A model generated the notes under the pieces. It did no database searches. It saw nothing but the letters and a program-made list of their open reading frames with translations, and was not told where the DNA came from. From the IMG/VR virus record IMGVR_UViG_3300046736_000122, positions 1-64,000 of that record: DNA of 64,000 bases; one strand, 5' to 3'. The stretch is from a virus. The position numbers and the translations under genes were made by a program. Of the stretch, positions 1-64,000 are shown piece by piece (the first letter of the stretch is position 1; every line of letters begins with the position of its first letter).

Positions 1-175
1 CGTTCAACGCGTTGAAGATCGCGTCTTCCGCGATCTCGCATAGCACCGCGACGCGCGTCAGGTCGGCGGTGTCGTGGCTGTGCGTGTCGCGTGCTGCTTT
101 GGCGAGTTCGTCTGCGGTTTCGCTGAGGGTGGCTCTGGCGGCGATGAGGGCCGCGTAGTCGATGGCGCGGATCAT
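1..175 (-). CDS. hypothetical protein (runs off window edge)
   Basis: ATG at 175 in an ATGA overlap with the upstream gene; reads MIRAIDYAALIAARATLSE... Confidence 0.55.
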   Translation of the reverse strand, partial: MIRAIDYAALIAARATLSETADELAKAARDTHSHDTADLTRVAVLCEIAEDAIFNALN

Positions 176-339
176 GCGACGCCGGCCAGCGCGAGGATGG
201 CCCACACCCAGAAGGCGCTGGAGATGAGCGACGCAACCGCATAGGCGGGCGTGATCTCGATAGAGCGCCCGACTATGGCGACGGTGAACACGCGGTCGAT
301 GGCGAGGTACGCGATGAGCACGAACGCGATCCAACTCAT
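172..339 (-). CDS. small membrane protein
   Basis: MSWIAFVLIAYLAIDRVFTVAIVG...AFWVWAILALAGVA has two hydrophobic segments; may start at GTG 441, coupled to the pentapeptide gene. Confidence 0.55.
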   Translation of the reverse strand: MSWIAFVLIAYLAIDRVFTVAIVGRSIEITPAYAVASLISSAFWVWAILALAGVA

Positions 340-437
340 GACGCCGCCGCGACGATCTTTGCGATGCCCGATCGCGCGGCTAACACCTGCGGCGTGGGCG
401 CGGCGGCGGGCGTGGCGACGCTTGCGCTGCTTGATCG

Positions 438-1316
438 TCACGACGCTCCCCCAGCGAACGCGGCCGTCAGCCGCTTCCGCGACTCGCGCCACTCGGCAAT
501 CCAGCGGGCCGCGAGCCCGGCGCGGAACTGGCCCTCGCGTTCCGGCTCGTCGACGGGCTCGTCGCCCGGGTGGATCGGCCCAAACCACAGCTCCGCGAGC
601 CGGCCGCCGTCGGGGTCGATGTGCTCAAGGTCGGTGTACGCGCAGCCGCGGACCTGCGCGATCGTGCCGACGAGGCAACGGCAGGCGCCCTCGTACGTTG
701 ACCCGTCGATCCGGCCGCTGGTGATGGCGTCCAGCAGGCCGGCGACCTCGGCGGGCGCCTCGTCTAGGATCGCCCATAGGTCGCTTCGCGTGGTGTGGAG
801 GGGATGCCGGTGGTCGCTTGCGTCGTCGCGCAGGTTCGCGCCGAGCAGGTTCGCGCCGAGCAGGTTCGCGCCGAGCAGGTTCGCGCCGCGCAGGTCCGCG
901 CCGAGCAGGTTCGCGCCGCGCAGGTTCGCGCCGCGCAGGTCCGCGCCGCGCAGGTCCGCGCCGAGCAGGTTCGCGTCGAGCAGGTTCGCGCCGAGCAGGT
1001 TCGCGCCGCGCAGGTTCGCGTCGAGCAGGTTCGCGCCGCGCAGGTTCGCGTCGAGCAGGTTCGCGTCGAGCAGGTTCGCGCCGCGCAGGTTCGCGTCGCG
1101 CAGGTTCGCGCCGAGCAGGTTCGCGCCGAGCAGGTTCGCGCCGCGCAGGTTCGCGCCGCGCAGGTCCGCGCCGCGCAGGTTCGCGCCGCGCAGGTCCGCG
1201 CCGCGCAGGTTCGCGCCGGCCACGACGCCTTGCTCAAGAGCGTGCCGCACATCGCGTGCGTCCGTCGCTGTGTACAACACGGTCCCGTCGTAGTACCGCT
1301 TGATCTCGATCGTCAT
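438..1316 (-). CDS. pentapeptide repeat protein
   Basis: 26 x A(N/D)L(R/L)(G/D) repeats; GGAGG SD upstream of ATG 1316; globular C-terminal domain. Confidence 0.9.
   Translation of the reverse strand: MTIEIKRYYDGTVLYTATDARDVRHALEQGVVAGANLRGADLRGANLRGADLRGANLRGANLLGANLLGANLRDANLRGANLLDANLLDANLRGANLLDANLRGANLLGANLLDANLLGADLRGADLRGANLRGANLLGADLRGANLLGANLLGANLLGANLRDDASDHRHPLHTTRSDLWAILDEAPAEVAGLLDAITSGRIDGSTYEGACRCLVGTIAQVRGCAYTDLEHIDPDGGRLAELWFGPIHPGDEPVDEPEREGQFRAGLAARWIAEWRESRKRLTAAFAGGAS
825..1214. repeat. 15-bp tandem repeat x26 (coding for pentapeptides)
   Basis: unit gcc/gtc-gcg/gag-cag-gtt/gtc-cgc read directly from the sequence. Confidence 0.95.
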
Positions 1317-1342
1317 TGTGGATTCCTCCAAGTCGAATGGAC

Positions 1343-1364
1343 GGCTACGCGGCGAAACCTAGCA
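1343..1364 (-). promoter_or_regulatory. class-I (putative early) promoter motif TGCTAGGTTTCGCCGCGTAGCC
   Basis: extended -10 TGnTAGGTT; near-identical copies at 4163, 29032, 33109 and partial ones at 26842, 22748. Confidence 0.7.
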
Positions 1365-1367
1365 CAC

Positions 1368-1401
1368 CGATGCACGGTCCGTCTAGACAGCACGCTAGCT
1401 T
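1368..1401 (+). promoter_or_regulatory. class-II (putative late) promoter CGATGCAC-N20-TAGCTT
   Basis: same motif and spacing recur before portal, capsid, neck and sheath operons. Confidence 0.6.
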
Positions 1402-1464
1402 TCCATGCACGCACCCGCGGCCACGCGCCGCGCAAACCCGCACCAGGAGGCGACAAAGACCGTC

Positions 1465-1650
1465 ATGCTCGCACTCAAGACCCGACTCGCCGCGCGGTTG
1501 AGGTCGATCGCCGCGCTGCTTGACCCGCCGCCCAAGGCCACGATGCACGTCGGCACCTGGCCACCTGGCTACTGCAACATGACCAACGGCACCGGCACGA
1601 CCAACGTTCCCGGCACGACCAAGATCGGCTACGGTGAGTGCCGACTATGA
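1465..1650 (+). CDS. hypothetical protein
   Basis: AGGAGG upstream; ATGA overlap with the endolysin. Confidence 0.5.
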   Translation: MLALKTRLAARLRSIAALLDPPPKATMHVGTWPPGYCNMTNGTGTTNVPGTTKIGYGECRL

Positions 1651-2363
1651 GCCCCACGGATGCGCGGATCGTCGCGACATGGCGGACACGACTGCAAGCA
1701 CGCACCCGTCTCGAAGATGCGGCGAAGAAACGTCACGCCGCCGCGCAACTGGCGCTCACGCAGGCGCGCGCGAATGACAAGCATCCACGACAGGCGCTCG
1801 TGACTCGGCGCGACGCGGCCAGCGACACGCTCTCGCTGCGACGCCGGCAGATCGCGGAGGCGCGGCGTGTCATCGCACGGCACGCCAGCGGCGCCCATGT
1901 CCACACCCCGATCGCTCCGATCCTAAACCACGGCAACGGCTTCAACCCCCCGGTCCACGACGGCGTGGACCTGATCTCCGAGGCATCCGACGAGGGCTGG
2001 GCGATCTGCGACGGCATCATTGTGGACGCCCGCTCGGAAGGCTGGTGGGGTAAGGGGGCGCAGGCATCGCACGGTCATCCGATCTCTGATGGGGACGGGA
2101 TCGTCCAGTTGCAGTGCACCGTTGATGTCGGGCCGTTTCGCCGGGGGATGGTGTTCGGCTACGGGCACGCTGAGCACGCTCGCTGCGAGGTCGGCGATCA
2201 GGTCAAGGCCGGCGAGGTCATCTGCCACGCCGGCTTTGCGAACGCCTGGCATTTCCACTTCATGGTCAACGGCGGCGACAAGCGACGCGGCGACGGTGGG
2301 TTTTCGGGCGTCGGCACGATGGACCCGTGGCCGTTCATCGCCTACGCGATCGGGCACGGATGA
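1647..2363 (+). CDS. M23-family peptidase endolysin with N-terminal coiled coil
   Basis: HDGVD (HxxxD), YGH and HFHF (HxH) zinc motifs. Confidence 0.8.
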   Translation: MSPTDARIVATWRTRLQARTRLEDAAKKRHAAAQLALTQARANDKHPRQALVTRRDAASDTLSLRRRQIAEARRVIARHASGAHVHTPIAPILNHGNGFNPPVHDGVDLISEASDEGWAICDGIIVDARSEGWWGKGAQASHGHPISDGDGIVQLQCTVDVGPFRRGMVFGYGHAEHARCEVGDQVKAGEVICHAGFANAWHFHFMVNGGDKRRGDGGFSGVGTMDPWPFIAYAIGHG

Positions 2364-2878
2364 GTCCGGCCGCGCGGGGCTCAACGCAGAACGAACGCGA
2401 CCTGGAGCTCGCGAAGCGTGCCAACGCGTTCGGCGCGAACTACTCGCTTCGCATCATCCTCGAAGCCCGCCGGGCAGGCATCCCGATCTCCCTCGGCTTC
2501 GCGCTCATCGAGCAGGAGTCGAACTTCTCCAACGTCTTCGGCCACGACCCCGGCAACCACTCGGGAGCGGGTCGGGTGACGAAATCGAAGTACGAGGCGT
2601 ATCGGGCGCGTCGCGGGCCGACCGGGCGCGGCGGGATGCAAGGCGTGGGCCCAGCGCAGTTGACCTACTACACCGTGCAGGATGCCGCCGACACGCTCGG
2701 CGGCTGCTGGGTCCCGAAGCACAACATCCGCGTCGCGTTCGAGCTGCTGGCCAACCTGATCGCGCAGCACGGCGAAGAGCAGGGCCTCGCCCGCTACAAC
2801 GGAACGGGGCCTGCGGCGCAGCGCTATAGCCGCAAGGTTCTCGAGCGCCAAGCGAAGTGGCATCGGCGGCTGACATGA
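2360..2878 (+). CDS. lytic transglycosylase (SLT / lysozyme-like) endolysin
   Basis: ALIEQESNF catalytic Glu, GVGPAQL, ARYNG motifs. Confidence 0.8.
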   Translation: MSPAARGSTQNERDLELAKRANAFGANYSLRIILEARRAGIPISLGFALIEQESNFSNVFGHDPGNHSGAGRVTKSKYEAYRARRGPTGRGGMQGVGPAQLTYYTVQDAADTLGGCWVPKHNIRVAFELLANLIAQHGEEQGLARYNGTGPAAQRYSRKVLERQAKWHRRLT

Positions 2879-2993
2879 TGAGCGGGGTCGGATACGGGAC
2901 GGGGCCGGGCCAGACGTTGTGGTTCTGCCACTGCTGCCAGTGGGCCGGGTTCCTGCCGGTTGGCTACGGGCATCGATGCAAGGGAACCAAGCC

Positions 2994-3326
2994 ATGAGCA
3001 CCGACGACAGCATCTCGGGTGTCTCTCACGATGGGGGCCGCGCCGAGCGCATTGCGCAGCCATGGACGCCGGACGGCGCCCCCGGCGTCATCGCGATCGG
3101 CTACCTGCCGATCCGGTCTGAGGCCGAGGCGATCGCGCTTCACCAGGCGCTGCTGACAGCGACCGGTGGCGAAGTGTACGGCGCGACCGGCGACCAGCTG
3201 CAAGACCTGCTTGCCCGCGTGAACGAGATGCTCATCGCGATCGTCCACGAGCGCGATGCGGCGCAGGCAGTCGGCGCGGAGCCCGGCCTTGCCGCGCCGA
3301 GCGTCGCCGATCGTGAGAACTCGTGA
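2994..3326 (+). CDS. hypothetical protein
   Basis: ATGA-coupled ORF with high-GC codon usage. Confidence 0.5.
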   Translation: MSTDDSISGVSHDGGRAERIAQPWTPDGAPGVIAIGYLPIRSEAEAIALHQALLTATGGEVYGATGDQLQDLLARVNEMLIAIVHERDAAQAVGAEPGLAAPSVADRENS

Positions 3327-3954
3327 GCGCCGTGATCCGCGACTTGCTCAAGCGGTTCTTCGACTGGCTGGCCGCGGCAGGCTTGCGCGGCGAGAACCGA
3401 GACGACGAGTGAGCCGCCGCGCGCGCACCTTCGTAGCCGGCTACCTCGTCATCGGACTGGCCGGTTCCGCGGCTCGTCGTGTCGGCTGGGAGGAGGACGG
3501 TCGCCGCAAGCAGGTGCGGTTCCCGCGCTGGATGATCCGGGTCAGGGCGCGTGTCGTCTTGGCCGCGCGGCGTGTGCGGGCCGTGGCGAAGGGTGGCCGC
3601 GCGGGGTTACTCGTGCTGCTGCTGCGGCAGGGACAGTAAGCCAGTGCACGCATCTGCCAACCAAGGAGGAAAACGACATGTCAACGAATCTCACGCTGGA
3701 GCCGTCTAGACATTCGTCGAGGCGTTGTCTGCCGCGTCGAGCCGGACGGGTCGCGCGTCGTCGTTCACCCCTACATCGATCCGAAGACGCACGCGGTGAT
3801 GCAGCTCACCGACGCGGAGGCGCGAGCCCGATCGCTTCACTGAGGAGCTGCGGCCCGCGCTAGCATTGCGGCGGGTGCCTCCACCATCTACCAGCGGGAC
3901 GCCGGGACCCGAGCCATCACCCGCGAATAGGGCGGCTGAAGAAGGCGAAGCAAG

Positions 3955-3987
3955 CGAGAGCCGTCCTTCGGGGCGGCTCTCGTCGTT
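3955..3987 (+). terminator. intrinsic terminator-like hairpin
   Basis: CGAGAGCCGTCC-TTCG-GGGCGGCTCTCG followed by TCGTT. Confidence 0.75.
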
Positions 3988-3996
3988 CCGGGGGCC

Positions 3997-4147
3997 GCGC
4001 GGTGCGACCCGGACCTCGCTCCGAGGGAGAAGCGAGATCCGGGCTGTAGCCGCACCCGACCGGGTCTGTCGCCGTGATGTTGCCGCGGGGAAGAACACGC
4101 GGCCGGCGACACCCGCGCTGCGAAAGCTAGCAGACCACGGGTTGCGC
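3997..4147 (+). ncRNA. candidate structured non-coding RNA
   Basis: several nested 6-8 bp helices and a GC-GAAA-GC tetraloop in a gap without a credible ORF. Confidence 0.35.
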
Positions 4148-4162
4148 CGCTAGCCATGATCG

Positions 4163-4184
4163 TGCTAGGTTCTGCCGCGTAGCC
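4163..4184 (+). promoter_or_regulatory. class-I promoter motif
   Basis: TTGCGC-N18-TAGGTT, then CTGCCGCGTAGCC, at the head of the early operon. Confidence 0.7.
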
Positions 4185-4209
4185 TGCAACCGATCGAAGG
4201 GACCCACCG

Positions 4210-4497
4210 ATGGCCACGCAGACGCAGTTCAGCCGCGCGACGATGGAGGCCGCGCTCGAAATCGCGGAGATCGACTGGGACGACACGACGATCCGCAACT
4301 ACTCGGGCCGCGGCATGTACGGCGACGAATGCATGGCCGTTGTGCTGGATGGCGACCGTGACACGTTCGCGCTGTTCGCGGCGCTCGGCATCGAGTTGGA
4401 CGACGACGAGGCGATCCCTATGGCCCGCTCTGCCTGCCAGGACAGCATGGGGCGCAGCATCGTCATCTACTGGCCGCGGCTGCGGCTGGAGGGCTGA
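4210..4497 (+). CDS. hypothetical phage protein
   Basis: first gene after the promoter; YSGRGMYGDEC and DSMGRSIVIYWP segments. Confidence 0.75.
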   Translation: MATQTQFSRATMEAALEIAEIDWDDTTIRNYSGRGMYGDECMAVVLDGDRDTFALFAALGIELDDDEAIPMARSACQDSMGRSIVIYWPRLRLEG

Positions 4498-4500
4498 GCG

Positions 4501-4791
4501 ATGGCCAGCACCACACCCGAGCCCGTCGCGGAGACGATCTGGAAGTTCGCCTTGCCGCCGGACTTCCTGCCTGTCTCGATGCCGCGCGGCTCGCAACTGC
4601 TCTACGTCGCCGAGCAGCACGGCGCACTCTGCCTATGGGCGCAGGTCGACCCCACGGCAGCCATGGTTCCGCGGCGCATCTACATCGTCGGTACCGGCCA
4701 CGATGTTCCTGGGGCCGCGGCCTACGTCGGTAGCGCTCTGCTTCAGGACGGCATGTTCGTCTTCCACGTCTACGATGGCGGCGAGTTGTGA
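4501..4791 (+). CDS. hypothetical phage protein
   Basis: TIWKFAL...LWAQVDP...IVGTGH...FVFHVY pattern of a common small phage family. Confidence 0.75.
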   Translation: MASTTPEPVAETIWKFALPPDFLPVSMPRGSQLLYVAEQHGALCLWAQVDPTAAMVPRRIYIVGTGHDVPGAAAYVGSALLQDGMFVFHVYDGGEL

Positions 4792-5069
4792 GCACCGTGG
4801 AGCCTGCCGCGCCCATCGAATACTTCATCGGCTACTCGGCAAGTAGCAACGCGTCCTTCGGCAGCCGCGACGCATTCGGTCAGCGCCCGGACGACGATGA
4901 GTGGACGCCGTGGGACGGCGATGAGTCGTTCACGGCAGATCAGGTGGTCGAAGCTCTCTGTGAGCCCCAGAACGGCGAGCGCGCGAATCTGCCGCGCGGC
5001 CTTGCCGAAGCCATCGAGGCGTCCGGCTTCGAGTGGTGGGTCGAGGCCCGCGAGATCGGGGCATCGTAA
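4788..5069 (+). CDS. hypothetical protein
   Basis: coupled ORF with overlaps at both ends. Confidence 0.65.
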   Translation: MSTVEPAAPIEYFIGYSASSNASFGSRDAFGQRPDDDEWTPWDGDESFTADQVVEALCEPQNGERANLPRGLAEAIEASGFEWWVEAREIGAS

Positions 5070-6310
5070 TGAGCGCTTCGGAGCCTGCCGCGGCCACGCC
5101 CGGCGAAGTCACGGGCCGCGCGACGGCAACCGGCGTCGCCGTGGTCAAAGTCGACGAAGCAACCACGATCCCCGCCATCCGCGACTGGAGCGACGACTAC
5201 CGCCGCCTGGTCCGCCGGACGGTGCTCAAGCCGAAGGAGCGCGAGGCAACGGAGGTCGAGCTCGCGTTCTTCGCCGAGCAGGTCAAGCGCACCGGCCTTG
5301 ACCCGTTCCACAAGCAGGTCTACGCGATCTACCGCAAGAAGAAGGGCGTCGAAGAACTGACCATCCAGGTCGGCATCGACGGCTTCCGCCTCATCGCCGA
5401 GCGCACCGGCAAGTACGAGGGTCAGACCGCGCAACAGTGGTGCGGCCCGGATGGTGTCTGGCATGAGGTCTGGACGCAGGACGGCCACCCGTTCGCCGCG
5501 CGCATCGGCGTTCACAAGCGAGGCCGCCGCGAGCCGACGTACGCGGTCGCGCACTGGGCTGAGTACGTCCAAACGTTCAACGGCACCCCGACCGGGAAGT
5601 GGATGCCTACTGCCAAGGGCGGTATGCCTGCCAACCAGCTCTCGAAGTGCGCCGAGGCGCTCGCGTTGCGTAAGTGCTTCCCGGCTGAGCTGAGCGGCTT
5701 CTACACGCCCGAGGAGATGGAGCAGGCCGACAACTCGCCCGCGCTGGACGCTGGGCAGGGTGACGGTCAGCCGCAAGGCTTCCTGCTCGGCGACGACATC
5801 GAAGCGGTCCTCGCTCGTGCCGCGACCCTCGGCGTGGCGCTCGATCGCGGCATGGTCGAGATGGACGTCTGCGATCGTGACGGCCACGTCATCCCGGATC
5901 GCGCGGCAAAGTGGATCGCTACGCACACGGCGGTGCTCGACGCGATCCCGCAGGACGCCGAGGTCGTGGACGCGCAGGAAGCGCCCGTGAGCGCCGCTGC
6001 CCCACAGGCACCCGAACGCCCGTCCGAGGCTGCCGCGGCCAGCGAGGCGCCAGCCGTGGACGCTGAGGCGGCCGATCTGGACACGGCGACCGGGCGCGCA
6101 GCCGACGCGATGGCCGAGTCGTTCGATGAGGCCGCGGCCGAGGATCGCATCGCTGCTCTGCGCCGCCGCGCCACCGAACTCCTCAACGCCGCGCAGGCCG
6201 CCGAAGAGGCCGGCCGCGGCGAGGAAGCCGACTCGCACTACTCGGAGCTCGCGGCGGTTGAGGCGAACCTTGACGCGATGACCAACGACGACCAGGGAAC
6301 GCTGATCTGA
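5069..6310 (+). CDS. bet: phage recombination protein Bet (RecT/Redbeta ssDNA annealing)
   Basis: TGLDPFHKQVYAI, IQVGIDGFRLIAERTGKYEG, MPANQLSKCAEALALRKCFP...YTPEEM. Confidence 0.9.
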   Translation: MSASEPAAATPGEVTGRATATGVAVVKVDEATTIPAIRDWSDDYRRLVRRTVLKPKEREATEVELAFFAEQVKRTGLDPFHKQVYAIYRKKKGVEELTIQVGIDGFRLIAERTGKYEGQTAQQWCGPDGVWHEVWTQDGHPFAARIGVHKRGRREPTYAVAHWAEYVQTFNGTPTGKWMPTAKGGMPANQLSKCAEALALRKCFPAELSGFYTPEEMEQADNSPALDAGQGDGQPQGFLLGDDIEAVLARAATLGVALDRGMVEMDVCDRDGHVIPDRAAKWIATHTAVLDAIPQDAEVVDAQEAPVSAAAPQAPERPSEAAAASEAPAVDAEAADLDTATGRAADAMAESFDEAAAEDRIAALRRRATELLNAAQAAEEAGRGEEADSHYSELAAVEANLDAMTNDDQGTLI

Positions 6311-6792
6311 TGGGACTCGACATCTACGCGCTGCACCACCCAAAGTTCATCAAGGCGGAGGCCGAGTCAGACGACGACTGGGATCTCGGCACGCACATCA
6401 GCAACGACCCGGCGTTTAGGGATCGCGCCGACGGCCGACCGGAAGGTATCTACGCGGGCGAGTTGAAGCGCCATCGCGGATGGTCGTACGGCGGCTACAA
6501 CCGCCTGCGCGAGATCATCTGCCGCGCGGCCTTCGGGGTAGAGCCAAAGGCTCTCTGGCCGGAGGCGCGCCGGTACGCGCAGGGCGACCATGGCGGCCTC
6601 GTACCGCTCGTCAACTTCTCGAACTGCGAGGGTGCGATCGGCCCGGTCACGTCGGCGAAGATCGCGGATGCCCTCGAACGGCTCGGGCCGATCAGCGATC
6701 GGGACGGCGACAGTTGGGATGACGGCCGCTTGGCGCTTATCGCCTGCTTCCGTGACGCGGCCGAGCACGACGGATTCGCGGTGTGGCGATGA
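6310..6792 (+). CDS. hypothetical phage protein
   Basis: MGLDI start; SYGGYN and NFSNCEGAIGP segments. Confidence 0.75.
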   Translation: MGLDIYALHHPKFIKAEAESDDDWDLGTHISNDPAFRDRADGRPEGIYAGELKRHRGWSYGGYNRLREIICRAAFGVEPKALWPEARRYAQGDHGGLVPLVNFSNCEGAIGPVTSAKIADALERLGPISDRDGDSWDDGRLALIACFRDAAEHDGFAVWR

Positions 6793-7151
6793 GCGCTTCC
6801 GAGGACACTGCGATGGCCGCGCGGCTCACGATGCTCGTCGACCATCAGATCCAGGGCCGCCCGATCGCGGTCCACATCAGCCGCGCAATGGAACGCCGCC
6901 TGGTCCGCCACGGCGAATCCGTCAACCGGGACATGCCCGACGATCCGCTGAACCTCAACCATGACGGCGATCTCGCGATCATCCTGCTCGGCTGCGCGGA
7001 CGAAGGGCTCCGCGCCGGCGAATCGGATGACGGGGTGTGGTCGGCGCTGGATGGCCGCTCGTACGAGTTGCCGCGGCCGGTGCGGGCTCCGTGGCGGATG
7101 CGGCTCGGGATTGCCGCGCGCGCCGCGATCACCGCTTGGCGGGCATCGTGA
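6789..7151 (+). CDS. hypothetical protein
   Basis: coupled ORF. Confidence 0.55.
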   Translation: MSASEDTAMAARLTMLVDHQIQGRPIAVHISRAMERRLVRHGESVNRDMPDDPLNLNHDGDLAIILLGCADEGLRAGESDDGVWSALDGRSYELPRPVRAPWRMRLGIAARAAITAWRAS

Positions 7152-7399
7152 GCGCGCTCCGGGACCTTGGCCTCGCGTCGGGCAATCCGATCACCATCGA
7201 TGTCGTCCCGTGGAAAGGCGTCAAGCTCGCCATCGCCGACCACCTGACGAAGCCCTGCTCGGATGGCCGCGCATCCGTAGCCGAGCGTGTCGCCACCGCT
7301 CACGGCCTGCCGCACGACCTTGTCCTGATCGCAGTGCCGCGCGGCAAGGGCAAGGCGATCGTCCGCCGCCTCGCGGACGGGGAGGTCGTGGCACGATGA
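7148..7399 (+). CDS. hypothetical protein
   Basis: coupled ORF (GTGA/ATGA overlaps). Confidence 0.5.
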   Translation: MSALRDLGLASGNPITIDVVPWKGVKLAIADHLTKPCSDGRASVAERVATAHGLPHDLVLIAVPRGKGKAIVRRLADGEVVAR

Positions 7400-8796
7400 C
7401 CGCGGCAATCGAAGAGCGCCCCGCATGGCGTTGCACAGCATGCCTGAAGGTGGCGAACAGCATCGCGCGGCCACCGTTTCATCGACGCAACGGGGAGCGG
7501 TGCCCCGGCGTGTTCGAGGCCGCGACGATTGCACCGGACGGCGCGGTGGTGGTTACCGGGCCCGAGCGCGAGACGTTGCGCGGCGAGGTCGTCGACCCTG
7601 CCTTGCGCTACCGGGTGACGCGGCTGCGGACCTACGCCACCGAATGCCCGCGCTCCACAGTGCTCGCGTCGCAGTTGACGACCGGTGCCCTCGGCACGAG
7701 CGGTGACCGCGGCTCGCTGCTGCACGCGGCCATCGCGGAGATTCTCCGCACGCTCTGGCGCCATGGAGAGCCACGCTTCGAGCGCACTGAGGACGCGATA
7801 GCGGTGCTGCGCGAGGTCGCCGCGCGCTCGCCGCATGTGGTGACGGCCGCGGACATGTTCGGCTCGCGCAACCCGGACGGCACGATCGCGCAGTCCGGCC
7901 TCGTGCAGATGATCGGATCGTTCGCGCAGGAAGTGTGGCAGCCACGGCGGTTCATGCTTATCGAGGGCGCGCCGCTGCCGTTCGAGGCTGAAGGCCGCCT
8001 CACCATGCCGGTGCCCTGTCCGGACGGCGAGATCCGCACCCTCTCCGGACAGCCCGATCTCGTCGTCGCGTCGCCTCCGTCGACCTGCGTGATCGTCGAC
8101 CACAAACAGTCCATGGCCAAGCCTCGCACGCCCCGCGAGCCCGTGCCCGAGGGCGAACCTATCCGCGGCATGGAGTACCTCACAGACCCCGCCGGCGACT
8201 ACGAGCAGTTGTGCGGATACACGGCCCTCGTGATGCACGCTTACCCGGCGGTGCAGACGGTCATCGGGCGCGAGAAGAACTGGCGCTACGGCGGCCCGTA
8301 TCGCGAGGTCGTGCTGACCCGCGACTTCGTGACCGAGCACGTGCTGCCGCACCTCGCGGCCACGATGATGAAGCTCGACCGCGGGCTGCGGGAGGGGGAG
8401 GGCTCGGAGTATGCGCAGCCGCGCGCGTGCGCGGCTTGTCTGAACCGTTGCAGCGTCAAGAGGTCGTGTTCGATCCCGGCCGAAGAGCGAGGTGCCGGCG
8501 CGCTCGACACCGACGAGGCCGCGGACGCCGAGGCTGCGCGGTGGGTTGTCGTCCGCGCGCTCGAGCCCGAGCAGCGCAAGGCGTTCAAGGCCTACGTGGC
8601 CGAGCGTAAGCGCAACCCGCAACTGCCCGACGGCCGCGAGGTCCGCTGGGATGGCGAGAAGCCCAACCGCAAGTTCGGCGTGTTCCCGGTGGCCGTCATG
8701 GATGCCGAGGCGGCTGCGCGTGACGTTGCGATGGATGAGGCGTACATGGCGCAGTGGGCTGCCGAGCTTGAGGCGCGTAAGGCGGCGATCACATGA
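7396..8796 (+). CDS. PD-(D/E)XK exonuclease (RecB/AddB/Cas4-like), probable Bet partner
   Basis: ECPR, GSLLHAAI, LSGQPDLV, IVDHKQ, QLCGY, C-terminal CxxC..C Cys cluster. Confidence 0.8.
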   Translation: MTAAIEERPAWRCTACLKVANSIARPPFHRRNGERCPGVFEAATIAPDGAVVVTGPERETLRGEVVDPALRYRVTRLRTYATECPRSTVLASQLTTGALGTSGDRGSLLHAAIAEILRTLWRHGEPRFERTEDAIAVLREVAARSPHVVTAADMFGSRNPDGTIAQSGLVQMIGSFAQEVWQPRRFMLIEGAPLPFEAEGRLTMPVPCPDGEIRTLSGQPDLVVASPPSTCVIVDHKQSMAKPRTPREPVPEGEPIRGMEYLTDPAGDYEQLCGYTALVMHAYPAVQTVIGREKNWRYGGPYREVVLTRDFVTEHVLPHLAATMMKLDRGLREGEGSEYAQPRACAACLNRCSVKRSCSIPAEERGAGALDTDEAADAEAARWVVVRALEPEQRKAFKAYVAERKRNPQLPDGREVRWDGEKPNRKFGVFPVAVMDAEAAARDVAMDEAYMAQWAAELEARKAAIT

Positions 8797-9488
8797 GGGA
8801 GTACTTCAACCCCGCGATTGGCCGCTGGTTTGTGCAACTCGAAGACGGCTCGTGGGACTATCGCTACCGCGTCGTCATGGCGCAGCACCTGGGCCGCCCG
8901 CTGCGCACCGACGAGCACGTTCACCACGTCAACAGGATCAAGACGGACGATCGGTTGGAGAACCTCGCGATCAAGACGCCGGCTGAGCATGCAGAGATCC
9001 ACGCTGCCGAGCGCCTCGCCGGACGCAAGGCGAAGTGGCTTCACGATTGGTCGCCAAAGCACGCTGCTTGCGCTGAATGCGGCACGACCGAGCGCGAACA
9101 TGTTGGCAAGGGCTTGTGCAACCGCTGCTACTTCACGCTACGGAAACGGATCACGGGCGGTCACCAGCCACGGAGGCCAGCGGAGATCATCGTTAGGCTT
9201 TGCCCGACCTGCGGCGAGGAGTTCTCGCGCACGCGAGGCGATGGCGTCCACACGTACTGCTCTCGGTCTTGCGCGGGACGATCGCGCGGAACGAGTAGGG
9301 CGAAGCCCGCGCGGCGAGTGCCGAAGCTCACAGTTGAGCAGGTTGCCTACATTCGCGAGTCGACGGAGCGTGGTGTAGACCTGGCCACGCGCTTCGGGAT
9401 AAGCCAGCAGTACGTCTGCAACATCCGTAAGGGTCGCGTGGCGGTGTCGCTTGAAGCGCAACAGGAGACAGGAGCCGCGAATGACTGA
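8793..9488 (+). CDS. HNH homing endonuclease with Zn ribbons and C-terminal HTH
   Basis: LGRPLRTDEHVHHVNRIKTDDRLENL; CxxC..YCSRSC; LATRFGISQQYV. Confidence 0.85.
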   Translation: MREYFNPAIGRWFVQLEDGSWDYRYRVVMAQHLGRPLRTDEHVHHVNRIKTDDRLENLAIKTPAEHAEIHAAERLAGRKAKWLHDWSPKHAACAECGTTEREHVGKGLCNRCYFTLRKRITGGHQPRRPAEIIVRLCPTCGEEFSRTRGDGVHTYCSRSCAGRSRGTSRAKPARRVPKLTVEQVAYIRESTERGVDLATRFGISQQYVCNIRKGRVAVSLEAQQETGAAND

Positions 9489-9789
9489 TCGTGAATGGGT
9501 GGTGCTCGGCGCCATGAACATCGCGGCAACGCAGTGGCGTCGTCCTGGCCGTGACTTCGAGGCGACGGCCGAGCAGGTCGCAGAAACGCTACGCACCGAC
9601 GAGCAGTTTGCGTGCTACCGGCCCATCATCGAGAGCGACGGTGGATGGCCGCTGACTGCCCGCCAGGTCGGCGCCACCATTGGGGCGCTCGCGAACGCTG
9701 AGCGCGTCCATTTCGGTGCGCTGGTAAGCCGTGTCGACGCGCGGCGCTGGCGCCTGACAAGCATGGGCGCGCGGGTACTGGGCGCATGA
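9481..9789 (+). CDS. hypothetical protein (possible wHTH)
   Basis: GGAG SD, coupled. Confidence 0.55.
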   Translation: MTDREWVVLGAMNIAATQWRRPGRDFEATAEQVAETLRTDEQFACYRPIIESDGGWPLTARQVGATIGALANAERVHFGALVSRVDARRWRLTSMGARVLGA

Positions 9790-10364
9790 TCGACCTTCGT
9801 TTCAACGCTTTGGCTGCGTGGCCTCACGGCAACACATGGGATCGCCGGTCGGAGTGGACGTTCAAGGCGTCATGGCAGAACACGCTCGACCTCTTGGACC
9901 GTGAGTTGCGGCTACTCGATGCCGCAAACGTCATCCTTGGCGTGAACCTGCGGCCCGGAGACATCCGGTTGGATGGGTGGCCTCGAAGCAACGCGGCTCG
10001 GCCGCTTCATCCGGGCGTGGAGTTGAGCTTCGACAGCCGCGCGATCGCCAAGCTCGACCCGATGGTGCGGCGCGGTTTGGCGCTCGTGCGCGAGGCCGGT
10101 GGGGACTGGGGCAAGGCGCGCAAGGCTGCTCACCCTGACAACGGTGGCGAGCACCTGGACTTCGTAGCGATCCAGGCCGCGGCAGACCCGGCGAAACGTC
10201 TCGTTTATGCGACGGATGCGTGCGAGCACTGGCAGCATAACGTCCGGTCGATCGCACTCGGCCTCGAAGCCTTGCGGGCCGTCGACCGGTACGGCATCTC
10301 GCGGCGCGGGGAGCAGTATGCGGGCTTTCGTGCCGCGCTCACATCGGGCGGTGCGCGGCCATGA
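9786..10364 (+). CDS. phage protein with J-domain-like HPD motif
   Basis: NVRSIALGLEALRAVDRYG...YAGF and KAAHPDNGG. Confidence 0.65.
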   Translation: MIDLRFNALAAWPHGNTWDRRSEWTFKASWQNTLDLLDRELRLLDAANVILGVNLRPGDIRLDGWPRSNAARPLHPGVELSFDSRAIAKLDPMVRRGLALVREAGGDWGKARKAAHPDNGGEHLDFVAIQAAADPAKRLVYATDACEHWQHNVRSIALGLEALRAVDRYGISRRGEQYAGFRAALTSGGARP

Positions 10365-10735
10365 CCGATCTTGGACCCCTGCTGGCCGCGGTAACCGACG
10401 AGTGGGAGCGCGGCAAGACGATCGCGGCGCGTGCCGGCATGGACAGTCGAACGGCAGGGCCGCGGCTCGCCGCGCTTGAGCGCGGCGGGTTCGTCAAGTC
10501 GAAGGGCACGCCGTGGGATGGGCCCGATCGTGGCGTCAAGTTGTACCGCCGCGGCCCGAACGCGCCGCCGCTCATCGTGCCGCCAACCGCCGAGCAGATC
10601 CTTGACGATGGTCTGCGCGGCAAGCTTCTTGCCATTGAGCTACACGACGCAACGGGCGACCCGTTCGACGCCGGGTTCATGGAATGCTGGCGCGAGATCA
10701 GCGCGTGGCTTGACGCTGCGAGGCCGCGGCCATGA
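10361..10735 (+). CDS. putative winged-HTH protein
   Basis: KTIAARAGMDSRTAGPRLAALERGGFV. Confidence 0.6.
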   Translation: MTDLGPLLAAVTDEWERGKTIAARAGMDSRTAGPRLAALERGGFVKSKGTPWDGPDRGVKLYRRGPNAPPLIVPPTAEQILDDGLRGKLLAIELHDATGDPFDAGFMECWREISAWLDAARPRP

Positions 10736-10920
10736 CCCCCGGCCCGTCACCAGCACTGGCCGCGCTCAACGCGGAGAAGGCACGTGAGAAAGCCAAGAGC
10801 CGCGCACTACAGGCCGCGGCGAAGGAGCATGCGGCCCGCGAGCTCGTCGAGCTTCGCGGCGAACAGGCGCGATTGAGGCGCGAGGCTGCTGAGCGCCGCG
10901 CCGCGAGGGCTGCGCTGTGA
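10732..10920 (+). CDS. small coiled-coil protein
   Basis: coupled ORF. Confidence 0.5.
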   Translation: MTPGPSPALAALNAEKAREKAKSRALQAAAKEHAARELVELRGEQARLRREAAERRAARAAL

Positions 10921-11159
10921 CCGTCGTCCAGATCCCGGCCGCGGACTGCTTGCGTCACCTGCACGCCATCGCGGCGCGGCACGAACTCACCGTCATTATG
11001 GCGCACTTCGAACCCAGTAGCGCCTCACCGTACCGCTGGCGGCTGACGGTTTCGGGCCGCGGCGGCATCGTCTACAGCGTGGCGATGGAGCGCGCCGGTG
11101 AGATGCCGGAGGCGGTCTACGCCGCGTGGCAGGCGTTCGTCAGCGGGGGCGTCACGTGA
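10917..11159 (+). CDS. hypothetical protein
   Basis: coupled ORF. Confidence 0.5.
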   Translation: MTVVQIPAADCLRHLHAIAARHELTVIMAHFEPSSASPYRWRLTVSGRGGIVYSVAMERAGEMPEAVYAAWQAFVSGGVT

Positions 11160-11635
11160 AGCGCTCCGGGCTAAAGGCCGACCCGGCGAAGACGGCCGCG
11201 TTCGTGAAGCGTGGCCGCGGCAAGCTCAAGCGCACATCCCTGCCGCGCACCGTCGCGCTGAACAACCCGCCGCCACGGCGCTCTGAGCTACCGGGCGCGC
11301 GCGGCTGGACGCAGCGGGTGTTCACGCTCTACGGCCGCGTCTGCGTCGTCTGCGGCGATCGAGCGACCGAAGCTCATCACGTGGTCCCTCGCCACGTCGT
11401 GCTGTCCGCGCGCCATCTCAGCCTCGCGGAGCGCGAGGCTCTCGCCTACGATGCACGCAATGGAGCGCCTGTCTGCGGGCTCGGCACGCGCCATTCTTGC
11501 CACGCCAACCACGAAGCCGCGTCGCACCGGATCCCGTTCGACCGGTTGCCCGCGGGCGCTGTGGAGTGGGCGATCGAGCATGGCTTTCGGTCGCGCGTGA
11601 TGGATCGTCGCGTCTACCCTCGGCAGGCGTCGTGA
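11156..11635 (+). CDS. HNH endonuclease-like protein
   Basis: CVVCG..EAHHVVP..NGAPVC..CHANH. Confidence 0.7.
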   Translation: MKRSGLKADPAKTAAFVKRGRGKLKRTSLPRTVALNNPPPRRSELPGARGWTQRVFTLYGRVCVVCGDRATEAHHVVPRHVVLSARHLSLAEREALAYDARNGAPVCGLGTRHSCHANHEAASHRIPFDRLPAGAVEWAIEHGFRSRVMDRRVYPRQAS

Positions 11636-12303
11636 GCCGCGCCGACCTCGCGATCCTCGTGCGCGCGGGAAGCCACGCGTACGGCACTGCCCGGCCCGAC
11701 TCCGACGATGACTACCGCGGCGTGTACCTCGCGCCCACCGTCGACCTGTACCGGCTGCGACGGCCTGCGGAAAGCTTCGACCGTCGGGACCCCGACGTCA
11801 CGCTGTACGAGCTCGGGAAGTTCGCGACGCTTGCCGCCGCGGCCAACCCGACGGTGCTGGAGATCTTGTGGGCCGAGCCGCTGCACATCTCGCCAGCCGG
11901 GGTGATCCTTCGACTTCACCGCGACGTGTTCCTGAGCCGCCGCGCGCTGAAGACGTACGGCGGCTACGCGCGCCAGCAGTTGAGCAAGGCGACCAAGGGC
12001 ATCGGTGGCTCGCGTGGCTCGGGGCATTCCCGCCGTGAGAAGTTCTTGCTGCACACGATCCGGCTTGCGGAGGCCGGGCTGCATCTGTTGCGTACGGGCG
12101 AGGTTCAGGTGCGCGTCCCGGACCCGGTCGGGCTCTGGGAGCGTGCGAACCGCGGCTTGGATGCCGTTGTGGCCGAGTTCGCGGACCTTGACGATCGCCT
12201 CGCGGCGGCGTCGGCATCGAGCCCGCTGCCGGAGCACCCCGACCTTGAGGCGATCGACCGGCTGCTGATCCTGTTGCGCCGAGACATCGGCGCGCGGCCA
12301 TGA
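11632..12303 (+). CDS. nucleotidyltransferase (Pol-beta superfamily, YcgL/RlaP-like)
   Basis: GSHAYGTARPDSDDDYRGVY; ANPTVLEILW; YGGYARQQL. Confidence 0.85.
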   Translation: MSRADLAILVRAGSHAYGTARPDSDDDYRGVYLAPTVDLYRLRRPAESFDRRDPDVTLYELGKFATLAAAANPTVLEILWAEPLHISPAGVILRLHRDVFLSRRALKTYGGYARQQLSKATKGIGGSRGSGHSRREKFLLHTIRLAEAGLHLLRTGEVQVRVPDPVGLWERANRGLDAVVAEFADLDDRLAAASASSPLPEHPDLEAIDRLLILLRRDIGARP

Positions 12304-12584
12304 AGCGCGTCGTGCTCCTCTGTACTCGCCCCGCGTGCGGCCACGGGCCCGGCCGTCACGAAGCGGGCGGCGCATGTCAGGACTGCGCGTGCACCGGCTT
12401 CACGCTCGAAGAGCAGGTGCGACTGACGCGTTGCTCGGAATGCAAGCGGCGGCCGTCACGCGGCTACGTGCCGCATGACCTTCGGCCGGGAGGCTGGGGC
12501 AACCATCGGGAGGGCTGCTCTCGCCGCGGGATGGCACCCGACGCACTTGAGCGCGAGTTGACATCGGGGCCGCGGCGATGCTGA
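12300..12584 (+). CDS. small Cys-rich hypothetical protein
   Basis: several CxxC motifs; coupled. Confidence 0.5.
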   Translation: MKRVVLLCTRPACGHGPGRHEAGGACQDCACTGFTLEEQVRLTRCSECKRRPSRGYVPHDLRPGGWGNHREGCSRRGMAPDALERELTSGPRRC

Positions 12585-12913
12585 GCCGTCCGCAGCCGCG
12601 CTGCCCTTCGTGCCGCTGGTTCCTCTCATTCGAGGCTATCGATCACTCATGGGTAGCCCGCTGCCAGAACAGGCCGGAAGCCTGCCCGGTCGATGTAGTG
12701 CCGCCGACGATCAACACGGCGCTCATCGAGTTCGTGCGCTCGACTGGCGACACGACGAGCGTTGCCGCGGCCGAGCACTTCGGCTGGAGCGTCCCGAACG
12801 CGGTCAACCACCTGACGAAGCTGACAGCGCTGCGGATTCTTGACCGCCGTCGCGTCAACCCGGTGCGCGGCGGCAAGCGGTTCGTGTGGACGATCGCGGG
12901 GCCACGGCGATGA
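12578..12913 (+). CDS. Zn-ribbon + winged-HTH protein
   Basis: CPSC..C; TSVAAAEHFGWSVPNAVNHLTKL. Confidence 0.55.
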   Translation: MLSRPQPRCPSCRWFLSFEAIDHSWVARCQNRPEACPVDVVPPTINTALIEFVRSTGDTTSVAAAEHFGWSVPNAVNHLTKLTALRILDRRRVNPVRGGKRFVWTIAGPRR

Positions 12914-13176
12914 GCGCCGCGCGCGACCCCGGCTCGATGCGAACCGCTGCGGCCGTGCTGCGCGTGCTCGGCGACCAGCGTGACCAGCGCACGAACAACT
13001 CGATCGCGAAGCAGACCGGCCTTCACGCCGACCTGACGGCTGGCGCGCTGCGATCCCTCCGCGGGCAAGGTCTCGTCGACAGTGCCGATCCGATGGAGCG
13101 CGGCGATTACTTGTTGTGGTGGGCGACGCCGCTCGGCGTGTACTGCCGCGAGCTACTTGAGGCGGCGCCGCCATGA
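12910..13176 (+). CDS. putative winged-HTH protein
   Basis: NSIAKQTGLHADLTAGALRSLRGQGLV. Confidence 0.55.
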   Translation: MSAARDPGSMRTAAAVLRVLGDQRDQRTNNSIAKQTGLHADLTAGALRSLRGQGLVDSADPMERGDYLLWWATPLGVYCRELLEAAPP

Positions 13177-13697
13177 GTCTCGCGCTCGACATCGGCGATC
13201 GTGGCGCGGACATCTCGCCGTGCGGCCGGTACCGCTACACCCTCTGGCGGCGATGGGACATCGACCGGCCGATGGTGCTGTGGATCATGCTCAACCCGTC
13301 AACCGCGGACGCGACGGACGACGATCGCACCGTGGGCCGCTGTATCGACTTCGCGCGGCGCTGGGACATGGGCGGCATCCGCGTCTGCAACCTGTACCCG
13401 TGGCGGGCGACCTACCCGAAGGATCTACCGAGCGGCCAAGAGGTCGGCGGCGCGCACACCGGGATCCTGTCGAAGAACGATCACGCGATCTTGAGCGCGG
13501 CGAGCGACGCTGGCCGGATAATCGCCGCGTGGGGATCGAACGTCGGGCCATGGCCTATGCAGACCGCGCATGTCCGCGACCTGTTGCGCCACCGGCACGT
13601 TGAGGCGCTGCGCCTGACGAAGCATGGTCGGCCGTGGCATCCGTTGTACGTGCGCGGCGACGTGCAGCCCATCCCGTACTGGGAGCCGCGGCCATGA
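13173..13697 (+). CDS. DUF1643 family protein
   Basis: RYRYTLWRRW, WIMLNPSTAD, DDRT, NLY, AAWG, HPLY. Confidence 0.85.
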   Translation: MSLALDIGDRGADISPCGRYRYTLWRRWDIDRPMVLWIMLNPSTADATDDDRTVGRCIDFARRWDMGGIRVCNLYPWRATYPKDLPSGQEVGGAHTGILSKNDHAILSAASDAGRIIAAWGSNVGPWPMQTAHVRDLLRHRHVEALRLTKHGRPWHPLYVRGDVQPIPYWEPRP

Positions 13698-13963
13698 TCG
13701 ACGCGACGATCGCGATGCTGCGCGCCCGCCACGACGAACACGTAGCGCTCGTCGGAGTCGTCGCCGCACTGTTCTGCGATGACCTGCCCGCTGCCGTCAC
13801 GCGGCTCGAGAACTGCCGCGATGCCGCCCGTGAGCACGCGAGGACGCTCAACTATCGGCACGACCGCCACGCGATTGCGATTGCGCGCAGTGTCGCGTCC
13901 GCGGCCGAAGAGCTGCTTCCCGGTGTGCGTCAACTCGCCGCGCGTGTGGAGCCGCGCCGATGA
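13694..13963 (+). CDS. hypothetical protein
   Basis: coupled ORF. Confidence 0.5.
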   Translation: MIDATIAMLRARHDEHVALVGVVAALFCDDLPAAVTRLENCRDAAREHARTLNYRHDRHAIAIARSVASAAEELLPGVRQLAARVEPRR

Positions 13964-14184
13964 TCGTGCTGCAGATCGACGGTGGCGCCGATGCCGAGGT
14001 TGTGCTGACTCAAGTCAAGTTCGCGGCCAAACGGTTCCCCGGCCGCCACCGGCTGAAGCTCGTCGTGGCGATGGCGAACGGTGAGGAGCGCCGCGTCACC
14101 TTCGGATGGGACTGGCGGTATGACGCTTCGCCGGCTTGCCTTGCTGCGCTGGCCGAGTTTGGCCGCGCGGGAGTCGAGGACTGA
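13960..14184 (+). CDS. hypothetical protein
   Basis: coupled ORF. Confidence 0.5.
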   Translation: MIVLQIDGGADAEVVLTQVKFAAKRFPGRHRLKLVVAMANGEERRVTFGWDWRYDASPACLAALAEFGRAGVED

Positions 14185-14528
14185 TGACCGCGCTCGACGA
14201 CCTCGTCGCGGCCATCCGCGCACACCGCTTCGCCTACGTCGACGAGGACGAACTGCAGCAGGGCCTCGCCGCCGTCCTCGCACCGTTCGGTGTCGCGCGC
14301 GAGGTCCGGCTCGACTCCCGTTGCCGCATCGACCTGCTCGCCGGCCGCGTCGGTATCGAGGTGAAGGTCGGCGGCAGCGCGGCAGCCCTGCTCCGCCAGG
14401 TCGACCGCTACGCCGGGCTCGACACGCTCGACGCCATCGTGGTCGTCACGAGCCGCGTGCGTCACCTTCAGCCGGTCGACGAGGCCAACGGCAAGCCCGT
14501 GCGTTGGATCACCGTGGGGGCGCTGTGA
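14184..14528 (+). CDS. small PD-(D/E)XK nuclease
   Basis: E..LQ..REVRL..RIDLL..GIEVK..QVDRY. Confidence 0.7.
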   Translation: MTALDDLVAAIRAHRFAYVDEDELQQGLAAVLAPFGVAREVRLDSRCRIDLLAGRVGIEVKVGGSAAALLRQVDRYAGLDTLDAIVVVTSRVRHLQPVDEANGKPVRWITVGAL

Positions 14529-16321
14529 GGACGTACGGCGAGATCCGCTACCGCGCGGCATCTGGCGGCCCAGACGGTCAGCGCGCGGCGTGGCAGATTA
14601 TCGCGAGCCCCGATGTCCTCATGCGTCTCAAGCGGCTGTTCCCGCGCGCCGAAAAACGCCGCTCGGGATGGATCACGCTGGAGCACACGCTCGAGGTCGC
14701 TCGTGATCTCGAATGGGTGCTGCAGCGCTGGCCGATGAAGGTCGCCGACGAGGACCGTGCACGGCTCGTGACCTCGACCGCGGAGTACGTCGAGCGCCAA
14801 GACCTCGTCGAGTCGCTGCTGCGCGGCGACCGGCCGCACCTGCCCGGTGTGCTGACGCCCGCGCGCGAGCCCCGCGAGTACCAACTCATCGCGGCCGACC
14901 TGACGCTCGCGACCGGCCGCCTACTGCTCTGCGACGAGCTCGGGCTTGGCAAGACGATGAGCGGCCTGCTCGCGTTGCGTGACCCTGACCTGTTGCCGGC
15001 GCTCGTCGTCTGCCCGACGCATCTGCCGCAGCACTGGATGCGCGAGCTTGCGAAGACACTGCCGACGTTGCGCGCGCACATCATCCGGACCGGCAAGCCG
15101 TACGACCCCGCGAAGCGCCGCGAGATGAAGGGCCACGATCCCGACGTGCTCATCATCAACTACCACAAGCTGCGCGGCTGGGTGGACCATCTCGCCGGCC
15201 TCGTGAAAACGGTGATCTTCGACGAGGCGCAGGAGCTGCGCCGCGCCGATAGCGACAAGTACAAGGCGGCGGCCCGTGTCGCCGATCTCGCGCACGTCCG
15301 GATGGGGTTGACAGCCACGCCGATCTACAACTACGCGTCCGAGATTCACAACGTGCTCGCCGTCATCGCTCCCGACGCGCTCGGGTCACGCGAGGAGTTC
15401 GCGCGCGAATGGGGCGGCTCGACGTACTGGACGGACAAGCTCACCGTGAAGGATCCGAAGGCGCTCGGCGCGCACCTACGCTCCGAAGGCGTGTTCCTGC
15501 GCCGCACCCGCGTTGAGGTTGGCCGCGAGCTCCCGGAGATCGTTCGTGTGCCGCACAACGTGGACGCCGACGAGGATGAACTCGACCGGTTGCTCGCCGC
15601 CGGTGGCGCTGCGGCGCTCGCGGAAACGATCCTCCACTCGCAGGACCGCAAGGCGGTGTTCACGGCGTCGGGCGAGATCGACATGCAGATGCGCCGCGCG
15701 ACCGGTGTAGCGAAAGCACCCTACGTCGCGGCGTTCGTAGACCTCCTGTTGGAGAGCGAGCAGAAGGTCGTGCTGTTCGGCTGGCATCGCGACGTCTACA
15801 CGATCTGGGGGACACGGCTCGCCGCGCACAACCCGGTCATGTTCACGGGCTCGGAGTCGTCGGCGCAGAAGGAACTCAACCGGGCACGATTCATCGGCGG
15901 CGAGGATCTCGAGCGCGCAGCCGCGGCTCACCAGCGTGGCTTCAAGGGCCGCTGGCGCGAGTTCGAGGATGCGACCGCCGAGAGCCGCGTCCTGATGATG
16001 AGCTTGCGCGCGGGCAGCGGCCTCGACGGGTTGCAGCAAGTCTGCAACGTCGGCGTGTTCGGCGAGCTTGACTGGTCACCGGGCGTTCACGATCAGTGCG
16101 AGGGCCGCTACCACCGCGACGGCCAGAGCGAGCCGAGCGTGTCGTACTTCCTCGTCAGCGACGTCGGCAGCGATCCCGTCGTCGCGGACGTGCTGAACCT
16201 GAAAGAGCAGGGCAGCCATCCAATCGTGGATCCGAACCGTGCGATGTTCGTCGCGGCGGATGTGAGCGACCGGATGCGCAAGCTCGCGGAGTCCGTGCTG
16301 AAGCGGCGGCGCGCGGCATGA
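14525..16321 (+). CDS. SNF2-family helicase
   Basis: DELGLGKT, IFDEAQ, LTATPIYN, SGLDGLQ, QCEGRYHRDGQ. Confidence 0.9.
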   Translation: MRTYGEIRYRAASGGPDGQRAAWQIIASPDVLMRLKRLFPRAEKRRSGWITLEHTLEVARDLEWVLQRWPMKVADEDRARLVTSTAEYVERQDLVESLLRGDRPHLPGVLTPAREPREYQLIAADLTLATGRLLLCDELGLGKTMSGLLALRDPDLLPALVVCPTHLPQHWMRELAKTLPTLRAHIIRTGKPYDPAKRREMKGHDPDVLIINYHKLRGWVDHLAGLVKTVIFDEAQELRRADSDKYKAAARVADLAHVRMGLTATPIYNYASEIHNVLAVIAPDALGSREEFAREWGGSTYWTDKLTVKDPKALGAHLRSEGVFLRRTRVEVGRELPEIVRVPHNVDADEDELDRLLAAGGAAALAETILHSQDRKAVFTASGEIDMQMRRATGVAKAPYVAAFVDLLLESEQKVVLFGWHRDVYTIWGTRLAAHNPVMFTGSESSAQKELNRARFIGGEDLERAAAAHQRGFKGRWREFEDATAESRVLMMSLRAGSGLDGLQQVCNVGVFGELDWSPGVHDQCEGRYHRDGQSEPSVSYFLVSDVGSDPVVADVLNLKEQGSHPIVDPNRAMFVAADVSDRMRKLAESVLKRRRAA

Positions 16322-16331
16322 GAAAGACGTT

Positions 16332-16370
16332 GCCCCCCGCTTGCCAGTGGCTTGCGGGGGGCTGTAGTCT
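16332..16370 (+). promoter_or_regulatory. promoter overlapped by an inverted repeat
   Basis: TTGCCA-N18-TAGTCT; GCCCCCCGC/GCGGGGGGC arms flank the -35. Confidence 0.5.
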
Positions 16371-16436
16371 CACGATCGACACTCGCGCGCTGCTCACGGC
16401 GCCGAGGCCACGACAACCCGAAAGGACGGTTTCAGG

Positions 16437-17135
16437 ATGCCGCAGGATCGTACCGTAGAAGACGGCGGCCACACATCGGCCGCGCTGTTGGCCGCGCGAA
16501 GCTATGGCGCGGCGCCGCAGGTCATCGGCACGTTCGACCTCGAATGGTCGGAGTACATGCACTACCTCTACCTGCCGGTTCAGATGCCGGGGCACGAGGG
16601 GGTGCGCCTGCCGCCGAACCTGGAGTTCTTGCGAGCGATCGTCGAGCAGATCGTTATCAACGAGGCTCACGACGACTACGTCTACGTGAGCGCCCGCCGG
16701 GGCTACGCGACACCCGGCAACCCGCTGAATCGGCCGGGCTGGCACGCGGACGGGTTCGGCACTCGCGACGTGAACTACATCTGGCATGATGGCGGCGCGA
16801 CGCTGTTCGCGGAGCACGACTTCGGCAGGGTCTCGCCGAACCATCTTGTGTCGATGCGGCAGTTCGCGGAGCGCGCTCGTGTGACGAACACCTACCCCGA
16901 TCGCACGCTCATGCGGCTCGACCCGTTCGTGGTCCACGCGGCACCGGACATCGCACCACCGGGAGGCGAGCGCGCGTTCGTCAAGATCAGCCTGTCGGAC
17001 TCGCGCTACAACCTGCGCGGCAACAGCCACAACCACGCGTTCGACTACGCGTGGCGGATGTGGGCGCGTGAGGAGATCCGCAACGATCCGAGCTACGCGG
17101 ACGGCGACGCTGGCCCGCAGGTCGCGCGGCCATGA
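16437..17135 (+). CDS. putative 2OG-Fe(II) dioxygenase-fold protein
   Basis: GWHADG (HxD), VVHAAP (distal H), ERAFVKIS (R). Confidence 0.55.
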   Translation: MPQDRTVEDGGHTSAALLAARSYGAAPQVIGTFDLEWSEYMHYLYLPVQMPGHEGVRLPPNLEFLRAIVEQIVINEAHDDYVYVSARRGYATPGNPLNRPGWHADGFGTRDVNYIWHDGGATLFAEHDFGRVSPNHLVSMRQFAERARVTNTYPDRTLMRLDPFVVHAAPDIAPPGGERAFVKISLSDSRYNLRGNSHNHAFDYAWRMWAREEIRNDPSYADGDAGPQVARP

Positions 17136-17335
17136 TCGGTTCCAAGGCACTCGCCCGCGTCACCCAACCCAACATCCTCGAAGTCGACCTAGAAGTGACC
17201 ACCGAGACGGGCCGCAAAGCCCGGATCACCATGGATCTGGACACCGGCATGCGGCTCGCTGATGAGCTGCATCGGTGTTGCTGGCGGCGGCCTGAGTCGT
17301 GGGGGAAAGCACCGGCCGCGGAGACAGCGCCATGA
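17132..17335 (+). CDS. hypothetical protein
   Basis: coupled ORF. Confidence 0.5.
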   Translation: MIGSKALARVTQPNILEVDLEVTTETGRKARITMDLDTGMRLADELHRCCWRRPESWGKAPAAETAP

Positions 17336-17943
17336 GCGACGACTACAAGGCGATGCTCACGAAGAGCCGCGAACGCTTCGAGCGCGACACAGCCAAGCAT
17401 GAGATGACGGTCCTGCACGACGACGGCGTCTACCGGCACTTGCGGATCCAGAGGCCTGGCTCGTGGACCTACGGCCACGACATCGTGACGTGGCCCGGCT
17501 ACCTCGCGATCACCGGGGACGCAGGGGACTACCTGTTCGCGCGCACCGCCGACATGTTCGAGTTCTTCGAGGGCGATGGCGGCAGGATCAACCCTGACTA
17601 CTGGGGCGAGAAGCTGCAGGGTCCCGGACACGACAAGCACCTCACCTACAGCGAGGACGCCTTCCGTCGCCGCGTGCGCGGGTGGCTGGACGGCAGGGAG
17701 GATTGCACTGGCGAGCCGCCGAGCCCGGATCTTGTGGCCGCCGTTGACGAACTTCTCCGTCGTGAGGCGTATAACGACCACGAGGCGCACCGCCTACTCG
17801 ATGAGTTCGAGTGCGGCGGCGTTCGCATCGACGACGCCTGGGAATGGTCGCTGAAGGACTATGACGGTCGCTTCCTGTGGTGCTGTTGGGCGATCGTGCG
17901 CGGCATTGAGCAGTACCGCGCCGTGGCGACGGTGACGGCATGA
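17332..17943 (+). CDS. conserved phage hypothetical protein
   Basis: HEMTVLHDDGVYRHL, TWPGYLAITGD, DMFEFF, INPDYWGEKL. Confidence 0.75.
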   Translation: MSDDYKAMLTKSRERFERDTAKHEMTVLHDDGVYRHLRIQRPGSWTYGHDIVTWPGYLAITGDAGDYLFARTADMFEFFEGDGGRINPDYWGEKLQGPGHDKHLTYSEDAFRRRVRGWLDGREDCTGEPPSPDLVAAVDELLRREAYNDHEAHRLLDEFECGGVRIDDAWEWSLKDYDGRFLWCCWAIVRGIEQYRAVATVTA

Positions 17944-18218
17944 GCACCATCGACATGGGCCACTCGCGCGTCGAGTACCGCGCGGCGGCCGCCGACCTCG
18001 CGAACGCTGAGTGCAGCGTCCCGGAGGATCACCCGCACCTAGAGGCGATCGACGCGCTACCACTCATCTCTCCACACGGCATCACGGCGAAGCTCAACGC
18101 GATGAGTCTCGACGGACTCGTGACGCTTTGGGACGGCGGCAACTGCTGGCCGAACGAATGGTCGCTGACCGACAAGGGCCGCGCAGCTATCGCGGCGGCT
18201 GACGGCACGCGACCATGA
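17940..18218 (+). CDS. hypothetical protein
   Basis: coupled ORF; WSLTDKG wing-like end. Confidence 0.55.
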   Translation: MSTIDMGHSRVEYRAAAADLANAECSVPEDHPHLEAIDALPLISPHGITAKLNAMSLDGLVTLWDGGNCWPNEWSLTDKGRAAIAAADGTRP

Positions 18219-18329
18219 GGCAGCTTGGATGGTGGCTCATGGGCTTACCGACCGGCCTGCGTGAGCCGTCGCCGTTCCTGCTGCGATGGGGTCCGTACCG
18301 GTGGGGTGCGTACCTCGCGAACCTGAGAT

Positions 18330-18368
18330 GGACCCGGCCGTGAAACGAGGGACCCGGCCGTGAAACGA
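18330..18368. repeat. direct tandem repeat GGACCCGGCCGTGAAACGA x2
   Basis: 18330-18348 is identical to 18350-18368. Confidence 0.9.
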
Positions 18369-18481
18369 AACGCGCCCCGCACGGCCCGAAGGCTCGACGG
18401 GGCGCGTATGCTGTGCGATTACGAGGCCGCGCGAGGGATGGTACCTCGTCGCGGAGACAGACGCGACGAAAGGACCCCAGC

Positions 18482-18859
18482 ATGCGCAAGACACCGATCT
18501 TGCTCCGCCCATCAGCATTCGACGATCGGGTACACGCGCTGTACCGCTACACCCGAAAGAAGGTCCGCGGCCACGACACCATCGACTGCGGCATGGATGG
18601 CAAATGGGACGTGACCGACGACTTCGAGACGCTGCTGCTCAAGCGGCTCATGGACGACGGCGCGGAGAACATCGTCGGCATCCTTGATGGGGCCGCGCAG
18701 GGCCTTGAACTGACCGACGATGAGCGCGCCGAGGTTCGCGTCGTGCGTGAGCGGATCCGCGAGATGTGCGAGCGCCACAACGCGCGGGTCGCATTCATGG
18801 GGCCGGACCCAACCCTTAGATCGCCAGCGGTCAGCGAATGGATTGCGACAGTCTCGTGA
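18482..18859 (+). CDS. hypothetical protein
   Basis: AAAGGA SD; coupled to the initiator. Confidence 0.65.
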   Translation: MRKTPILLRPSAFDDRVHALYRYTRKKVRGHDTIDCGMDGKWDVTDDFETLLLKRLMDDGAENIVGILDGAAQGLELTDDERAEVRVVRERIREMCERHNARVAFMGPDPTLRSPAVSEWIATVS

Positions 18860-19755
18860 GCATCCGCGACGACAGATCCGCGCCGTTCGCATGGGTGTCC
18901 ATGCACGGCCTGAAGACGATCCGCCGCGACCTCGAACCGAAGGCGCAGGCATCCGCTCGCAACGCCCTCTTCGCCCTCGCAGAGGCCGCCAGCGACAGGT
19001 ATGACGGCAAGCACCGCGAGGGCGACACGCTCCGCGAGCTTGCGGCCCTCGCCGGCACGAGCACGCGTCGCCTCCGAGATCATCTGGCAACGCTCGCCGA
19101 CCTCGGGCTTGTGACGATCGAGTCGCGCGTCGATTCATCGGGCCGCGACCTACCCACGGTGTACGTCCTCGCGAACGATTCCGGGGGTGACAAAACGTCC
19201 GACCGGGTGGACGAGTCGAGCGCTGAAACGTCCGACCTTACGGGCGCGCGGCCCTCGCAGCCTTCGGCTGCTCAGGCTCGACAGCCTGAAGAAAGAACGA
19301 AGAACGGGCGTGCGCCCGTTGTCGACGACGAGCATCGAACCGTCACCGCTCTGTTCGAGCACTGGCAACTACGGTGCAACCATCCGACCTCAAAGCCGAC
19401 CCGTGAGCGCCGCCAGAAGATCGCGGCCAGGCTGAGGGAGGGCTACACGCCGGATCAGATCCGCGCGGCGATCGACGGCGCGGCACGCGATCCGTTCGTC
19501 AACGATGCCGGTAAGCGCTTCGATGACCTGGAGTTGATCTGCCGCACCGGCTCGAAGCTTGAGAGCTTCATCGACAGGGCCGCGCCACCGCTGGCGGGCA
19601 ACGGGACGGTGCATCCGATCCGTCCGCCGCAGGGCCAGGCGCGGAACGCGAATGGGAAGCCGACGCATGCCGAGCTGATCGGGGAGTTGAGGGCCGCGAA
19701 CCCGCGGCTGCATCCCGAGCTTGCCGTGAACCATCAACTACCGGCGAGGACATGA
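18856..19755 (+). CDS. phage replication initiator (N-terminal wHTH)
   Basis: TLRELAALAGTSTRRLRDHLATLADLGLV; IAARLREGYTPDQIRAAID; upstream of DnaB. Confidence 0.7.
   Translation: MSIRDDRSAPFAWVSMHGLKTIRRDLEPKAQASARNALFALAEAASDRYDGKHREGDTLRELAALAGTSTRRLRDHLATLADLGLVTIESRVDSSGRDLPTVYVLANDSGGDKTSDRVDESSAETSDLTGARPSQPSAAQARQPEERTKNGRAPVVDDEHRTVTALFEHWQLRCNHPTSKPTRERRQKIAARLREGYTPDQIRAAIDGAARDPFVNDAGKRFDDLELICRTGSKLESFIDRAAPPLAGNGTVHPIRPPQGQARNANGKPTHAELIGELRAANPRLHPELAVNHQLPART
19193..19237. repeat. possible origin iterons AAACGTCCGACC x2 inside the initiator gene
   Basis: 12-bp direct repeats 33 bp apart, followed by an A-rich tract. Confidence 0.4.
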
Positions 19756-20378
19756 TGGTCGACTACGGAGCACTCCACGACGGCAAGCATCACATCGAGC
19801 TGGCATCGGGCCGCTACCTCGATCTTGAGAGTCCCGACCCTCAGGCGATCACGCTGAGCGATGTAGCGCACGGCCTCTCACAGACATGTCGGTTCGCCGG
19901 TCAGTCGCTCCGCTTCTACAGCGTGGCCGAGCACGCATGCCTGGTTGCCGCCAAGCTCGAAGGGGACGGCGTGCACCCGCGGGTCGTGCTTGCCGCCGTC
20001 CATCACGACGACAGCGAAGCGTTCATCGGCGATGTCACCCGGCCGCTGAAGGCGCTTCTGCCGGGCTACGCGGCCTTGGAGACAGCAGTCAGCCTCGCGA
20101 TCATCGAAGCGCTGCGGATCCCGCCGCTGGTCGACCCGGCAGAGCGTGCGCAGCTCACGGCGGCCGACAACTGGGCGCTGGCGTGCGAGGCATATCACCT
20201 GCTGCCGTCGCGTGGTCGGACGTGGTTCTGCGACGGGCTCTACGACCCGACGTGCGCGTATGACCTCGCGTTCTCCTACGACCAGCTCGGACGCGCTCCC
20301 GACCGAGCGCGAGAGTTGTGGAGCGGGTGGCACAACCGATACGCGGACATCTACGCGGCCTTGGCGGTCGTGCGATGA
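19752..20378 (+). CDS. HD-domain phosphohydrolase (YfbR-like)
   Basis: CRFAG..YSVAEH, HHDDSEAFIGDVTRPLK. Confidence 0.85.
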   Translation: MMVDYGALHDGKHHIELASGRYLDLESPDPQAITLSDVAHGLSQTCRFAGQSLRFYSVAEHACLVAAKLEGDGVHPRVVLAAVHHDDSEAFIGDVTRPLKALLPGYAALETAVSLAIIEALRIPPLVDPAERAQLTAADNWALACEAYHLLPSRGRTWFCDGLYDPTCAYDLAFSYDQLGRAPDRARELWSGWHNRYADIYAALAVVR

Positions 20379-20710
20379 GCGCGGCGACATGGAACGATGT
20401 CGGCGAGGCCCTCGTCAACAACTGGCCGGCAGGCCCCGGTAACCGCGGCTGGGAACGCGAACAGGTCGCAGGCATCATCGATGAGATGCGTGAGCGCGGC
20501 ATGCAACCAGGGTGGGCGATCATCGGGATTCGCCAGTGCACATCGGATTTCGTGCCGGGTGCTCCGATGGTGCAGCGGTTGTATCGGGAGTCGTTGCCGC
20601 CCATGACTGCCGTGCAGATCGAGGAGGCCGCGGAACGTCAGGCGGAGCGGCGGCGGCTCGAAGCGGCGGCCGGTGAGCCGCGCGGCCTGCCGGCGGGAGG
20701 CGAGTTGTGA
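20375..20710 (+). CDS. hypothetical protein (possible helicase loader/inhibitor)
   Basis: coupled ORF in the replication module. Confidence 0.5.
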   Translation: MSAATWNDVGEALVNNWPAGPGNRGWEREQVAGIIDEMRERGMQPGWAIIGIRQCTSDFVPGAPMVQRLYRESLPPMTAVQIEEAAERQAERRRLEAAAGEPRGLPAGGEL

Positions 20711-21336
20711 GCATCCCGCGTGTCTACGATCCTGCCGATTGCGATGAGCGGGGCGTCCCGCTGGACTGGGATCGCTGCCGCCCGTGCGACGGCTCCGGCA
20801 GGTGGCGCGACCCGCGGATATGGGGCACGATGCCAGGATCCGTCGCCTGCGAAACATGCGGAGGCCACGGATCCCTGAAGGCGGCGGCGCTCGCCTCGCG
20901 CCTAATGCGCTTCCGCGGCAGCGTCCCGATCCCGGAAGCCGAGATCGGGCATCGCTGCGAGTCCTGCTCTCACCCGATGAGCGAAGGGACATGGGAGGAC
21001 GGGCCACGGCGCGAATGGACGGCCGAGGACGCCGACCTTGCCGAGTTGGCAGGCGTACCTAGCGGCTCAGGGCCGCGCGTCCACTACTCCCCTTGTGACG
21101 AGGGATGCGATCACGGCGGGCCGGCTCGACTGCGCCTGGAGCAGCGGGGCGAGAAGGGCTGGATCCCCGTCACCGATCAACGGCCCGGAGATGCGCTTCT
21201 ACTCGATCGCGTCGATGCCGTCGAGGCCTCCTGGCGCTCGGTCGACATTCGCACCCTCGGCTGGCCGCATGACCTACGACCCGAGAAGCTGGCCGTGTTG
21301 TGCTTGCGCTGCTTCGCCGAGCGCAGTTCGGCGTGA
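20707..21336 (+). CDS. Cys-rich protein with CxxCxGxG Zn finger
   Basis: CRPCDGSG, CETCGGHG. Confidence 0.55.
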   Translation: MSIPRVYDPADCDERGVPLDWDRCRPCDGSGRWRDPRIWGTMPGSVACETCGGHGSLKAAALASRLMRFRGSVPIPEAEIGHRCESCSHPMSEGTWEDGPRREWTAEDADLAELAGVPSGSGPRVHYSPCDEGCDHGGPARLRLEQRGEKGWIPVTDQRPGDALLLDRVDAVEASWRSVDIRTLGWPHDLRPEKLAVLCLRCFAERSSA

Positions 21337-22733
21337 GCTTCGACCGCGGCGAGGACTATCCCTCGCCGCCGCCCGCGCCGCGGCTCGCGACGGGGGTAGC
21401 GCCTCCGCACTCCGTGGAGGCCGAGGAAGCGGTCCTCGGCGGAATCCTGCTCTCCGATCGAGCGATCCCCGGCATGCTGCAGGAAGGCCTTGCGGCGGAG
21501 CACTTCTTCCGTGACCGCCACCGCGCGGTGTACGCGGCGATGCTCGCGTTGCACGAGCAAGGGACGGCCGTGGATGTGCTGACGGTCACCGTCGAGCTCG
21601 AGCAGCACGGCACGCTCGAAGCGATCGGGGGCCGCGCGGCTGTCGATGCGTTGACGGGCGGCGTGCCCGGGCTCGCCGCGATCCGCCGGTACGCAAGGAT
21701 CGTGATTGAGCATTGGCAGGCGCGCCAGACGCTCGCGGCGACGTACACGATGCAGGCCGGCGTCTTGAACCATGACGCGGCACTGGTTGAGGATGGCCGC
21801 CGGATGCTCGACGACACGGTGGTCGCGCCGGGCGTGACGGACGGCTATCTCGGGCCCGATGCGCTCGGGTCGCACATGGTGGACTGGATGGGCCAGCCCA
21901 TCGTGGAGGGGTTGCCGATGCCGGTGGAGCTGCCGTCGCTCGGCCGGATGGTTAGGCCGCAGTCGGGGGATCTCATCATCGTGGCGGCACTGCCGTCGGC
22001 GGGGAAGTCGACGCTGGCGCTCGCGATGGCCGCGGCGATGGGCAGCCGCGGGCATCGGACGGTTATTTGGCCGAACGATGACACCGTCGAAGACATCGCG
22101 GCTCGGCATGTACAGGCCGTGACGGGTATTTCGTCGGAACGGATCATTGAGCGGCGGTTGACCGCGGATGAGATGCGTCGCGTGGTCGCGGAGTTCGCGC
22201 GACTGCCGTTCGAGGCGCAGCCCGCGGATGGGTGGACGGCGCAGCAGGTCGCAGCTCACATCCGGCAGGTTCGGCCGGCGGTCGCGGTGCTTGACCACTT
22301 CCACAACCTTGCGGAGATTCCGGGGGTCGCGGAGATCGACGATGCGTTAAAGCGGTTGAAGGCGGTCGCTCAGCAGACGCGATGCTTGCTGATCGTGGCG
22401 GCTCAGTGCAACCGCAACAACCGGTCAGACGGCGTGTTCCGGCGGCCCCCGGTCCTCGCGAACATTAGGGGGTCGGTGATGTTCGAGGCCGCGGCCACAA
22501 CGATCCTGCTGGCGCACATCGATGAGGAGGAGATCGATGATCTCGAGCATGGCCGGACAGGGAAGGCGCGGCAACTGGACGTCGGGTCGATCGATGTCGC
22601 GAAGCAGAAGCGTGGCCGGCGCGGGGTGGTGCGTGTCGTGGTTGATCGGGAGCATGTGCGGTTTGTGGAGCCGGCGCGCGGCCGGGACTACACGGAGCCC
22701 GTGGCGGGGTCGGTTGAGGCGGAGGGGTTCTAG
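21333..22733 (+). CDS. dnaB: replicative DNA helicase, DnaB-like
   Basis: PPHSVEAEEAVLGGILL N-domain; AALPSAGKS; VLDHFH; AQCNR. Confidence 0.88.
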   Translation: MSFDRGEDYPSPPPAPRLATGVAPPHSVEAEEAVLGGILLSDRAIPGMLQEGLAAEHFFRDRHRAVYAAMLALHEQGTAVDVLTVTVELEQHGTLEAIGGRAAVDALTGGVPGLAAIRRYARIVIEHWQARQTLAATYTMQAGVLNHDAALVEDGRRMLDDTVVAPGVTDGYLGPDALGSHMVDWMGQPIVEGLPMPVELPSLGRMVRPQSGDLIIVAALPSAGKSTLALAMAAAMGSRGHRTVIWPNDDTVEDIAARHVQAVTGISSERIIERRLTADEMRRVVAEFARLPFEAQPADGWTAQQVAAHIRQVRPAVAVLDHFHNLAEIPGVAEIDDALKRLKAVAQQTRCLLIVAAQCNRNNRSDGVFRRPPVLANIRGSVMFEAAATTILLAHIDEEEIDDLEHGRTGKARQLDVGSIDVAKQKRGRRGVVRVVVDREHVRFVEPARGRDYTEPVAGSVEAEGF

Positions 22734-22763
22734 GTGTCGGCGCCCGCTGCTATGTTTCGCGGC

Positions 22764-25067
22764 ATGCCAAGCGTGAGCTACGCAGAGTTGATCGCTGCCC
22801 GCGAGGAAGCGCTACTAGCGAGGGGCTGCGGCATCGAGCCTGACGCTCTCGCCGCGCACCTGTTCGGCTTCCAGGACTTCGCTACCCGCTGGGCGCTGAA
22901 GCGTGGCCGGGCCGCCATCTTCGCCGGAACCGGGCTCGGCAAGACCTTAATCGAGATGGAGTGGGCGCGGCAGGTCGGCGGCGAGATCCTACTGTTCGCG
23001 CCGCTCGCCGTCGGCCGGCAGATCATGCGTATGGCTGAGCAGTTCGACGCCGGCCCCGCGCGTGTCGTGTCGGACGGTTCGGAGGTCGAGCCGGGGCTGA
23101 ACATCGCCAACTACGAGAGGTTGCACCGCTTCACGCCGGACGGGCTCAGCGGCCTTGTGCTGGATGAGTCGAGCATCCTGAAGGCGTTCGACGGGAAGAC
23201 CCGCCGCGAGTTGACGGAGTTCGGGTTGCAGGTCGATATGCGGATGGCTTGCACGGCGACGCCGGCACCGAACGACTACGAGGAGCTAGGCCAGCACGCG
23301 GAGTTCCTGGGGGTGCTGACGGCCCGCGAGATGTTGGCGCTGTACTTCACGCAGGACGGCAACACGACGACGCGCTGGCGGTTGAAGGGCCATGCTCGTC
23401 AGCCTTTCTGGCGCTGGGTGTCATCGTGGGCGTTGGCGTTCACGAGTCCGGCCGATCTTGGCTATCACGATGAGGCCGAGCGCTTCGTCCTGCCTCCGCT
23501 GCGCACCGTGCCGGTCGTCGTGGCCGCGAAGGATCCGCATGTCACGGGCACGCTGTTCGCGGGGGAGGCGCAGACCTTGCAGGAGCGGCAAGCGGCGCGG
23601 CGCAACACGACGGCCGAGCGGGTGGCCGCCGCTGCGGCCCTTGTCGCGGCCGAGCCGGACGAGCAGTGGCTCTTGTGGTGCGATCTGAACGTCGAGTCCG
23701 ATGCACTGGCCAATGCCATCCCCGGAGCGGTCGAGGTCAAAGGATCTGACTCCCAAGATCACAAGGTGGACAGCGTGCTCGGGTTCGCTGACGGGACCGT
23801 ACGAGTGCTCGTCAGTAAGCCGAGCATCTGCGGGTTCGGGCTCAACTTCCAAGGCTGCGCCCGCATGGCGTTCGTCGGTCTCTCGGACAGCTTCGAGCGC
23901 TACCACCAGGCCGTGAAGCGCTGCCACCGATTCGGGCAGACACGCGAGGTCGTGGCCTACGTCGTGACCGCCGACGCGGAGGGCGCGGTCGTCCGCAACA
24001 TCGAACGCAAGGAACGACAGATGACGGAGATGATGGCCGAGCTTGTCGCGAACGTCGGGCGTACGGGGGAGCACATCGCGAAGCGCACGGCGCGTGATCA
24101 CGACATGGCCGAAGGCGACGGGTGGCGGCTCATGCTCGGAGACTGCGTCGAGCGGATCGCCGGCAAGATCCTCACAGGGCCGGATCGCGGACAGTCGATC
24201 CCCGGCCGCGTCGAGGATGAGTCGATCGGGCTGTGCGTGTTCTCGCCGCCGTTCCCGTCGATGTACGTTTACACCGACGACCCGCGGGACATGGGGAATG
24301 TGGCCGATGTCGAGGACATGATCGAGCAGTTCTCCTACCTCGTGCCCGAGCTCTACCGGGTCCTCATGCCGGGCCGATCCGTCGCGATCCATCTGGCGCA
24401 GGCGCAGACGAAGAAGCGCGACGGGCTCGAGATCGGCTTGCGCGACTTCCGCGGAGCGACGATCGACGTGATGACGCGCGGCGGCTTCACGTTCTACGGC
24501 GAGGCGACGATCGACAAGGATCCCCAGGTGAAGGCGGTGCGGACGAAGGATCGCGGCCTGCTGTTCAAGTCGCTCGCGAACGATTCGAGCATGATGCGGA
24601 TGGCGCAGGCGGACTACCTGCTTCAGTTCCGCAAGCCAGGCGATAACCCGCAGCCGATTCGGGCCGGCATCTCCGCGAAGTACGGCAACGATGACGGCTG
24701 GATCACGCCGGAGGAGTGGATCGAGTGGGCCGCGCCGGTCTGGTATCGCGCGGGGCCTGGCTACCCGGGCGGCATCCGGGAGACGGACACGCTCAATGTC
24801 GCCATCGCTCGTGACGGGCAGGACGAACGCCACTTGTGCCCGCTTCAGCGCGGCGTGATCGAGCGCGTAGTAAAGCTGTGGAGCGCGCCGGGTGATCGCG
24901 TGCTATCTCCGTTCGGAGGAGTCGGGTCCGAGGGTGATGGTGCTCTGCGGCTGGGCCGGGAGTTCGTCGCTGTGGAGTTGAAGCGATCGTATTGGGAGAC
25001 GGCGTGTCGCAACCTCGACGCGGCCGTCCAGGAGCGCGAGCAAGGCGCGTTTGATCTGACGGCGTGA
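22764..25067 (+). CDS. SNF2-like helicase fused to an N4/N6 DNA methyltransferase
   Basis: GTGLGKT, LDESSILK, TATPAPND, GLNFQ, RCHRFGQ; then FSPPF and VLSPFGGVGSEG; start could be 22734 or 22752. Confidence 0.88.
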   Translation: MPSVSYAELIAAREEALLARGCGIEPDALAAHLFGFQDFATRWALKRGRAAIFAGTGLGKTLIEMEWARQVGGEILLFAPLAVGRQIMRMAEQFDAGPARVVSDGSEVEPGLNIANYERLHRFTPDGLSGLVLDESSILKAFDGKTRRELTEFGLQVDMRMACTATPAPNDYEELGQHAEFLGVLTAREMLALYFTQDGNTTTRWRLKGHARQPFWRWVSSWALAFTSPADLGYHDEAERFVLPPLRTVPVVVAAKDPHVTGTLFAGEAQTLQERQAARRNTTAERVAAAAALVAAEPDEQWLLWCDLNVESDALANAIPGAVEVKGSDSQDHKVDSVLGFADGTVRVLVSKPSICGFGLNFQGCARMAFVGLSDSFERYHQAVKRCHRFGQTREVVAYVVTADAEGAVVRNIERKERQMTEMMAELVANVGRTGEHIAKRTARDHDMAEGDGWRLMLGDCVERIAGKILTGPDRGQSIPGRVEDESIGLCVFSPPFPSMYVYTDDPRDMGNVADVEDMIEQFSYLVPELYRVLMPGRSVAIHLAQAQTKKRDGLEIGLRDFRGATIDVMTRGGFTFYGEATIDKDPQVKAVRTKDRGLLFKSLANDSSMMRMAQADYLLQFRKPGDNPQPIRAGISAKYGNDDGWITPEEWIEWAAPVWYRAGPGYPGGIRETDTLNVAIARDGQDERHLCPLQRGVIERVVKLWSAPGDRVLSPFGGVGSEGDGALRLGREFVAVELKRSYWETACRNLDAAVQEREQGAFDLTA

Positions 25068-25339
25068 CGATGTCCGCGGATCGTGTTGACCGGATCGCGG
25101 CATCCCTTGAAGCGAACCCGCCGGAAGGGTTTAGGGGCCGTTACAGCCGGGAGGTGTGGACGGTCATCGTGGCCGCAGTGAAGGCGGGGGAGAGCGGCTT
25201 GTGCGATGCGTACGTGGAGTGCGTCGACGGCGGCTGGGCTGGCTACCGGGCGGTGTGCCGGTGTGGGTGGGAGAGTGTGCTGACCTCCAAGCCGGCGGCT
25301 CGCCGCGCGGCCGTAGAGCACGAGCGCGGCGATGGCTGA
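25064..25339 (+). CDS. hypothetical protein
   Basis: coupled ORF. Confidence 0.5.
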   Translation: MTMSADRVDRIAASLEANPPEGFRGRYSREVWTVIVAAVKAGESGLCDAYVECVDGGWAGYRAVCRCGWESVLTSKPAARRAAVEHERGDG

Positions 25340-25598
25340 CGGCAAGGGTGTGGTGCTCACGGCGGCCTGGGGGCCATGGCTCGCCGCTTGTACGTGCATG
25401 GGCGGCCCGGAGATGTGCGTCCCGCCGTTCGGCGCTTCGGGCGGCTGTTCGCTCTCAGACGATGAGCCGCGGATCTGCGCGGGCTGCGGCGACATCGATC
25501 CGCGGCACTGGCGGGAGGGCGGCTGGTACTGCGAGAGTTGCGCGGCGTGCGAGGTTTGCCAGTCGCCGTACTGCGACGAGCCGGAGCACCATGGCTGA
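25332..25598 (+). CDS. Cys-rich hypothetical protein
   Basis: multiple CxxC motifs. Confidence 0.5.
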   Translation: MADGKGVVLTAAWGPWLAACTCMGGPEMCVPPFGASGGCSLSDDEPRICAGCGDIDPRHWREGGWYCESCAACEVCQSPYCDEPEHHG

Positions 25599-26112
25599 GC
25601 CGGTCGAGCTCCTGATCGAGCGTGACCACGCGTTTCGCAAGAAGAAGCCCGACGCCGCGACGGGGAAGCGGCGCATTGGCTGCGAGGTCTGTGGCCGCGG
25701 CCGGAACCATCGCGATCACATGGGCGCGCCGCCGTCGATGAACAGCGGCAATCACAGCATGCAGCCAATGGCGTACCAGGCGTTGAAGCATGCGTGGCAG
25801 GACGCGTTTGCGGACCTGCTGGAGGCGTCGGGGTTGCCGCGCGGCCTGGAGTCGGTGTCCGTTGAGGGCCTCGTCGGGTTCCCGACGCGCGCGGTGCGTG
25901 ACGGCGGCAACTTCCGCTGGATGATCGAGAAGGCATTGGGTGACGCGCTCGTCAGCGGCTCGGACAACGTCGCGGGTGGATGGATCGAGGATGACTGCTT
26001 TTTCCCGGTGTGCCGCTACGAGTTCGGCGGGTTGCAGGCGGTGCATGCGCCGGGCCGGTCGTGGCTGCGGCTGATGATCTTGCCGCGTGCAGCGACATCC
26101 GCCGAGGCGTAA
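25591..26112 (+). CDS. RusA-like Holliday junction resolvase
   Basis: RDGGN..IEKALGDAL..GWIEDD pattern. Confidence 0.55.
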   Translation: MAEPVELLIERDHAFRKKKPDAATGKRRIGCEVCGRGRNHRDHMGAPPSMNSGNHSMQPMAYQALKHAWQDAFADLLEASGLPRGLESVSVEGLVGFPTRAVRDGGNFRWMIEKALGDALVSGSDNVAGGWIEDDCFFPVCRYEFGGLQAVHAPGRSWLRLMILPRAATSAEA

Positions 26113-26149
26113 CCTAGCATTGCGAGATCGTGAACCGACGGAGGCCGAC

Positions 26150-26443
26150 ATGACATCTGAGCCGTGGCTGACTGCCGCGCTGCCCGAGCTCGTGAATCAG
26201 AGCCGCGCGCTCGAGATCCTTCGTGACCGGCTCGGCCGGCCGGACATGGATCCGATGACGTTGCGCCGGTGGTGGACTGAGGAGCAGGCCGCGGTGGAGG
26301 CGGGCGGTCCGCCGAAGCGGGGTTTCCCGTTGCCGCAGCGGTTGAGGACGGCTGGTGGGGTGGCGGGGCATCCGGTGTGGCGGCCGGAGGATCTTGAGCG
26401 GTGGTGCGTGGAGTTTTTGGGCCGCGCCACGGACGCGGCGTGA
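26150..26443 (+). CDS. AlpA/excisionase-like DNA-binding protein
   Basis: GGAGG SD; TLRRW..GFPLP..PVWRPEDLERW. Confidence 0.6.
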   Translation: MTSEPWLTAALPELVNQSRALEILRDRLGRPDMDPMTLRRWWTEEQAAVEAGGPPKRGFPLPQRLRTAGGVAGHPVWRPEDLERWCVEFLGRATDAA

Positions 26444-26642
26444 TGAACGAACTGAGCCCGTGGCCACAGACGACGACCAGCTTCACCTGCGGCTGGACCG
26501 ACGCGGCGGGCGCCCGCTGGGATAGCAGCAGGGACCAGGACGAGCCGCCGATGGACGGTGGTGAGGGTGTCCGCGAGCCTCGCCGGCCGCCACCGTCCGC
26601 GCCACCGGGCGCGGCAGTCGTGGACATCCCGGTGCTTCCCGG

Positions 26643-26831
26643 ATGACCACCGGGCTCACTCAGCGCGTCGAGGTCGGCGCCTACTACACGGACGGCGCGG
26701 ATCTATGGGAGGTCGTGGAGGTCAACGCGCTCGGTACGGTCACACTCCGCGGCGACCGCTCGAAGACGGCCCGCATGCTCGGCATCGATGCGTTCCGTCG
26801 GCGGTTCTGGCTTGTGCGCGCGGCGGCGTGA
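26643..26831 (+). CDS. hypothetical protein
   Basis: coupled ORF. Confidence 0.5.
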   Translation: MTTGLTQRVEVGAYYTDGADLWEVVEVNALGTVTLRGDRSKTARMLGIDAFRRRFWLVRAAA

Positions 26832-26906
26832 CGCCGCGGCTTGCTAGGTTTCGCGGCACGGTGTAGGGTTCGCGGCCAACCCCCCAATCGAGAGGTGGAA
26901 CCTCGA

Positions 26907-27641
26907 ATGGCCCGCAGCATCACGCCCGTAGCCGTTGCCGAAGACGGCACCGAATCGCATGAGTCGTGGATCACCCTCGTCCTGAGCAAGGTATCGGCGC
27001 AGCCCGGCCAGCGGCTCTTCGACAGCGAGATCACGCACACGCGCTACATCACGATGACCGTGTGCCGCTGCACCCGTACGCGGGACCTCAACCACGACTG
27101 GAAGCACGCCGAGCAGACGCTCATGGAAGTAGGGATGTCGCATGCGCAGTGGGGCGCGTTCGTGTCGGCCTTCGGGGATGGCGGCGGGGTGCCTGCCACG
27201 CTGTTTCGCGATCATTGCGGTGTCGTCGCGCAGGCGCCGCACGAGTCGCGCATGGCAGAGTCGGCGCGCGAGGTCCACGATGCCGGGAACTCGGCGCTCG
27301 CGGAGATCCAAGAGGGCTACAGCGCATTGGAAGAGGCATTCGAGCGCGGGGCAGGCAAGCGCGAGATGCGCGACCTGATCCGCAGCCTCAAGGCCCGTAT
27401 CGCCAACGCCCCGGCGAACATGGGGTTCGCCGCCGAATCCCTGACGAAGCACGTCGAGAACGTGGTGACAAAGGCACGCTCGGACGTGGAGGCGATGGCG
27501 GTCGCGGCGGCTGAGCGCGGCCTGACGCTGGACGCTGGGTCGGTGAACCTGCTCGACGCTGGCGAGCACGAATCGGACAGTCCGTACGAGACGGGGCCGA
27601 ATGAGCGACCGTGGCTCGGCAGCCGCGGCCAGCGAACTTAG
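26907..27641 (+). CDS. conserved phage hypothetical protein
   Basis: own promoter, SD and terminator; LFDSEITH, EVGMSHAQWGAFVS. Confidence 0.75.
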   Translation: MARSITPVAVAEDGTESHESWITLVLSKVSAQPGQRLFDSEITHTRYITMTVCRCTRTRDLNHDWKHAEQTLMEVGMSHAQWGAFVSAFGDGGGVPATLFRDHCGVVAQAPHESRMAESAREVHDAGNSALAEIQEGYSALEEAFERGAGKREMRDLIRSLKARIANAPANMGFAAESLTKHVENVVTKARSDVEAMAVAAAERGLTLDAGSVNLLDAGEHESDSPYETGPNERPWLGSRGQRT

Positions 27642-27677
27642 CGGAGCGCAGTTCCACCCTCCGTTCCGCTTGAGCGC

Positions 27678-27708
27678 ACGGCCGTCCTTCGGGGCGGCCG
27701 TTGTCGTT
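27678..27708 (+). terminator. intrinsic terminator-like hairpin
   Basis: ACGGCCGTCC-TTCG-GGGCGGCCGT then TGTCGTT; core shared with the 3955 hairpin. Confidence 0.75.
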
Positions 27709-27738
27709 CCGGTCCGCGGCAACGGCTACGCTCAGACC

Positions 27739-28065
27739 GTGAACCCGTCGTGGGAAGACTCCGAGGTCGACCTGCAACGACGCGTTGCCGTACACGAACG
27801 ACGTATTGACGAGACAGAGCACGACATCGACAAGTTGGGCGAGGCGATGAGGGACGCTGCCAAGGAGATCGGGGGCCGCATTGACGGCTTCCGGAACGCC
27901 TGCCACGAAGAGGTAGAGGGCGTCCATACCGAGATCGAGAAGCTGCGCGCCGAGATCAAGAAGAAGGATGAGCGGCGTCAGTGGACACGGCCGGAAAAGC
28001 TGATGACGAGCGGCTTATTGCTCACGTTCATCATCGGGATCTTAGGCCTGGTGCTGAACCATTGA
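27739..28065 (+). CDS. coiled-coil protein with C-terminal TM helix
   Basis: TACGCT -10 six nt before GTG; LLLTFIIGILGLVL. Confidence 0.6.
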   Translation: MNPSWEDSEVDLQRRVAVHERRIDETEHDIDKLGEAMRDAAKEIGGRIDGFRNACHEEVEGVHTEIEKLRAEIKKKDERRQWTRPEKLMTSGLLLTFIIGILGLVLNH

Positions 28066-28484
28066 GGCGCCTTGCCGCTCGCACTGGCCTGCGCCCGCCG
28101 ACGATCGCCATCGTCGTGATTCTGCTCGTCGGGCTGACAAGCGTCGCCGTCGTCACGACCGTGTTGCGCTCCATCGACCGCAACGCCGAGGCGATCGAGG
28201 TCGGCTGCCTTGTCGTTGTGCAGGTCGTGCGCGACTCGGGCGCCAACAGCGGCAAGCCGGTGCAGACCAAGGCCGGGCGTGCGCAGGCACGCATCACGGC
28301 GAGGTTCTATGCGACCCTGCTTGGGCAGATGTCGCCGAAGAGTCGTCGCGCTGTGCTGCGCGATCAAGCGATCGTGCGTCGGGCGGGGGGCGCGATCCCG
28401 GAGCCGCAGTGCAAGCGGATCGCGGACGACCCGGACAAGGTTCGGCGCGATACGTTGCAGACGCAATCAACCCGGAGGCCGTGA
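28062..28484 (+). CDS. membrane-anchored protein
   Basis: IAIVVILLVGLTSVAVV. Confidence 0.55.
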   Translation: MRRLAARTGLRPPTIAIVVILLVGLTSVAVVTTVLRSIDRNAEAIEVGCLVVVQVVRDSGANSGKPVQTKAGRAQARITARFYATLLGQMSPKSRRAVLRDQAIVRRAGGAIPEPQCKRIADDPDKVRRDTLQTQSTRRP

Positions 28485-28608
28485 TGCATGACGCATACCG
28501 TTTGGCGCTGGATGCTTGGGATGTCCGGCACCTGATCCTGCTCGTGCCGATCCTGGTTGGGTACAGGGCTTGGCAGCGCGGCCGTGACGACAAGCGCTAC
28601 CAGCGCAA

Positions 28609-28992
28609 GTGAGCACCGAACCGACCGACTACGAGCGCGGCGAGATCGCCGGCCGCGTCGCGCAACGGCTCGAGGCGCTGGAGAATGGCCAGGAGCGGAT
28701 CAACGGCTCTGTCGCGGAGACAGCTCGGGCGTTGGGGACGCTTGCCGGGGCGGTGGAGGCGATGCGGCAGGACATCCGGATGGAGAAGGCGGCCGTGGTG
28801 GTGAAGGCGGCGACGTTGGAGAGCGCGGAGGATGCGCGCCGCGTGGTGCTGGCCGATGCTGTCGTCGCGACCGATCGCGAACGCACGGCGCACGATCGCA
28901 AGTGGAGCGTCCGGGAGCGGGTGCTTGGCGCGGTGGCTACTCTCGTCGCGCTTGCTTTGGCAGCGCTTGGGCTTGTCTCCTACTTCGGTTAG
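28609..28992 (+). CDS. coiled-coil protein with C-terminal TM helix
   Basis: VLGAVATLVALALAALGLV. Confidence 0.6.
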   Translation: MSTEPTDYERGEIAGRVAQRLEALENGQERINGSVAETARALGTLAGAVEAMRQDIRMEKAAVVVKAATLESAEDARRVVLADAVVATDRERTAHDRKWSVRERVLGAVATLVALALAALGLVSYFG

Positions 28993-29031
28993 GGGGATCT
29001 GAGCCAGGACGTAGCGGAGCGCCGCCGGGTC

Positions 29032-29055
29032 TGCTAGGTTTGGCGGCACGTAGCC
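29032..29055 (+). promoter_or_regulatory. class-I promoter motif
   Basis: TGCTAGGTTTGGCGGCACGTAGCC followed by a GGAGG SD. Confidence 0.7.
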
Positions 29056-29146
29056 AATCCTGGAGGGCAGTCATGCCGATGTTGATGATGTTGAGCCGCG
29101 CCGTGCGCCGTGTCCCGTTGGACTGGCAGCACCCAGTGGCGCGGCC

Positions 29147-29617
29147 ATGAGCATCTACGCCACGTGGCTGTCCCTGAGCGCCGACGATCACGAGGACGGC
29201 TGCGCGGTCTACGTCGAGGATCCGCCCGGCTCGCACTGCTTCGAGTTCAGCGGCAAGCCGTGCGATTGTGGCACGCCGCGAGCACCACTCGTCTACGAGG
29301 GCTCACACGTGCTGCCGTCGAATGCCGATCGCCGTGGCGGGTGCATCGACGTGGCCGGGATACCGGACTTCATCGAGCGCGACGGTCGCGACGACGCCAA
29401 GGGCTCGGGGCTGAAGGATTGGCTACGGCTGTCTGTGATGAACGAGGAGTCAACGCTGCAGTACGAGGGCAAGTCATACGTGCGTGGCGGCGACGCGGCC
29501 GTGGTGTTGGATCGCCGTGGCGTAGAGGAACTGCGCGACACGCTGACAGCGTGGCTTGACCGCGAGTCGATACCAGACGAGAGGGAGTGCCCCGAGTGTG
29601 TCGAGGCGCGACAGTGA
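29147..29617 (+). CDS. hypothetical phage protein
   Basis: MSIYAT start; YEGSHVLP; WLRLSV. Confidence 0.7.
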   Translation: MSIYATWLSLSADDHEDGCAVYVEDPPGSHCFEFSGKPCDCGTPRAPLVYEGSHVLPSNADRRGGCIDVAGIPDFIERDGRDDAKGSGLKDWLRLSVMNEESTLQYEGKSYVRGGDAAVVLDRRGVEELRDTLTAWLDRESIPDERECPECVEARQ

Positions 29618-30783
29618 ACCGCTGCTACCGCTTCAGGATCTACCCGACCGCCGCGCAGGCCGCCTCCCTCGATGTCCAACTCGGTGCGTGCTGCGATCTC
29701 TACAACGCCGCGCTCGAGCAACGCATTCGCGCGTACCGCGAGCACGGCGTCTCGCTCACCCGCTATGACCAACATAAGGAACTGACGCAAGTTCGTGCGG
29801 CGGGCCTGTTGCCCGCCGATATGAGCGTGTTGGCGCAACGCAGCGCCCTTGATCGCCTCGACCTTGCAATGGCAGCGTTCTTTCGGCGTGTGGCAGCAGG
29901 GCAGACGCCGGGGTTCCCACGCTTTCGCTCGCGTTCTCGCTACGACTCAATCACATGGCCCGATGGCTTGGGCGCAGGCATAAGGAACGGCCGAGTAGGG
30001 CTGCGCGGTGTCGGTTCGGTGCGTGTTCGGTGGCATCGCGAGATCCCCGACGGAGCGGACATCCGGACTATCACGGTCAAGCGCTCGTGTGGCCGGTGGT
30101 ATGTCATCGTTGCGGCTCGTGTGTGCGATCTAGTGCCGAAGCCGGCGACGGGCCGCAGTGTCGGCGTCGATCGTGGCGTCAGCATCCCCTACGCGCTCTC
30201 GACGGCAGCGCTGCTTGAAGGGCACGTGCGCAGCCCGACCACTGTTCGTCGCTGCCAGCGAAAGGTGACAAGGCGTCAGAAGGGCTCAGTTCGCCGCACC
30301 AAAGCGATACGTCTGCTCGCGCGGCAGCGTGAGCAGGAGGCCAACCGTCGCCGAGACTACGCGCACAAACTCAGTCGGAGCCTCGTCAACGACTTCGATC
30401 TGATCGCATTCGAGGATCTGAATGTCGGTGGAATGACGCGCTCGGCTCGCGGTACCGTAGCCGCGCCTGGCCGCAACGTTCGCCAGAAGGCTGGGCTGAA
30501 TCGCGAGATCCTTGACCAGGGATGGTCACTTCTGCTTCAACTGACGACCTACAAAGCGGAAGAAGCTGGTAGGCACGTCGTTCTCGTCAACCCGGCGTAC
30601 ACGTCGCAGACGTGTCATGTATGCGGGCTGAACGACAGGGCGTCGCGTCGCGGCGTGCTCTTCCGCTGCACGGGCTGCGGCCACGAAGACCACGCTGACA
30701 TCAACGCGGCTAAGAACATCGAGAGGGCCGGGCTGGCCCTTCAGGCGTCAACGGTAGGAGAAGAAGTCCATGCCGTCGCCTGA
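29614..30783 (+). CDS. tnpB: TnpB RNA-guided endonuclease (IS200/IS605 family), no tnpA
   Basis: YRFRIYPT HTH; RuvC-I VGVDRG, RuvC-II AFEDL, TSQTCHVC..FRCTGC, RuvC-III HADINAAKNI. Confidence 0.93.
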   Translation: MNRCYRFRIYPTAAQAASLDVQLGACCDLYNAALEQRIRAYREHGVSLTRYDQHKELTQVRAAGLLPADMSVLAQRSALDRLDLAMAAFFRRVAAGQTPGFPRFRSRSRYDSITWPDGLGAGIRNGRVGLRGVGSVRVRWHREIPDGADIRTITVKRSCGRWYVIVAARVCDLVPKPATGRSVGVDRGVSIPYALSTAALLEGHVRSPTTVRRCQRKVTRRQKGSVRRTKAIRLLARQREQEANRRRDYAHKLSRSLVNDFDLIAFEDLNVGGMTRSARGTVAAPGRNVRQKAGLNREILDQGWSLLLQLTTYKAEEAGRHVVLVNPAYTSQTCHVCGLNDRASRRGVLFRCTGCGHEDHADINAAKNIERAGLALQASTVGEEVHAVA

Positions 30784-30805
30784 GAAGGGGATGCACCACC
30801 CTCAA
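30724..30805 (+). ncRNA. putative omegaRNA/reRNA scaffold
   Basis: hairpins AGGGCC/GGCCCT and TCAGGCG..ACGGTA/TGCCGT..CGCCTGA overlapping the tnpB 3' end. Confidence 0.45.
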
Positions 30806-31184
30806 GCCACCGCAACGGATGGTGGCGGCTGGCGCTGCCGCCATGGCATCCACCGCTGGACCGTGATCCCGCAGACGGTCCGCCGCGCCATGGCGACGGC
30901 CGGGTTCGGGCGCCCTGACTGGTACATCGGCCGGCGCGTCGATCCCTACTGCGAGCGTTGCGGGATCAAGCGGCGGCGGCCATGATCGTCGTCGCGGCTC
31001 TCATCGTCCTGGCGTACGCGGCGGTCATGCTGCTCGTGTTCGCGTTGTGCCGGGTGGCCGCGGAGAGTGACCGGCAAACGGTGTGCGTGCCGTTGGCCGT
31101 GGTGAGGTCGGGCGAGGGAGGCTGCGACGAGGACCGCAACTCGGTTGCGGCTGATCTCGCTCGACCTGACCACGGAGCACGGCC

Positions 31185-31484
31185 GTGACGCGCGAAGAAG
31201 CGCGGATTGTGCTGCTCGAAGCCGTGCTCGATCAGGCGGTGCACCTGATCGAGTTTCTGCATGGCTGCCTGACGAGCGACGACATCTACGAATACGCGTA
31301 TCCCGAGCAGACGTTGGCGAAGGTGGCGAGCGCTCGTGAGCTCGTGCCGGAGCGGCCGGTGTGTGTGCATGGGCGACGGGATCCGGGGTGCGCGTCGTGC
31401 GTGTTTCACGTGGCGGAGCGTGGGCGGCAGGCTGAGGCGCGAGCAGTGCTGGGTGACGACTTCGACGGTGCGGTGCGGCCATGA
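31185..31484 (+). CDS. hypothetical protein
   Basis: coupled ORF. Confidence 0.55.
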   Translation: MTREEARIVLLEAVLDQAVHLIEFLHGCLTSDDIYEYAYPEQTLAKVASARELVPERPVCVHGRRDPGCASCVFHVAERGRQAEARAVLGDDFDGAVRP

Positions 31485-31766
31485 ACTTCGACCGGACGCC
31501 AGCGGAGCGCCGCGCCGACGAACTGAGCGCCGAGGTTCGACGGCTACAAGCCATGGCGTGCCCAACGGATCAATGCCGCGCGCGCTTGGCCGCGGCGATC
31601 GTGGCGCGTGACCGTGCGTGGCGGGTTGTCCATGAGATGCGGCAGGGCAGGCGATGATGGAGCGACGGTCGGCCGCGCACACGCAGGGGTCCGGGGGCTG
31701 CGGCCGACCGCCTGCCGTCAAGTCAGGGCGTAGCCGAAGCCAAGACGGTCCTGCGAAGGGTACGCG

Positions 31767-32117
31767 GTGAGCGACATTGCCGCGGCGGCCAAAGCCCTGA
31801 AGGATCGTCACGCGGCTCTCCTGCGCCCCGAGCGGCCCGCGGCGACCGCTCGGCAGGCGGAGGGCAGGCGGAGGGCGGCGGAGAGGCTTGACGTGGCTCG
31901 TGAGCGGTTGCAGGGCGGCCCGCGGCCAGACGCACCGCAACTCACGCTAGACCTTGGCCGCGGCGCGATCCCGGAACTGCGCGCCGATCTGAGGGCGCAC
32001 CACTCCAAGCGCTGCGACTGCCACAAGCCGGCGGGTTCTGTGCCGTGCGCATCGTGTCCGTTTACGACAGCGCAACCCGGTACGCGGCGGCCAAGCAACA
32101 CGGATCTCGGGCTATGA
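31767..32117 (+). CDS. hypothetical protein
   Basis: coupled to the MTase. Confidence 0.45.
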   Translation: MSDIAAAAKALKDRHAALLRPERPAATARQAEGRRRAAERLDVARERLQGGPRPDAPQLTLDLGRGAIPELRADLRAHHSKRCDCHKPAGSVPCASCPFTTAQPGTRRPSNTDLGL

Positions 32118-32809
32118 GGCCGCTGCTGCTCGATCTGTTCTGCGGCGCCGGCGGGTGCGCTCGCGGCTACCAGCGCGCGGGCTTCCGCGTCGTCGGCGTG
32201 GACAATCGGCCGCAGCCACGGTACGCGGGCGACGAGTTCCACCAGGCGGACGCGCTCGACGTGCTGCGCCACCTGCTCGCGGGTGAGGTCTGGCAGGGCT
32301 ACCGGCTGAGCGACTTCGCGGCGATCCACGCGTCGCCACCGTGCCAGGCGTTCACCATCGCGCAGAACGCGAGCAAGAACGCCGACGCGCACCCCGACCT
32401 TGTGACGCCAATCCGCCCGATGCTGGTCGCGTCCGGCCTGCCCTACGTCATCGAGAACGTGCCCGGCGCTCCGCTCTTCAACGCGATCACGTTGTGCGGA
32501 ACGTCGTTTGGCTTGGCGCACGACGGGTTCGAGCTTCGCCGCCATCGGCTGTTCGAGAGCAACGCACCGATCATGGCGCTCGGCTGCCAGCATCGCCTAC
32601 CGGCCGCGCCCGTGTTCGGACACAACGCGGGCAGCGACTTCGTGAGGCGCTACGGACGCGGATTCCACGCCGCCGCCAAAGCCGCAGTTATGGACATCGA
32701 CTGGATGAACCGCGACGAGGTTTCCGAGTCCGTGCCGCCGGCGATGGCGGAGCACGTCGGCGGCTACCTCATGGCCGAGGTCGTCGCACGGCGAGCGGTG
32801 CTCCCATGA
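32114..32809 (+). CDS. DNA (cytosine-5) methyltransferase, short phage type
   Basis: LDLFCGAGG, ASPPCQ, VIENV, RRHRLF. Confidence 0.88.
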   Translation: MRPLLLDLFCGAGGCARGYQRAGFRVVGVDNRPQPRYAGDEFHQADALDVLRHLLAGEVWQGYRLSDFAAIHASPPCQAFTIAQNASKNADAHPDLVTPIRPMLVASGLPYVIENVPGAPLFNAITLCGTSFGLAHDGFELRRHRLFESNAPIMALGCQHRLPAAPVFGHNAGSDFVRRYGRGFHAAAKAAVMDIDWMNRDEVSESVPPAMAEHVGGYLMAEVVARRAVLP

Positions 32810-33108
32810 CGTTCTTCTGCGCGGCATGCGTAACGTGCTGGGATCCGTACATGTGCGCGAACGGCGCGTGCCCGGAATGCAAGACCGGGACGCGACGGAC
32901 GCATGAGCCGGCGAGCCCGGACGCGGATGTGCGTTACCGGGCGGTCGTGGCGGTGCGTGTCGCGGATGCTGGCCGTGCGCGTGCGGCGGCGGGGTTTGAG
33001 GCGTTCTGCGCGGAGCGGGATGCGGCAGCGCTTGATGCGTTGGAGTTGTTGGCGGGGTTGCCGACGTTCGATCCGGAGGCTTGACGGGTTGTGCCGCGGC
33101 CCGGTGTC

Positions 33109-33130
33109 TGCTAGGTTTGGCCGCGTAGCC
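33109..33130 (+). promoter_or_regulatory. class-I promoter motif
   Basis: TTGTGC-N17-TAGGTT then TGGCCGCGTAGCC. Confidence 0.7.
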
Positions 33131-33153
33131 ACATCGACTGAGAGGACCCCGCA

Positions 33154-33858
33154 ATGCCCGCCACCGATAGCCCCGCAGGACGCATGGTCGCCGAGCGGTT
33201 CGAGCCGAACTCAGAGCACGGCCGCCCGAAGATCGCGTCGTTCACATCGCCCGAGGGCGCGATAGCGGTCCACTGCGACCGCGACGACGGCGCGCTGTGG
33301 CTGTTCGCCCACGGGCCATCCGGCGGCGATCGTGGCCGGCTCGTCTTTCCGCTGAGTCGCGCTGCCGATCTGCTCGCGTGGACGGAGGCGTCGGACGGGC
33401 TGATTTCGGGCGGCGCCCGGGGACGGATGGCTCTGCGTGACGGGAGGCTCATTGTCGGCGTTACGGGGTGGTCGCGAACGTTGAATCTGCCCTTCGGTGA
33501 CGCGGCCGAGTTCCTGTTGTGCTTGCGCGAGTGGGCATTGGCTGACGAGTGGGCATTAGCGGCAGGCCCGGTTGACGCGGCCGTGACCTCTTCTGAGCAG
33601 GACGAGATCATCGCCCGCGAAGCGCTGTGGACAGCGCGTATCGCCGACCTCCTTGATCGCGCCATCGACGAGTTGCGCAGCGGCGAGGACTTCATCGCGA
33701 CCGTTTCCGCTGCGAACGCGGCATGCGACATCATGGCCGGCGCACTGCCCGAGGACGAGCTTGAGGCTTCGTGGTGGGGCGAATGCCCGGAATGCACCTG
33801 TCCTCCTGATCTCGTGGCCCGCGGCGGCTTCACAAGCGGGTGTCTGGCATGCCGATGA
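33154..33858 (+). CDS. hypothetical protein
   Basis: first gene after the promoter; GAGG SD. Confidence 0.6.
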   Translation: MPATDSPAGRMVAERFEPNSEHGRPKIASFTSPEGAIAVHCDRDDGALWLFAHGPSGGDRGRLVFPLSRAADLLAWTEASDGLISGGARGRMALRDGRLIVGVTGWSRTLNLPFGDAAEFLLCLREWALADEWALAAGPVDAAVTSSEQDEIIAREALWTARIADLLDRAIDELRSGEDFIATVSAANAACDIMAGALPEDELEASWWGECPECTCPPDLVARGGFTSGCLACR

Positions 33859-35465
33859 CCACGTCAGAGCAGGACAAGATCATGGAGGCCCTCGCCGCTG
33901 AGCATGGTGCGGTGAAGGTGTTGCCGTTGCGCGGCACGACCGCTGTACTCGCATGCGGCTGGGCAGTTGACTCCGACTCCCTGTGCGCGGAGTTGGCTCG
34001 CGGCCCGTGGTGGTACGTCCCGGCTGACCCTGCGACCGCGCCAGCGTTCGCTCACGAGGACGAGGTGCCGTTGCGCTACGCCACCGAGCAGGAGATCGCG
34101 GACGCGCTCGAGCAGGACGCGGTCCGTGAGCTTCTGTCGGCCGCGGGACTACGCTGATGCCGACCGGTGGACGCAGCAGGCGTGACACAGCGAACCAGAC
34201 CGCGGCGAAAATACGCAGCGCTGAGCGACGCAAGTGCCCGAAGTGCGACCGCAAAGCGGCGATGGTTCGCGTCGAGCCGCCGGTGCTGAAGGCGGAGTGG
34301 CCGGGCTCGGTGTCCGCGTACTGCCGCTGGTGCGGGCATGAGCGGTTCCGGTCGGCCGCGGGACTACGGCCATGAGCACCGATGGACCTCGCAGTCGCGT
34401 TTTCCGTCAGGTCGTGTCGATGGAGGTCGTCTGGACCGTCGATCCCGGCGAGGAGTTGCCGCACACAGACTGGGAAGCTGATGTCCGAGATGCGGTGCTC
34501 GGCCACTCGATCGGGCCCGGCACGGCGGTACTGCCCTGCTACGGCTCGGTGTCCGAGGTCGAAGAGCTTGAGCCGCGGCCATGACCATCGTTCACTGCTC
34601 AGGCGACGAGGCACGCGACGCACGCGACAACACGATGGGTGCCGAGGACGACCGGCCGTCGTGGCGTGAGGCCGCGGCGGATGATCCGCATGTTGTGAGG
34701 GATGCGGAGCGCGCCTGCCATTCGGGTGTGTTCGTTGGCGGCTGGGAGTTGACGCATGCAGCGGCCCGCCGATGGGCTGACCGGAACGCGACGGGAGGCG
34801 ACGATGCCTGATGTCTACATCGTCGTGCGTGGCCGACGCGTCGGCCACGCGTGGGTCGAGTCAACGATCTTCAACGACGCGTGGATTTCGCATGGTGACG
34901 CGGACGGGGTAGGCACGGTCACCGAGATCCGTGTGCAACGACTGGTGCTCCGTCCCGACTTGGGGCTGGCGCCGCATGAGGACCCGCGGCCATGATCCCG
35001 AACCGCGACTACGGTCAGCCGCCGCCCGGCGGCATGGTGTACACGCCCGAGCAGACCGCGGACTTTGCTGCGGCAGCGAAGGCGCGCGAGATGGCCGCGG
35101 TGCTAGGCCGGTATGCGTCCAACCGCGAGTTCGCGGGCCGGGGGGAAGTGGAGGCGCCTCGTTCTGCTGCGGTCGCCCGTGCTGACGCTCGCGCGGCCCT
35201 CCATCTGCATCCCGAGCTACTCGCGATCCTCGAAGGCGGCGGGGTGGAGTAGATGGCTACGTGCGCTGGATGCCCGGCCGAACTGCCGCCAGACAAGATC
35301 AACCCGCTGACCGGTGTCGTTGCCAACCCACGTAAGTGGCATTCCGAGGCATGCCGGCGCCGCACGTTGTACGCCGGGCGATGCATCGCCTGCGGTAAGC
35401 CGACGGACGGCAGCAATGGGCGCGGCTTACGACGCGGGGCTTGTCATCGCGGCCCTCTTCCCTGA
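33855..35465 (+). other. string of small coupled hypothetical genes (33855-34157, 34157-34375, 34372-34584, 34581-34811, 34804-34995, 34992-35252, 35253-35465)
   Basis: successive stop/start overlaps; three end in Arg-Pro at the junction motif. Confidence 0.55.
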
Positions 35466-35479
35466 AGGCGAGGCGACCG

Positions 35480-36238
35480 ATGGCGAGTGACCCGGAGGAC
35501 CGCTGGACCTGCGTCGATCACGGCATCGCCGACTGCGAGGACTGTGGCCAGTGGCACGACGCGGCCAAGGCGGCCTCAAGCGACTACGAATGCCATATCT
35601 CGGCCCTTACGGCCGAGCGAGACGCGGCCTCGGCGCGCGAGGACAGCTATCGCGGGGAAACGGATGTGTTGCGCGTGCGTCTCGACAAGGCCCGTGACGA
35701 GGCGCGTGTCGCCGAGGCCGATCGAGACGCGCTACGAGCCGACCTGGACGCGGCGCGCGAGGCGATCGCCGCCATCGATCCCGTGAGCGCCGCGGTGTTC
35801 CTGGCGCTGCGGGCGCAACGCGACACGGCGCAAGGGCAGGTCACCACCCTGCTTGAGGCCATCGCGGCCACCCAAAACGGCCATGCAGATACCGCAGCGT
35901 ACGCGCGAGCGCTGGGCAACCTGCGAGCTGTCGCGGCAGAGATCCGAGAGGTCATCGATCTGTGCGGTATGGCGGCGGAGGTTGAGTGCTGCTGCTCTAG
36001 CGATCGTTGCGACGATCTGCCGCGCGAGGCTGTAAGGTTCGCCGCGTGCAAGCACGCGCGGCAGTCAACAGGTCCATCCGCGGCTGATGGCAGCCCCGAT
36101 GAAACGGCCCACGCCGCCCGCGCGCATGGTCGCGCTGCTGGCGAAGGAGAAGGCGGAGATCCTCACATCGGGCTGCAAGCCGACGGTCACGGACTTCTAC
36201 GAGGCGTGGGAGCGCTGTTGGGAGATCATCGTCCTTGA
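35480..36238 (+). CDS. coiled-coil hypothetical protein
   Basis: heptad-rich LTAERD..LRADLD; 3' end overlaps the next gene. Confidence 0.45.
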   Translation: MASDPEDRWTCVDHGIADCEDCGQWHDAAKAASSDYECHISALTAERDAASAREDSYRGETDVLRVRLDKARDEARVAEADRDALRADLDAAREAIAAIDPVSAAVFLALRAQRDTAQGQVTTLLEAIAATQNGHADTAAYARALGNLRAVAAEIREVIDLCGMAAEVECCCSSDRCDDLPREAVRFAACKHARQSTGPSAADGSPDETAHAARAHGRAAGEGEGGDPHIGLQADGHGLLRGVGALLGDHRP

Positions 36239-36536
36239 GCACGGCTGGGCTCATGCCACGCGGCTGAGGCGGTCGATGCGTCAGGCACAGGACGAAACCA
36301 AGGAGGAGTGCTGCGCGGCGTTCCTCGGCGCACCGACGCCGTTCTCGTTCGCCGCGGGCCGGCTGGCGGGCGCGGCCAGCGGCATGTGCCTGGAGCTCGA
36401 ACCCGAGCAACTCGGCAAAGCCCTACTCGCGGCCTTCGCGTACGTCGAGCTCGACCCCGACGACGAGGCGCTGTCGATCCGGTCGTCCGACGCGGCTTAC
36501 GACTTCGTGACCAACCGATCGGAGATCGCAGCATGA
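36087..36536 (+). CDS. hypothetical protein
   Basis: ATGA-coupled to the next gene. Confidence 0.55.
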   Translation: MAAPMKRPTPPARMVALLAKEKAEILTSGCKPTVTDFYEAWERCWEIIVLEHGWAHATRLRRSMRQAQDETKEECCAAFLGAPTPFSFAAGRLAGAASGMCLELEPEQLGKALLAAFAYVELDPDDEALSIRSSDAAYDFVTNRSEIAA

Positions 36537-37240
36537 GCAAGCCGAAGCTCGCGGCCGTACCGCGAGAGCAGGAGTGGCTGAACCCGGCAGAACGCGACGA
36601 ACTCCGGGCGCTCGAGTCCGCTATCGAACGCGGGCTCAAGACATTCATGGAGACAGGCGAGGCGCTCGCACGAGTCCGCGATCGTCGCCTCTACCGCGAG
36701 GGTCATGAAACCTTCGAGCAGTATTGCCAGGCGCGCTGGGGCTTCCGCCGGGAAGCGGCCGACCGGTATGTGCGGGCCGCGGCGGTCGTGCCGGTCCTCA
36801 ATCCAACTGGATTGGCCCCACCGTCGACTGAGAGCGTGGCGCGTGAGCTCGCGCCGCTGCTGCCCGAGCCCGACAAGATGCGCGCTGTCTGGGTGGCCGT
36901 CGGACCGGACGCAACGGCAGCGCAGGTTCGTGCCGAGGTCAAGCGGCTAACCGCGCCGACGGTCGCGGACGAGCTGCCGGCCGAACCGCCGCGGCACCCG
37001 GGCGACGACATCCGGTTCTCTCGCATCGAGAACGCGGCTGACAGCCTCGTCACGCTGCCGGCACTCGACAAGCTCATCTGGCCGGTCGAGCCGGGGGACG
37101 TCCGGCGGATGGATCTGGCGTTCGCGTTCTTGACGGAGTGGCTGCCGGCGGCGAAGGCGGCCTGGAAGGCGCACAAGGCGCTGTTGGCGAAGGCGGCGCG
37201 TCAGGAGCGCGACGCCAAGCGCGGGCTGAGGGCCGCGTGA
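36533..37240 (+). CDS. DUF3102-like phage DNA-binding protein
   Basis: GEALARVRDRRLYR..TFEQYCQARWG. Confidence 0.65.
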   Translation: MSKPKLAAVPREQEWLNPAERDELRALESAIERGLKTFMETGEALARVRDRRLYREGHETFEQYCQARWGFRREAADRYVRAAAVVPVLNPTGLAPPSTESVARELAPLLPEPDKMRAVWVAVGPDATAAQVRAEVKRLTAPTVADELPAEPPRHPGDDIRFSRIENAADSLVTLPALDKLIWPVEPGDVRRMDLAFAFLTEWLPAAKAAWKAHKALLAKAARQERDAKRGLRAA

Positions 37241-37310
37241 TGGGGAAGGCGGGGAACACCGTCACGTTCGGGAAGCCGCGCGCAGTCGAGGCGATATGGG
37301 GGCCGCGGCC

Positions 37311-37574
37311 ATGATGGTCAACCCTCCAATTCAGCTGGAGCCCGGCTACTTCGAGTTTCGCGTGAACTGGGACGCCGCGGACCTGATGCAGATGACCGGC
37401 GCGCAGTTGGACAGGCTGCATGAGGCGGTCGGGGCGTTCGTCGTCATCGCGGCTGAGGTAGGCGACGGCTACGACAAGGCGGCGATGCTGAAAGCGGCAG
37501 AAGAGGGGCCTAACCTTGTGCCGCGTCGCCACGCGGTCATGGAAAACGTGGTCGTGGTCGGCGACACGGGCTAG
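37311..37574 (+). CDS. hypothetical protein
   Basis: starts at the junction motif. Confidence 0.5.
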   Translation: MMVNPPIQLEPGYFEFRVNWDAADLMQMTGAQLDRLHEAVGAFVVIAAEVGDGYDKAAMLKAAEEGPNLVPRRHAVMENVVVVGDTG

Positions 37575-37581
37575 TCAGGCC

Positions 37582-38226
37582 ATGGGCGAGCCATCGGACG
37601 CGGCAAGCCATGCGCCGGTCCCCGGCAAGTGCAACGCGCGCAAGAAAGCCAGCCGCGGCGGCGGCCTCTGCGGAGCGCCTGCCGGGCGCGGCACGGACCA
37701 CCCAGGGATTGGGGCATGTTCGGCTCACCTGGGCAACGTGGCGAACCACAGGACTGCCGCGGATCGCGAGCAGGCCCGGCAAGCCTGTGCGCTCTTCGGC
37801 CTCGCGACGAGCGCGGCGATCGATCCGGCGGAAGCGCTGCTTGGCGAGGTCACTCGCACGCACATGGCGATCTTGTACTACGAGGCCGAGATCGCGCTGT
37901 TGCCCGAGGATGAGCAGGGCCGCTTCCGTTTGTACCGCCAGACGCGGCATGCGTCGGGCGAGAAGACGGGGGAGGCGAAGCCGCATGTTCTCGTGGTGTT
38001 GTGGATGGCGGAGCGCAAGCATCTCGCGGAGGTGACGTCGAAGGCGTTGAGTGCGGGGGTGGCGCAGCGGACATTGGAGTTGCAGGAGGGGATCGCGCGG
38101 CAGGTGTCGTCGATTTTGGCGCGGCAGGCTCGGTTGCTTGGGCATGACCCGGATTCTGCTGCGGTGCGGTTGGCGTCGCGGCAGGCGTTGGAGCTTGAGG
38201 CGGGGGACGGAAGAGCCGCGGCGTAG
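37582..38226 (+). CDS. probable terminase small subunit (HGGxSTG-like Cys/His N-terminus)
   Basis: CNARKK..CGAPAGRGTDHPGIGACSAHLG; lies upstream of terL. Confidence 0.6.
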   Translation: MGEPSDAASHAPVPGKCNARKKASRGGGLCGAPAGRGTDHPGIGACSAHLGNVANHRTAADREQARQACALFGLATSAAIDPAEALLGEVTRTHMAILYYEAEIALLPEDEQGRFRLYRQTRHASGEKTGEAKPHVLVVLWMAERKHLAEVTSKALSAGVAQRTLELQEGIARQVSSILARQARLLGHDPDSAAVRLASRQALELEAGDGRAAA

Positions 38227-38253
38227 AACCTTCGCTCTAGGGCGCGCGAAGGA

Positions 38254-38610
38254 TCAGCCTGGCGTTACCGCGTAGCGCTTGCGGACACCCTCGCTTGTCC
38301 GCCCAAGCGCCACCGCGATCATGTGCCACGACCGCCCGGCCTCACGCGCCTGTGCCACCAGCACCGGCTCGCGCGCGTCCTGCCGATCACGGTCTGCGGC
38401 GAGCGCGGCGAGCTCGTCAAGGGGATCGGTGGCGGCCTGCATCGTGTCGCGGATGTGCCGGCACGTCCCGGTCGCCTCGCACGTGCAAGTCGCGTTCTCG
38501 CCGGCGATGGTCACGAGGTGCATGTGCCCGGGCCGCGAGCGGGATTGTGCGACGTAGACTTGTGCGCCGTGCAGGCGTTGGATTGGTGCGTTGATGTCGA
38601 GCAGCGTCAT
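38254..38610 (-). CDS. SWIM Zn-finger + HTH protein (moron)
   Basis: CTCEATGTCRH; AREAGRSWHMIAVALGRTSEGVRKRY. Confidence 0.7.
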   Translation of the reverse strand: MTLLDINAPIQRLHGAQVYVAQSRSRPGHMHLVTIAGENATCTCEATGTCRHIRDTMQAATDPLDELAALAADRDRQDAREPVLVAQAREAGRSWHMIAVALGRTSEGVRKRYAVTPG

Positions 38611-38804
38611 CGCTCGCTCTCTCTGCGCGCCTGGCTGTCGGCGACGAAATCTTCCCAGCCGGCTGGCGGCGCGATCTCGCCCTTCAGCACTCGGACACCG
38701 TCGCTGGTGCTGCCGCATGCCTTGATGAACGTGCCGTAGCGCTCGATCACATCGTCCAGAGCCAGCTGGATGTAGTAGGTGATGCCCTTCCCAGTAGATT
38801 CCAT
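38607..38804 (-). CDS. hypothetical protein (moron, leaderless)
   Basis: ATG six nt after TAGAAT. Confidence 0.6.
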   Translation of the reverse strand: MESTGKGITYYIQLALDDVIERYGTFIKACGSTSDGVRVLKGEIAPPAGWEDFVADSQARRESER

Positions 38805-38810
38805 GCACCT

Positions 38811-38839
38811 ATTCTAGTTGGCAACTGCGTGCGGGTCAA
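38811..38839 (-). promoter_or_regulatory. sigma70-type promoter TTGACC-N17-TAGAAT
   Basis: near-consensus hexamers; AGTTG-G-CAACT palindrome in the spacer. Confidence 0.75.
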
Positions 38840-38887
38840 GGCTGTAACTGGCCTCGGCTGCCGGTCGACCGTGGTATAACACGATGT

Positions 38888-39115
38888 ATGCCAATCGAAC
38901 TCACGAGCGAGCAAGCCGCGGCGATCGGCAATGTGCTCGAAACGGCGGACAACTACTGCTGTGTCTGCGCGGCGAACCTCGCGGCGGAGATGGCCGCGAT
39001 CTGTCCGGGCCACGACTGGCTTGTCCTCGTCGGCGGGGAGCATGACGACGACGGGCCGCTTGTCGATCTGGCCTCGGGTGGCCGCGTGGTCTACGGGGCG
39101 CCGGATGGCGCGTAA
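38888..39115 (+). CDS. hypothetical protein
   Basis: follows TGGTATAAC. Confidence 0.5.
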   Translation: MPIELTSEQAAAIGNVLETADNYCCVCAANLAAEMAAICPGHDWLVLVGGEHDDDGPLVDLASGGRVVYGAPDGA

Positions 39116-39350
39116 GCAACTCGGGATGGTCGACGACGACCTGCTCGCCCGGGTCGATGCGTGCGCGCTCACGCTCGGGCAGACGCGGCGCGTGTTCACG
39201 GAGCGGGCGTTGGAGGCGTGGCTGAAGGATTCGGAGGGCGATCCTGCCGCGGTCATGGAGCGCCGGATCCTCGCGGCCCGTGCCGCCCGCGAGACTGCGG
39301 CGATGGCCCGTCAGCGCAAACTCAACGAGGCGAAGCGAGGGAAGACATGA
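39105..39350 (+). CDS. ribbon-helix-helix-like DNA-binding protein
   Basis: VDDDLLARVDACALTLGQTRRVFTERALEAWL. Confidence 0.55.
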   Translation: MARKQLGMVDDDLLARVDACALTLGQTRRVFTERALEAWLKDSEGDPAAVMERRILAARAARETAAMARQRKLNEAKRGKT

Positions 39351-39390
39351 GTGCCTTGCCGGCCACGAAGCCGATCCCGAAGGGGAAGCG

Positions 39391-39762
39391 ATGAGCCGCG
39401 CCGCGCAGGTCTGGACGCGCTTCAACCCGCCGCGCGAGCCGATGCAGATGGCGGCTGTTGCGCCGCAAGACTTCGCGTGGTTCGCGTTCGCAGCTGACGA
39501 GCAGGTCCAGGCGGTCGAGGTCCGCGACGAAGGTGAGCGGCACGTCACGGTCACGCACGCGGCAGGCGACTGCATCGGCGCGGCTGGAATGCTGCGCCAT
39601 CGCCTCCTCCAGTGGCACAACACCGACTACGGCCTGACGGACGAGCAGCTGGTTGCCTGCGCGGCCGAAGCGCGCGCCTACGTCGGCGGCAGACGGCTGA
39701 GTTGGACGACGATCGCGGCTGACCGTATTCGCGCCGCAGCCGAACCTCCGGCGCGGCCATGA
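39391..39762 (+). CDS. hypothetical protein
   Basis: coupled to terL. Confidence 0.5.
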   Translation: MSRAAQVWTRFNPPREPMQMAAVAPQDFAWFAFAADEQVQAVEVRDEGERHVTVTHAAGDCIGAAGMLRHRLLQWHNTDYGLTDEQLVACAAEARAYVGGRRLSWTTIAADRIRAAAEPPARP

Positions 39763-41411
39763 CCCTCCCCGCCTGGGCCGCATTGGCGGCCGACTACCGC
39801 GACCCACCCGACGACGACGGCAGCGATCGTGAGCTCGCCCTCCGCTGCTCACGCGATCTGCGGGTGTTCATCCGGGAGGCCTGGCCGATCCTCGAGCCCG
39901 CCAGGCCGTTCGTTGGGAACTGGCACATCGACTGCGTTGCCGAGCACCTGATGGCGGTCAGCGCGGGGGAGATGCCGCGACTGCTGATCAACCAGCCGCC
40001 GAACACGACGAAGAGCGTCACGACGGCCGTGTGCTGGTCGGCGTGGGAGTGGATCGACTCGCCGCACCTGCGCTGGATGTTCGCCTCCTACGCCGAGAAG
40101 TTCGCGTTGCGGGACTCACGCAAGCAGCGCGACCTCATCGCCAGCCGCGGCGGCAAGCCCGACGGCCGGCTGTTTCAGCGCCGCGGCTACCAGGGCCTTC
40201 TCGCTCTCCTCGGCAAGTCGTGGCAGTTGTCGTCCGACCAGAACGCGAAGGGCCGCTACGACACGACGGCGGGCGGCATGCGGCTCGCTACCGCGATCCG
40301 TGGCCAGGCGACGGGCGATCACGCCGACCGCATCGTTGTCGACGACCCGCTGAATCCCGAGCAGGCGTACTCGCAGGTCGACCGCGAGCGCGTGAACCGC
40401 TGGTGGGACGGCACGATGAAGAGCCGCTTCATCGACGACAAGGCCACGGCCGTCATCGTCGCCCAGCGCCTTCACGAGAACGACCTGCCCGGCTACCTGC
40501 TCGCGCAGGACGCGGGGTGGCATCACCTGTGTCTGCCGGCGGAGTACATCCCAAGCCACCAGTTCACCTACCCAGCGAAGGTGCGGCTGGCGTCTGGCCG
40601 GGAGATCGACGGCGACCCGCGCACCGAGCCGGGCGAGCTGCTTGACCCGGTGCGGCTGAGCGAGGCCGCGCTCGCCGAACATCGCGGCAACTCGTTCGTC
40701 TTCGCCGGCCAGTTCCAGCAGCAGCCGGCGCCGGAGGGCGGCGGCATGTTCAAGCGCGACTGGTTCGAGCCGCGCTGGCAACCCGGCTTCGACCGCTACC
40801 TCGAGCTTGGCTTCGACCGGGTCATCCAGTCGTGGGATATGGCGTTCAAGGACACGAAGGGCTCAGACTTCGTTGTCGGCCAGGTGTGGGGATTCCACGG
40901 CGCCGACTGCTACCTGCTCGCGCAGGTCCGTGGTCGCTTCGAGTTCTCCGTCACGCTGCACGTCTTCCGTGCGTTGACAGCGTTCGAGCCGCGCGCGATC
41001 GCCAAGCTCGTCGAGGACAAGGCGAACGGGCCGGCGGTCATCAGCGCGCTGCGACACGAGATCCGCGGCATCATCCCGTACACCCCGAAGGACAGCAAGC
41101 CGGCGCGCGCTCGCGCCGTGACGCCGCTGTTCGAGGCGCGCAACGTCGTGCTGCCCGCGGCTGACACGATCCCGTGCCCGGAGTTCTACATGGACGAGCG
41201 CGGCCGTCGGCACGAGATCCCGCCGACGACGGTCAGCGACTACATCCACGAGTTGGCGGTCTTCGATTCCGGCGCGAATGACGATCAGGTCGACGCGACG
41301 TCGCAGGCGCTTGAGTGGGCGAACCCGATGCCGCGTGCACCCGAGCCCGATGAGCCACGGCAGGGTGTGGCTGAGACTCCGATGTCGGGAATCTTGGGCG
41401 TGAAGTGGTGA
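39759..41411 (+). CDS. terL: terminase large subunit
   Basis: LLINQPPNTTKS, IVVDDP, QRLHENDL, SWDMAFK, EDKANG, NDDQVDATSQAL. Confidence 0.93.
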   Translation: MTLPAWAALAADYRDPPDDDGSDRELALRCSRDLRVFIREAWPILEPARPFVGNWHIDCVAEHLMAVSAGEMPRLLINQPPNTTKSVTTAVCWSAWEWIDSPHLRWMFASYAEKFALRDSRKQRDLIASRGGKPDGRLFQRRGYQGLLALLGKSWQLSSDQNAKGRYDTTAGGMRLATAIRGQATGDHADRIVVDDPLNPEQAYSQVDRERVNRWWDGTMKSRFIDDKATAVIVAQRLHENDLPGYLLAQDAGWHHLCLPAEYIPSHQFTYPAKVRLASGREIDGDPRTEPGELLDPVRLSEAALAEHRGNSFVFAGQFQQQPAPEGGGMFKRDWFEPRWQPGFDRYLELGFDRVIQSWDMAFKDTKGSDFVVGQVWGFHGADCYLLAQVRGRFEFSVTLHVFRALTAFEPRAIAKLVEDKANGPAVISALRHEIRGIIPYTPKDSKPARARAVTPLFEARNVVLPAADTIPCPEFYMDERGRRHEIPPTTVSDYIHELAVFDSGANDDQVDATSQALEWANPMPRAPEPDEPRQGVAETPMSGILGVKW

Positions 41412-41650
41412 TCGCCGTCTACGTGAGTGTGGAGCGTCAGGACGCCGACCTGTTCGCCGCGCAGGCGTACGCGCACTGCGCCCTGCCGTTCGTGCCCGCG
41501 CCGGGCGACACGTTCTACATCGACAGCGACAGCGGCGGCATGACGGTCCTTCGCCGCGAATGCACGGCCGGCGACGAGCAGGCGACGATCGTGGTGGACG
41601 GCGCGGGATGGTCGCTCGACGAGTTGCGTGACGCCGGGTTCGTGGTCTGA
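41405..41650 (+). CDS. hypothetical protein
   Basis: coupled ORF. Confidence 0.5.
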   Translation: MVIAVYVSVERQDADLFAAQAYAHCALPFVPAPGDTFYIDSDSGGMTVLRRECTAGDEQATIVVDGAGWSLDELRDAGFVV

Positions 41651-41665
41651 ACCGCCGGGCCGCGG

Positions 41666-41699
41666 CGATGGACTCGCGCGGCTGTCCCGCGCCTAGCGT
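41666..41699 (+). promoter_or_regulatory. class-II late promoter CGATGGAC-N20-TAGCGT
   Basis: ATG 41706 follows six nt later (leaderless). Confidence 0.65.
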
Positions 41700-41705
41700 T
41701 CGGCT

Positions 41706-41957
41706 ATGGCCACTGGCTACGAGAGGCATGCGGAGAAGCACGGCCGGTGGCGAGGAAACGACGTGCTGTTCGACCCGCACGCGTCGACCTACGGGCGCTG
41801 GCGGCCCAAGCCCGGCATCTCACCGAGCTACGCCGCGCACAAAGCCACGCAGGAGCGCGGCCGTCGATGCCGCGCCGCGCGGGCGGCTGCTGACCTCGCC
41901 GCTACCTCTGCGTTGGCCTGGCTCGAACGTCGTGGTGACACCGTGGCGCTGCCGTGA
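41706..41957 (+). CDS. hypothetical protein
   Basis: leaderless start, coupled. Confidence 0.5.
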   Translation: MATGYERHAEKHGRWRGNDVLFDPHASTYGRWRPKPGISPSYAAHKATQERGRRCRAARAAADLAATSALAWLERRGDTVALP

Positions 41958-42148
41958 CGCGGCTGCGGGAGGTCGGCAAGGGGCTGTTCTACGGCCTCGC
42001 TCCGTGGTGGCTGTACGAGCGCGAGTGCCACTACGCCGGCTGGTCGTATCGCGAACATCTCGCTGAGAATCTGCGCCTCGCGTGGCGATGGGCGACGTGG
42101 CGCGAGACGAAGGGCGACCGCGAGTTCGCCGCCGAGGCATCCTCGTGA
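41954..42148 (+). CDS. hypothetical protein
   Basis: coupled to the portal gene. Confidence 0.5.
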   Translation: MTRLREVGKGLFYGLAPWWLYERECHYAGWSYREHLAENLRLAWRWATWRETKGDREFAAEASS

Positions 42149-45100
42149 CCACCCGCCGGCTCGACCTCGCCGCCGCGGCAGCCAACGTCAAGGCCGCGGC
42201 CAGCGGCCCCCTCGACCAGAAGTCAAGCGTCTTCCCCGAACTCACCGGCTTCAGCGGACTGCCAGGGTGGTCGTACTTCATCCCGCAGGAACGCGAACTC
42301 TCCGAGGCATGGCGTGGCCGCAAGCGTCTCGAAACGGTCGACGAGATGCTCAACCACTATCAGGTGGCAGCGTGCTGGCAGGCCGTGCGGTTGCCGGTCC
42401 ACCGGTACGTCATTGAGCTTGCGCCGCGCCGCGCGAACATCGTCGACGCTGACCTCATCGCCTCGGACCTCGATGTCCCGCTGCAAGGCCACGAGGACAC
42501 ATCAGACCGCGATCGTGACGAGGAGGACTTCAGCCAGCGCCGCCACCTCGACCGCGCACTGGACGCCGTCACGATCGGCCACGCGGTGTTCGAGCAGGTC
42601 GGCTACATCGACCAGGCCGGCACGTGGCGGCTACGCGATCTCGCGCCGGTGCCGCAGTGGACGCTCGACGACGCGTCGTGGAAGGTAGACAAGCACGGCA
42701 AGTTGCTGGAGGTCGTGCAGTATGGCGCGACACCGGAGGTGCGCATCCCGGCCGATCATCTCGCCGTGTTCACGTGGCAGGGGGCACCGGGCGACTTCCG
42801 CGGACGGTCGATCCTCAGGCCGTTGACGGCGCCGTGGATGCTGTCGGACCGCGGGATGCGCGTGACGGGGATGGCGATGGAACGCACCGGCATGGGGATC
42901 CCGGTCGGCAAGGTCGGGATGGGCGCCGGGGTGCAGGCCAAGCAGGACATGGAACGGCTGCTGCGCAACCTCGCGGCCGGCGAGAACACGAACCTCGTGC
43001 TCGAAACGGACGAGGACATTCAGAAATCGATGATGCTGATGGGTGTCACGGGCTCAACCCCGGATCTCGTCGGGATCCTGCGCCACTGGGATGAAGCGAT
43101 CGCCCGCGCGATGCTCGCGTCGTTGCTGCAACTCGGGTCGACGGAGACGGGTAGCCGCGCGCTCGGCGAGACGTTCGACGACCTGCTGTCGATGTTTCAC
43201 GACACGGTCGTCACGTGGTACTGCGACGCGATGAACCGGCTCGTGCGGCTGTGGATGATTCGCAACCGTGGGCCGGATGCGCCGCGACCGATGCTTGTGT
43301 GGAAGCGCCGCGACGACGAGGGCGTGCCAGCACCCGCTCCCGCCGACACGCCACCCGTTCCCGCCGGCCCCACGCCCGTGGCAGCCAAGCGCCGCCCGAT
43401 GACCGCCGCGGCCCGCCACGAACGCAAGGCGAAGGCGACACGCACCGCGTTCGCTCAGGCCGCCGGCCGGGACCTTCGCCGCGACCCGACCCCGGCCGAG
43501 CTCGCGGCGGGCACCGACTTCTCACGGCTCGAGCGCGAGCACGTCGCGGCGAGAGAAGACCTCGCGGCGGTGTTGCTGCGCGAGCGCGATGACCTCGCCG
43601 CGCGCGCGGTCGAGATCATCGCCGCGATGCCGACCGTCGACCCGCTCACGTTGGGTGCTGTTCTCGGCCCGCAGCTCGCCGGTCACGCGGCCGGGATGGA
43701 CACTGGTCCGCTCGTCACGCTGCTCGAAGCATCGGCCGCGCAAGGCCAGGCGCAGGTGGTCGCGGAGGCGGCCACGCAGGGCGTCACGATCACGCCCGAC
43801 GTCGACTACGCGGCGCGCGCGGCCGTCGAGGCGAACGAGCTTCAGCGCCGCATGGCGGTGCAGGTGACGGAGGCGTGTGCGGCGGCGGCGAAGACGATCG
43901 TTCCTGCCGCGCCGGCGGTGCGGGCTCGCCGCGGCTTCATGTCGAAGCTTCGCCCGCCCGCGCGGCTGGCAACGATCGAGGCGGGCACGATCGAGGACTT
44001 TCTGTCGTCGCTGTCCCCCGCCGCGGCCGAACAGGCTGCGGCGGGAGCGACATCGAGGGCGAACGGTGGCGGACGGTTCGGCGCGATCGCGTCCGCGCCG
44101 ACGCAAGCTGTCTACGCAAGCGAACTGCTTGACGAGAACACGTGCGTCGCTCCCGACGCACTCGTGATGACGGCTGAAGGCGAGAAGCCGGCTGCCGAGA
44201 TCACGCTACGGGATCGCCTCCTCACGCACGCAGGGCGGTACATCGCACCATCGGCCATCGTGCCGTCAGATGCGAAGGGTGAGCTGGTCCGGGTGCTGGT
44301 AGGGGGTCGCACGCTTCGGGCGACGCCCGACCACCGCGTGCTTGTCGTCCGGGGGAATAGCCTCGCCTGGCGCGAGGCGGGCGAACTGCTCGTGGGCGAT
44401 CTCATGGTCAGCGAGGCGACTGCGCAGACGGGCAGCGAACCCATCAGCCATGATGTCCGACTCGGGGATGCGCCACACGGTGAGCCCCCGCGACTCAAGG
44501 TCGGCGGTTTTGCGCCGGTCAGCATCGGGCCGCAGCGAGTGCCAGTAGGTGCCGTCCGCTTCGATGACGACCGCGCCGAGGAGGAAGTCCACGACCCACG
44601 GCCCGACCTGGGCCTGGGCGGTGTGGCGCAGGCGCGCCACTTCAAGGATCTCGCGGACGACGCGCTCGATACTCGTCTCGGCATCGCTGGCGACGTAGCA
44701 TCGTCGCGAGCAGTACCGCTTGCGCGACTCGGCGGACGGCACTATGCGGATGGTCTTCCCGCAGTGCTGACAGTCGATAAGGACCGGCGGCCTACGGCAG
44801 GCTTCGCAGCAGTGACGGCGCGGCGTCTTCCGCCCGTGGCGGAAGGGGGCCCCGCATCGCTCGCAGGTTGCGTCGCGTCCACGGTGGGCGTTCGAGCAGG
44901 CGCGGGTGCAGTAGTTGTAGCGAGGCGCGTTGGACGCGGGGATGTCGAAGTTCGTTCCGCATCCGACGCATGTCTTCGTCACGCGGTGGCGTGGGCGGCC
45001 CGGGTAACTCGCGTGGTCCTTAGAGCGACAGGCGTGCGAGCAGTACTTGGCCCTACGTCGTTGTCTGCCAGTGATCTCGGCGCCGCATCGCTTACAGATC

Positions 45101-45480
45101 GGCGTGGGCCGATGAGCGTTCCGGCTTGTCCACCGTGCGACCGCGGCACAAGATCTACAGCGCTGACCGGTGACGACGGGCTTGCCGCAGTCCATACACG
45201 TCTTGTCCATAAGAAGATGGTACTAATGCGCGTGGACGCGACGACGGTCACGCGATACGTGGGTCGCGTCTTCGACTTCACGATCCCCGGCGATCACACG
45301 TTCTTCGCGGAAGGTGTCCTTGTGCACAACTGCGGCCCGTGCGCGGATGTCGACGGCCGCGAGTACGAGTCGATCGAGGACGCGATGCTGGACTATCCGA
45401 GCCTCGGCGGGTTCTTCGACTGCGAGGGCGGCGAGCGTTGTCGCGGGACGGCGGTTGCCGTGTTCGAGGGCGAGGTCTAG
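42145..45480 (+). CDS. portal protein (DUF935 / Mu gp29-like) fused to a gpF-like head-morphogenesis domain, intein-containing
   Basis: GRSILRP, ERTGMGIPVG, GSRALGE portal motifs; the spliced C-terminus reads LDENT-CGPC..DG..C..RCRG. Confidence 0.85.
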   Translation: MTTRRLDLAAAAANVKAAASGPLDQKSSVFPELTGFSGLPGWSYFIPQERELSEAWRGRKRLETVDEMLNHYQVAACWQAVRLPVHRYVIELAPRRANIVDADLIASDLDVPLQGHEDTSDRDRDEEDFSQRRHLDRALDAVTIGHAVFEQVGYIDQAGTWRLRDLAPVPQWTLDDASWKVDKHGKLLEVVQYGATPEVRIPADHLAVFTWQGAPGDFRGRSILRPLTAPWMLSDRGMRVTGMAMERTGMGIPVGKVGMGAGVQAKQDMERLLRNLAAGENTNLVLETDEDIQKSMMLMGVTGSTPDLVGILRHWDEAIARAMLASLLQLGSTETGSRALGETFDDLLSMFHDTVVTWYCDAMNRLVRLWMIRNRGPDAPRPMLVWKRRDDEGVPAPAPADTPPVPAGPTPVAAKRRPMTAAARHERKAKATRTAFAQAAGRDLRRDPTPAELAAGTDFSRLEREHVAAREDLAAVLLRERDDLAARAVEIIAAMPTVDPLTLGAVLGPQLAGHAAGMDTGPLVTLLEASAAQGQAQVVAEAATQGVTITPDVDYAARAAVEANELQRRMAVQVTEACAAAAKTIVPAAPAVRARRGFMSKLRPPARLATIEAGTIEDFLSSLSPAAAEQAAAGATSRANGGGRFGAIASAPTQAVYASELLDENTCVAPDALVMTAEGEKPAAEITLRDRLLTHAGRYIAPSAIVPSDAKGELVRVLVGGRTLRATPDHRVLVVRGNSLAWREAGELLVGDLMVSEATAQTGSEPISHDVRLGDAPHGEPPRLKVGGFAPVSIGPQRVPVGAVRFDDDRAEEEVHDPRPDLGLGGVAQARHFKDLADDALDTRLGIAGDVASSRAVPLARLGGRHYADGLPAVLTVDKDRRPTAGFAAVTARRLPPVAEGGPASLAGCVASTVGVRAGAGAVVVARRVGRGDVEVRSASDACLRHAVAWAARVTRVVLRATGVRAVLGPTSLSASDLGAASLTDRRGPMSVPACPPCDRGTRSTALTGDDGLAAVHTRLVHKKMVLMRVDATTVTRYVGRVFDFTIPGDHTFFAEGVLVHNCGPCADVDGREYESIEDAMLDYPSLGGFFDCEGGERCRGTAVAVFEGEV
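44266..45210 (-). CDS. Zn-finger + Vsr/DUF559-type endonuclease, antisense inside the intein
   Basis: about five CxxC..C(S/T/E)xxC units, then ETSIE..VVDF..IEADGTYWH..DRRKT..GLTVWRI. Confidence 0.88.
   Translation of the reverse strand: MDKTCMDCGKPVVTGQRCRSCAAVARWTSRNAHRPTPICKRCGAEITGRQRRRAKYCSHACRSKDHASYPGRPRHRVTKTCVGCGTNFDIPASNAPRYNYCTRACSNAHRGRDATCERCGAPFRHGRKTPRRHCCEACRRPPVLIDCQHCGKTIRIVPSAESRKRYCSRRCYVASDAETSIERVVREILEVARLRHTAQAQVGPWVVDFLLGAVVIEADGTYWHSLRPDADRRKTADLESRGLTVWRIPESDIMADGFAARLRSRLADHEIAHEQFARLAPGEAIPPDDKHAVVGRRPKRATPYQHPDQLTLRI
45217..45222 (-). promoter_or_regulatory. -10 box TACCAT for the antisense endonuclease
   Basis: TACCAT-cttctt-ATG, the same 6-nt spacing as other leaderless promoters in this genome. 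Confidence 0.55.
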
Positions 45481-45487
45481 TCCAGGT

Positions 45488-45841
45488 CTAGACCGGGCCG
45501 CCGCCGTACCGTTCGTGCGCGGCTTGCTTGCTGATTCGAAGGGCCGCGCCGACCTGCGCCCATGACGCGCCTTGCGCACGGGCTTCGGCGACGAGTCGCG
45601 CCGCGCGAGCTTCTACGGCCTCGCGCTCGCCGGGGATCGCCATGAGTTCGGCGAGCGGGGAGGGCGCCGGGTCTGAGGCCGCCGTCACGATCGTCGGCCG
45701 CTCTCTCAACTTCTCGAATGTCTGTGAGGCAACGACCATCGGCGTGGGCACCGTTTCGGCGTTGTCCACCAGGCAAACCGATGGCGAGTCGAAGACCCGG
45801 CCGCAACCCGGACAGACGTGCAAGATCACCGGCTCAGGCAT
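45488..45841 (-). CDS. Zn-ribbon + HTH protein (moron)
   Basis: CPGCG; ARAQGASWAQVGAALRISKQAAHERY. Confidence 0.7.
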   Translation of the reverse strand: MPEPVILHVCPGCGRVFDSPSVCLVDNAETVPTPMVVASQTFEKLRERPTIVTAASDPAPSPLAELMAIPGEREAVEARAARLVAEARAQGASWAQVGAALRISKQAAHERYGGGPV

Positions 45842-45857
45842 GACGAGCGACCCCCCT

Positions 45858-46067
45858 TTACCACAGGCCGGGCGCCCGGTAGGTCGCCCGTACGCATGCT
45901 TGACACTGGCGCAGTCGATCGGAAGGCCGTGGCTGATCGTGCGGCGGTAGCTCGACGTTGCCCGGCGTTAGTTCGGAGGTGTCGGTCTGTGGTGCTTGCC
46001 AGCCCTGCCATGGCTCGCCGCATGCCGTGTTGTTGCCGTCAGCTATGTGTGCGACGTAATCGCTCAC
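45858..46067 (-). CDS. hypothetical protein (moron)
   Basis: GTGA overlap with the upstream gene. Confidence 0.5.
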   Translation of the reverse strand: MSDYVAHIADGNNTACGEPWQGWQAPQTDTSELTPGNVELPPHDQPRPSDRLRQCQACVRATYRAPGLW

Positions 46068-46408
46068 GCTGCGTGCGCTACGCCGTGGTTCGCGCCGCCG
46101 CACGAGCAGTCGCAGGCGGGGCCGGTGGCGGTCGTGCAGCGCGCGTCGCACTTGTGGTCCGGGACGAGGCGACCCTTGACGGACGCCAGACGGTAGACGC
46201 CGTGCTCCGGGCAGCGTGCGGAGACTGCAACCCCGTTGAGGATGAACGGGAGGGCGGCGTCGTACGTGGCGCCGGCCGCGGTCAGGAGAGCGTTGTCGCC
46301 GTCGCGGCGGTAGGAGGAGTCAAGATCCTGCACGTCGGCGCCGAGGACGTAGGTCGCGTGCTTGCAGCCCTTCGTCTTGCACTTGCCGAGGTAAGCGGTG
46401 GAGTTCAT
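46064..46408 (-). CDS. Cys-rich hypothetical protein (moron, leaderless)
   Basis: CDARCTTATGPACDCSCGGANHG. Confidence 0.7.
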   Translation of the reverse strand: MNSTAYLGKCKTKGCKHATYVLGADVQDLDSSYRRDGDNALLTAAGATYDAALPFILNGVAVSARCPEHGVYRLASVKGRLVPDHKCDARCTTATGPACDCSCGGANHGVAHAA

Positions 46409-46456
46409 GCGTCAAGACTACCTGACGCCGCGCGGTGTGTCAAGACATCCTGACGC
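46409..46456 (-). promoter_or_regulatory. TTGACA-N17-TAGTCT promoter with two operator-like palindromes
   Basis: GCGTCAAGACTACCTGACGC (46409-46428) and GTGTCAAGACATCCTGACGC (46437-46456). Confidence 0.8.
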
Positions 46457-46473
46457 GCCGTCGCTCCGCTCGA

Positions 46474-46507
46474 CGATGGACTCGCGGCCCTGACCCACAC
46501 CTAGCGT
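46474..46507 (+). promoter_or_regulatory. class-II late promoter CGATGGAC-N20-TAGCGT
   Basis: near-copy of the 41666 element. Confidence 0.65.
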
Positions 46508-46514
46508 TGGCCGG

Positions 46515-46682
46515 GTGAAGCAGCCCAGCATCCTCGACGCTTTCAAGCCCGGCCCGACGTGCATCGGTCACTGCGTCGACGGCCACGTCTGCGAAGAGCA
46601 CCCGGACATGCCGTGGCCGCACACGGCGTGCGACGCGGCGGGGATGCCTTGCCCAGACTCGGATTGCCGCGGCGATGCCTGA
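46515..46682 (+). CDS. small Cys/His-rich protein
   Basis: C..C..GHVCEEHPDMPW..C..AGMPC; below the ORF-track size cutoff. Confidence 0.55.
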   Translation: MKQPSILDAFKPGPTCIGHCVDGHVCEEHPDMPWPHTACDAAGMPCPDSDCRGDA

Positions 46683-48249
46683 GCCCGCCTTTTTGAGCGG
46701 CGATCAGGTGCCCGACTACCTGCGCGGCGTCGAGCTCATGACGGCCGGGATGGAGTGGCCTGCGATGAGCGGCCCGACCACTGTCACGATGGCGCACCTT
46801 GCCGATGCGGTCGAGGCGGCCAACAACGACCCGCACGTCCAGCTGCCGCGGATCAAGCTCGGCCACACGTCGCCGCTCAACGGCGACCATCCGGACTTCG
46901 ACCCGTTTGCGGCCATCGGTGACGCGGAGCCGAGCTTCGGCCAGTTCACGAACCTGCGCCTTGAGAATGACGGCGCGGTGCTCGTCGGCGACGCGACGAA
47001 CGTCCCGGCATGGCTCGCCGCGATGGCGCCGTCCGCCTACCCGAACCGTTCGGCGGAGGCACCGTGGCAGGTCGAGTCGCCGCTCACCGATGTGCAAACG
47101 CCCGGAGGCAAGCGGTACTCAATGTGCATCAGCGCGGTGAGCTTTCTCGGCGTCGTGCTTCCCGCCATCTCAGACCTTGAGGACCTCGAAACTCTCGTGA
47201 CTTCCGGCCCCGCCGCACTCGCCTCGAAGACCGCGGCACCCGCCGCCGCGGGCGATGCGCCGCCCTCGGCCATGAGCATCAGCGAGGACGAGATCCGGCA
47301 GCGCTTCAACTGGGACTGGGCGATGGACCCCGAGAACGAGGTTGACGCCTATTGGTGGTGGTGCCGCGAGGTCCGCGTCACCGAGGGCGAGGTCATCGCC
47401 GACGACGACGAGGGCCACCTGTTCGAGGTGCCGTTCACCGAGGCCGATGGTGTCGTGACGTTCGGCGAGCCCGCGCAGGTCCGCAAGACGTACATCCCGG
47501 TCGCCGCGTCCACGACGCAGGTCGCGTGTTTCGCGCGGCCATCCAAGCCTCAGCGGCCACCGGCCGCCGCAACCTCACCACTCGCCGCGATCGTGCGGCC
47601 CGACCCCGAAGGGGGAACCATGGACGAGAACGTCCGCCAGTTCCTTGAGGGCCAGGGGCACGACCCCGCCACGGCCACCGAGGCGCAGATCAAGGCCGCG
47701 GAGGAGTTCATCGCCGCGTTCCCCGCCGCACCCGCCGAGCCGCCGGCCGACGAGCCGGAGGAGATCCCGACGGGCGAGGCAGCGGACGACGAGCCGGCCG
47801 GCGAGGCCGAAGCGGAGCCCGGGGCCGAGCGTGTCCCGGTCGCTGCGGCCCGCCAGGTCCCGGACGGCATGAGCCTCATCGACAGCGCGACGCTTGCCGA
47901 TTTGAAGGCCGGCGCCGCCGCGGGCACCCAGCTCGCTCGCGAGAAGGCGACCGACACGCGCGACCGGATCCTTTCCGCCGCCCGCGACGAGGGACGCTTC
48001 CCGCCGGCACGGCTGGCGCACTACCGCACGATGTACGACGCGGACCCGGAGGGCACCACGGTGCTGCTCACCGCCGACGAGGACAAGGGCGGCCTCGCGA
48101 AGGGAACCGTGCCGCTCGCCGCGCGCGCAGAGGTCACCGCGCAGGACGCCACCGGCGTCAAGTACGGCGAGGACGGCCTGCTCGCTCCGAACCTGTCCCT
48201 GCTCACCCCGTCCAAGCGCGCCGAGCTTCTCGCTCGCCGCGCCATCTAG
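46675..48249 (+). CDS. prohead protease / scaffold (Mu gpI-like)
   Basis: IKLGH, YPNRSAE, AVSFLGVVLPAISDLEDL; acidic scaffold-like C-terminus. Confidence 0.8.
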   Translation: MPEPAFLSGDQVPDYLRGVELMTAGMEWPAMSGPTTVTMAHLADAVEAANNDPHVQLPRIKLGHTSPLNGDHPDFDPFAAIGDAEPSFGQFTNLRLENDGAVLVGDATNVPAWLAAMAPSAYPNRSAEAPWQVESPLTDVQTPGGKRYSMCISAVSFLGVVLPAISDLEDLETLVTSGPAALASKTAAPAAAGDAPPSAMSISEDEIRQRFNWDWAMDPENEVDAYWWWCREVRVTEGEVIADDDEGHLFEVPFTEADGVVTFGEPAQVRKTYIPVAASTTQVACFARPSKPQRPPAAATSPLAAIVRPDPEGGTMDENVRQFLEGQGHDPATATEAQIKAAEEFIAAFPAAPAEPPADEPEEIPTGEAADDEPAGEAEAEPGAERVPVAAARQVPDGMSLIDSATLADLKAGAAAGTQLAREKATDTRDRILSAARDEGRFPPARLAHYRTMYDADPEGTTVLLTADEDKGGLAKGTVPLAARAEVTAQDATGVKYGEDGLLAPNLSLLTPSKRAELLARRAI

Positions 48250-48258
48250 GAGATCGCC

Positions 48259-48642
48259 ATGCCAGCTCGTGATCCGATCTACGATCCCGGCCACGCGATC
48301 TCCGGCCGCGCGACCGGCGCGGCCGTCACCGCGTTTCGCTTCGTCATGGTCGCCGCGACGAAGCCCGACGGTGAGCCGACGCCGATCAAGCACGCGCTCG
48401 CGGCCAAGTGGCCGATCGGCGTCGTCGCGGACGCCGGAGTGCAGGACGGACCGCCGATCCCGGTGTACGGTACCGGCTTCGTCTGCACCGTCCTCGCGGG
48501 CGGCACCGGCGTCACCGCCGGCGAGGCGGTCGAGGTGCTCGACACGGGCACCATTCAGGACTTGGCGTCCGGCCACAAGGTCGGCGTCGCCATCTCAACC
48601 GCGGCAGCGGCGGCCTACGCCCTTGTCCGCGTCTCGATCTAG
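48259..48642 (+). CDS. capsid cement / decoration protein
   Basis: small Gly/Ala/Val-rich beta protein between protease and MCP. Confidence 0.7.
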   Translation: MPARDPIYDPGHAISGRATGAAVTAFRFVMVAATKPDGEPTPIKHALAAKWPIGVVADAGVQDGPPIPVYGTGFVCTVLAGGTGVTAGEAVEVLDTGTIQDLASGHKVGVAISTAAAAAYALVRVSI

Positions 48643-48655
48643 GAGGGGCTGAGTC

Positions 48656-49624
48656 ATGCCAACCACAGTCGGCAGCGTCCCCGTCGGGACGCAGACCACC
48701 GCCACGGGCGACACCATCTCGGTGTCGTACCTGCGCGAAAACCCGCTCGTGCTCGCCGGCCGGCTCGGCGAGGTCATGGAGCTTGAGTACTTCGTCGACC
48801 TGATCCTGCCGAACGTCGGCACGCCGAAGAGCGGCGTGATCGTCTACCGCGAGGCCGACCCGACGCGGATGACGCTCAACCGCTCGGCGGAGGAACTCGC
48901 GCCGGACGCCGAGGTCCCGCTCGCTGGGATCGTCGAGGGTGACCTGAAGTACGCCATCGCGAAGACCGACGGCCTCGGTATGGTCATCACCGACGACGAG
49001 GCCGACGAGAACCAGCTGTTCGTCGTGGAGGACAAGGAACTCGCGCTCGCGAACAGCATGTCGGACCGCTTCAACTCGCGCGGCGTCACGGTCATCAAGG
49101 CCGCGATCACGGCGAACTCGCGGACGTTCGATGTCGGCGCGGGCGACTGGTCGGCGCTCGTCACGGACGGTGCGAACCCGGATCCGCTGTCGCTGTGGCC
49201 GCACGCGCAGATCGCGCAGATTCGCGCGCAGCAGACGGTCGACCGGATCCCGTGGCGTTTCAACGGGATGCTCGCGCACCCGATGGAGATCTGGCGGCTG
49301 TCGACGATCTACCTCAAGAACGCGGGTGTCGGCGGCGAGGCCCCGGTCCCCTCCGCGGCGGTCCTCAACGCGCTCGCCGGGAAGCTCGGCCTGGACCTCA
49401 TCGTCGAGGACAACACGGGCGGCATCGAGCGCGGCAAGCCGATCCTGTTCAGTCGCGGCCACGTCGGCGGGACGGGCTGGCAGAAGCCGATCAACGTCGA
49501 GAAGATCCCGGAGCGCGGACGGCGCCGCACCCGCTTCGATGCGGTTGGCAAGGCCGTGTACTTCGTGAACAACCCGTACGGCCTCCTGCAGCTCGAAGGC
49601 ACTGCCGATCAGGATCTCGCGTGA
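48656..49624 (+). CDS. major capsid protein
   Basis: AGGAGG SD; size and position; EELAPDAEVP; NNPYGLLQLEG end. Confidence 0.75.
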   Translation: MPTTVGSVPVGTQTTATGDTISVSYLRENPLVLAGRLGEVMELEYFVDLILPNVGTPKSGVIVYREADPTRMTLNRSAEELAPDAEVPLAGIVEGDLKYAIAKTDGLGMVITDDEADENQLFVVEDKELALANSMSDRFNSRGVTVIKAAITANSRTFDVGAGDWSALVTDGANPDPLSLWPHAQIAQIRAQQTVDRIPWRFNGMLAHPMEIWRLSTIYLKNAGVGGEAPVPSAAVLNALAGKLGLDLIVEDNTGGIERGKPILFSRGHVGGTGWQKPINVEKIPERGRRRTRFDAVGKAVYFVNNPYGLLQLEGTADQDLA

Positions 49625-49628
49625 TCGC

Positions 49629-49958
49629 GTGAGCCCGCTCATCGAGATCACGGCGGTCGGGGCGCTCATCACGCCGGAGGGATCCGACCGGCCGCGCAAC
49701 AGGTCGCGCGGCGATCAGGTGGCGGTGTCCGAGAAGGATGCCGCCCGCCTGGTCGGTCGTGGTACGGCGATCATCGTCGACGCGCCGGCACGGGCGCCGG
49801 GCGAGTTCGACCCGGAGGCGCCGCTGCCCGACCTGCGGAAGTTCGCGGCCGACCACGACCCGCCGATCGAGCTGCGCGACGCTCGCAGCAAGGCCATGGT
49901 CATCGAGGACATCGAGGCCGCGTTGACCGACCCCGAGAGCGAGGCACCCGATGGCTGA
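49629..49958 (+). CDS. head-associated hypothetical protein
   Basis: follows MCP; C-terminal helix-extension-helix-like segment. Confidence 0.6.
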   Translation: MSPLIEITAVGALITPEGSDRPRNRSRGDQVAVSEKDAARLVGRGTAIIVDAPARAPGEFDPEAPLPDLRKFAADHDPPIELRDARSKAMVIEDIEAALTDPESEAPDG

Positions 49959-50565
49959 CCTGATCTGGCGCAACCTGCTGCGCAACGTCGCGGGCGCCAT
50001 TCGCATGAACGCCGACCCCGCTGGCGTGGCGTCCACGGTGCACGCGAGCGCGTCGGATCCGTTCACGCGCGGCCTGAAGCGCGACTCGACGGGCCGCCTG
50101 CTCGTCGCCCTGGAGGGATGGTCGCCGGGCGGTGCTGTCGTGGCGGTCGAGAAGTCGTTCACGGAGACGACGGGCGCCGGGACGACCTACACGGCCACCG
50201 TGCCCCTGCCAGCGGGTGCGACGCTGTTGGATGTCATCGTCAACGGCGTGGCACTCTGGACGGCCGGCACGTCGGCCACCATGATCGTCGGCGACGGCAC
50301 GGACCCCGACGGCTACTACACCGCGGTGGACCTGAAAGCCACGGATCTGCTGGCCGGGGAGTCGCTGTCGTTCGCGCTCGCGGGCGGCAAGGCCGGCGCG
50401 TACATCGCGAGCTCGCAGGTGTCGCCACGGTACTCGGCTGCGGCACGCGACATCATCGGCGTCGTCACGCGCGCCGGGACCGTCGGCACCGCTGGCCGTA
50501 CGCGGATGACGGTCGTCTACTCGGCGCCGGTGGTTGCCGAGGTCGGCGCGGCCGCGAAGGCCTAA
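49951..50565 (+). CDS. virion structural protein
   Basis: Thr/Gly-rich beta protein. Confidence 0.65.
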   Translation: MADLIWRNLLRNVAGAIRMNADPAGVASTVHASASDPFTRGLKRDSTGRLLVALEGWSPGGAVVAVEKSFTETTGAGTTYTATVPLPAGATLLDVIVNGVALWTAGTSATMIVGDGTDPDGYYTAVDLKATDLLAGESLSFALAGGKAGAYIASSQVSPRYSAAARDIIGVVTRAGTVGTAGRTRMTVVYSAPVVAEVGAAAKA

Positions 50566-50574
50566 GGGCCGGAC

Positions 50575-50826
50575 GTGGCCAACACGTTTGGGTATGCCGC
50601 CGGGACTGCCGTGGGCACGGTCGATGTACCAGCGAACGCGCGGCTCCGGACGGTGTCGGTAGTCGCGGCCGGCTCCGCGGCCACGCTCACGATCGCCGGG
50701 GGCGCGCCGATCACGGTGCCGGCGGGCCAGTCGTTCACGGATCAGATCGTTGGTGATGTGCCGTCGGGCGCGGATGTCGTGATCGGCGGCACCCCGGCTT
50801 CCTACTTCGTGTCGTGGATGACCTGA
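50575..50826 (+). CDS. small virion protein
   Basis: beta-rich; coupled. Confidence 0.6.
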   Translation: MANTFGYAAGTAVGTVDVPANARLRTVSVVAAGSAATLTIAGGAPITVPAGQSFTDQIVGDVPSGADVVIGGTPASYFVSWMT

Positions 50827-51398
50827 TGGGGTTCGGACCCGCAGCGGGAGCAACCGGTGCAACCGGCGCCACTGGTGCTGCGGGAGCCACTGGAGCCGCA
50901 GGCGCTACTGGCGCCACCGGGGCAACGGGTCCAGCGGGTGGCGCCGCGCTGTTCACGCACTTCGCGAGCGCAGGGAACACGGGCACCGCGGAAACGGATC
51001 TCTACTCGGACACTGTGGCCGGCGGGACGCTTGCCGCGAACGGCGACGTCATCACCGCGCGGGTCGCGGGCGTTCTCGTGTCGTCCGGGACAGCGACACG
51101 CCAGCTGCGCGCGTACTACGCCGGGCAGGTCATCTTCGATTCGGGTGCGTTGTCGGTGTCGACGGCAAGCGACTGGCTCATGGATGTGCAGATCATCCGT
51201 GTGTCCGCGTCGGTCGTCAGGTTCGCCGTCGCGCTGACGTTGACGGGCGCGTCCCTGGGCGCGTACGCGAACGTGGACGAGTTGTCGGGGTTGACGCTGA
51301 GCGCGTCGGCGGTGCTGAAGACGACGGGTCAGGCGGCGGGTGTGGGCGCGGCATCGGATGATGTTGTCGCGATGTTCGCGACGGTCAGGAAGGCTTGA
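50826..51398 (+). CDS. collagen-like fibre protein
   Basis: about ten Gly-X-Y triplets (GAT/GAA/GPA) plus a beta-sandwich-like C-terminus. Confidence 0.7.
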   Translation: MGFGPAAGATGATGATGAAGATGAAGATGATGATGPAGGAALFTHFASAGNTGTAETDLYSDTVAGGTLAANGDVITARVAGVLVSSGTATRQLRAYYAGQVIFDSGALSVSTASDWLMDVQIIRVSASVVRFAVALTLTGASLGAYANVDELSGLTLSASAVLKTTGQAAGVGAASDDVVAMFATVRKA

Positions 51399-51435
51399 GC
51401 ATGGCGTTGGAGGCTCGGCTTAGGCGGGCCGCGGC

Positions 51436-54393
51436 GTGACCGCGGTATCGCAGCGCCCGGCCAGCCTGATCACGTTCGAGCCGGGCGGATCGATCGCGGC
51501 CACGAACGTCCGCGACGCCATCCTCGAGGCCGCGTCCGAGGCAGCAGGCAACGCGCAGGAAGTGCAGGACGCACTAGACGCACTGACCGCGCTTGTCGCG
51601 ACGGACAGCGAACTTGCTGCCGCGGTCGCGACACTGACGGCGAGCATCGCGGCGAAGCAGGACGCGGCTACAGCAGCGACCGATGCGGAGCTTGCGAGTG
51701 CCGTGTCGACGCTGAACGCAGCGATGGCAACGGACTCCGAGCTCGCGTCGGCCGTGGCGTCGTTGACCACGAGCATTGGCCTCAAGCAGGACGCGCTCAC
51801 AGCCGCGACGGATGCCGAGCTAGCCGCGGCGGTGGCGGCGATCAACGCCGTTGGGGCGACAGACGCTGAAGTGGCGGCTGCGGTTGCCGCGCACACGGGC
51901 GCATCGAGCGGCGCGCATGCGGCGTCGGCGGTGTCGGTCGCGGGGTTGACCAGTCTGACCGGAGGAACCGTGCAGGCGGTCCTAGCCAACGTGGACACGC
52001 GGCTCCCAGCGGCGGAAAGCAATAGCGCGACGGCGGCTCAGAAAGCTGCCAATCTGAACGACCTCGCGAGCGCTGCGACGGCTCGCACGAACCTCGGGCT
52101 CGGCACGGCGGCGCAGCAGGCGCTCGACACCGATGCGACGATGGCGGCGGACTCCGACACCCGCGTCCCGAGTCAGAAGGCGGCACGCGCATACGTGCTT
52201 GCCAACGCGGGCGCGACTCCAGCGGCCACCACGGCGGTGCTGGGCAAGGTCAAGCTCGGTTCGCCTCCGCGCGATCCCGCCAACCCGGTCATCGCGATCC
52301 CGCGCACCACGGCCGACCGTTGGGTTCCGCGCCGCCGCATCCGATCGAACTTCACGGGCGACGCCACGAAGGCGATCACGGGCGTAGCAGCTACCGGCGT
52401 GTTCTCAGCCGCAGCGCACGGCTACGTGGACGGTGACCTGCTCGTGTTCGCTCTGACGACGGGCGGCTCAGGTCTGACCGCCGGGCTGCCGTACTACGTC
52501 GCTGGCAGCACGGAGCGCACGACAGCGATCGCTGGTACCAACAACGATTTGATCTTCACGTCACGCATCCAAGGCGGCTCAGACATCACGATTCGCTACG
52601 TCGTCGCGGGCACGTTGACGCCCTTGACGATCACCGTGGCGGGCAAGGCAATCACGGTCAATGTCGCAACGGACGCCGGAGGCGCCGCTACCTCGACGGC
52701 CGCGCAGGTCACGACGGCGGTCAACGCCGACGCTGTCGCGTCGCTGCTCGTGTCCGCGGCGAACGCCGCCGCGAACGACGGGACGGGCGTGGTCGCAGCG
52801 ATGACCGCGATTGCGCTGTCGACGGCGGGCGGCACGTTCACGGTCGCCGCACGGCCGGGAGGACCGGCGGTCGTCTTCACGTCGGATCTCACGGCAGGGA
52901 CCGCGGCTCGCAAGCGCGATGGCTATCTCTTCAACTTCGAGAACATGATCTACACGACGTCGGCCTCTCGCCCCGCGCTGAGAGCAGCCGACGGCGGAAC
53001 CGCCACCCCGGCGTCGCTGTTCACGAAGCAGGCTGACTTTCGCGACTGGGAGATCCGGCTGCGCTACCGCCCGGCGAACGGCACGACGACCGGCACGACG
53101 GACTACGGCCCCGGCCTGTACGGCGGCTACGAGGACCTCAACAACTGCTGGCAGGCGACGCAATATCACGCCTCTGGGAACCCAGTAATAACGATGGGCG
53201 CGACTGTCGCGGGGACGCTCTCAAGCACCAACCCGCCCACGGATGTCTCGCCTCGCGCGACCACCGTAGATCGCATCGTGCGGCTCAGGAAGGTCGGCGA
53301 CTGGATCGCGGTGAAGGACTGGCGCGTCGACCAGGCCGAGCCCGACTGGCAGCGCGAGCTGCGTATCCGCCCGCCGATCGGAGGCGTGAGTCCGAACACG
53401 ACGACCGACAACCCCGAGCGCGGCGCGTGTGGGATCAGGGATGTCTTCTGTGGGGCGTACTTCTTGGAGTTCGCCGCCACCGAGCTTGTGCGCGAGAACG
53501 TGAACATGCTGCACAACGGCGATCTCGCGAGGATCGACTGCGGCCACACGGCCGACGTTCCCAAGGTCGTGACCGGCGTTGGCGCAACCGGCATCTTCAC
53601 GGTCGCCAGCCACGGCTACTCAGCGGACGATCTCGTGGTCTTCGCAGGCATGGCAAGCCGCGTCAACGACTACGGCATCGTCCCGTACCGCAGCTACTTC
53701 GTCGTCGCGGCCAACCTCGCCACGAACACCTTCAGTGTCTCTACCACGCGCGGCGGTGCTGTCCTGACGTTCACGCCAGACCTCGCGGTCGGCTACGTCA
53801 TCCGCAACCCGGTCCCTGCCCTCTGGACTCGTCCGACGGCGGCGCTGCTCAGCGGCAACCGACTGGAGATCGAGCACGTCGCCGGGCCGGACGGGTCTGT
53901 GCGCCCTGCGTTGTCGATGGTCTGCGTGACGCCGAACGATCCGAACCTGTCCTGGTTTCAGTGCGTATGGAACCCGCTCGCGTCCGGTGCGGGCGGCACG
54001 AACCAGCGGATGGACCCGCACCCGCAATCGCTTCCGGCGCGGCGCTTGGAGTTCTCCTGCTGGACGAAGGGTGCGAACACGGCTATCCAGACGAACGGGC
54101 TCGGCGCGACGTTCGACATCTACATGTACGACGCCTACGTGCTGTCGAACAAGATGGAGCGCCAGACCTACCACCCCGGCCTGCAACCGTCGACCGCCGT
54201 GGACGCCGCCGACCCGGCGTCTTACGACGGCGCGCAGACGGTCGGCTCATGGGGCTGGACGTGGATCAGGTCGGAGATCGAGATCCCGCAGTTCGAGGCG
54301 CTGCACCAGATGCGCGCGCAGATTCTCTACCACGAGGCCACGGACACGGGCAACGTCTACGTCATGGATCCGTGCCTGCGGCCCATCGGGTGA
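51436..54393 (+). CDS. large mosaic fibre / appendage protein
   Basis: repeated ATD(A/S)ELA(A/S)AV coiled coil, ARTNLGLG fibre motif, duplicated HGY..D..VF..Y(Y/F)V module. Confidence 0.75.
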   Translation: MTAVSQRPASLITFEPGGSIAATNVRDAILEAASEAAGNAQEVQDALDALTALVATDSELAAAVATLTASIAAKQDAATAATDAELASAVSTLNAAMATDSELASAVASLTTSIGLKQDALTAATDAELAAAVAAINAVGATDAEVAAAVAAHTGASSGAHAASAVSVAGLTSLTGGTVQAVLANVDTRLPAAESNSATAAQKAANLNDLASAATARTNLGLGTAAQQALDTDATMAADSDTRVPSQKAARAYVLANAGATPAATTAVLGKVKLGSPPRDPANPVIAIPRTTADRWVPRRRIRSNFTGDATKAITGVAATGVFSAAAHGYVDGDLLVFALTTGGSGLTAGLPYYVAGSTERTTAIAGTNNDLIFTSRIQGGSDITIRYVVAGTLTPLTITVAGKAITVNVATDAGGAATSTAAQVTTAVNADAVASLLVSAANAAANDGTGVVAAMTAIALSTAGGTFTVAARPGGPAVVFTSDLTAGTAARKRDGYLFNFENMIYTTSASRPALRAADGGTATPASLFTKQADFRDWEIRLRYRPANGTTTGTTDYGPGLYGGYEDLNNCWQATQYHASGNPVITMGATVAGTLSSTNPPTDVSPRATTVDRIVRLRKVGDWIAVKDWRVDQAEPDWQRELRIRPPIGGVSPNTTTDNPERGACGIRDVFCGAYFLEFAATELVRENVNMLHNGDLARIDCGHTADVPKVVTGVGATGIFTVASHGYSADDLVVFAGMASRVNDYGIVPYRSYFVVAANLATNTFSVSTTRGGAVLTFTPDLAVGYVIRNPVPALWTRPTAALLSGNRLEIEHVAGPDGSVRPALSMVCVTPNDPNLSWFQCVWNPLASGAGGTNQRMDPHPQSLPARRLEFSCWTKGANTAIQTNGLGATFDIYMYDAYVLSNKMERQTYHPGLQPSTAVDAADPASYDGAQTVGSWGWTWIRSEIEIPQFEALHQMRAQILYHEATDTGNVYVMDPCLRPIG

Positions 54394-54525
54394 CCGCGAT
54401 CGAGACTGTCGCTTTGCGTCGAGGGAAGGAATCCGTGCCGGGCTGAGCGAGTAGGCTCCCGCGCCCATAGAACGCCCCCGCGCGATTGGCGTCGCCGGGG
54501 GCCGGCACAAGGAGCCCTACTCCTC

Positions 54526-54654
54526 ATGCTCGACCAACGTACCGCGTTCGCGGTGCCGGACCGCGCTGTCCTCGATGTCTGCGGCCGCCGCCGCTCCCCC
54601 GCGACGTTCCCCGAGTTTCACCGGGGCCGCAAGCCGAAGAACGCCGGGCAGAAG
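54526..54654 (+). pseudogene. N-terminal remnant of a tyrosine recombinase
   Basis: LDVCGRRRSPATFPEFHRGRKPKNAG resembles (from recall) N-termini of Solirubrobacterales-type integrases. Confidence 0.5.
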
Positions 54655-54700
54655 GTGGCTCGCGTGTCCTGCGTCCGGTGGCCCTGGAACAATGTGATGC

Positions 54701-55402
54701 ATGACCGAACCTCTCGACGCGTTAGGCCGTAAGCGGCGCCGCACAACTCCATGGCAGGAGCGCTTCTGGCGCTTCGTCACACCGGGCGCTCCCGACGCAT
54801 GCTGGGAGTGGAACGGCAGCCGAAACGAGCACGGCTACGGCAAGCTGAACGGCGGCAGCGGGCGCATCCTCAAGGCGTCGCGCGCCTCATACGAGCTGCA
54901 CTACGGGGTCGACCCCGGCGACCAGGACGTGTTGCACACTTGCGACAACCCGCCGTGCGTGAACCCCGCGCACCTGTTCCTAGGCGACGCGGCGGCGAAC
55001 GCTCAGGACATGGCGCGCAAGGGACGCGCACCGGCCCAGAATGGCCAAAGCCTGCTCATCGAACGCATCACCGACGCGCAGGTCCGCGAGTTGCGCGAGC
55101 GGGCGGCGACGGGCGAGGCGTACGCGGCGCTAGCGGCCGCCTACGGGATCAAGCCTGAATACGCCGGGATGCTCGCCAACGGGTATGCGCGTCCAGGAGC
55201 CGGTGGACCAGCCACACGCCGCGTTGGCGGTGGCCCACCGAAGTTCTCCGACGCGACCATTCGCGAGATCCGCGAACGCGTTGCGGCCGGCGAGCCGCAG
55301 AAGAACGTTGCACAACGCTTCGGCATGGGCAGCGGCTTCGTCTCGCTCGTCGTCACGGGCAAGCGACGCGCGGCAGCCGGCGGCCCGATTCGCTCCACGT
55401 AG
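54701..55402 (+). CDS. HNH homing endonuclease with tandem HTH tails
   Basis: CWEWNG..GYG; VLHTCDNPPCVNPAHLFLG..N. Confidence 0.9.
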   Translation: MTEPLDALGRKRRRTTPWQERFWRFVTPGAPDACWEWNGSRNEHGYGKLNGGSGRILKASRASYELHYGVDPGDQDVLHTCDNPPCVNPAHLFLGDAAANAQDMARKGRAPAQNGQSLLIERITDAQVRELRERAATGEAYAALAAAYGIKPEYAGMLANGYARPGAGGPATRRVGGGPPKFSDATIREIRERVAAGEPQKNVAQRFGMGSGFVSLVVTGKRRAAAGGPIRST

Positions 55403-55510
55403 AGGCACGTGAATCTCGCGACGACCGCGATCTACCTCGCATCGCTGAGCAACGCTGAGGTCATCGACGCGATCGGCGGACGGCCAGCGCCGATGGTGCC
55501 GGCGCTCTGA
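55403..55510 (+). pseudogene. C-terminal remnant of a tyrosine recombinase
   Basis: HVNLATTAIYL = the H..(T)T..Y catalytic-Tyr box, followed by EVIDAIGGRPAPMVP. Confidence 0.55.
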
Positions 55511-55560
55511 AAGCTCTCCGATGCACCTTTCTGCCAGAGCCGCGGCGATGATCGAACACG

Positions 55561-56334
55561 ATGAGCGTTCTCCCCGGCGCCGAGTTCACGGCCGACATCA
55601 GCCACTACGAAACGGGTGCCGTCGGCGAGCTTGAGTTCCGCCTCGTTGACTCAGAAGGCGGCGAGGCGCTCGCATGGTCCGCCGCGGCGATCGTGCAGGT
55701 CACCGCGGAGGACGACGGCCCCGACTGGATCTACCGCGCCACACGCGCCGCGCCCGCGGCCACCGGCATCTACGTACCGCAGTGGCGGCTAGCCGCCACC
55801 CCGGAGGAGGTGTGGGCGGATGATGATCCGATCGTGGTGTCGCTGTTTGCGTTCGAGCCGCCCGTGTGGGCGCCGACGCCGGCGCATGTCGCGGCGATCC
55901 TGCGGGCCCGGACGCGGGGCGGCGAGTCGATGGATGCCGCGACCGCGCGCGAGCAGGGCGTGTTCACGACGTCGACGCGGCCAACGTTCGATCAGGTCGT
56001 CGAGCTCTGCGGCCTCGCCGCGGCCGAGATGTCCTCCGCGATCGGTGGCCGCACGCCTTGCACCGCCGCATTGGCGCTGTCGGCCACGTCCGCTGCCGCG
56101 TACCGGGCCGCGATGCTCGTGGAGATCTCATATTTCCCTGAGCAGACGACGGGCGATCAGACGGCGTTCGCGGCACTCGAGAAGATGTGGGCGGCCACAT
56201 GGAAGTCGGCGGTCGCGGCGATCCTTGAGCAGTGCCCACTGACCGACGACGAGGGCTCGTCGGACGTGGAGGGTGGCCCGATCGGGTGCGTGCCGGTCGG
56301 GCGGACGGCAACAACGTGGTGCGGAAGGTGGTGA
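55561..56334 (+). CDS. head-tail adaptor-like protein
   Basis: PTPAHVAAILRART, TRPT, AAMLVEISYFPEQ; position in the neck module. Confidence 0.65.
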   Translation: MSVLPGAEFTADISHYETGAVGELEFRLVDSEGGEALAWSAAAIVQVTAEDDGPDWIYRATRAAPAATGIYVPQWRLAATPEEVWADDDPIVVSLFAFEPPVWAPTPAHVAAILRARTRGGESMDAATAREQGVFTTSTRPTFDQVVELCGLAAAEMSSAIGGRTPCTAALALSATSAAAYRAAMLVEISYFPEQTTGDQTAFAALEKMWAATWKSAVAAILEQCPLTDDEGSSDVEGGPIGCVPVGRTATTWCGRW

Positions 56335-56338
56335 CCGC

Positions 56339-56809
56339 GTGAGGGTGGCTATCGATGCGGTCGGCGTTCCCGTCGTCCGCCGGCAACTTCTGCGCATGGC
56401 CGACAACGCGGCCGACTGCTCGCCGGTCATGGACGCCATCGGCGACGAGATGCTTGAAGCCAACGCGCGCCGCTTCGACAATGAGGGCGACGGCGAGTGG
56501 ACGAAGCCAAGCGACGACTGGACGGACTACAAGGCCGCGCACAGCCTGGATGTGCGCGCCGAGCATGCCTCCCTGGATCTCCGCAAGTCGCTGACGGAGC
56601 GCGGCGGCGAGAACGTGCTGTATGTCCGGCCTGACGGGCTCGTGCTGGACTCCACGGCGAAGGCAGCGCCGTACGCGAAGAAGCGCCAGGGTGACGCGCT
56701 CCTGGCGTACACCGAGGGCGAGAAGCGCCAGTGGGTCCGCCAGGTCCAGGCTTTCGTCATGGCCGAGCGCCGTGATCCTGGCCGCGGCCTACTCGCGAGG
56801 TCCGCGTGA
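56339..56809 (+). CDS. virion morphogenesis protein (Mu gpG-like)
   Basis: RRFDNEG..W..S..K; LRKSL. Confidence 0.6.
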   Translation: MRVAIDAVGVPVVRRQLLRMADNAADCSPVMDAIGDEMLEANARRFDNEGDGEWTKPSDDWTDYKAAHSLDVRAEHASLDLRKSLTERGGENVLYVRPDGLVLDSTAKAAPYAKKRQGDALLAYTEGEKRQWVRQVQAFVMAERRDPGRGLLARSA

Positions 56810-57471
56810 TGCTGGATCGCGTGCTCGGGCCGCTCGTCGACGACCACTCGATCGAGCAGGCGATCAAGGGTGTCCTGTTGCCCCGCCGCAACCTGATCGG
56901 CGTGTGGTCGGATGAGGTCAGCCGCCAGCAGCCCGAGTTCAGCACGGTGCGGATCGAGCGGCCGAAGACGGTCAAGGTCCGATGGTCGATCTCGCGGTTC
57001 GCCGAGGACCAACTGCCAGCCCTGCTCGTGCTCAACGGTGGCACTGTCGGCGAGCCGTACCGCGACGGTGAGGGCCGCTACCAGGCGACGTGGAGCATGG
57101 TCGTGGCGGGCGTTGCGCAGGGCACCAACGAGGACGTGACGCGCGGCATCGCCTCGCGGATGAGCCGTGCGGCCATGGGCGTCCTCGCGAGCATGCTGCC
57201 GAAGGTCGACGACAGGATCGGAACGGTCCGGTGGCAAGGCGCGGAGGACCCGATCGACTACCGCTCGAAGGACGACGTGCGGTCGCGTTGCGCGTTCGGG
57301 CAGCGTTTCACGGTCACGGTCGGAGACATCATGTGTGACCTCGTGGGCCTGCCGGTGGACTGGGACGAGACGGATCCGCCGATGGGTGAGCCGCCGCTTG
57401 ATACCGGGGATCTGGGGACGGTGGCGTCGGCGCGGGTTGAGTCGGCGGTGCCGGTCGACGAGCCGGTCTAG
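56806..57471 (+). CDS. tail terminator-like protein
   Basis: DQLPALLV; position before the sheath. Confidence 0.6.
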   Translation: MMLDRVLGPLVDDHSIEQAIKGVLLPRRNLIGVWSDEVSRQQPEFSTVRIERPKTVKVRWSISRFAEDQLPALLVLNGGTVGEPYRDGEGRYQATWSMVVAGVAQGTNEDVTRGIASRMSRAAMGVLASMLPKVDDRIGTVRWQGAEDPIDYRSKDDVRSRCAFGQRFTVTVGDIMCDLVGLPVDWDETDPPMGEPPLDTGDLGTVASARVESAVPVDEPV

Positions 57472-58116
57472 ACCGCGTCGGTAGGGTCGCGAAGGTCGGC
57501 GACATCGAAGACGACGCGGCCATTGCCGCTGAGGTAGCGCTCCCACGCCGCGTACTGAGCATCGAGGAGCCGGTCCATCGCTGGGCTCGTGTACATCGGC
57601 TGCTGTGCGAGCAGGGAATCGACGGTGATCTTCGGCGTGTCGCTCATTCGGCCGCGCCAGTTTCGATCGTCAGGCAGATGTCTTCGGGCGGCACCGGAAT
57701 GCGGCACGCGATCGTCATGCGCAGGCCGTCAAAGGCGGTCACCACGCCATCCTCCCACGGGCCATCGATCTTGTCGCCGACCACTGGAAGCGGCCGGTCG
57801 AGCATGCGAGCGAGGGCCGCGCGGCAGTCGGCTTCGATCTTGGCCGCGATCTGTACGGGGCAGCCGACGAGGTGTTCGGCGCCTGGAGCGATCCACTCGG
57901 CGCAGGTACAGTCGCCGGCGCTCATGGCTCGCGCCGCGCGGCCTCGGCCGTCATGCGTTCGGCGGCGCGCGAGGCAGTCTCAAGGTCGATGGTGGCCTCG
58001 CCGGTTCGTGCGTCCACGGCGACGACCGATCCAATGGTCACGCCGTCGATGTCGCTCGGCAGGCTGAAGCCCGTGAGGGTGATGGTGCTGCCGACGTGCG
58101 GGGTCCGGTAGTTCAT
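57468..58116 (-). other. three-gene leftward moron (57468-57647, 57644-57925, 57922-58116)
   Basis: coupled small ORFs; TACGAT -10 six nt before ATG 58116. Confidence 0.6.
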
Positions 58117-58136
58117 CGCCGGATCGTATCGCGGCC

Positions 58137-58170
58137 CGATGGACCTTGCGCCCTGTTCGGGGTGAACGCT
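58137..58170 (+). promoter_or_regulatory. class-II late promoter CGATGGAC-N20-AACGCT
   Basis: motif and spacing as at 41666 and 46474. Confidence 0.55.
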
Positions 58171-58208
58171 TCGGGAGTGAGTCCGACCCCCGTCGAGGAG
58201 AGCCGCGC

Positions 58209-58427
58209 GTGACGACCAAGGTGGAGAGCTTCGCGGTCAAGAACATTAGCCGCGGCCCGCAGTGCATCGACGGCCACGGCATGCTCGAAGCGGGCAACGT
58301 CGGCGACGCCGCGGACACGGAGCACACCGCGGCCCTGATCGACGCGGGCCTGCTGCTGCGGATGCCCGACGAGAAGCCCGCCGCGGCCAAGACATCGAGC
58401 CGCGCGGCCGAGAAGGACGGCGAGTAG
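58209..58427 (+). CDS. small tail-associated protein
   Basis: GAGGAG SD; immediately precedes the sheath. Confidence 0.6.
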   Translation: MTTKVESFAVKNISRGPQCIDGHGMLEAGNVGDAADTEHTAALIDAGLLLRMPDEKPAAAKTSSRAAEKDGE

Positions 58428-58430
58428 CCG

Positions 58431-59861
58431 ATGGCCGCCCCCTCCCTGAACGTCACGATCGGTGACCGCGGCGAATCGCAGCCCGACCCGGGCGATGTCG
58501 GCGCATGGCTCGTCGCAGGCCTCTTCGACCGCGGCCCGACCGATCGCTACGTCGAGTGCCGTTCGCTCTCCACGCTGAAGGCCGCGTTCGGCGACGTTGT
58601 GTCTTACAGCTACATGGTCCGCGCGGCCGAGGCGTACTTCCGCGAGGCCAACGGCGCGGGCCGCATGCTCGTCAAGCGCACCGTCGGGCCGGCCGCGACG
58701 AAGGGGACGCTGGCCCTGTCGAGCGCCGTCCCGGCCGTCGTCGGCACGTTCACGGCCATCTCCGAGGGGGCATGGCCGACGGAGATCACCTTCACCGTCG
58801 CGACCGGCAGCGGCTCGACGCGCACGGTCACGATGAAGCAGAACGGCACGGCGCTCTTCAGCGAAGCCTTCACCGCCGCGCTGGACCTTCAGGCGGCGAT
58901 CGAGGCGACGGGGCTCGGGACGTTCCCGCTCGGCGCCGGATCATGGCCGCTCGCGGTACTCGCCGAGACGGCGGTGTCCGCGGGGTCCGATGACCGAGCG
59001 TCGATCCCGACGACGCAGGCCGGGTGGGTCACCGAACTCGCGATCTTCGACGAGGACGCCGGCACCGGCACCGTCAGCCTGCCGGGTGTCACGACGCCTG
59101 CCGCGCACGCGGCGCTGCTTGAGCACGCCGAGACGTTCCGCCGCTTCGCTGAGCTCGACGCGATCGACACCGCGACCGTCGCGTCCCTCACCGCCCCGGC
59201 TGCCACGCTGCGCGCGCTGGACGAGCGCGCCGGGTACGGGCAGCTGCTCGCGCCATGGGTGCAGGTGCCGGGTCCCGGCTCGGGCACAGTCACGATCCCG
59301 CCTTCGGGTGCCGTGGCGGGCCGCATGGCCGCGGCCGACCGTGAGAACCCCGAGGGTCCCGGCCAGCCCGCCGCGTGCGGCTTCGGCGTCTTCCGATGGG
59401 TGCAGGATGTCACGCAGGAGTGGACGCGCGCCGAGCGCGACACCCTCTCCGACGCGGGCGTCACGGTCATCCGCAACGTCAAGGGCAAGGTGCAGCCGTT
59501 CGATAGCCGCACGCTTGCGGACCCGAACGTGTGGCCGCAGTACGACAGCGCGGCTGGGATGCGCGTCGTGTTGGCCATCGCTTCGCAGGCGCAGGCGGTG
59601 CTGAACGCCTACCTCGAGAAGGTCATCACTCCCGGTCTGTACTCGACGATCAAGAAAGACATCGTCGCGATCGGGATGGAGTGGTGGTCGCCGCCGCGCA
59701 ACGCGATCTTCGGCGCCACGCCGGAGGAGGCGTTCGAGGCCACTGTCGGCGCTGGCACCGCGCCGCGTTCGGTCGCGGCGAACCTCTCGATCCGCCCCTC
59801 GGAGTCCGTCAACCGCATCGACTTCGTGTTGACCACCGTCGCCACCGAAGACACGATTTAG
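58431..59861 (+). CDS. tail sheath protein
   Basis: GLFDRGP, AEAYFRE, PWV..PPSGAVAG, DSRTL, EEAF motifs. Confidence 0.88.
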   Translation: MAAPSLNVTIGDRGESQPDPGDVGAWLVAGLFDRGPTDRYVECRSLSTLKAAFGDVVSYSYMVRAAEAYFREANGAGRMLVKRTVGPAATKGTLALSSAVPAVVGTFTAISEGAWPTEITFTVATGSGSTRTVTMKQNGTALFSEAFTAALDLQAAIEATGLGTFPLGAGSWPLAVLAETAVSAGSDDRASIPTTQAGWVTELAIFDEDAGTGTVSLPGVTTPAAHAALLEHAETFRRFAELDAIDTATVASLTAPAATLRALDERAGYGQLLAPWVQVPGPGSGTVTIPPSGAVAGRMAAADRENPEGPGQPAACGFGVFRWVQDVTQEWTRAERDTLSDAGVTVIRNVKGKVQPFDSRTLADPNVWPQYDSAAGMRVVLAIASQAQAVLNAYLEKVITPGLYSTIKKDIVAIGMEWWSPPRNAIFGATPEEAFEATVGAGTAPRSVAANLSIRPSESVNRIDFVLTTVATEDTI

Positions 59862-59874
59862 GAGGCCGCGAGCG

Positions 59875-60309
59875 ATGCCCGGCACCGACTACCTGCTACA
59901 GGAATCCGACGCGTTGATCACGGTCACGATCGACGGCTCGCCGCTTCCCGGCCTGTTCGACAAGAAGGACGGCGGCGACATCACCGCCGACGGCGCGGAC
60001 ACCTACCTCGCGGGCGGCTCAATCACGCCCGAGGCGTACGGCGGCGTCACGAAGGCCGGCGAACTCAAGATCGCGCGAGCGATGCGCACGGGCCGCGACG
60101 TGCCGCTGCTGCGCTGGCTCACGGCTCGCGTCAACCACCCGGGTGTCGTCGGCATCCAGTACACAAACCCCGACAAGTCGCCGGTGACCGACGGGCTGCG
60201 GACCTACCGCGTGAAGCTTTCCGGGCTCGCGGAGCCGACGATCGATTCCAACGGGACGGCGCTGACGTTCATGGAGATGACGTTCAACGTCGACGGGCTG
60301 CCGTCGTGA
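59875..60309 (+). CDS. tail tube protein
   Basis: follows the sheath; FDKKDGG; 144 aa. Confidence 0.75.
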   Translation: MPGTDYLLQESDALITVTIDGSPLPGLFDKKDGGDITADGADTYLAGGSITPEAYGGVTKAGELKIARAMRTGRDVPLLRWLTARVNHPGVVGIQYTNPDKSPVTDGLRTYRVKLSGLAEPTIDSNGTALTFMEMTFNVDGLPS

Positions 60310-60815
60310 GCGCGGCACCGGGAAGCGCCCTCGCGCGTGCACGCGCGGCGTTCGAGGCCAAGCAGGTCGCGGCCGAACCGAAGTACGTCGACCTGTGGCG
60401 CGACGGATCGCTCGTCGCGCAGGTCAAGCGGCCCGACGACACCGCGGGCGCGAGCGCGGTCATCCGTACGATCGCGGCGCTCACATCCTCGTCGACCTCG
60501 ATCTCTGCCGACTTGGAGGCGCAGGCGGCAGTCATCGCCGCCGCCACGATCAACCTCGGCTGCTTCGACGACGCAGGGAGCTTCGAGCCGTTCGGCGCTG
60601 CGCCGATGACCTTCGACGCTGCGTTCGCCGCGTCGATGGGCTGGCCGCCGGGCCTCGACCCGGCCGACATGGTCTGCTTCGCGTTCACCGACGGCTCTCC
60701 GCCCGAGCTCGACACGATCGCGCTCGGCATCGCCGCGGCGAACGTGGCCTCGACCCTGGCGGTCGCCGGACAGCGCGAGCAGGAGGACGCCAGGGCTGCC
60801 GTGGGGGAAGCCTAG
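60306..60815 (+). CDS. tail assembly chaperone (-1 frameshift extends it to 60976)
   Basis: G GGG GAA slippery site at 60803-60809; -1 frame open to TGA 60976. Confidence 0.75.
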   Translation: MSAAPGSALARARAAFEAKQVAAEPKYVDLWRDGSLVAQVKRPDDTAGASAVIRTIAALTSSSTSISADLEAQAAVIAAATINLGCFDDAGSFEPFGAAPMTFDAAFAASMGWPPGLDPADMVCFAFTDGSPPELDTIALGIAAANVASTLAVAGQREQEDARAAVGEA

Positions 60816-60983
60816 GCCCCGCAGAGGATCAGGCGGCCGTGGCCAACGCGATCCTCTTCGGGGCAGGCGACGTAGCGGTCCGACTCATCGAGGGCGACGA
60901 AGTGGAGCGCGCCCTGTACGGCCATCATGTCCGCGTCGCCGTGAAGCTCCACAACGACGACCAGGCGAAGGGTTGAGCGCGGC

Positions 60984-62879
60984 ATGGAAGCTCTCATCAA
61001 GCTCAGCCTGCAAGGTCAGCGCGCCGTCGAGTCCGGGCTGAAGCGGACCGCGAAGGCCGAGGAGGGCATCGGCACGAGCGCGAAGAAGGCCGCGCGCAAC
61101 ACGCTTCTGTGGGCGACGGCCGGGACCGCGGTCGTCAAGGCGTTGTACGACATCGGCGCGACGTTCGACGATGCGTTCGACACGATCCGCACGCAGACCG
61201 GCGCGACAGGCGCACGGCTGCAAGGGCTCGAGGGCGACTTCCGCGCGGTCGTGAAAACGGTGCCATCCGACTTCGGCTCGGCGAGCACGGCTATCGGGCT
61301 GCTCAACTCGCGGCTCGATCTGACTGGCCGCGCGCTGCAGAACCGCTCGGCGCAGTTCCTGAACCTCTCGCGCATCACGAAGACTGACCTTGGCGGCAAC
61401 ATCGAGAGCGTCACGCGGCTGTTCGGCGGTTGGGATGTCGCGTCGTCGCGGCAGGCATCGACGCTCGACATCCTGTTCCGCGCAAGCCAGCGGTCGGGGG
61501 CCGGCGTGGCGGAGCTTGCGAAGAACGTGCAGCTCGCGGGCCCGACGTTGCGTCAGCTCGGACTCGGCCTGGATGAATCCATCGCGTTGTTCTCGAGCTT
61601 CGAGAAGTCGGGCGTGTCGACCGCGCAGATCATGCCGGGCCTCAAGTTCGCGCTCAAGTCGTTTCTGACGGCCGGTAAGGATCCCGGCAAGGAGTTGCAG
61701 CGCACGCTACGCGGCGTGCAGGACGGGACGATCTCCTCGGCAGCGGCGCTCAAGATCTTCGGGGCGAGGGCCGGGCCGCAGCTCGTCGAGGCGATCAAGT
61801 CCGGCCGCTTCGAGGTCGACAAGATGACCGCGGCTTTGGGCAAGGGCGACACGATCAACAAGGCGGCAAAGGACACGGCGGATCTGTCGGAGGCTTGGCA
61901 GGTGTTCAAGAACCGCGCGCTGCTGAAGATCGAGCCGATCGCGACCAAGATCTTCCTGATTCTCGGTGCGGGCATGAACAAACTGCCGGGGCAGATCGAG
62001 CCGGCGACGAACGCGATCTCCGGCCTTGTGGGCTGGCTGGGCCGAAACAAGGACATCGTGCTTGCGGTGTCCGGCGGACTGGCGACGTACTTCGTGCTGA
62101 TGAAGGCCTACGCCGCGTACACCGCAATCGCGGCGTTCGTCACAGGCGGCTGGACGACGGCCTTTTGGGCGCTGGATGCAGCCATGGCAGCCAACCCGGT
62201 GGGGCTGGTCGTCGTAGCCATCGCCGCGCTCGCGGCTGGCTTCATCTACGCCTACAAGCACAGCGAGACGTTCCGCAATGCCGTCAACGGCGCATGGGGC
62301 GTCCTGAAAGACGGCTTCGGGTGGGTGAAGGGCCATTGGCCGCTGCTGCTCAGCATCCTCACCGGCCCGTTCGGGGCCGCAGCGATCTACATCGCGCGGC
62401 ACTTCGACTCGATCGTCGGCACGATCCGCTCGGCGGTCAACGCGGTCATCGACGTCATCAACCTCGCGATCAAGGCGTACAACGCGATCCCACTGGCACC
62501 GGACATCGGGCTCGTCGACAAGCTCGCGACGCCAATCCCAAGCGCGGGCGACAGTGGCCGCAAGAACACACCGGCAGGCTTGAAGGGCAGCGGCAGCCGG
62601 CGTGCCAGCGGCGGCCCGGTCGCGGCCGGTCACGCGTACGTCGTCAACGAACGCGGCACCGAAATCTTGCAGATGGGCAGCCGGGGCGGCTACGTCCACG
62701 ACGCGAAGAGCAGCGCGGCCATGATGGCTGGTGGCGGTGGCCTTGACGAGGCATCGATCGCGCGGATCGTCGCGGCGGTCATGCGCGGCCTGCCGGACTT
62801 CGTGGTGCAGATCGGCCGCGAACCCATCGCTCGCGCGTCCGTCGATCAGTTCCGCCAAGACAAGGCGTACGCGACCTGA
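60984..62879 (+). CDS. tape measure protein
   Basis: DDAFDTIRTQTGATG, ANPVGLVVVAIAAL, RASGGPV. Confidence 0.9.
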   Translation: MEALIKLSLQGQRAVESGLKRTAKAEEGIGTSAKKAARNTLLWATAGTAVVKALYDIGATFDDAFDTIRTQTGATGARLQGLEGDFRAVVKTVPSDFGSASTAIGLLNSRLDLTGRALQNRSAQFLNLSRITKTDLGGNIESVTRLFGGWDVASSRQASTLDILFRASQRSGAGVAELAKNVQLAGPTLRQLGLGLDESIALFSSFEKSGVSTAQIMPGLKFALKSFLTAGKDPGKELQRTLRGVQDGTISSAAALKIFGARAGPQLVEAIKSGRFEVDKMTAALGKGDTINKAAKDTADLSEAWQVFKNRALLKIEPIATKIFLILGAGMNKLPGQIEPATNAISGLVGWLGRNKDIVLAVSGGLATYFVLMKAYAAYTAIAAFVTGGWTTAFWALDAAMAANPVGLVVVAIAALAAGFIYAYKHSETFRNAVNGAWGVLKDGFGWVKGHWPLLLSILTGPFGAAAIYIARHFDSIVGTIRSAVNAVIDVINLAIKAYNAIPLAPDIGLVDKLATPIPSAGDSGRKNTPAGLKGSGSRRASGGPVAAGHAYVVNERGTEILQMGSRGGYVHDAKSSAAMMAGGGGLDEASIARIVAAVMRGLPDFVVQIGREPIARASVDQFRQDKAYAT

Positions 62880-63637
62880 TGACTGTCACGTGGCGCCCCA
62901 TCGCCAAGTCGCTTGCAGGTGGCCGCAACAATCCGCTCGCCGGTGCCGTAGCGGACGTACTCGCCGGCGCGGCGCCAAGCAACCCCGGTGCGGGCCGCGT
63001 CACGTTCTGGGTGCCAGGTCAGCCGCTGCGCGTGACATGCAAGCTTGGCGCGGAGAGCGCCACACCGGGCGGCGGCGTTGGCGGCTGGGATGGACTCACG
63101 TTGCCGGGCCGCGACGACGCGATCGAGTGGGGCTCAACACCGGGACGGACGCTCAGCATCCCGATCCTCATGGATGGCCTCGAGCCGCGCCGCGGCATCG
63201 AGAGCGACATCGCGACGCTCTACACGATGGGTCGCCCGGCTGACGGCTCTCCGCGTGGCAGCACGCCGCCGGCGGTGAAGGTGCGCGGGATGGTGCCCGG
63301 CACCGACCGTGAGTGGGTGATCAACGCGATCGACGAGGGCGCGGCGTTGTGGGACGGCCTGCATCGCGTCCGGCTGTTCGCGACGGTCAACCTGATGGAG
63401 TTCGTGCCGCCCGAGCTCGTGGTGATCCGGCGGCGCTCGTCGAAGTCGGCAAAAGCGAAGTCGGCCGGCACGTACACCGTCAAGCGCGGCGATTCGCTTG
63501 GCTCGATCGCGCGTGACCGGATGGGCCGGAAGACCGCTGCTTCGATCGCGGCCGGGGTGCGCGAGCTCAAGAAGCTGAACGGTATTCGGGATGCGAAGTC
63601 GATTCGGCCCGGCCAGAAGCTCAAGATCCCGGCATGA
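62879..63637 (+). CDS. LysM-containing tail tube initiator / baseplate protein
   Basis: YTVKRGDSLGSIA..LKKLNGI..IRPGQKLKIP. Confidence 0.85.
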   Translation: MTVTWRPIAKSLAGGRNNPLAGAVADVLAGAAPSNPGAGRVTFWVPGQPLRVTCKLGAESATPGGGVGGWDGLTLPGRDDAIEWGSTPGRTLSIPILMDGLEPRRGIESDIATLYTMGRPADGSPRGSTPPAVKVRGMVPGTDREWVINAIDEGAALWDGLHRVRLFATVNLMEFVPPELVVIRRRSSKSAKAKSAGTYTVKRGDSLGSIARDRMGRKTAASIAAGVRELKKLNGIRDAKSIRPGQKLKIPA

Positions 63638-63638
63638 G

Positions 63639-63854
63639 AGCGGTGTATCCGGCACGGACCCTGGCTCGACGCCCCCGGATTGACGGTCCGGGTTGTGCTG
63701 GGCGGATCGGGGATCGGTTGCGCGCACCGTTGCATCCCGATCTACCTATGGGCCGAGCGAGGGGCGGGGCAAGTGCCGGTGCATGAACCCCGCTTTGTCC
63801 GCGGCCCCTCGGGTGTCACCCCTACTCACCACGGCGTGCTCGAGAGATACCACT
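63639..63854 (+). ncRNA. candidate structured intergenic element
   Basis: ends pair with each other and enclose three internal hairpins. Confidence 0.35.
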
Positions 63855-63855
63855 G

Positions 63856-64000
63856 ATGGGCCTGCTCGACCCGCCGTTTGATCTCCTGCTCGACGGCCGC
63901 GATGTCGACATCGTGCTGGGCGCGGCGTCCACGGCCGTCGACCTTGACTTGTCGATGGAGAAGTCGCTGCACCTGTCGATCACGGTGGCCGACCAGCAGC
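63856..64000 (+). CDS. baseplate hub-like protein (partial)
   Basis: MGLLDPPFDLLLDGRDV..LSITVAD; position after the LysM gene. Confidence 0.55.
   Translation, partial: MGLLDPPFDLLLDGRDVDIVLGAASTAVDLDLSMEKSLHLSITVADQQ

What the first reader, a model, noticed from the sequence alone, without database searches (positions are those of the whole stretch)
44143..45330. Intein whose homing endonuclease is a separate gene on the opposite strand
Seen: a canonical Cys1...TxxH...HN/Cys+1 intein is inserted in the LDENT|CGPC motif. The ~270 aa between splicing blocks B and F show no LAGLIDADG or HNH motif and read like antisense shadow. The reverse strand of that same stretch (45210 to 44266) is a coherent 314-aa gene: tandem Cys4 Zn fingers plus an E..D..ExDGxxWH..D Vsr/DUF559-type nuclease. 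Its stop lies within the antisense of the N-terminal splicing domain. Both frames use the same triplets; GC-biased codons rarely give TTA/CTA/TCA, so the sense frame can stay open. Established: Vsr-like (EDxHD) homing endonucleases exist, and intein endonucleases are normally in-frame domains. Inference: a bidirectionally coded selfish element in which the intein removes the passenger peptide and the antisense nuclease supplies mobility. Novelty should be checked against the literature on non-canonical inteins.
Basis: partly seen in the sequence, partly recalled or inferred. Interest (0 to 1): 0.92.

Follow-up and report, generated by a model that had tools for sequence, protein, structure and literature searches.

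The report
Phage intein with antisense homing-endonuclease gene
A self-splicing protein insert (intein) in a phage head-assembly gene carries its DNA-cutting "homing" enzyme as a separate gene on the opposite DNA strand; the layout is real and widespread, but a 2025 preprint already describes this kind of intein.

Summary
Observation confirmed. Window 44143-45330 (+) is a canonical class-1 intein (C1, TPDH, VHN|C) in the tail of a portal/MuF-like head protein of a complete 73-kb phage record. Window 45210-44266 (-) is a 314-aa gene with five Cys4 zinc ribbons and an EDxHD/Vsr-like nuclease domain. It is read on the same triplets as the intein.

The minus strand carries the constraint across the insert: GC3 is 0.81 against 0.64, and substitutions pile up at nuclease codon position 3. 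The constraint switches to the intein frame where the nuclease tail overlaps the N-terminal splicing domain. AlphaFold2 folds the nuclease (pLDDT 87.5; best PDB match I-Bth0305I, 3r3p). It leaves intein residues 99-356 unfolded.

The layout recurs at the same D..T|CxxC site in 45 further non-redundant loci with GC 0.32-0.72, including Chloroflexota records. None has a stop-making codon, and most have a -10 promoter box ahead of the nuclease gene. Free-standing relatives sit convergent to intein-less MuF genes.

It is not new in kind. Gosselin, Arsenault and Gogarten (bioRxiv 2025) report antisense VSR-like homing endonucleases in full inteins, and they cite antisense LAGLIDADG cases from 1998 and 2002. 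This scan has also noted the same layout before on other DNA. Splicing, expression and cleavage remain untested.

The parts
42082..44142 (+). N-extein: Mu-type portal domain plus linker, ending in ...SELLDENT (the D..T half of the conserved D..T|CxxC motif).
   Evidence: Pfam Portal_Mu E 1.5e-32 on residues 84-422. PHROG 113 portal protein E 1.7e-47. GC3 is 0.86.
44143..45330 (+). Class-1 intein, 396 aa: C1, T61xxH64 (TPDH), and VHN396 followed by Cys+1.
   Evidence: C1, T61, H64, V394, H395 and N396 are invariant in 46 aligned inteins.
44143..44436 (+). N-terminal splicing domain (intein residues 1-98).
   Evidence: AlphaFold2 10-residue block means are 94-98 for residues 1-90 and 74 for 91-100, all beta strands. 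In the part that overlaps the nuclease tail, the intein frame is the better conserved one.
44437..45210 (+). Read-through insert (intein residues 99-356). It is translated with the precursor and removed with the intein. No fold is predicted. It mirrors the nuclease gene.
   Evidence: Residues 99-356 lie almost wholly in segments with pLDDT below 50 and have almost no secondary structure, even with a 46-sequence alignment. GC3 is 0.64 against GC1 0.81. Amino-acid identity among close relatives is 0.38, against 0.56 for the antisense frame.
45223..45330 (+). C-terminal splicing domain (residues 361-396, ...VFDFTIPGDHTFFAEGVLVHN).
   Evidence: pLDDT 96-98. V394, H395 and N396 are invariant.
45331..45480 (+). 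C-extein (49 aa plus stop): CGPCADVDG...RCRG, the MuF-like tail.
   Evidence: Homologous C-exteins were found in 8 loci by tblastn. There is a weak PHROG 595 match.
44266..45210 (-). Homing-endonuclease gene, 314 aa plus stop, on the same triplets as the intein frame.
   Evidence: GC3 0.81. 54 homologues with E down to 1e-126. Model pLDDT 87.5. There is one copy in the 73-kb phage record.
44698..45198 (-). Five CxxC...CxxxC zinc-ribbon modules (nuclease residues 5-171), the presumed DNA-binding region.
   Evidence: C81, C84, C101, C105, C147, C150, C167 and C171 are invariant. C39, C42, C57, C61, C116, C119, C134 and C138 are nearly invariant. pLDDT is about 90. The modules match PHROGs annotated as phage 'HNH endonuclease'.
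44395..44679 (-). EDxHD / Vsr-like catalytic domain (nuclease residues 178-272).
   Evidence: The A1 profile matches 3r3p_A at E 2.9e-15. Foldseek gives 3r3p E 2.5e-5, TM(target) 0.80, rmsd 2.6. E182, D208, E217, H224 and D231 are invariant.
44266..44346 (-). Nuclease C-terminal tail (residues 289-314), antisense to intein residues 42-68; probably unstructured.
   Evidence: pLDDT is below 50 for 289-301, 303-306 and 308-314. In the wider tail (residues 253 onward), substitutions peak at nuclease codon position 1, which is intein position 3.
45217..45222 (-). Candidate -10 box TACCAT, ending 6 nt before the nuclease ATG (leaderless layout). No Shine-Dalgarno sequence is present.
   Evidence: Sequence read. 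This is only a 4/6 match, and the generic scan found no sigma-70 promoter. Support comes from relatives. In 13 of the 44 listings where a start was chosen (46 attempted, 2 gave none), a TANNNT box starts exactly 12 nt before the chosen start. A -10 box matching at least 5 of 6 is found in 30 of 46 loci against 5.0 expected.

Best explanation
This is a composite selfish element in a phage head gene.

The + strand encodes a portal/MuF-like precursor interrupted at D..T|CxxC by a class-1 intein. The whole 396-aa intein is translated, including about 258 unstructured residues that are only the mirror image of the gene opposite. The intein then splices itself out and restores the head protein.

The - strand of the insert encodes an independent 314-aa homing endonuclease with five zinc ribbons and an EDxHD/Vsr-like catalytic domain. 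It is probably transcribed from a promoter embedded in the coding sequence of the intein's C-terminal splicing domain. In this high-GC lineage the mRNA is probably leaderless.

The nuclease is inferred to cut intein-less MuF alleles of co-infecting phages near the TCxxC codons. Recombinational repair would then copy the intein and the nuclease gene together.

The same-triplet antisense register is what makes this workable. Only Leu TTA/CTA and Ser TCA codons in the nuclease would create stops in the host frame, and synonymous choice avoids them.

Shown: the anatomy, the strand-specific constraint, the folds, and recurrence of the layout. Inferred: splicing, transcription, cleavage specificity and homing.
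For: Anatomy and families.

Codon statistics:
- Nuclease GC3 is 0.81, against 0.64 for the + frame across the overlap. The flanks have + GC3 of 0.86-0.90.
- Among 8 close relatives, differences at nuclease codon positions 1/2/3 are .339/.313/.495 in the insert. Amino-acid identity there is .56 (nuclease frame) against .38 (+ frame).
- The pattern reverses to .485/.335/.388 (.378 against .446) where the nuclease tail overlaps the N-splicing domain.

Nuclease family:
- 54 homologues, with invariant Cys, E, D, H and D residues.
- Profile match to I-Bth0305I (3r3p) at E 2.9e-15.
- D208 and H224 align with the D196A and H213A positions mutated in that crystal.
- Model pLDDT 87.5; Foldseek top hit 3r3p, TM 0.80.

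Intein model: splicing domain block means are 94-98 for residues 1-90 and 96-98 for 361-396, while residues 99-356 are almost wholly below 50.

Family level:
- 45 of 50 long antisense ORFs from related loci have the same D..T|C...HN|CxxC junctions.
- Pfam Intein_splicing matches 44 of 51.
- All embedded cases use register 0.
- 48 of 59 nuclease clusters have no TTA/CTA/TCA codon, against 6.8 expected.
- A -10 box matching at least 5 of 6 occurs upstream of the nuclease in 30 of 46 loci against 5.0 expected. With a TG extension it occurs in 23 of 46 against 0.8 expected.
- In 8 of 17 non-embedded clusters (10 with L027 and L002), free-standing relatives lie convergent to intein-less MuF genes, with the nuclease match ending 8-200 nt from the MuF C-terminal block. 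This ties the nuclease family to this target gene.
Against: - There are no expression data: no RNA run holds the stretch.
- The window's own -10 candidate is only a 4/6 match, and the generic promoter scan found nothing.
- The open + frame is not significant in this window alone (P 0.13-0.17).
- Absence of stop-making codons shows only that the host frame must be read through. It does not show that the nuclease is active. 4 of the 16 non-embedded clusters, leaving out the 70-codon fragment L008, also lack such codons in the aligned core.
- No intein-less allele of this phage was seen in the metagenome contigs laid on it, so ongoing homing is not shown.
- Target DNA around the site is conserved only at the Asp and Cys codons.
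- The window's host protein does not itself reach Pfam Phage_Mu_F.
Confidence: 0.8

Rival explanations
1. The nuclease gene is intact in sequence but retired. The intein is now fixed and vertically inherited in this lineage (a late stage of the homing cycle), and the antisense ORF is not expressed or no longer cuts anything useful.
For: No intein-less allele was seen in 4 soil or rhizosphere runs (contigs only, which is weak). The promoter match in the window is weak. The preprint says some VSR-like cases look vertically inherited.
Against: All invariant catalytic and zinc-binding residues are kept. The third-position substitution pattern and GC3 show purifying selection on the nuclease frame across relatives of about 50% identity. 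The preprint argues that an unused antisense ORF should decay quickly, since host-frame selection does not protect it.
Confidence: 0.12
2. The nuclease is in effect a free-standing phage endonuclease that merely lodges in the intein as a harmless parking place. Its benefit comes from cutting competitor phage DNA (marker exclusion), or from a target elsewhere, not from homing of the intein as a unit.
For: Free-standing relatives exist beside intein-less MuF genes and beside a DNA methyltransferase gene in cluster-P mycobacteriophages. On a quick tree, embedded and free-standing forms are interleaved: 12 changes, at least 6 forced by well-supported branches.
Against: Both forms are tied to the same MuF gene region. 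In the 8 intein-less MuF loci the nuclease match ends 8-200 nt from the MuF C-terminal block, and in L002 the two genes end 10 nt apart. That is what is expected if the cut site is there. Any cut near the site repaired from an intein-bearing donor would copy intein and nuclease together, so the two readings overlap mechanistically.
Confidence: 0.07
3. The minus-strand ORF is a chance open 'shadow' frame of a GC-rich gene, and the + frame insert is the real, unrecognised functional domain.
For: Antisense register-0 frames are often open in this window.
Against: There are 54 homologues, including free-standing genes. Pfam DUF559, the 3r3p profile match and the fold match all support a real nuclease. 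The nuclease model is confident whereas the + insert is almost wholly below pLDDT 50. GC3 and substitution patterns favour the minus frame.
Confidence: 0.01

Closest known systems
Inteins with an antisense VSR-like homing endonuclease in actinobacteriophages (Gosselin, Arsenault, Gogarten; bioRxiv 10.1101/2025.01.02.630785, version of 2025-10-20). I read the abstract, all of sections 8 and 15, and passages found by term search. Supplements are closed.
   Same: A full, unsplit intein. The endonuclease is encoded on the antisense strand between the splicing blocks. The in-frame insert has no recognisable structure. The endonuclease is related to I-Bth0305I (3R3P). The authors propose origin from free-standing phage endonucleases.
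   Different: Their set comes from PhagesDB cultured phages. This one is an uncultivated phage, and its nuclease found only free-standing or partial matches in 50,697 deposited phage records. The text I could read does not mention promoters (0 occurrences). 'Stop codon' occurs twice; the one occurrence shown concerns endonuclease decay, not codon avoidance. It describes no non-actinobacterial relatives. Their supplementary tables were not visible, so I cannot say whether the D..T|CxxC MuF site is in their list.
Antisense LAGLIDADG endonucleases in inteins: Ssp DnaX and the Chloroflexus SpoVR-like protein (Gorbalenya 1998; Gogarten 2002, known to me only as cited in the preprint), and the Gordonia phage Lennon and Barsten MuF-like minor capsid inteins examined here.
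   Same: The endonuclease lies on the opposite strand inside an unsplit intein. In Lennon and Barsten it also uses the same triplet register and sits in a MuF-like head protein.
   Different: A different nuclease family (LAGLIDADG-type...AAFIDGEG...) and a different insertion site (N|CRC, not T|CxxC).
I-Bth0305I and the EDxHD homing-endonuclease family (Taylor et al. 2011, PMC3239194; passages read).
   Same: The Vsr-like catalytic fold and the E/D/H/D active-site residues. The family is associated with self-splicing elements of phage genes.
   Different: I-Bth0305I sits in a group I intron and binds DNA through N-terminal NUMOD/HTH motifs. This protein has five N-terminal Cys4 zinc ribbons and sits antisense in an intein.
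'Fractured genes': split inteins with a free-standing Vsr-like or GIY-YIG endonuclease gene between the halves (Dassa et al. 2009, PMC2677866; passages read).
   Same: A Vsr-like endonuclease gene occupies the endonuclease slot of an intein in phage genes. Short coding overlaps occur between the endonuclease and the intein parts.
   Different: There, all three ORFs are on the same strand and the intein is split by a stop and a restart. Here the intein frame is continuous and the endonuclease is on the opposite strand, overlapping it completely.

Membership tests
Class-1 intein (HINT splicing domain) | Cys/Ser/Thr at position 1 and a block B TxxH motif. | tested here: met
   C1 and T61-P-D-H64 are present. 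They are invariant in 46 aligned inteins.
Class-1 intein (HINT splicing domain) | C-terminal His-Asn followed by Cys/Ser/Thr at +1. | tested here: met
   ...GVLVHN|CGPC.
Class-1 intein (HINT splicing domain) | Profile match above the curated threshold. | tested here: met
   PF14890 scores 44.8 bits against a cut-off of 35.8. The two splicing lobes are modelled with block-mean pLDDT 94-98 for residues 1-90 and 96-98 for 361-396. The model was not compared with solved structures.
Class-1 intein (HINT splicing domain) | Protein splicing activity. | not testable with these tools
   Needs expression of the precursor and detection of the ligated exteins.
EDxHD / Vsr-like homing endonucleases (I-Bth0305I type) | Vsr-like nuclease fold. 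| tested here: met
   Foldseek: 3r3p_A E 2.5e-5, TM(target) 0.80, rmsd 2.6 A. Profile E 2.9e-15.
EDxHD / Vsr-like homing endonucleases (I-Bth0305I type) | Conserved E, D, H, D active-site residues. | tested here: met
   E182, D208, H224 and D231 (plus E217) are invariant in 27 sequences. D208 and H224 align with the D196A and H213A positions of the crystal construct.
EDxHD / Vsr-like homing endonucleases (I-Bth0305I type) | Site-specific cleavage next to the insertion site of the element-free allele. | not testable with these tools
   Only indirect evidence: free-standing relatives lie beside intein-less MuF genes.
EDxHD / Vsr-like homing endonucleases (I-Bth0305I type) | N-terminal NUMOD/HTH DNA-binding region (a feature of the prototype, not of the catalytic family). 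| tested here: not met
   The N-terminal 171 residues are five Cys4 zinc ribbons. The free-standing L002 relative adds a C-terminal extension with a weak Pfam HTH_3 match (E 0.0036, below the cut-off).
Inteins with an antisense-encoded homing endonuclease | A complete endonuclease ORF on the opposite strand between the splicing blocks, with the host frame open across it. | tested here: met
   The same is true in 45 related loci.
Inteins with an antisense-encoded homing endonuclease | The in-frame insert is not itself a folded endonuclease domain. | tested here: met
   No Pfam family matches the insert. Residues 99-356 are almost wholly below pLDDT 50.
Fractured gene / split intein (Dassa 2009) | The intein is broken into two ORFs, with the endonuclease gene between them on the same strand. 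| tested here: not met
   There is a single uninterrupted 1132-aa frame, and the nuclease is on the opposite strand.
Phage_Mu_F (PF04233) host domain | Profile match of the extein. | tested here: not met
   The window's protein, its N-extein tail and the intein-less L002 homologue give no PF04233 match. 21 of 51 related host proteins do match, and they share the D..T|CxxC..G motif. I therefore call it 'MuF-like' by motif only.

The most novel reading that the evidence does not exclude
The D..T|CxxC MuF intein with its antisense zinc-ribbon EDxHD endonuclease is one old, very widespread composite element. It occurs in phages of at least two bacterial phyla (Actinomycetota and Chloroflexota records), across GC 0.32-0.72. 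It carries its own extended -10 promoter inside the coding sequence of the intein's C-terminal splicing domain. It has switched repeatedly between two states aimed at the same gene: antisense inside the intein, and free-standing convergent just downstream of an intein-less MuF gene. If so, intein-borne and free-standing homing endonucleases are interconvertible stages of one life cycle, not separate classes.
Probability: 0.45. Interest if true: 0.55.

Novelty: new member of a known kind. Interest (0 to 1): 0.4.

Why it matters
This is a clean, well-supported case of two proteins encoded on opposite strands of the same codons, and each strand carries the constraint only where its own protein needs it.

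Practical consequences:
- Annotation pipelines miss the nuclease gene and may call such inteins decaying or mini. The nuclease homologue is unannotated in mycobacteriophage KilKor, and the antisense ORF is unannotated in Gordonia phages Lennon and Barsten.
- The family-level data extend the 2025 preprint's observation beyond cultured actinophages.
- They add a codon-avoidance test, a conserved embedded promoter, and free-standing relatives beside the empty target gene. Together these make the "free-standing endonuclease invades an intein" model directly testable.
- The zinc-ribbon EDxHD enzymes could also be a source of new sequence-specific nucleases.

Tried and rejected
- Chance shadow ORF: rejected (see the rival explanations).
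- Split intein or fractured gene: rejected, because the frame is continuous.
- Megablast of the whole gene against deposited phages: no match.
- Generic promoter and terminator scan of 43900-45700: nothing found.
- RNA evidence: no RNA holder was listed for window 43600-45800.
- Contigs of four soil or rhizosphere DNA runs laid on the stretch: short identical pieces cover both intein junctions in X1 (records 4 and 6). There were no joints, so there is no sign of an intein-less form. Coverage is low and these are contigs only, so this says nothing either way.
- Intein-seeded scan of viral contigs with the full 46-sequence alignment failed for lack of a conserved stretch. Repeated with 8 close N-terminal domains, it returned the same 7 contigs already found through the nuclease. 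It also returned 7 unrelated HINT proteins without the nuclease. I therefore found no close relative of this intein that lacks the nuclease, but n is only 7.
- Tree of nucleases: only the quick tree was obtained, because the careful search did not finish in 300 s. Row L008 (70 codons) was left out. Interleaving of embedded and free forms should be treated as provisional. The label was not significantly clustered (44 of 500 shuffles as low).
- Stop-codon avoidance: sorting loci by 'open frame' and then counting stop-making codons is partly circular. The fair figure is therefore 48 of 59 clusters with none against 6.8 expected. In the 43 intein-confirmed clusters with a background, about 137 such codons were expected and none was seen (rows, minus L008 and L079). 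The 12 clusters classed as free had 66 (61 in the 11 with a background, against 45.5 expected).
- Start codons were chosen by a heuristic: the nearest start before the first CxxC.
- The preprint's supplementary tables, which may list host sites and phages, could not be seen.
- The ORF listing did not list the 727-aa ORF of L089 that translate shows to be open. I relied on my own scripts for the ORF statistics.

Full report
**What is there.** The window belongs to a complete 73,276-bp virus record with direct terminal repeats. Around the finding lie a terminase large subunit gene (39759-41411; Terminase_6C), a capsid protein gene (48656-49624) and other head genes.

The + ORF 42082..45480 (1132 aa) begins with a Mu-type portal domain (PF06074, E 1.5e-32). 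It ends in a short tail carrying ...LDENT|...|CGPCADVDG...RCRG. Between T and C lies a 396-aa insert, 44143-45330. It has Cys1, TPDH at residues 61-64 and VHN before Cys+1. It matches Pfam Intein_splicing at 44.8 bits against a cut-off of 35.8. The junction DNA was read directly.

On the minus strand, 45210..44266 is a 314-aa ORF on exactly the same triplets. It matches DUF559 at E 1.8e-6.

**Is it more than chance?** Not from the open frames alone. With this window's codon usage, a 314-codon gene lacks TTA, CTA and TCA with P 0.17. Empirically, antisense register-0 frames of sure genes are open over 314 codons with P 0.13. The evidence that both strands code is different in kind.

1. GC3 is 0.81 for the minus ORF and 0.64 for the + frame across the overlap. 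The + frame has GC3 0.86-0.90 on either side.
2. The minus ORF has 54 homologues in the protein collection, the best at E 1e-126 and 66% identity. All Cys pairs and E182, D208, E217, H224 and D231 are invariant or nearly so.
3. A profile of these homologues matches the catalytic domain of the homing endonuclease I-Bth0305I (3r3p) at E 2.9e-15. It also matches DUF559 protein 3hrl and Vsr. D208 and H224 align with the two residues mutated to inactivate the crystallised I-Bth0305I domain, D196A and H213A.
4. AlphaFold2 with 27 sequences gives mean pLDDT 87.5 for the nuclease, with only residues 289-314 falling below 50. Foldseek ranks 3r3p first (E 2.5e-5, TM on target 0.80, rmsd 2.6 A).
5. The intein modelled with 46 sequences gives block-mean pLDDT 94-98 for residues 1-90 and 96-98 for 361-396. 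Residues 99-356 are almost wholly below 50, with almost no secondary structure.

**Which strand is under selection where?** I compared the window with seven relatives of about 50% identity. In the insert (nuclease residues 12-250), differences at nuclease codon positions 1/2/3 are .339/.313/.495. The nuclease frame is 56% identical against 38% for the + frame.

In the nuclease tail (residues 253 onward), which overlaps the intein's N-terminal splicing domain, the pattern reverses to .485/.335/.388. Identity there is 38% for the nuclease frame against 45% for the intein frame. Constraint therefore changes strand where the functional domains change.

There is a short zone where both models are structured: the nuclease's last helix (residues 258-272) lies opposite roughly intein residues 85-99.

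**The family.** It returned 8 loci from genomes and 80 from viral contigs. These fall into 62 nuclease clusters at 90% identity.

- In 68 of 88 loci the nuclease ORF is wholly covered by a long open antisense frame, always in register 0.
- I aligned 50 such frames with the window's protein. Of these, 45 show the same junctions, D..T|C[FL]P... ...LVHN|CxxC..G, with inteins of 371-467 aa. Five (L008, L022, L061, L074, L079) are not inteins.
- Pfam finds Intein_splicing in 44 of 51, Phage_Mu_F in 21, and portal families in 10.
- The loci span GC 0.32-0.72. They include records titled Streptomyces, Dehalococcoidales, Ktedonobacterales and Oscillochloris.
- Across all 59 clusters with a local codon background, 48 have no TTA/CTA/TCA codon in the nuclease core, against 6.8 expected. 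In low-GC loci the expectation is 5-13 such codons each.

This shows that the host frame must be read through, so the intein is translated and presumably splices. It does not by itself show nuclease activity. Four of the 16 non-embedded clusters (leaving out the 70-codon fragment L008) also lack such codons in the aligned core. An earlier check in this scan made the same caution about a 'filter on arrival'.

**Expression signals.** Upstream of the nuclease ATG the window reads TACCAT, then 6 nt, then ATG, with no Shine-Dalgarno sequence. The match is weak (4/6), and the generic scan found nothing.

Across the family the signal is strong. A -10 hexamer matching TATAAT in at least 5 of 6 positions lies within 100 nt upstream of the first CxxC codon in 30 of 46 loci, against 5.0 expected from the rest of each locus. 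With a TG extension it occurs in 23 of 46 against 0.8 expected.

In 13 of the 44 listings where a start could be chosen (46 attempted, 2 gave none), a TANNNT box starts exactly 12 nt before the chosen start. Several lower-GC loci instead have TGnTATAAT followed by a Shine-Dalgarno sequence. The promoter lies inside the coding sequence of the intein's C-terminal splicing domain. No RNA data were available.

**Link to the target.** Among the 17 non-embedded clusters, 8 have an intein-less MuF gene whose N- and C-extein blocks are contiguous. That gene lies convergent to the nuclease gene, with the nuclease match ending 8-200 nt from the MuF C-terminal block.

L027 (C block only) and the Micromonospora locus L002 fit the same picture. 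In L002 a 683-aa portal protein ends ...EGPNT-CKPCRKVNG..., and a 448-aa nuclease homologue ends 10 nt away on the other strand. Free-standing phage endonucleases usually sit next to the site they cut in rivals. This is the best available evidence, though indirect, that the family targets the MuF TCxxC region.

On a quick tree, free-standing and embedded forms are interleaved: 12 changes by parsimony, at least 6 forced by well-supported branches. L002 nests inside the window's clade at 99% support. The careful search did not finish. How such switches happen mechanically is unexplained.

**Comparison with what is known.** Text searches led to bioRxiv 10.1101/2025.01.02.630785 (Gosselin, Arsenault, Gogarten). 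I read its abstract, all of sections 8 and 15, and passages found by term search.

The preprint reports LAGLIDADG or VSR-like endonucleases encoded on the antisense strand of full inteins in actinobacteriophages, and an HHpred match of the VSR-like one to 3R3P. It notes that minor-capsid inteins carry only non-canonical endonucleases. It proposes origin by invasion of inteins by free-standing endonucleases. It cites antisense LAGLIDADG cases from Gorbalenya 1998 and Gogarten 2002, which I did not see myself.

The kind is therefore known. In the deposited phage collection I found MuF-like minor capsid inteins in Gordonia phages Lennon and Barsten. They sit at a different site (N|CRC) and carry an antisense LAGLIDADG-type ORF in register 0. 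The window's own nuclease found only free-standing or partial matches there.

Dassa et al. 2009 describe the related 'fractured genes' (split intein, same-strand Vsr-like endonuclease). The present element fails that definition. Taylor et al. 2011 define the EDxHD family. The present nuclease meets the fold and active-site criteria but has zinc ribbons in place of NUMOD/HTH motifs.

This scan has itself reported the same MuF intein layout on other genomes several times.

**Verdict.** The mechanism is a splicing intein plus an independently expressed antisense EDxHD homing endonuclease that targets the empty MuF allele. I judge it likely (0.8) but untested.

This is a new member of a known kind. 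Its added value lies in three things: the breadth of the family, the quantitative evidence for strand-switching constraint and stop-codon avoidance, and the embedded promoter together with the free-standing relatives beside the empty target gene.

Noticed in passing
L002:5893-9300; also L004, L022, L023, L027, L032, L061, L074, L084, L088: Free-standing homologues of the nuclease lie convergent to intein-less MuF or portal-MuF genes, with the nuclease match ending 8-200 nt from the MuF C-terminal block (10 nt between the two genes in L002). The L002 form has an extra C-terminal extension with a weak HTH match. L022, L061 and L074 still lack TTA/CTA/TCA codons and group with an embedded form on the quick tree, as if they had recently left an intein.
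   Followed up: partly
L089 (Mycobacterium phage KilKor NC_053209.1), locus 2444-3304 +: A 29%-identical nuclease homologue lies unannotated in KilKor. It is convergent with, and overlaps the 3' end of, DNA methyltransferase gene 53. Gene 53 itself contains what looks like an in-frame intein (C...N|S junctions). Sister cluster-P phages annotate the homologue as a hypothetical protein or an endonuclease.
   Followed up: partly
L105:2603-3682 (Gordonia phage Lennon) and L106:2603-3280 (Barsten), minus strand: The MuF-like minor capsid genes of these phages hold an intein at N|CRC. Its antisense register-0 frame encodes a LAGLIDADG-type protein (...AAFIDGEG...) that is not annotated in the records.
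   Followed up: partly
window about 44395-44439: There is a short zone of true double coding where both predicted proteins are structured: the nuclease's last helix (residues 258-272) lies opposite roughly intein residues 85-99.
   Followed up: no
window 45488-46456, minus strand: Directly after the portal/MuF gene lie minus-strand ORFs inside an otherwise plus-strand head module: 45488..45841 (117 aa) and 46064..46408 (114 aa, Cys-rich). An earlier first-reader note calls this an antisense moron cassette.
   Followed up: no
L089:3240-5420 minus strand: Tool quirk: the ORF listing with starts 'none' did not list this 727-aa ORF, although translate shows it to be open.
   Followed up: no
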